Shown: positions 1-20,000 of the stretch, piece after piece | How positions within the stretch are numbered: the stretch's first letter is position 1 | Layout of the letters: each line of letters starts with the position of its first letter | DNA from: an uncultured virus (IMG/VR IMGVR_UViG_3300045421_000122) | Taxonomy: Duplodnaviria; Heunggongvirae; Uroviricota; Caudoviricetes | Length of the DNA stretch: 20,000 nt | Direction: 5' to 3' (one strand) | IMG/VR virus record: IMGVR_UViG_3300045421_000122 | Notes under the pieces: generated by a model | What the model was told of the DNA's origin: nothing | Databases searched by the model: none | What the model saw: the letters and a program-made list of their open reading frames with translations, nothing else | Position numbers and translations under genes: made by a program

Positions 1-11
1 TAGCATCGTTT

Positions 12-590
12 TTAAGTATATGGATATTGTGCTGATTCTCCAGAAGTATGATAATCATATTCAATAATGATTTTATTTAAGAAAAGGGTCCTAGCAGAGG
101 CCAATTCAGCCACATCTCTGCTTTCATCTACTTGATATACCCTAATATTGTGAAAATACACTCTGGCTGGATTATCTTCAGTTGCATTTTCAGCACTGTA
201 ATTATTTACATCTTCGGCTGCCGCATCTTCTCTATCTAAAGAGGCGCTTATTATTCTTACGGCATCAATTAATTTACCCACATCAGAAGAGTATATAAAA
301 TAAATTAATTGTTCTCTTTTGTGGCGATAAAACGGGGTAGGTCTAAATCTCATCATTCTGTCATAAACAATTAATATAGGAGATTCTACCTGTTGAATTG
401 AAACGGTATCGTTATATAAATCTTCTATATTTGTTGGATACTGTGCTGGAACCATAGGATTAAATCCTGCTTGATTAGGTGTTGAAGGACCAGAGGCTAT
501 TAGCCCAAATATTGATAACTGCTCATTAACATAGTTATTAATAAAAGTTGGAGCAAATCCAGTATCTTTAAGATTTGGAGTATATGTCAT
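12..590 (-). CDS. Putative neck/tail-completion (tail terminator-like) protein, 192 aa
   Basis: Intact ORF; ATGA overlap with the upstream gene (587-590); fourth of the coupled head-completion genes. Function inferred from synteny only. Confidence 0.55.
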   Translation of the reverse strand: MTYTPNLKDTGFAPTFINNYVNEQLSIFGLIASGPSTPNQAGFNPMVPAQYPTNIEDLYNDTVSIQQVESPILIVYDRMMRFRPTPFYRHKREQLIYFIYSSDVGKLIDAVRIISASLDREDAAAEDVNNYSAENATEDNPARVYFHNIRVYQVDESRDVAELASARTLFLNKIIIEYDYHTSGESAQYPYT

Positions 591-1264
591 TTAATACCTA
601 CCCTTGCATTTGCTATCCAACTAAAACCAGTGCTTACGCCTTTTGCCCTACCAGTTTTTGCTCCAGCCCTAATATTTTTCTTAAATATTGTAGGCTTGCT
701 TATATAATCATATAAACCAGAAGCACGAATAAAAGATTGTTTAAAATATTTTAACATAAACTCATCAAACACATCTTCGTAAGAGCCTCTAACTTGATTG
801 CCACCAGGATTTCTTACAACAACAGGTTTTTTAGTATATATTGTTTCTCCGCCAGATTCAAACCTTAAGACTCCACCACTTTTTGGTTTAATAACAACAG
901 TCTTTCCTTGTTCCATAATTTTTGCTTTGTCATAAAAGGGAGCCGTTGCATCTGCAGATACTGTTTTAGATTGTCTAAAATTAGAAAATAATGACAAACC
1001 ACTTTTATTAACAACATAATTAATGTCAAATAATCTAGCGGCTGGACTTCCAGTTCGATACCATTCATATACATGATGCAATGCTTTAGGGTTTGCTCTA
1101 GCATTTGTATCTATGTATTGTCCTAGGGCTTTTATAACTCCCTTGCCAAGATTACTTAAGAATATTGTTTTGCCTTTGTCTACCCCGTCTAAAAAACCAT
1201 AAGAGTATTTAAGAACATTATCCATTGTTTTGGCAAAGTGCTTAGTGTCTGTTCTTGCTATCAT
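587..1264 (-). CDS. Putative neck/tail-completion protein (HK97 gp10-like position), 225 aa, basic
   Basis: Intact ORF with TAATG coupling at 1262-1266; K/R-rich; contains a 'VIKPKSGGVLRF...VVRNPG' segment typical of phage neck/morphogenesis proteins; synteny. Confidence 0.55.
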   Translation of the reverse strand: MIARTDTKHFAKTMDNVLKYSYGFLDGVDKGKTIFLSNLGKGVIKALGQYIDTNARANPKALHHVYEWYRTGSPAARLFDINYVVNKSGLSLFSNFRQSKTVSADATAPFYDKAKIMEQGKTVVIKPKSGGVLRFESGGETIYTKKPVVVRNPGGNQVRGSYEDVFDEFMLKYFKQSFIRASGLYDYISKPTIFKKNIRAGAKTGRAKGVSTGFSWIANARVGIK

Positions 1265-1713
1265 TAATCACCCACAGTCTGATTTTCAGCCCTGCGTAAA
1301 ATCATTTTGTAATATTCTGTGCTTCTTAAAGCACCAACAAAAGGCTCTACAGTTGCAACCTCATAAATTGTTCCACGGCCTGCCCTTACTCCAGCAGTTT
1401 CTATATAAACTAAATCATCATTAGAGTGTCTGAGGTTGGCAATCAAAATATTAGTAATAGCATTTTTTTCTTTTTGAGAGGATATTCTAGGATCGTTTTT
1501 AGTTCTTGCTAATAATTTGTTTTGTAGTTGCAAAAACGAATCTGCTTTAACATTTTCTGTGCTGTCCGTTCCAACTGACTCTGCATTACAGGCTATAGTT
1601 TTGTCAAATACCCAGTCTTTTTTAGGTTGACCATAATCTCCTTGAGAAATAATTGGGTAATAAACGTCTGCTTTAAACGGGTATACAAAATCAGTAGTTT
1701 CACACAAAACCAT
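1264..1713 (-). CDS. Putative head-closure (stopper) protein, 149 aa
   Basis: TAATG-coupled at 1711-1715; size, 'DYGQPKKDW' early motif and 'YEVATVEP...YYKMILRR' C-terminus resemble SPP1 gp16-like stoppers; follows the adaptor gene. Confidence 0.55.
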   Translation of the reverse strand: MVLCETTDFVYPFKADVYYPIISQGDYGQPKKDWVFDKTIACNAESVGTDSTENVKADSFLQLQNKLLARTKNDPRISSQKEKNAITNILIANLRHSNDDLVYIETAGVRAGRGTIYEVATVEPFVGALRSTEYYKMILRRAENQTVGD

Positions 1714-2681
1714 TATAAAACTCCAGGACGAGTTATTGTTTTAAGATATTTTTTTAATATTTTGTCTACTAGTAAATTGCCAGTTCCATTAAAAATATTT
1801 TTATCATGCTTAAAGTTAAATTGATCAGTTCTGTAAGATTCTATATATCGTTTATAATAATCTAATTTGCCAGACTTTATGTCTTGAATAAGTATATTAG
1901 TTGCATCTTTAATATCGTTAGGTACTACTTTATACCCTGCCTCAAGATAAAACATGTAATCTACGCCTTCTGGAAAACTAACTCCACCCTGAAAAGTTTG
2001 AATATTAGCACTATCTGAAGTATCAAACCATGAAAACGAATCTGATGCAGCGATAGGCATTCTTGCTGGTTTTCTCTCTGCTCTATTCCATTGATCTACT
2101 CCAGCAGATGGATCTTTAACAATACCGCTTTTATCTTTTGTAATGCTGTAGTCATAACTATCTAATGCTGGTTCTTCTTCGCTAGAGTCCCAAACTAATT
2201 CAGCATTTTCGTATGCTTTAAGAATTTTGTAACCCCTCTTCCAAATTGGAATATAGTCAGTGCCTTGACCAACCACTTGAAGCCATTCTGTAGTAAAATA
2301 AAATCCATCTGGAATGTAAGAGTCAATTATTTGTCTTGCTAATTTTTCATATTCTGTATATTCCGCTATTTCTGTAGCAGTAGTTCCAAGGTCGTTTGGA
2401 TCAATGTAGGGTCTAAGTATTTCTAAATTATCTTCAACCACAATATCTCCACGACTAGATCCATTCTTTTCATATATAGTTACAGCGTAATAATCATCAT
2501 AATTAGAAAAAGAATCAGCCAAGGTGCGTGTTACTAGGGCACTAGCATTTGCTGTGACTGTCACATCCAATATTTCTTCATATCTATCATTGTTTGATAT
2601 TACAAGAAAATATGATGTACTTGCTGTTGGAACAGTATATTCAATGCTAAGCGGGTATGGGGGAAGTCTTAAAATTTCCAT
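1713..2681 (-). CDS. Putative head-tail adaptor/connector with an extra N-terminal beta domain, 322 aa
   Basis: C-terminal 'YLEAGYKVVPNDIKDATNILI' matches the Y-x-AGY-x-x-(V/I)P-x-D-(I/L)-x-x-A pattern of gp6/gp15-like adaptors; TAATG coupling at 2679-2683. Confidence 0.65.
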   Translation of the reverse strand: MEILRLPPYPLSIEYTVPTASTSYFLVISNNDRYEEILDVTVTANASALVTRTLADSFSNYDDYYAVTIYEKNGSSRGDIVVEDNLEILRPYIDPNDLGTTATEIAEYTEYEKLARQIIDSYIPDGFYFTTEWLQVVGQGTDYIPIWKRGYKILKAYENAELVWDSSEEEPALDSYDYSITKDKSGIVKDPSAGVDQWNRAERKPARMPIAASDSFSWFDTSDSANIQTFQGGVSFPEGVDYMFYLEAGYKVVPNDIKDATNILIQDIKSGKLDYYKRYIESYRTDQFNFKHDKNIFNGTGNLLVDKILKKYLKTITRPGVL

Positions 2682-3013
2682 TATTCTATGCCATAATATC
2701 TTGCTAACTCCTGAGGGGTTGCTAATCTAACACCTTTACGAGTTAACCACCAATTGGCTGCCTCCTTATTGACTATATTATATCCGTTTTTCAAAACACC
2801 AAATTCTTTATTTATACTACGTTTACTATTATTTGAAAACAATGCAACTTTTTCTGAATTTTCTGTTTTGGCTATTTTCACAACCTCTTTACCCTCTAGT
2901 ATTTTAAGCATTTGTTCTCTTGTTCTTGCATCTTTTAAATCAATATCATTGTTTTTAGCAAATGATTTTATTTCAAACACACTTTTTGTTTTTAAATTTT
3001 CTACATCTAACAT
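2681..3013 (-). CDS. Small protein with Rho-N/HeH-like N-terminal motif, 110 aa (start revised from 3031 to ATG 3013)
   Basis: GGAGG 5 nt upstream of ATG 3013; the ATG at 3031 lies inside the promoter motif. 'LKTKSVFEIKSFAKNNDIDLKDARTREQMLKIL' has helix-extension-helix spacing, common just after capsid genes. Confidence 0.65.
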   Translation of the reverse strand: MLDVENLKTKSVFEIKSFAKNNDIDLKDARTREQMLKILEGKEVVKIAKTENSEKVALFSNNSKRSINKEFGVLKNGYNIVNKEAANWWLTRKGVRLATPQELARYYGIE

Positions 3014-3029
3014 ATTTTCCTCCACTGTC

Positions 3030-3038
3030 ATTATATCA
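3030..3038 (-). promoter_or_regulatory. Extended -10 promoter motif TGATATAAT
   Basis: Exact TGnTATAAT immediately downstream of the capsid terminator and 16 nt upstream of ATG 3013. Confidence 0.75.
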
Positions 3039-3045
3039 GAAATAC

Positions 3046-3079
3046 TAAAAGAGAGCGGTTTTTACGCCGCCCTCTTTTA
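3046..3079 (-). terminator. Intrinsic terminator after the major capsid gene (possibly bidirectional)
   Basis: Minus strand AAAAGAGGGCGG-CGTAAAAA-CCGCTCTCTTTT; 12-bp stem with one G-U; A/T tracts on both sides; 17 nt after the stop codon. Confidence 0.85.
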
Positions 3080-3096
3080 ATTTTGTTGCTTATATT

Positions 3097-4224
3097 TTAT
3101 GAGTCTGCGCTATCTGCGTCAACATATGCGACTGCATCTAACTCTTCCCATGCTAGACCAAAGCGAACAAATACTGTATATTCTACAGTGTCTTTCTTTG
3201 GCTTATATTCACGATTTACTGTGATATCTCTCTGGAAGCCCCATACACGGTTATCAGGGAATGTCAAATCGACATATCCTTCTGGATAGTAAGGAACCTC
3301 AAGAACATCTACACCAAGTACACGAGTTGTACGTGATGGACCAAAGGTCTGTGCTGTACCATCAAGGAATTCTTGACGGTTTGCTTGTGTGCTACCAATT
3401 CTGTCAGCGAATGCTGCAGAAATAGCATCTGCAAGTGTACCGTTGTTTCGAACGATACCAGCAAAAGCATCAGTGCCTGCATAGAACTTTAAATTACTCT
3501 TAATGGCACGATATTTACGTGGCATTGCCAATAACAAGTCTTGCATCACTGTTGTTGTGAAGTTATTGTCTGATACTGTTGCGCTTAATTCGTGTGCAGC
3601 ATTTCCTACTGTTCCACGAGTTTGCTTGATGAATCCAGACATAATTGAAAGGAATGTGCCTGTTGCACCGTCACCGTTAATAGCCAAGTCTTCAATATCA
3701 TTACCGAAAGCATTGGTCATTAAACGAACTAGACGATCTTCAAGGGCTGCACCTTCAATATTGTCTTCCAAAGACTCTGTAGAAACTTCCCAATCAAGAC
3801 GAATCTTTTTGGTTGTAAGTTCTACTTTGCTGAATGTAGCACCTGCGTTTGTGTAAGTGTCATCTGCTTGTGCAGCGGCACGAATCACACGCTCACCAAC
3901 GTTAACCTTTTCGATCTCCATGGTGTTTGCTCTCATTGTAACTCTACGACCATCTTTGGCGAGAACTGTTGCATCCCACACGTAGTCGATAAAGCGGCGA
4001 GCCTGTTCTGGATTAAGTACGCCTCCGTTTGTTCCTGGGAATGGATTAACAGCGTTTGGTCCAGTTGTTACACCAAAAGTTCCACCGCTAACGTTACCAA
4101 GAGAACCTGCAGGAGATACGTTACCATCTGGATCTGTTGCAGTTGCACTTCCAATACCACCAGATACGAAAGCACCTGCTTCAGCAGCCTTAATCAGTTT
4201 TTCTTGTATTTCTTGTTCCGACAT
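3097..4224 (-). CDS. Major capsid protein, HK97 fold, 375 aa (start revised to ATG 4224)
   Basis: Strong SD GGAGGTGA 5 nt before ATG 4224; follows portal and protease/scaffold; 'GGVLNPEQARRFID', 'EDLAINGDG' and 'VLGVDVLEVPYYP' are typical HK97-fold motifs; followed by a terminator. Confidence 0.92.
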   Translation of the reverse strand: MSEQEIQEKLIKAAEAGAFVSGGIGSATATDPDGNVSPAGSLGNVSGGTFGVTTGPNAVNPFPGTNGGVLNPEQARRFIDYVWDATVLAKDGRRVTMRANTMEIEKVNVGERVIRAAAQADDTYTNAGATFSKVELTTKKIRLDWEVSTESLEDNIEGAALEDRLVRLMTNAFGNDIEDLAINGDGATGTFLSIMSGFIKQTRGTVGNAAHELSATVSDNNFTTTVMQDLLLAMPRKYRAIKSNLKFYAGTDAFAGIVRNNGTLADAISAAFADRIGSTQANRQEFLDGTAQTFGPSRTTRVLGVDVLEVPYYPEGYVDLTFPDNRVWGFQRDITVNREYKPKKDTVEYTVFVRFGLAWEELDAVAYVDADSADS

Positions 4225-4248
4225 ATTATTCACCTCCATTTTCGGTTT

Positions 4249-4797
4249 TTACTTAAATAGGTCGGCATTTGTGAGGAAACGTCCGCCCCATAGGGATTTT
4301 TGAGCCTTCATTTCTGAAAACTCCTGCACGATCTCGCCTAGATCGCCAGACTTGCGGAAAGCGGTATCTGCTTCAACTGCATCTACTCTCTTTCCAAACT
4401 CATCAAAAGAACCCTTTACTTCTTTTATTTCATTTGTTACGGAATTTACTTTTCCTGTAACATCTTCAAGGGACTTTGTAATTGCTGCAACGGTGTCTTG
4501 TACAGACTTTACTGTTGCTGCAAGATCGCTCAAGGCATTAGTTAGAGAATTTTTTATGTCTGTTACAGACTTATTAATTTCTGAAACAACATTAGTTTGA
4601 TTCTCTACAACTTCTGTTATAGAAGGAGCAACTTCATCAGATTTAGCAAGAACAGGTTCTGCAACTGCTTCTTCAACAATTGCCTCTGCTTCTGCTACAA
4701 CTTCTGCTGTAGCCTCTGGAGCAACCTTAACATCTTCAACAACTTGTGTCTCTTCAACAATTTTTGTTTCAGTCACAATTGATGTTTCTTCTGTCAT
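4249..4797 (-). CDS. Nested in-frame scaffolding protein, 182 aa (MTEETSIV...KSLWGGRFLTNADLFK)
   Basis: AAGGAGG (4806-4812) 8 nt upstream of in-frame ATG 4797, at the point where the protein becomes E/V/A-rich and then heptad-like. Confidence 0.75.
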   Translation of the reverse strand: MTEETSIVTETKIVEETQVVEDVKVAPEATAEVVAEAEAIVEEAVAEPVLAKSDEVAPSITEVVENQTNVVSEINKSVTDIKNSLTNALSDLAATVKSVQDTVAAITKSLEDVTGKVNSVTNEIKEVKGSFDEFGKRVDAVEADTAFRKSGDLGEIVQEFSEMKAQKSLWGGRFLTNADLFK

Positions 4798-5544
4798 AAG
4801 ATTATCCTCCTTTTTAATCTTAATTGTACTAATGCCTTTTGCACTATCAACTAAGAATTTTATTTTTTCTGTATTTTCTTTGTCAGATTTTTCTACAAAA
4901 CCAATATTCTGCATGGGTTTTCCAGAATGTGGACTTGCTTCTGTTTCTGAAGATGAAATTAAAACTATGTCATTTTCTTCATCCCAAAAAACATTTTCAA
5001 TTTCTGCTTTTGCTAAATATCCGCTAAGTTCTCCTTTTTCAATAGAAATTACGTTAGCAAATTCATTGGCTGGATTATCAACAAGTGATAATTCACTTAG
5101 TTCATATTCTTTAATAATACGCACTGATTTTTTTAATTCTTCATTAAATTCATCATCAAATTTTTTAATGCTACCACCAATTGAAAAGCCAGTCAAAGTT
5201 CCATCAAGAACCTTCTCCCATGTATTTTGTGCTCCTTTAGAAACATAGGCTGAAACATAAACTCCGCTATAAAATTTTTTTACTTTAGGATCAAAATAAC
5301 GATCTTCTTTAAAAGAAACAACCTTACCTACAGCACTGGGTTGATGCATTTCGCGAAGGTTGCCACGAAATTTTTTAAAAGCGGTCATGCTTGCGTCTGT
5401 TGTTACAATGTCATTTTGTCTATCTACATTGTCTAAAGTTGCAAAACCAGAAACAATTCTGCGTTCTTGATCAATTTTGCCAATGGGTATTGAAAAGCGA
5501 ACATTGTCGCCATTAGTAACCCAGTGTGCTTTATTAACTGTCAT
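4249..5544 (-). CDS. HK97-type prohead maturation protease fused to a C-terminal scaffold region
   Basis: 'VSGFATLDNVDRQND', 'LREMHQ' (His), 'LTGFSIGG' (Ser) and 'ELSLVDNPAN' are canonical HK97-family protease motifs; acidic coiled-coil C-half. ATG 5544 preferred over TTG 5550, which is only 3 nt from the -10 box. Confidence 0.9.
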   Translation of the reverse strand: MTVNKAHWVTNGDNVRFSIPIGKIDQERRIVSGFATLDNVDRQNDIVTTDASMTAFKKFRGNLREMHQPSAVGKVVSFKEDRYFDPKVKKFYSGVYVSAYVSKGAQNTWEKVLDGTLTGFSIGGSIKKFDDEFNEELKKSVRIIKEYELSELSLVDNPANEFANVISIEKGELSGYLAKAEIENVFWDEENDIVLISSSETEASPHSGKPMQNIGFVEKSDKENTEKIKFLVDSAKGISTIKIKKEDNLMTEETSIVTETKIVEETQVVEDVKVAPEATAEVVAEAEAIVEEAVAEPVLAKSDEVAPSITEVVENQTNVVSEINKSVTDIKNSLTNALSDLAATVKSVQDTVAAITKSLEDVTGKVNSVTNEIKEVKGSFDEFGKRVDAVEADTAFRKSGDLGEIVQEFSEMKAQKSLWGGRFLTNADLFK

Positions 5545-5553
5545 TGCCAAACA

Positions 5554-5562
5554 ATTATATCA
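5554..5562 (-). promoter_or_regulatory. Extended -10 promoter motif TGATATAAT (protease/scaffold/capsid operon)
   Basis: Exact motif in the portal-protease gap, 9 nt before ATG 5544, which has no SD. Confidence 0.75.
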
Positions 5563-5586
5563 CCTATTTGTATCAATATGTGGATA

Positions 5587-7188
5587 TTATTGAGAAGAAC
5601 GACCTTCTCCCTGTGCGTTTCTTCCAGCAATGGTTGATGGCGAATCTGAATTATTGTTTGTTCTTTCGACATTTCTTTGTCGATTTCCTGCCAAGTTTGC
5701 TCTAGCATCAGTTGCCTGTCTTGGCGACATAATGAATGGCTCATCTCCATCTGACCTCTGTGGAAGATCTAATTTATCACGAGCCTCGTTTGGAGTCATG
5801 ACCTGAGTTTTAACATACCGCTCTAGAATTTGAGATTGTGCAATTTCATCAGTTAGGGTTAATTCATTAAATCTAAGTTCAAGGACATCGGTTTTTTCCC
5901 TTATCAATTTATTAACCATTTTTTCTAAATATTTTTGTGCTGGACGAGATACCTGCTCTTTAAATGTGCGATCTTGTGCTAAAGCAGCAGCAATTGATGC
6001 AGAGTCTGATCCTCCAAGTTTAGAGATAGGAACCTGATGAGCAATTAAAATGTCATCACGATTTTGCTTGCGATATTCTTTAAAGGAGCCTTCTTGAATA
6101 CCGTTTTCAATAGGTTCCATTTTAAATTCAACCTTGTTGCCATCGCTATCTCCTGGAAGCGGAATATACAAGGTTCTGTGTGACTGAGCCTTGAGTCCAG
6201 TCTGTAAAAATCTAAACATTTTATCTTCTGCATCTGAAGATAATTTAGCACCTTTGACTGTAATAACATATCTTGGAACAGCCTTATTTTCAAAGTAATC
6301 AATATTATACTGAGCAGCAAGTTGGTCTCCAATTAGAGACGGCATGGCTGCCAAAATATCTGGAATGCCATAAAAGGTATTTAAAGGAGAGTATTGTTTA
6401 AGATGAATAATCTCGTTTGGCCTAGCATCTCCAGTTACAAGATTTGGATTTTTTGCTGCAAAATTACGAAAGTAAACTATTTTGTTGCCAATAATTTGTA
6501 GGAAGCCATCCTTTAAGCGACGAACACGAACTGTAGTTGCTGGAATGTGACCAATATATCCAATCTCTCCATTTACTTTACGACCAACCTCAAGAAATCC
6601 GTTGCCAGTTGCTTGTAGGTCAGTATATATTTTTTCCATTGTTGTAGTAAACGAATCATCATCGTTCAAAGACTCTAGCCAATCACGAACTAAAATTTTT
6701 GCTCTTTCAATTCTATTTCTTGCTCTGCCAACCATTTCTTGATCTTCATTCATTTCAAAGTTTAACATTGTACGATCTGTAATATCAAAACGATATCCCA
6801 AACCAACAACATTTTCTACCTTAGCATCAATAGCAGCGTGATTGGCAAAATTTGTATCATAGAAGTTTGCAAACTCATACATGTTGTATGGAGGGGTAAT
6901 TACGTCAAATAGTCCATAGCCATTTCTATATACCGTGCCAGCATTAATTTGTTTTGAACCTGAATTGTCTCCAGAGGGAGAGGCATTTGCAGAACTAAGA
7001 TATGAAGCATCGGTAATATCTATCTTTGTTAAATTTCTGTTGGTTCTGCGACGGAAATTGTTATCAATTCCTGATAGATTTTTTAATTCATCCCAAGATT
7101 TAGAAAAAGGATCTAAACTTGCAAACTGATTATTTTCTTTTTCTTGAGTATTTAAACTAGCCTGTATATATTCAAAATTATCACTCAC
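5587..7188 (-). CDS. Portal protein (start probably GTG 7188)
   Basis: 'DLQATGNGFLEV', 'IGHIPATTVR', 'EIIHLK...YGIP', 'YFENKAVP', 'ILIAHQVP' and 'MTPNEAR..LDLP' are HK97/PBSX-type portal motifs; GAGAGG 9 nt upstream of GTG 7188, which overlaps the end of the upstream gene. Confidence 0.92.
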   Translation of the reverse strand: MSDNFEYIQASLNTQEKENNQFASLDPFSKSWDELKNLSGIDNNFRRRTNRNLTKIDITDASYLSSANASPSGDNSGSKQINAGTVYRNGYGLFDVITPPYNMYEFANFYDTNFANHAAIDAKVENVVGLGYRFDITDRTMLNFEMNEDQEMVGRARNRIERAKILVRDWLESLNDDDSFTTTMEKIYTDLQATGNGFLEVGRKVNGEIGYIGHIPATTVRVRRLKDGFLQIIGNKIVYFRNFAAKNPNLVTGDARPNEIIHLKQYSPLNTFYGIPDILAAMPSLIGDQLAAQYNIDYFENKAVPRYVITVKGAKLSSDAEDKMFRFLQTGLKAQSHRTLYIPLPGDSDGNKVEFKMEPIENGIQEGSFKEYRKQNRDDILIAHQVPISKLGGSDSASIAAALAQDRTFKEQVSRPAQKYLEKMVNKLIREKTDVLELRFNELTLTDEIAQSQILERYVKTQVMTPNEARDKLDLPQRSDGDEPFIMSPRQATDARANLAGNRQRNVERTNNNSDSPSTIAGRNAQGEGRSSQ

Positions 7189-7564
7189 TTTCGTAAGCCT
7201 CTCTTCCATGTTTCTTTAAAGTTTGTTGAGCATCGTACACCGCACCAAGATCATTAAGATTAGGTATTAATCCTTGTTTCATTCTGTCTTTCATTTCTGA
7301 GTATTGTTCTTCAGATACCCTGTTTAGTCCAGGAACAAAAATACAACTACCGCTACCATCATCTCCATAATACATTGCTGCTTTTTTAAGTTCTGCAATT
7401 TTTTCAATATCCCCACGCTTGGCAGGAATATTTAAAACATTTTCTTCACCATCTGTAAACCACTTGCCATCAGCCTTTTTGTACACATAAAGACCCCAAT
7501 CATAGTTTTTCTCTATAACTCTGCGTCTTATGTTACCAATTATTGGTTTTTTTCGCTTAACCAT
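7181..7564 (-). CDS. Hypothetical protein directly upstream of portal (127 aa from ATG 7564, or 129 aa from ATG 7570)
   Basis: Fills the gap and overlaps the portal start; ATG 7564 lies 7 nt after a TATACT box, consistent with a leaderless start. Confidence 0.75.
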   Translation of the reverse strand: MVKRKKPIIGNIRRRVIEKNYDWGLYVYKKADGKWFTDGEENVLNIPAKRGDIEKIAELKKAAMYYGDDGSGSCIFVPGLNRVSEEQYSEMKDRMKQGLIPNLNDLGAVYDAQQTLKKHGREAYESE

Positions 7565-7571
7565 ATCCATA

Positions 7572-7580
7572 AGTATAGCA
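7572..7580 (-). promoter_or_regulatory. Extended -10 promoter motif TGCTATACT
   Basis: Occupies the short intergenic gap; identical 9-mer at 13289-13297. Confidence 0.7.
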
Positions 7581-7582
7581 GA

Positions 7583-10500
7583 TTATACTGGTGTGCCTAC
7601 CTTTACAGTCCATGTTGTGTCGTTGTATATTTTAATTTTATCTGCATCTATAGTCAAACCCTCTTCATCATCAAAGATTATTTTATTAGTTCCTATATAA
7701 GTTTCATAAATATCAACTGGATTTGCTCCATATCTATCTGATGATCCTATTACTAATACCCCTTCCCAAGTAGAAGAGTTAAGCCAATATTGCCAATTAT
7801 AATTTTCTCCGCCAAAAGATATAACCTGTTGCCATGGTCTGGTTAATCTGCTTTGAATCTGTTGTAGGTTATTTGCTTGATAGAAAGAAATGTTATTAAA
7901 AACAAATTGTCCATTGAGATTAATAGAACCTAAAAATAAATCGTAAAGTAATGAGTTAGAAAATCCAATTCCAAGAACTCCCCATTCATTTCTTGTAACA
8001 ACTGGCTCTCTTACAAGTTTTCCATTCCAATAGTAAGAAAGTCCGTCGTAAGACCCTCCAGAATTAAGACTTTTTGCATATATTCTAGCGCGATTACCAG
8101 TCTCACTATCTGCTACAAAATAAAATTTAATTGTGTCAGATTTATATTTAATATCAAAAAGTTCTACTGGTGTTTCAGGGAACTGCCTTTCATCATATTT
8201 CATCCACATCTGTACGGCGCTAACACGATAATTATCTGCTTTATTTATGTTAATTGGAACTGACAGCCCTCTGTTTATTAAAGGATCATAATCTCCACGA
8301 ACTTTTATTCCAGAACTTTTATTTAAATAAAGATAGGGGGTACTTCCTTTGTAAATGCTAAATGGATTTTTAGACTTGTAGTCATAATAAATTCCCGCTT
8401 TTTTGTATGGAAAAATATCTACTCCAAATCTAGTTCCTACTGGATTAAAAGAGTTGTCATTAAAAGCCTGAGATGCAAGTTCTAGTCTTTTTAATTTTAA
8501 TGGTTTCTTTAAAATACCACGAACATTAAAATCTAAATGAGTTACAACTGCAATATCATTAAAGTCAATGTTTTTAGCAGGATATATCAATGTATTATCT
8601 ACAACCTCAAACTTTGTTGTTTCCCAACTGTTAAAATCTGACATGTCAACAATAGAACCCTCTCTTGCCGTTCTAATCGTAGTAAAGTTAGACCTTGGGG
8701 CATTGGCTCCAAGATCAATATATTGAAATGTGATATAACTTCTAATTGATGCATCTTCTGTGTCGTACTCATAATATTTTTCTGTTTGCCCTGACATTTG
8801 CAAATAATTATCCCAGCCAGTAAATAAGTAATTATCTAATTGATCATAAGATCTTTGTATTGGATATTCATATGCATCTTTTAATTCTTGGTAGGTCCAG
8901 GTACTTGTTGATGCCTGATCAACCAATTCAGATGGAGGTGGATAAGCAATATTGAACTGTAAAAAGTCAAGTCCGTAATATAAATTTCCTGCTGAATCAT
9001 TAATAAATTGTGCAAAATATGATAGAGGCAAATAATCTTCCCAATATCCAGCAACTCCAATATCTAAGAAATATGTGTTGTATGCCTCTGTTGGTAATAA
9101 TGTGTAACTTGCTGTAAAGGCAATCAAGGACTCACCAGAGGTACTAACTGCAAATCCGTTACTAAAATAATCTTCATTTTCTTGTGCATTATAATCAGTT
9201 GATAATCCAAATGAATACAGTTTACCCTCAAATGTATTGGCAGCGGTTGTATCCCCTGATACATATAGTTCAAGACCATTTCTATTTCCAAAGAAAGAAG
9301 CGACATTGCCTCCAAACCTTTCAACCAGATCTGGAATATTAATACCTACCGCAAATATGTCATCTACCGATATTGAATTGAAGGTATATAAAGAGGTGCT
9401 TGCCCCATTGTAATACAAACTGTAGACAAGAGAGTCATCTTCTTGTATAACCTCAAAATAATTATTATTGGTTTTATTGTATATTTTAAATAATGTTTGT
9501 TCTATGGAGTTAACATTGTCATGACTGAATACTCCATATACCGCTTTTATTTCTTCATTTAAAATTTCAAAATTTGTAAAGTTATAGTAAGCATGAACAG
9601 AGTCCCAACTGGTACTTGGTCTAAAAGTTATGAACTTGTTGCTCTCATCTTGTATTTCTTGATTGGCATCATATAAATCTTGTAATGTTTCATCTTCTAT
9701 AAATATTGTTGGCAATTGATATTCTGGTGTTCCAATATAAGTTGAGGCCGTAAGCAAATTATCAAAACTGCCTTGATTCCAGGCAGCAAAATCTGGATAG
9801 GTATAGTTGGCGGTATAATCAGCAAAACCATAATCAATAAATGCTGTGGTGCCACCATAGCCAGAGTCAATGCTTTCTGAAGAAACAACGGCTTGTCCAT
9901 AAACCCATCTACGTTTTGCTACTGGAACTGGAACCTGATAGGGATATATAGCAACGCAATCTATTTCTATTGGAGATACATCTGTATATGAATAAAATCC
10001 AAGCCAATCTTGTTCATTATCATCATCTAAAATTGCTGGTAAATCCAAAGTGTCTGTGTTTATACTAAAATTTATTACTTCTTCACCATTAACTAAAACA
10101 GATGCATTGTTTCTAATTAAGCGCAAGTGAATAAGCATTGGTCTAAACCATTCGCCTACGAAATGAGATCCAAAATTATTTCCTATAACAAAAGTTAAAA
10201 ATCCACCCTCTACATATAATCCATCTGAGGATGATATTGGTCCAAATATTCTCTTAGGAGTGATTGCATTTGAATTTATTCTAGTCCAAAACTCTACAGT
10301 ATATTCTTTATATTGTCCAGCCTCATTTAAAAATCCTTTACCTGGAATTATTAAAGAAGGTTCTCCTTCTTCGTTTGGAGATAAAATAGTAGAATTGCTT
10401 GCACCATATACCATTGGAACGCTAGAGTTTCTTGCAACCAAAGCATTATCATTAATTAAATAATATCCTGATTCTCCACCTAAACCATAAGCCTCTGCTT

Positions 10501-11164
10501 CAACTCCACTGGTTGTAGCAATGGCTATGGTATGAGAGGTAATTGCTGCTCCTGCTACTCCAAGTGAATAATTGTTATGCTCTTCTGACCACTGTCCTAC
10601 GCTAATTCCATTAATATAAAATGCAGTTGTTGATGTTGCTGCTCCTCCGTTAAAGGTTGCTTTTATAACTGCTCTCATTGTTGTATTTTCATTTGGAATT
10701 TCAAATGTTCCAGATACAAACCCCCAACTAGCATTTAAACTTGTATCAAAAGTATTTAGTTCTTGTACATCTAATGCTGTTGTAGTATCTGTATATTCAT
10801 ATCCTATTGATACTGAATCTAAAACAGCAGAAGAATCAAAAAAATATGAACCAACTGCAAATGTTGCAAGGGTTGAATTTAAACTAGAAAAATTTACTAA
10901 GTCATCACTTATGCAAGTAATTGTAAAACTGGTATTTGCTGGAATTACTAAATTTAATTTATTAACTACGCTATCTGTAAAAGGCTCTACAGAAGGAGCA
11001 CTTGTTGAAGCAATAGATGTTACATTAGTTCTGATCCAACTAGTAAAAGCCCTTTGTGCTTCTGTTATTAATGTTAAATAATCAGCGGTATCGTCTAATG
11101 CCCACAGCGTTGTAGGGTGCTCTGCAAATATTTTTTCTGCATATAAATTAGACGGGTTAGACAT
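7583..11164 (-). CDS. Large virion-associated protein with concanavalin A/LamG-like beta-sandwich segments, 1193 aa
   Basis: SD AGGAG before ATG; N-terminal 'IFAEHPTTLWALDD' and 'YTVEFW...GEWFRPMLIHL...ASVLVNGEEV...IDCVAIY' are LamG-like patterns; acidic and aromatic-rich. Exact role (tail tip or baseplate) not determinable. Confidence 0.65.
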   Translation of the reverse strand: MSNPSNLYAEKIFAEHPTTLWALDDTADYLTLITEAQRAFTSWIRTNVTSIASTSAPSVEPFTDSVVNKLNLVIPANTSFTITCISDDLVNFSSLNSTLATFAVGSYFFDSSAVLDSVSIGYEYTDTTTALDVQELNTFDTSLNASWGFVSGTFEIPNENTTMRAVIKATFNGGAATSTTAFYINGISVGQWSEEHNNYSLGVAGAAITSHTIAIATTSGVEAEAYGLGGESGYYLINDNALVARNSSVPMVYGASNSTILSPNEEGEPSLIIPGKGFLNEAGQYKEYTVEFWTRINSNAITPKRIFGPISSSDGLYVEGGFLTFVIGNNFGSHFVGEWFRPMLIHLRLIRNNASVLVNGEEVINFSINTDTLDLPAILDDDNEQDWLGFYSYTDVSPIEIDCVAIYPYQVPVPVAKRRWVYGQAVVSSESIDSGYGGTTAFIDYGFADYTANYTYPDFAAWNQGSFDNLLTASTYIGTPEYQLPTIFIEDETLQDLYDANQEIQDESNKFITFRPSTSWDSVHAYYNFTNFEILNEEIKAVYGVFSHDNVNSIEQTLFKIYNKTNNNYFEVIQEDDSLVYSLYYNGASTSLYTFNSISVDDIFAVGINIPDLVERFGGNVASFFGNRNGLELYVSGDTTAANTFEGKLYSFGLSTDYNAQENEDYFSNGFAVSTSGESLIAFTASYTLLPTEAYNTYFLDIGVAGYWEDYLPLSYFAQFINDSAGNLYYGLDFLQFNIAYPPPSELVDQASTSTWTYQELKDAYEYPIQRSYDQLDNYLFTGWDNYLQMSGQTEKYYEYDTEDASIRSYITFQYIDLGANAPRSNFTTIRTAREGSIVDMSDFNSWETTKFEVVDNTLIYPAKNIDFNDIAVVTHLDFNVRGILKKPLKLKRLELASQAFNDNSFNPVGTRFGVDIFPYKKAGIYYDYKSKNPFSIYKGSTPYLYLNKSSGIKVRGDYDPLINRGLSVPININKADNYRVSAVQMWMKYDERQFPETPVELFDIKYKSDTIKFYFVADSETGNRARIYAKSLNSGGSYDGLSYYWNGKLVREPVVTRNEWGVLGIGFSNSLLYDLFLGSINLNGQFVFNNISFYQANNLQQIQSRLTRPWQQVISFGGENYNWQYWLNSSTWEGVLVIGSSDRYGANPVDIYETYIGTNKIIFDDEEGLTIDADKIKIYNDTTWTVKVGTPV

Positions 11165-11181
11165 ATTTCTCCTATCCCCTT

Positions 11182-11190
11182 ATTATATCA
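11182..11190 (-). promoter_or_regulatory. Extended -10 promoter motif TGATATAAT
   Basis: Exact motif in the 35-nt gap between the RNR stop and the 1193-aa gene; followed by an SD. Confidence 0.75.
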
Positions 11191-11199
11191 GGGCAAGAA

Positions 11200-13230
11200 C
11201 TAATATAATTTAATCTCACATGCGTCTGTTGAGCAATATTTCTCAGACTCTGCATCAAGATTATCTTTGCCATCATAAATAGCAGACCAATCAATTTTAC
11301 GAATTGTTCCAATATAAGAGTTATACTCTTCCTTTGTTATTTGAGTATATGGTTGTTGTGGGTATGTTTGATTGCCCATTGGCAAAAATGATACTGCCTT
11401 TAATTGCCCTTCGTACATATGAAGCGCTGGAGCAATATGCTTAGATTCTAACTCTTTATCAAATGAAAGAGTTACAGATACGCCATTGTCAGACCAATAC
11501 TTTTGAGCGGTAGCAGCCAAACCAATTTTTTCAAAAAGACTTACATCTTTCTCTGATCTTGAATGTCCTGATGCAACTGGGAAGTAAACTACTGAAGTGT
11601 TTGCTGATACAACATCTGGTTCAATTTTATACCCTGCTGCTTTAAATAAATGAATCATTGGATCTGTATTTCCAAACCTTATAGCACGAAGATAAAATTC
11701 TCCACCAGGACCCCAGTGAACACCAGGGGTAGCACCAGAAAGTAGTGACACAGATCCAGAAGGTTTAACAGTAGTTACACGAATTGATTCTCTTACACAC
11801 AACCACTCTGAATAAGAGTGATCGTATGATCGAATTTTTTTATACCCTTCGTCCATCCACTCACGAATTACTGGCATACCTTTTGTATCTGCAAATGATG
11901 CAATACCAGTTAAAGATGTTCCAATACGACGATTGCGTTGCATAATTCCATTTGTATTTTGCCAATGTGTTGGCATAAGAGTAACAGTCTTACCATACAA
12001 ATATGCAAACTTTAATGTACGAAGAAAATCTTCTTTATCTTCATGACGATTTAAATGAACTTCTACAAGTGTGCATAGTTCATAAGATTCTAATGGTTGT
12101 TCTGCACATGGATTAAATCCCATAACACGAGAATCTTTATAATCTGGAGCATCTGCAAGTCTTCCGTAATCTCTAGCAACATCTAACCAAATAAATCCTG
12201 GTTCGCCATTATTTGAAATTAAATTAACATATTCCTCATACTTTGTTCCAACCTCTGCAGCGATAGAGTTATTTGACATCCACGCCCATCCTGGTTTTTC
12301 TGAATCAAATGAATTTCTATCTGGAAAAATCTCTGCATTTTTTAAATTAATAAAATTTTGATCTCCTGGTAGCCCCAAAGCCAAGGTGGCAGAACGACGA
12401 ACATTTCCAGAAACAACACATGTGCCAATAAGATTAACAATATCTACAATTGCTCTAGAATCAAGTTTTTCTCCTGCTCTGCTGCCAATTACTGCCTCTA
12501 TCTTCTTATGTAAGGCAACAAGTGGTGCTGGACCGCTAGCAACCCCTCCAAAGCCTTTTATGGGGGCACCTAAAGGACGGATAAGGTCATAGTTAAACTT
12601 TTGTATAGCCTGATTGGGGCGCAGGTATGAGTTTAAAAGCATTCTTAAAGAGTCTACCCAGCCTTCACGAGTATCTGGAATATCCCATATATTTTTTGGC
12701 TCTATTGGAGCATAGATAAGCATTTCTTTGTCTTGGCCAATTGTGTCAAACCCTACACCAATACCTAACATTAAAGCATCCATAACCCAAGCAAATAAGG
12801 CTCCTGGATCATTCCGATCAATCTCGCGAGTAGAAACCATTGCACAGTTTTGCAGAGATGCAGAGTTTCTTTTTTCCATAGTCATAGGAGTTCCAAACGC
12901 CCACAAGCCACGACCTGGGGGAGTCCATTTTAAATTAAACATTCTGTCATAGGCTTCTTGAGCAGACTTCTGGGCTTTATTGTCATTCCAGGGTAGTCTA
13001 TTGTCTTTAGCATGATTTTTTTGTACTGAATACATTCCTTCAATTACCCGCTTACAAACCTCGTGCCATCTTTCTTTTGTGCCGTCTTGTTTTATACGAG
13101 AATATGTACGAATAAAAGTAATTTCACCCAATGAATTAGAGCCTGCATCTGTAAAACCAAATGGAGGCTCTATTGTTTTATATTTATTAACAAATTCATC
13201 TAATAAATGAAAAGAAAATACGTCTGTCAT
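11200..13230 (-). CDS. nrdJ: Class II adenosylcobalamin-dependent ribonucleotide reductase, monomeric RTPR type (start revised to ATG 13230)
   Basis: 'TFIRTYSR', 'PPGRGLW', 'LQNC', 'VVSGNVRRSA', 'GFNPCAEQPLESYELCTL' (thiyl-radical Cys), 'TTVKPSGSVS' and C-terminal 'CSTDAC' redox pair; no ATP cone; SD GAAAGGGA before ATG 13230. Confidence 0.93.
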   Translation of the reverse strand: MTDVFSFHLLDEFVNKYKTIEPPFGFTDAGSNSLGEITFIRTYSRIKQDGTKERWHEVCKRVIEGMYSVQKNHAKDNRLPWNDNKAQKSAQEAYDRMFNLKWTPPGRGLWAFGTPMTMEKRNSASLQNCAMVSTREIDRNDPGALFAWVMDALMLGIGVGFDTIGQDKEMLIYAPIEPKNIWDIPDTREGWVDSLRMLLNSYLRPNQAIQKFNYDLIRPLGAPIKGFGGVASGPAPLVALHKKIEAVIGSRAGEKLDSRAIVDIVNLIGTCVVSGNVRRSATLALGLPGDQNFINLKNAEIFPDRNSFDSEKPGWAWMSNNSIAAEVGTKYEEYVNLISNNGEPGFIWLDVARDYGRLADAPDYKDSRVMGFNPCAEQPLESYELCTLVEVHLNRHEDKEDFLRTLKFAYLYGKTVTLMPTHWQNTNGIMQRNRRIGTSLTGIASFADTKGMPVIREWMDEGYKKIRSYDHSYSEWLCVRESIRVTTVKPSGSVSLLSGATPGVHWGPGGEFYLRAIRFGNTDPMIHLFKAAGYKIEPDVVSANTSVVYFPVASGHSRSEKDVSLFEKIGLAATAQKYWSDNGVSVTLSFDKELESKHIAPALHMYEGQLKAVSFLPMGNQTYPQQPYTQITKEEYNSYIGTIRKIDWSAIYDGKDNLDAESEKYCSTDACEIKLY

Positions 13231-13259
13231 TGTAATCCCTTTCCACAAAAAATAAGATT

Positions 13260-13284
13260 AGTGCTTTTAAATTTTCAAAGCACT
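13260..13284. promoter_or_regulatory. Palindromic operator-like site 1, AGTGCTTT-N9-AAAGCACT, at the predicted nrdJ +1
   Basis: Perfect 8-bp inverted arms with a 9-nt spacer, starting 4 nt downstream of the TATACT box. Confidence 0.65.
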
Positions 13285-13288
13285 CTCT

Positions 13289-13297
13289 AGTATAGCA
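13289..13297 (-). promoter_or_regulatory. Extended -10 promoter (TG)TGCTATACT for nrdJ
   Basis: TGTGCTATACT 58 nt upstream of the ATG; AT-rich upstream region; no -35 match at 16-18 bp spacing. Confidence 0.7.
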
Positions 13298-13364
13298 CAA
13301 ATTTTTATAACAAAAAGTTATAATTTACGATTGTTTTATAAAAAAAACTATAAAGTAAAGGTTG

Positions 13365-13389
13365 AGTGCTTTTATTTTTGTAAAGCAGT
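13365..13389. promoter_or_regulatory. Palindromic operator-like site 2, AGTGCTTT-N9-AAAGCAGT
   Basis: 15 of 16 arm positions identical to site 1, same 9-nt spacer length, offset 105 bp. Confidence 0.6.
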
Positions 13390-13391
13390 TA

Positions 13392-14030
13392 TTAAATTGA
13401 TCCACCTAATTTAACTTGTCCCCATGTTAAAGCAGGGAAGTTGCCACTAGTAATAACAGTGCCACTAACGTTAGGAAGAGTAATTGTGCGATCTGCAGTT
13501 GGGTCTACAAGCGTTAAGGTTGTTTCGTATTCGTCAGCGGTAGCCCCTTCAAAAACAAGTGATTGTACTACACTTGTAGATTCAACTGTTGTAGTTGTAC
13601 CACTTACGGTTAGGTTTCCAGATATAGATACGTTTCCACTATCATCTGCAAGAACAAGAGTTCCAGTTGAGTTTGGAATAGTAATTGTTCTATCTGCTGT
13701 AGGATCTGTCACTACTAAACTTGTTTCAAAAGCATCAGCAGTTGCGCCTTCAAACACAATACCTGCTGGAGCAAGAATGTTTTTGGAAGCATCTAATTCT
13801 GCAATACCGTTTGCAGCACTTTTTTCACTATCTAAAATATATGATCCAAGGCTGTCTCCTAGAGTTGAAGAGTTTTCTATGTAATAAAGTGATGACCAAG
13901 CAGTGCTGCCATCACCAATTTTCATTTGACCAAGGGTGCTGTTATAGCCAATTTCTCCCTCTTCAAGAGTGGGGTTGGCGGCATCCCATTCGCCTGTTGT
14001 TCCTCTACGAACTTGAATTCTAGTTGCCAT
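13392..14030 (-). CDS. Tail-fibre-like protein with Mtd-N/hyaluronidase-type N-terminal domain and two 36-aa repeats, 212 aa
   Basis: 'RIQVRRGT..EW..ANPTLEEGEIGY....GQMKIGDG..AWSSL.Y' is the major-tropism-determinant N-terminal domain pattern. Confidence 0.8.
   Translation of the reverse strand: MATRIQVRRGTTGEWDAANPTLEEGEIGYNSTLGQMKIGDGSTAWSSLYYIENSSTLGDSLGSYILDSEKSAANGIAELDASKNILAPAGIVFEGATADAFETSLVVTDPTADRTITIPNSTGTLVLADDSGNVSISGNLTVSGTTTTVESTSVVQSLVFEGATADEYETTLTLVDPTADRTITLPNVSGTVITSGNFPALTWGQVKLGGSI
13452..13760 (-). repeat. Two 108-nt (36-aa) intragenic repeats, 13653-13760 and 13452-13559
   Basis: IVFEGATADAFETSLVVTDPTADRTITIPNSTGTLV versus LVFEGATADEYETTLTLVDPTADRTITLPNVSGTVI. Confidence 0.9.
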
Positions 14031-14054
14031 AGTTACCTTTTCTCAATTACAGTT

Positions 14055-14063
14055 ATTATATCA
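14055..14063 (-). promoter_or_regulatory. Extended -10 promoter motif TGATATAAT; its TGA is the upstream stop codon
   Basis: Exact motif; 14061-14063 is the stop of the 121-aa gene. Confidence 0.75.
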
Positions 14064-14426
14064 GAATTGGTCATATGGAGTTCCTCCATCTGCAAAAGGC
14101 AAGGCATTTGTAAAAGTGGTTGCTACCAATCCACCGTCTAATTTTGCAAATAATGTGGGATATGTAATTCCATTACCATCATATTCTGATTGGGCATCAA
14201 AGTAAGTGGCTAATGGGTTCCATTCTGCATTGTAATAAAAATAAATACGTTCTGTTACTGTATATAAAAATAAATCACCATTGCTTGGTGATGCTGGAAA
14301 TGAATTACCTACTGTTAATCCTCCGCCAGTAAAGGCGGTAGTTTGAGTAGTATTATCTGGGAAAGTAACTCCAGTAGCAACCTTGAGTCCTGCTTTTACA
14401 ACAAAATCTTTATCAAATGTTGCCAC
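14061..14426 (-). CDS. Short fibre-like virion protein, 121 aa (GTG start)
   Basis: N-terminus MATFDKDFVVKAGL parallels the upstream gene; 'GVTFPDNTTQTTA', 'FPASPSNGDLF...IYFYYNAEW' and C-terminal 'DGG' motifs are common phage fibre modules. Confidence 0.7.
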   Translation of the reverse strand: MATFDKDFVVKAGLKVATGVTFPDNTTQTTAFTGGGLTVGNSFPASPSNGDLFLYTVTERIYFYYNAEWNPLATYFDAQSEYDGNGITYPTLFAKLDGGLVATTFTNALPFADGGTPYDQF

Positions 14427-14455
14427 TGAAGTTCACTTATCCCTTCGTGGTCACA

Positions 14456-16015
14456 TTACGCTTCGATAAGCGTCTTGTGTACCTTTACTGTTACGCTAGC
14501 ACCTGTTGCAGTTACTTTTAGACGTACGTTTCCGCCATTGTAATCTGCGTCGGTGGTTCCAAGTTGTTCATTGCTAATAACATCAGCATACTCTGTAATG
14601 TAAACGTTGTTATTTCCATCAACATTTACAAGCACTTCGATGGTTTCAATATCATTTCCTACACGCATTTGAACAAGATATTTTGCACTCCTGTAGTTTG
14701 TTGCTGACCATGAATCAATAACTGATCCGCTGGTTGTAGCAGTTGCAGTTGCTGTTGCTATTTCAGCGTCTGTAAGAGTAACAGCGCTAGCGGTTAAAGC
14801 ATTTGTAAGAGTTAAAGAACCAAATGTTGGAGTTGCTGCTGTATGAATATTCTGTGGTAAAGACAGAGTTACTGCTCCAGTTGAAGCAGATACAGTTATT
14901 TGATTTGAAGTTCCTGTTAATCCTGTAACACCTACGTTAGTAACTGTTAAGGAGTCGGCAGATGTTGATACCGCTACTGCAATACCAGTTCCAGCAGCAA
15001 ATGTAAATGTATCATTTGAACTGTCTGGAGTTGCTGTTTGAGTACCGTCTGTAAAATTTGCAAAGTTATTAAATGTTGCATCTCCAACCAAAGCAATTGC
15101 CTTGGAAGTAGTTGAATCATTTACATACCATTTATCATCTGATTCATTCCAGAATAGAGATGCATTTGTTGAACTACCACGCTCAACTTCAATACCTGCG
15201 TCAATTGACGGAGCACCTGTAACGTTGCTATTAAGAAGAATTAAATTATCTTCTACAGCAAGAGTCTCTGTATTAAGAGTAGTTGTGCTTCCATTAACTG
15301 TTAAGTTTCCAGTAACAGTTAGGTTGTTACCAATTGTTACATTATCTGGAAGACCAACTGTAATTGAGCCAGTTGAAGCAGAAATCTCAACCTCATTAGC
15401 AGTTCCAGTAAGTTGTGTAACACCACTGTTGGTTACTGTAATTGTGTCTGTAGATGTTGCTGCTGCTAGAGTAATACCAGTTCCAGCAGTAAGAGTTACA
15501 GTGTCATCATTTGAATCTGCTGCAATTGTTGCTCCACCTGTAATTGCAATATTTTTGAAAATATTTTGTGAAGAACCTTTATCATCGTTTGCTACTACAA
15601 TTGCAGAACTTTCTCCAATTGTTCCAGATGAAATTGTGATTCCTGTGCCAGATGTAACAGATGCTACATAGTCACCTGTTGTGTCTGTGCCAAGTGCAAC
15701 AGAGTCTGCTGCAATGGATGCGGTAAGAGTTGCGTTTGCAAGATCTGTAATTGTTACAGCACCTGAAAGATCTCCACCAAGTGTAATTGTAAAATCTGCA
15801 ACATCAAAATCTAGTGTGTTGTCTGCATCTTGGTAAGTTACTGAAATACCAGATTCGGTATTACCTGATATCATTGCTCCTACGGTATCTGCAACATACT
15901 CTGCTAAAAATGATGTTGATGCTTCCGTAAGAACGTTTTGACCATTGACGGTAGCCGTACTACCTTCAACAACTAAACCATTTTTAATTCGAAAGTCTTT
16001 GTCTACTGTTGCCAT
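14456..16015 (-). CDS. Long tail-fibre-like protein, T/S/G/A-rich, 519 aa
   Basis: SD AAGGAG; 'GNLTVNGSTTTLNTETLAVEDNLILLN...AGIEVERG...WNESDDKW' fibre module, two ~73-aa repeats and a C-terminal 'RSAKYLVQ...TEYA' domain. Confidence 0.8.
   Translation of the reverse strand: MATVDKDFRIKNGLVVEGSTATVNGQNVLTEASTSFLAEYVADTVGAMISGNTESGISVTYQDADNTLDFDVADFTITLGGDLSGAVTITDLANATLTASIAADSVALGTDTTGDYVASVTSGTGITISSGTIGESSAIVVANDDKGSSQNIFKNIAITGGATIAADSNDDTVTLTAGTGITLAAATSTDTITVTNSGVTQLTGTANEVEISASTGSITVGLPDNVTIGNNLTVTGNLTVNGSTTTLNTETLAVEDNLILLNSNVTGAPSIDAGIEVERGSSTNASLFWNESDDKWYVNDSTTSKAIALVGDATFNNFANFTDGTQTATPDSSNDTFTFAAGTGIAVAVSTSADSLTVTNVGVTGLTGTSNQITVSASTGAVTLSLPQNIHTAATPTFGSLTLTNALTASAVTLTDAEIATATATATTSGSVIDSWSATNYRSAKYLVQMRVGNDIETIEVLVNVDGNNNVYITEYADVISNEQLGTTDADYNGGNVRLKVTATGASVTVKVHKTLIEA
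14846..15559 (-). repeat. Two diverged ~73-aa repeats (15338-15559 and 14846-15064)
   Basis: F...ADSNDDTVTLTAGTGITLA..TSTDTITVTNSGVTQLTGTANEVEISASTGSITVGLPDNV versus F...PDSSNDTFTFAAGTGIAVA..TSADSLTVTNVGVTGLTGTSNQITVSASTGAVTLSLPQNI. Confidence 0.85.
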
Positions 16016-16033
16016 TTTTTCTCCTTATCGGCG

Positions 16034-16471
16034 TCAGGCCTTCAAACCAGTGCGGTAATACCTTATGGTCATCGGACTTAGAACGGGGGTAACCGTCATG
16101 CTAATTGTACCAGAATTTAATGATGCAGATAGTGTTCCAACATCACTGTTTGTGTTTTTAACAGAACCGTATTCTGTTATATTTTGATTGGTACCATCAA
16201 AAATTAAGTTTATTTCACTGGTTCTATATGAAGAACTTGAGGCATGGGATAATTGAATTAAATATTTAACAGTTCTAAAAACTGTAGTATCTATAGTATC
16301 AAATACTGTTGCTGATTCTATTCCATTAATTGTTAGGCTATTATTTCCATCCCCGCCTAAAGAATCTGCACGATATGAAGTGGTATCAATTAAATCAACA
16401 AAGTCTGCCCCTGTTGGAATATCACCAGTTTCAAATTTAGTTTTTAGTGTATTAATTGGAATTACAGCCAT
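16034..16471 (-). CDS. Virion protein sharing the C-terminal beta domain of the 519-aa fibre, 145 aa
   Basis: N-terminal 'LKTKFETGDIPTGADFVDLID' anchor-like motif; 'RTVKYLIQ...SEINLIFDG...ITEYG' aligns by eye with the C-terminus of the next gene. Confidence 0.75.
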   Translation of the reverse strand: MAVIPINTLKTKFETGDIPTGADFVDLIDTTSYRADSLGGDGNNSLTINGIESATVFDTIDTTVFRTVKYLIQLSHASSSSYRTSEINLIFDGTNQNITEYGSVKNTNSDVGTLSASLNSGTISMTVTPVLSPMTIRYYRTGLKA

Positions 16472-16479
16472 AATGAATG

Positions 16480-16488
16480 ATTATATCA
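16480..16488 (-). promoter_or_regulatory. Extended -10 promoter motif TGATATAAT; its TGA is the upstream stop codon
   Basis: Exact motif 8 nt before ATG 16471, which has no SD. Confidence 0.75.
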
Positions 16489-16701
16489 TAAAATGATAAA
16501 GGTGCTACCAATAACTGCTACGCCAATGCCTTGCGACGGAGGTATTGAAACGCCTATGTTTTCAAACCTTACTCTAAATGGATAAATGCCTTTGATATCT
16601 GCTGTATAAGATCCTATGTTAGATATTTTAGATTTAGAATAATTAACGGTATTTACAAATACCCTTCGACTTTGAATGTCTTTAACCTTAGCAACTGGCA
16701 T
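16486..16701 (-). CDS. Hypothetical protein, 71 aa, hydrophobic C-terminus (GIGVAVIGSTFIIL)
   Basis: Fills the gap; starts 2 nt after the upstream stop. Confidence 0.65.
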   Translation of the reverse strand: MPVAKVKDIQSRRVFVNTVNYSKSKISNIGSYTADIKGIYPFRVRFENIGVSIPPSQGIGVAVIGSTFIIL

Positions 16702-16703
16702 AA

Positions 16704-17099
16704 TTAACTTTCGTAAGGACCAGTTACATCTTCAATTACTGTGATTGTTCCTTTTGCTACCGTCCAAGTTCTGGTAGCGTCTGATAATTGAATATCAAAA
16801 ATATCATTTGTTTCTAAACTATCTGATTGCTCAGCGGTTAAGGCTACTGTGAATTCTCCGTCATCATCATCTGCGGTTACACCTGGAGTTAGAGAAACTA
16901 TAACCGTATCGCTTGTTGATCCTTGTCTAACAACATCCATTGCAATATCCCAATCAGAAATAGTTAATGGATTACGATCTTCATCTGTTACATAAACTCT
17001 AAATGCTGCTGTATCTCCACGAACAACTGTCCAAGAAATATTTGGTGGGGAAACGCCAATTGAAAATGATTCAGATCCTGCTCCTCTATAATTTGTCAT
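16704..17099 (-). CDS. Ig/BppU-N-like beta-sandwich virion adaptor, 131 aa (start revised to ATG 17099)
   Basis: TAATG coupling at 17097-17101; 'VVRGDT..FRV...GEFTVALTAEQS..L....FDIQL...TVAKGTITV..DVT' is a common baseplate/fibre-attachment fold pattern. Confidence 0.7.
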   Translation of the reverse strand: MTNYRGAGSESFSIGVSPPNISWTVVRGDTAAFRVYVTDEDRNPLTISDWDIAMDVVRQGSTSDTVIVSLTPGVTADDDDGEFTVALTAEQSDSLETNDIFDIQLSDATRTWTVAKGTITVIEDVTGPYES

Positions 17100-17623
17100 T
17101 ATGATAATCCTGCTTTCATTGATCCCCAAGTTCCATTGCCTTTGCTTGCACCTACAATAATTGTACCTGATACTGCTGATTTTGCTACCACGCCAATCAC
17201 ACCACCACCTGTTGTTGGTTGTGTTGCTGTAAGTCCGCCACCTTCTGCAACGTACAGCCTATCTCCAGCGGTATATGAAGAAGTATTAACTCCATTAAAT
17301 ACTCCTGTTAATACAACAACACCGTCAGATGTATTTGTAATAGTTGCTTCCGCTAAACCAACTACAGGAAATGTTGATAATGTGCTTGCATTTGATTTTG
17401 CAACTCTTGGTTTTGTTGCGCCATGTCCAATAATATAAACAGGATCACCTTTTGTTATTGTTACACCGCTTGTATTTGAAACTTCTAATGTAAGATACGG
17501 AAGTCCAAGGTCAGGTAAAACAGCATCAATTGCTTCTGCTAAATTTTGAATATCTTCATGTACGTTAACACTATCAGATGATAGCGGATAAGGCAAATCG
17601 TAATTTGTGGTCTCTGACGGCAT
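17099..17623 (-). CDS. Minor tail/decoration protein, 174 aa
   Basis: N-terminal 'TTNYDLPYP..SD..NVHEDIQNLAEAID' resembles actinophage minor-tail anchors; C-terminal 'ITKGDPVY...VGLA...GVVVLTG...AGDRLYV...G.LT.T.P' resembles capsid-cement-like beta domains. Confidence 0.7.
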   Translation of the reverse strand: MPSETTNYDLPYPLSSDSVNVHEDIQNLAEAIDAVLPDLGLPYLTLEVSNTSGVTITKGDPVYIIGHGATKPRVAKSNASTLSTFPVVGLAEATITNTSDGVVVLTGVFNGVNTSSYTAGDRLYVAEGGGLTATQPTTGGGVIGVVAKSAVSGTIIVGASKGNGTWGSMKAGLS

Positions 17624-17629
17624 GTGTTT

Positions 17630-17638
17630 ATTATATCA
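17630..17638 (-). promoter_or_regulatory. Extended -10 promoter motif TGATATAAT, leaderless configuration
   Basis: Exact motif 6 nt before ATG 17623; no SD. Confidence 0.78.
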
Positions 17639-17656
17639 CTTTCACTTAAAATAAAT

Positions 17657-17675
17657 ATTAACATTGTGTGTTAAT
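17657..17675. promoter_or_regulatory. Inverted repeat ATTAACA-N5-TGTTAAT between divergent promoters
   Basis: Perfect 7-bp arms, but in an AT-rich context so chance is possible. Confidence 0.4.
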
Positions 17676-17698
17676 GTATATAATATATCATATTTAAT

Positions 17699-17728
17699 TT
17701 GACAAATTATTCTAAAATGTGTTATACT
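17699..17728 (+). promoter_or_regulatory. Near-consensus primary-sigma promoter TTGACA-18 bp-TATACT with extended TG
   Basis: TTGACA 17699-17704, TG 17720-17721, TATACT 17723-17728; predicted +1 near A17735. Confidence 0.85.
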
Positions 17729-17776
17729 GGTGCTATGGCACCATTAAGGTGTCATTTCGTTTCTAAGGAGGTAAAC

Positions 17777-18331
17777 TTGATACGAAGTAAAAAACTATCT
17801 GGGGGCTGGGCAACACTGTTTACATTGAGCATGATTTTGGGTGTTCAATCTGGCGCTGTTGCCAAGAATAATTTATTAGAAAAACAGGGGCTAAATGCTA
17901 CAACCGCCGACAAAGCGGTTTTTTTGGTTTCTAAGACTAATAAAGATAAAATACTAGAAAAGTATGAAAATGCAACATCTCTAACTGATTCTGAACTAAT
18001 AGAATTATTAAAGGCTGTTGGTTTCAAGGGCAAGAGTCTTAAGATTGCTTATGCTGTAGCCAAGACAGAAAGTAATGGTAGACCTTTTGCATACAATGGA
18101 AACAAGAAAACCTTAGATCAAAGTTACGGCATATTTCAAATTAATATGATGTCCTTGCTTGGAGAAAAGCGTCGTGACAAATTTGAATTAGATCACAATG
18201 TAGACTTATTTAATCCAGTCATAAATGCTAAAATTGCATATTTTATGACAAATGGCGGGGAAGATTGGACATCATGGTCTTCCTACAAAACTGGTGCTAT
18301 TAATAAATGGCTAGGTAAGTTTTCTGCATAG
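17777..18331 (+). CDS. Lysozyme-like/SLT lytic transglycosylase with N-terminal signal peptide, 184 aa (TTG start)
   Basis: SD AAGGAGGT 17765-17772; basic n-region, hydrophobic h-region and AVA cleavage-like site; 'AVAKTESNG' (catalytic Glu), 'YGIFQIN', 'LFNPVINAKIA' and 'W.SW' motifs. Confidence 0.85.
   Translation: MIRSKKLSGGWATLFTLSMILGVQSGAVAKNNLLEKQGLNATTADKAVFLVSKTNKDKILEKYENATSLTDSELIELLKAVGFKGKSLKIAYAVAKTESNGRPFAYNGNKKTLDQSYGIFQINMMSLLGEKRRDKFELDHNVDLFNPVINAKIAYFMTNGGEDWTSWSSYKTGAINKWLGKFSA
17902..17925 (+). terminator. Intrinsic terminator-like hairpin inside the transglycosylase CDS
   Basis: AACCGC-CGACAAA-GCGGTT with a run of 7 T (17919-17925), in sense orientation. Confidence 0.6.
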
Positions 18332-18339
18332 TTTGTAAT

Positions 18340-18378
18340 ATAAAAATACCCCCTTGCTTTTGGCTTGGGGGTTTTTAT
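18340..18378. terminator. Bidirectional intrinsic terminator between convergent genes
   Basis: ATAAAAAT-ACCCCC-N13-GGGGGT-TTTTAT between the stops at 18331 (+) and 18388 (-). Confidence 0.8.
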
Positions 18379-18387
18379 TTGAGTTTA

Positions 18388-18720
18388 TTATTCTATTTCA
18401 ACCCAAGACAAAGTATCTTCGTCCCAAGACCATCTGTTATCAGTTGGCATAGGTGTTGGTGCTTCCCATAAATATGTTTGAGCATTTTTTGTCCAAGATG
18501 GAAATGGTTGCGGAGCATAAAATCCAACGCCATCAAAGTGATAACCAATTCCTGCGTAGTTTTTATGAATTGGATACTTGCCACCTGAGTGAACGCCACC
18601 ATAAGTGTTGTAAGAAGTCTGTACCCACTCACCACCTAGATTTTGCTCACACCAATCAACGCCATCAGCAACAATGACTTGAGTGACAATACCATCTTCT
18701 ACTTTAGCATAATGACCCAT
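18388..18720 (-). CDS. Small Trp/Pro-rich phage protein of the type found beside glycine-rich fibre genes, 110 aa
   Basis: SD AGGAGGT; 'MGHYAKV..GIVTQVIVA...WVQTSYN...KNYAGIGY...FYAPQPFPSW...WEAPTPMP...W.WDE..LSW' pattern; possible fibre chaperone or tip protein (inference). Confidence 0.75.
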   Translation of the reverse strand: MGHYAKVEDGIVTQVIVADGVDWCEQNLGGEWVQTSYNTYGGVHSGGKYPIHKNYAGIGYHFDGVGFYAPQPFPSWTKNAQTYLWEAPTPMPTDNRWSWDEDTLSWVEIE

Positions 18721-18900
18721 TTAGTTTACCTCCTGTCCATATAGTGTTTGTGTATCTACTAATTCTACTTCTCTTTTTGTCACGATACCGCCCTGTTCAT
18801 CTAGTTTCTTTTTGGCTTCCTCTTTTGTATCAGCAATAATATGAACTGTCATATTAACTGAGTATGAGTAGATAGATGTTTTTTTAGTTTCTTTTTTCAT
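18721..18900 (-). CDS. Small hypothetical protein, 59 aa, not in the ORF track
   Basis: Manual translation MKKETKKTSIYSYSVNMTVHIIADTKEEAKKKLDEQGGIVTKREVELVDTQTLYGQEVN*; purine-rich AGAGAG upstream; fills the gap and abuts the next ATG. Confidence 0.8.
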   Translation of the reverse strand: MKKETKKTSIYSYSVNMTVHIIADTKEEAKKKLDEQGGIVTKREVELVDTQTLYGQEVN

Positions 18901-18909
18901 ATTCTCTCT

Positions 18910-20000
18910 TTAGACTGCATACCGAATAATGACTACGCCTGAACCGCCATTACCGCCTTTGTTGATTACACCCGAAGAGCCACCACCGCCTCCACCACCC
19001 GTATTGGCTAGACCGTTTTCCGCTACGGTAGAAGAAGTCTGTCCAGCACCACCGCCACCTAAACCTCCTGAACCTCCAAAAGCAGTGTTAGTAGCACCAC
19101 CGCCACCTGCGTAATAATAAGTTCCACCTACATCATGACCACTACCAGTTTGAGCAGCCCAAGATGAATATGAAGATGAACCAACACCGCCCGCACCATT
19201 AGTATTTGGCAAAGAAGCGTTGCCACCTACTGCACCAGCACCACCACCTCCACCACCAGGATAGTTGGGAGCAGACTGGTTGCCAGTTCCACCATTGTTG
19301 CCTTGTCCAGTTGTGCCAGTTCCAGCCACTCCACCACCGCCACCACCTGAGCCGCCACCACCTGAGCCACCATTTCCAGCAGTATAACTATTTCCAGCCC
19401 CTGCGCCATATCCACCACCGACAGCCGTTAAAGTGCTAAACCCAGAACCACTAATTGTAGAATTGCCACCACTTGTTGCTGGACTATAAGAAACGGAACC
19501 ATTACCACCATTTCCTACTGTAACAGTATAGGTTGTCGCGCTGCCAAAACTTTGTGAACTAGCATACAAAAGACCGCCAGCACCACCACCACCGCCTGAA
19601 TCTTGACCGCCACCGCCTCCTCCTGCGACCAATAATGTTTCTGCATTAGAAATTGCTTGATTAGGAGTAAATGTTCCCGATTGCAAAAACGCGTGATAGA
19701 AATAAGCACCATCAGTTGTTATATTGCCACCTGTTGCTTTAGCACCAGATAAAGTAGTGCTTGTAGTAAAGGTTCCCGAAGAATTAAAAGTATGTATTGT
19801 ATATCCTCCTGATGATGTAATTAAACCGCCCATTGCTTGTTGAGCACCTAAGTAGCGAGCAATTACAACTCCCGACCCACCTTTGCCGCCAGCCCGACTG
19901 GCTCCATCTCCCCCTCCGCCACCGCCACCTAAATTAAGTGTTCCATTTGTTGCCGCATTGTTTGTACCAGCACCATCACCTCCTCCACCTGTGCCTCCTG
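18910..20000 (-). CDS. Glycine-rich repeat virion/fibre protein, 5'-truncated by the window edge
   Basis: The frame of ORF 18910..19833 stays open to the window end and encodes the end of a previous domain copy (GGKGGSGVVIARY) matching the C-terminal GGNGGSGVVIIRY; 'LLVAGGGGGG...GGGGAGG' domain start. Confidence 0.88.
   Translation of the reverse strand, partial: GGTGGGGDGAGTNNAATNGTLNLGGGGGGGDGASRAGGKGGSGVVIARYLGAQQAMGGLITSSGGYTIHTFNSSGTFTTSTTLSGAKATGGNITTDGAYFYHAFLQSGTFTPNQAISNAETLLVAGGGGGGQDSGGGGGAGGLLYASSQSFGSATTYTVTVGNGGNGSVSYSPATSGGNSTISGSGFSTLTAVGGGYGAGAGNSYTAGNGGSGGGGSGGGGGGVAGTGTTGQGNNGGTGNQSAPNYPGGGGGGAGAVGGNASLPNTNGAGGVGSSSYSSWAAQTGSGHDVGGTYYYAGGGGATNTAFGGSGGLGGGGAGQTSSTVAENGLANTGGGGGGGSSGVINKGGNGGSGVVIIRYAV

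Follow-up and report, generated by a model that had tools for sequence, protein, structure and literature searches.

The only gene on the + strand of the window, by which we mean the whole 20,000-nt stretch of DNA analysed here, is a 184-aa ORF with a TTG start (CDS 17777-18331). Its product matches both PF18896 (SLT_3; 59.8 bits against a cut-off of 27) and PF01464 (SLT; 30.7 bits against a cut-off of 21.3), while its N-terminus, inspected by eye, consists of basic residues, a hydrophobic stretch rich in Gly, Ala, and Ser, and then AVA|K. We read amino acids 1-29 by eye as a predicted signal peptide or signal-anchor, so that the gene product is a predicted signal-peptide SLT lytic transglycosylase. 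Upstream lies a promoter with 11/12 matches in a consensus scan (TTGACA-18-TATACT with an upstream TG, i.e., an extended -10 of the form TGtTATACT), and homologous loci display a matching -35 / TGnTATA(C/A)T layout. Downstream, the cassette ends in a terminator hairpin, and two further hairpins lie at the start of the predicted transcript and inside the reading frame. The features of the locus are as follows:

17699-17728, + strand: sigma-70-type promoter with the -35 box TTGACA at 17699-17704, an 18-nt spacer, TG at 17720-17721, and TATACT at 17723-17728.
17735-17755, + strand: 5' hairpin ATGGCACC-ATTAA-GGTGTCAT with 8 pairs, including one G.U, and a loop of 5.
17756-17776, + strand: U-rich leader TTCGTTTCT, the full Shine-Dalgarno (SD) sequence TAAGGAGG at 17764-17771, and a 5-nt spacer.
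17777-18331, + strand: CDS of the transglycosylase, with the SLT_3/SLT lytic transglycosylase domain at aa 79-168 preceded by a linker.
17902-17920, + strand: intragenic GC-rich hairpin AACCGC-CGACAAA-GCGGTT over codons T43-A-D-K-A-V48.
17919-17932, + strand: U-tract (T7, 17919-17925) plus GGTTTCT over codons V48-F-L-V-S52.
18342-18376, no strand assigned: 3' terminator of the cassette, composed of an A-tract, a CCCCC/GGGGG stem, and a T-tract, which folds well on both strands.

All other ORFs of at least 90 aa that match a phage protein family (portal, protease, major head, tail fibre, and ribonucleotide reductase) are encoded on the - strand, which makes the gene a lone inverted cassette. 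As best explanation, the locus is an inverted cassette with expression signals of its own, from which uncultured freshwater phages make a secreted SLT-type lytic transglycosylase; two complete relatives have genomes of 109 and 118 kb. The 3' terminator folds with -16.7 kcal/mol on the + strand and -14.7 kcal/mol on the - strand; among the 12 representatives that were folded, 11 have an equivalent strong terminator after the gene (the exception, L010, has no clear one), and the true 3' terminators of cassettes in these phages reach -15 to -26.5 kcal/mol. With its fold on both strands, the terminator at 18342-18376 would also stop - strand transcripts of the structural genes that arrive from the right, and strong terminators of this A-tract/T-tract type are found downstream of the gene in other lineages, too.

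Some features of the surrounding DNA deserve mention in their own right. The divergent - strand gene at 17099-17623 has a weak Phage_cement_2 match, and a perfect extended -10 element, TGATATAAT (17621-17638, - strand), ends 6 nt before its ATG, a spacing that corresponds to the layout of a leaderless mRNA. Many homologous loci likewise show, upstream of the cassette, a TATAAT-like box that adjoins the start codon. Among the head and tail genes lies one for a ribonucleotide reductase (11200-13248, - strand; phrog_367, E 6e-144), and the adjoining 1193-aa ORF (7583-11164, - strand) has no PHROG match at E<=1e-5. At the right edge, a glycine-rich repeat protein (18910-19998, - strand; Pfam Gly_rich_2, phrog_2295) runs past the end of the window, and the local G+C content of this region is 0.50 compared with ~0.36 elsewhere.

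The 5' hairpin begins 6 nt past the -10 box, i.e., at or adjoining the inferred transcript start, and is followed at 17755-17767 by the motif TTTCGTTTCTAAG, which runs into the SD sequence ahead of the TTG start at 17777. The internal unit occupies codons 43-53, with its hairpin 126-144 nt into the CDS, the U-tract directly behind it, and the closely similar motif TTTGGTTTCTAAG at 17923-17935, all of it after the signal peptide and ahead of the catalytic domain. The initial annotation had described a signal-peptide cell-wall enzyme behind a near-consensus promoter and, inside its gene, a second unit with the anatomy of an intrinsic terminator between signal peptide and catalytic domain; these descriptions hold, and both hairpins, the T7 run, the repeated motif, and the offset between its copies lie exactly where that annotation had placed them.

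Considered on its own, the window makes a modest case for either structure. A consensus scan of 16500-19000 returned terminator-like sites at exactly the 5' and the internal hairpin, a count of two that is not above chance (shuffled sequences yield a mean of 1.5 with an sd of 1.2). The region of the 5' hairpin folds with -11.7 kcal/mol (z -2.3; centroid -10.2 kcal/mol), while that of the internal hairpin reaches -9.2 kcal/mol (z -1.2), which is matched by 30 of 200 shuffled versions, and the internal hairpin alone contributes -6.7 kcal/mol. A search of 17500-18500 against Rfam gave 17 matches at E<=10, all of them far below the gathering scores, and assigned no family. Since folding in the window is modest for both hairpins, the case that they are more than chance rests on their homologues.

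Homologues were gathered in four scans that gave 241 usable loci, or 242 sequences together with the window. These were a search in which the window protein was the query against IMG/VR (182 relatives, of which 80 were kept), a second one with a more distant relative as query (281 relatives, 80 kept), a scan of one-genome-per-species contigs (2 matches, one of them spurious), and a scan of metagenome contigs with a 7-sequence alignment (at least 567 relatives among the 600 stretches listed, 80 kept). Of the 242 sequences, 234 allowed a full CDS to be called, the 8 left out being truncated or lacking a start, and among the resulting 167 unique CDS the 165 with a length of at least 165 aa were aligned. 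A DNA search among cultured phages found only an unrelated 123-nt match, and a protein search found relatives only at 38-42%, in Streptomyces and Prochlorococcus phages. The sole clear homologue in the one-genome-per-species collection, L081, belongs to an outgroup lineage with neither hairpin. Its contig is part of a metagenome-assembled genome that carries the label Candidatus Saccharibacteria, which is a weak hint at the host because the contig may itself be viral.

We called a site terminator-like if it had a stem of at least 5 pairs, at least 3 of them G-C, and at least 5 T within 8 nt, starting 0-2 nt after the stem. Such a site is found at the position homologous to 17902-17932 in 136 of the 165 unique CDS. 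The 29 others comprise 26 members of three outgroup lineages without the element, L192 and L197, whose 10-nt loop exceeds the loop limit of the scan, and L150, which has lost the U-tract. Outside this position, the same CDSs contain 33 terminator-like sites in 88 kb, or about 1% per 28-nt window. The 139 unique CDS that carry the element form a single clade in a midpoint-rooted tree (local support 0.54), with pairwise protein identity down to 46%, and 136 of these 139 have a U-rich tract 3' of the stem. Their stems comprise 5-8 bp with 3-6 G-C pairs and enclose loops of 4-7 nt, several of them of the GNRA type. Within the window and two complete phage genomes (109 and 118 kb), the intragenic element is unique to this gene, and the covariance model R1, which was built from internal units, has no other strong match in the two complete genomes.

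In this clade, the stem is kept by changing both of its sides together. The 114 unique segments contain 22 distinct complementary arm pairs, including CCGC/GCGG, GCCACC/GGTGGC, GCCGAC/GTCGGC, AGCCCC/GGGGCT, CCTC/GAGG, and GGCCAC/GTGGCC. Among the 27 sequences of equal geometry, all 162 of 162 cells are paired and 4 of the 6 pairs display double-sided (compensatory) changes, in 22 cells; pairing drops to 23-55% in controls in which the partner was slid by 1-3 columns, and none of 500 shuffles reached the observed covariation score. The peptides encoded over stem and loop are as different as ADKAV, AHKAA, ATQQVA, APQGA, ADPKSA, and ASKEV. The initial annotation had named homologues that keep the peptide and lose base pairing or U-tract as the outcome that would speak against an RNA element, and the homologues behave the other way round: They alter the stem and loop peptide and retain both pairing and U-tract. 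As the peptide changes freely while the pairing stays, the protein follows the RNA here. We also asked which strand is the structured one by comparing G.U with A.C pairs in the internal stem, and the result was uninformative (32 vs 55 stems).

Synonymous sites tell the same story in codon terms. Counted on the tree by the Fitch method, codons 45-51 of 64 sequences have undergone 5 inferred synonymous changes compared with 56 expected, and codons 47-52 of all 139 sequences 17 changes compared with a window mean of 107, each time rank 1 of 164 windows. Both data sets place the synonymous minimum of the gene over the 3' arm and the U-tract, and the synonymous sites of VFLVS are nearly frozen. Conserved residues of the catalytic domain use 2-6 codons each, and Leu, Val, and Phe codons are free to vary at other conserved columns but not at the U-tract. 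The conservation continues into GGTTTCT, i.e., beyond what a terminator strictly needs, while the linker peptide around the element is poorly conserved except for KNNL. Judged by these comparisons of homologous sequences, selection demonstrably acts on the RNA shape of the intragenic hairpin and not on the peptide.

One lineage of this clade (L150, L146, and L162) keeps the hairpin in the form GGCCAC-GGAA-GTGGCC together with the motif GTTTCTAAGG, with AAAAGT or TAAAATT in place of the U-tract, at a site ~130-165 nt into the CDS. Lineages with the element also share a genomic arrangement in that the gene almost always runs opposite to the genes on either side: In the largest group, this holds for the upstream neighbour in 91 of 91 loci and for the downstream one in 100 of 100, whereas the gene is often co-oriented with its neighbours in the outgroup lineages without hairpins.

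Like the internal hairpin, the 5' hairpin is present in the element-bearing clade and absent from the outgroups, with many covarying stems. In the homologues, it begins 3-10 nt (mostly 6) past the -10 hexamer, and it is from this -10 spacing that we infer the transcript start. RNAalifold predicts 5 pairs for 30 diverse leaders, 4 of which show double-sided changes in 4-13 sequences, and from 16 whole 5' regions it returns a consensus of the two hairpins only. The leader tails are U-rich in all element-bearing lineages and otherwise variable in sequence, and the first 12 codons of the gene are synonymously quiet (17 changes vs 97 expected). Covariation among homologues indicates that the 5' hairpin, too, is under selection, and 5' stem-loop, U-rich leader, and full SD sequence would together make an mRNA-stabilising leader for high translation.

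For the intragenic unit, we give an even chance to its being a dual-coded intrinsic terminator or pause that functions as an attenuator, with the 5'-terminal stem-loop as the leader of the same transcript. RNA polymerase would pause and partly terminate once the signal-peptide part of the gene has been transcribed, which would leave an RNA of ~190 nt and attenuate the synthesis of a potentially lethal wall hydrolase; for comparison, the 6S RNA of phage lambda measures 194 nt. Full-length mRNA would be made whenever the hairpin is prevented from forming. The likeliest gate would be a first ribosome that follows close behind the polymerase, as the strong SD sequence may favour, or else a processive antitermination factor, because no conserved antiterminator fold was detected: The best pairing with the 5' arm of the terminator averages 4.35 nt in homologues and 4.35 nt for shuffled arms, with 0.8% of 118 at p<=0.05. 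This result also makes regulation by an RNA switch unlikely. The Q antiterminator PF06530 was not found in the 4 records searched, 2 of which are the complete relatives. Ribosomes are described as preventing terminator hairpins from forming in translated RNA (PMC5021804; PMC3894217), and the hairpin here, in frame at codons 43-52, lies downstream of a strong ribosome-binding site (RBS), as in a translation-coupled attenuator. In its simplest form, the model is that of an attenuator or pause site acting on polymerases without a closely following ribosome.

Several observations count against an attenuator. The window hairpin is weak (-6.7 kcal/mol) when compared with the true 3' terminators of these cassettes, the L150 lineage keeps a hairpin without the U-tract, and the conservation of GGTTTCT exceeds the need of a terminator. 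It would also be odd for a consensus promoter and a perfect SD sequence to be followed by a constitutive brake. Moreover, translation through the site would be expected to suppress termination.

Some of these observations lend weight to a structured RNA with a job other than termination, e.g., as a ribonuclease barrier or entry site on which the stability of the 5' or 3' portion of the mRNA depends, or as the site of an RNA-binding protein, in which the U-rich tail would serve as a single-stranded platform. Such an element would suit the lineage that combines hairpin and GTTTCTAAGG without a U-tract, the conservation reaching into GGTTTCT, and the weakness of the window hairpin, and some lineages allow an outer helix in which GGTTTCT pairs with upstream purines. 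However, this outer helix, which had been suggested by folds of single sequences and which we rejected as a candidate, is absent from the RNAalifold consensus, and its upstream partner varies at synonymous sites without sign of constraint. A U-tract that abuts the stem in 136 of 139 sequences and a G-C-rich stem base are features specific to terminators, and no known candidate for a binding factor is at hand, all of which makes a function apart from termination unlikely in our view.

Somewhat less probable again is a hairpin-dependent pause without release, which would stall the polymerase for as long as the first ribosome needs to load, or the signal peptide to engage the export machinery, and which would thereby synchronise transcription, translation, and secretion. 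A pause site would have the identical anatomy, so that anatomy alone does not tell pausing from termination; the strong RBS would fit, and the site lies ~47 codons into the gene, about where the signal peptide would leave the ribosome. No sign of an arrest peptide was seen, however, given that the linker is poorly conserved outside KNNL.

Programmed recoding at the U-run appears highly improbable, be it transcriptional slippage of the type known from the Roseiflexus IS630 element or -1 ribosomal frameshifting on U UUU UUG, either of which would yield a truncated secreted peptide because of a TAA in the -1 frame inside TCTAAG. The slippage signal of the Roseiflexus element is reported as a GCGGGC-gcaa-GCCCGC hairpin followed by U5C5 (PMC5009743), and the window resembles this anatomy in having a G-C hairpin directly 5' of the U7 run; one extra U would lead to a stop after 2 codons and one U fewer to a stop after ~10. 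Yet unlike what slippage or frameshifting would demand, neither the run nor the slippery heptamer is conserved, with TTTCTGG, TCTTTTG, TTTTGTG, TTCTTTGG, or TTTAGTTG found in many lineages. Neither shifted frame encodes a conserved extension or product, and the RNAalifold consensus of the 16 5' regions contains no conserved downstream stimulator.

The resemblance between the two tails is what had led the initial annotation to propose a common factor or antisense RNA that would read hairpin plus GUUUCUAAG at both the RBS and the terminator. In the window, TTTGGTTTCTAAG and TTTCGTTTCTAAG are indeed identical at 12 of 13 positions at an offset of exactly 168 nt (56 codons), and the exact 9-mer GTTTCTAAG occurs only twice on both strands of the 20 kb, once in each unit; with one mismatch allowed, there are 8 matches compared with 6.6 expected. 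Motifs of the GTTTCTAAG type are almost confined to leader and internal sites in 702 kb of loci. R1 scores the internal unit of the window with 49 bits and the leader as its second-best match in 40 kb (12.3 bits, E 0.083), and 14 of 53 distinct combinations of leader and internal unit share a string of 6-10 nt that is rarer than 1% of windows of the same gene, including GTTTCTAAGG in four separate groups (L209, L067, L150, and L162). Against shared recognition, 27 of the 53 combinations have only 4 nt in common (median null p 0.35), and L164, L165, and L168, the nearest relatives of the window among those with other leader tails, lack the leader motif and keep the internal one. When run on 50 loci, R1 detects the internal unit in 49 of them and the leader in 4, at scores no better than the similarly marginal ones that it gives to three ordinary 3' terminators as read on the opposite strand. 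As for the leader's UAAGGAGG, it is simply the SD sequence, and the last G of the internal motif, where any SD mimicry would show, varies freely (AAA 23 vs AAG 27). The tails are alike because both are U-rich runs after a hairpin, and the 12/13 repeat is largely a coincidence of two such tails rather than a shared recognition site, which leaves a common reading factor marginally less probable than even recoding; this part of the initial annotation is not supported.

Two further roles for the internal site were considered and rejected. An internal SD mimic or second RBS does not agree with the free choice of the Lys codon after TCT, for which we count 12 inferred changes, and no start codon follows. 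Initiation at the internal TTG to produce an enzyme without signal peptide had been suggested by the invariance of this codon in the first 52 sequences, but other lineages have CTG, CTA, or GTT in its place, and only one lineage has the SD-like GAGG.

That the site has no RNA function at all can practically be dismissed: Protein constraint on VFLVSK plus the codon bias of an AT-rich phage would account for a conserved FLVSK peptide and for TCT, the preferred Ser codon elsewhere in the gene, but not for a stem that covaries through non-synonymous changes or for Leu, Val, and Phe codons frozen only here.

Returning to the attenuator, a bolder version that we consider possible though doubtful would have it gate the timing with which these ~110 kb freshwater phages release a secreted muralytic enzyme. 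Host polymerase would always fire from the promoter, and most transcripts would end as a stable ~190-nt RNA, capped by the 5' stem-loop and ending in the terminator hairpin, that could possibly function as an sRNA; full-length mRNA would be seen only if a ribosome or phage factor overrode the stop, and the linker of the protein would have been shaped by the RNA signal. If the element is an attenuator, it would represent a previously undescribed way in which a phage holds back, or sets the timing of, a wall-degrading enzyme whose export does not involve a holin. The locus also offers a clear natural case of dual coding in which, throughout a gene family, a stretch of protein visibly yields to an RNA signal, and it points to a class of regulatory elements that is missed by gene-centred annotation and by searches for intergenic RNA motifs. 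With a length of ~35 nt, the element is compact, and synthetic constructs could employ it as a transcriptional valve that responds to translation.

Among known systems, the leaders of ompA, papA, and aprE resemble the 5' part of the cassette in placing a hairpin at the very 5' end and a strong RBS behind it, with the reservation that the transcript start is here deduced from the -10 spacing. Such 5'-terminal stem-loops reportedly stabilise mRNAs (Emory et al. in 1992 and Hambraeus et al. in 2002, both cited in PMC3997798), and the leader of phage T7 gene 10 is a comparable 5' stem-loop leader. Premature 3' ends inside ORFs, and sRNAs that arise from such ends, are said to have been described in bacteria by Adams et al. 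in 2021. In one survey, premature 3' termini make up 25% of 66,282 mapped termini from 32 species, and those inside ORFs form a recognised class that resembles our case in having termination within a coding sequence (PMC13714241). Unlike the premature 3' ends of that survey, which it presents as mostly species-specific, the site studied here is kept family-wide down to 46% identity with compensatory changes. RnaG, an antisense RNA that induces attenuation of icsA, is described as similarly causing premature termination early in an mRNA (PMC2879508), which the antisense RNA of the initial annotation would also have to do, whereas our scan of the window revealed no antisense promoter and the homologues no conserved alternative fold.

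Further parallels come from attenuation and antitermination. In pyrBI with its pyrL leader in E. coli and in the pil1 leader of Streptococcus gallolyticus, an intrinsic terminator is likewise reported in RNA read by ribosomes and can be suppressed by a ribosome close by (PMC5021804; PMC3894217). There, however, the regulated genes are preceded by a short ORF dedicated to a leader peptide, while here the terminator doubles as the enzyme's own codons, and no sensing step comparable to UTP level or repeat length is apparent. The PR'-tR' region of lambdoid phages (6S RNA and the StxS sRNA) is similarly described as having a strong promoter that is always active, a short terminated RNA, and, beyond it, lysis genes for which read-through needs antitermination (PMC7547250). 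In contrast, tR' precedes the genes, whereas our site lies inside one and the cassette serves this single gene. The open-access literature that we consulted on intragenic terminators, attenuation, and endolysins holds general work on premature termination and nothing on this gene family. The terminator or attenuator as a kind is already known, and what appears to be new here is a proposed intrinsic terminator or attenuator that is dual-coded in the reading frame of an enzyme and conserved across its family.
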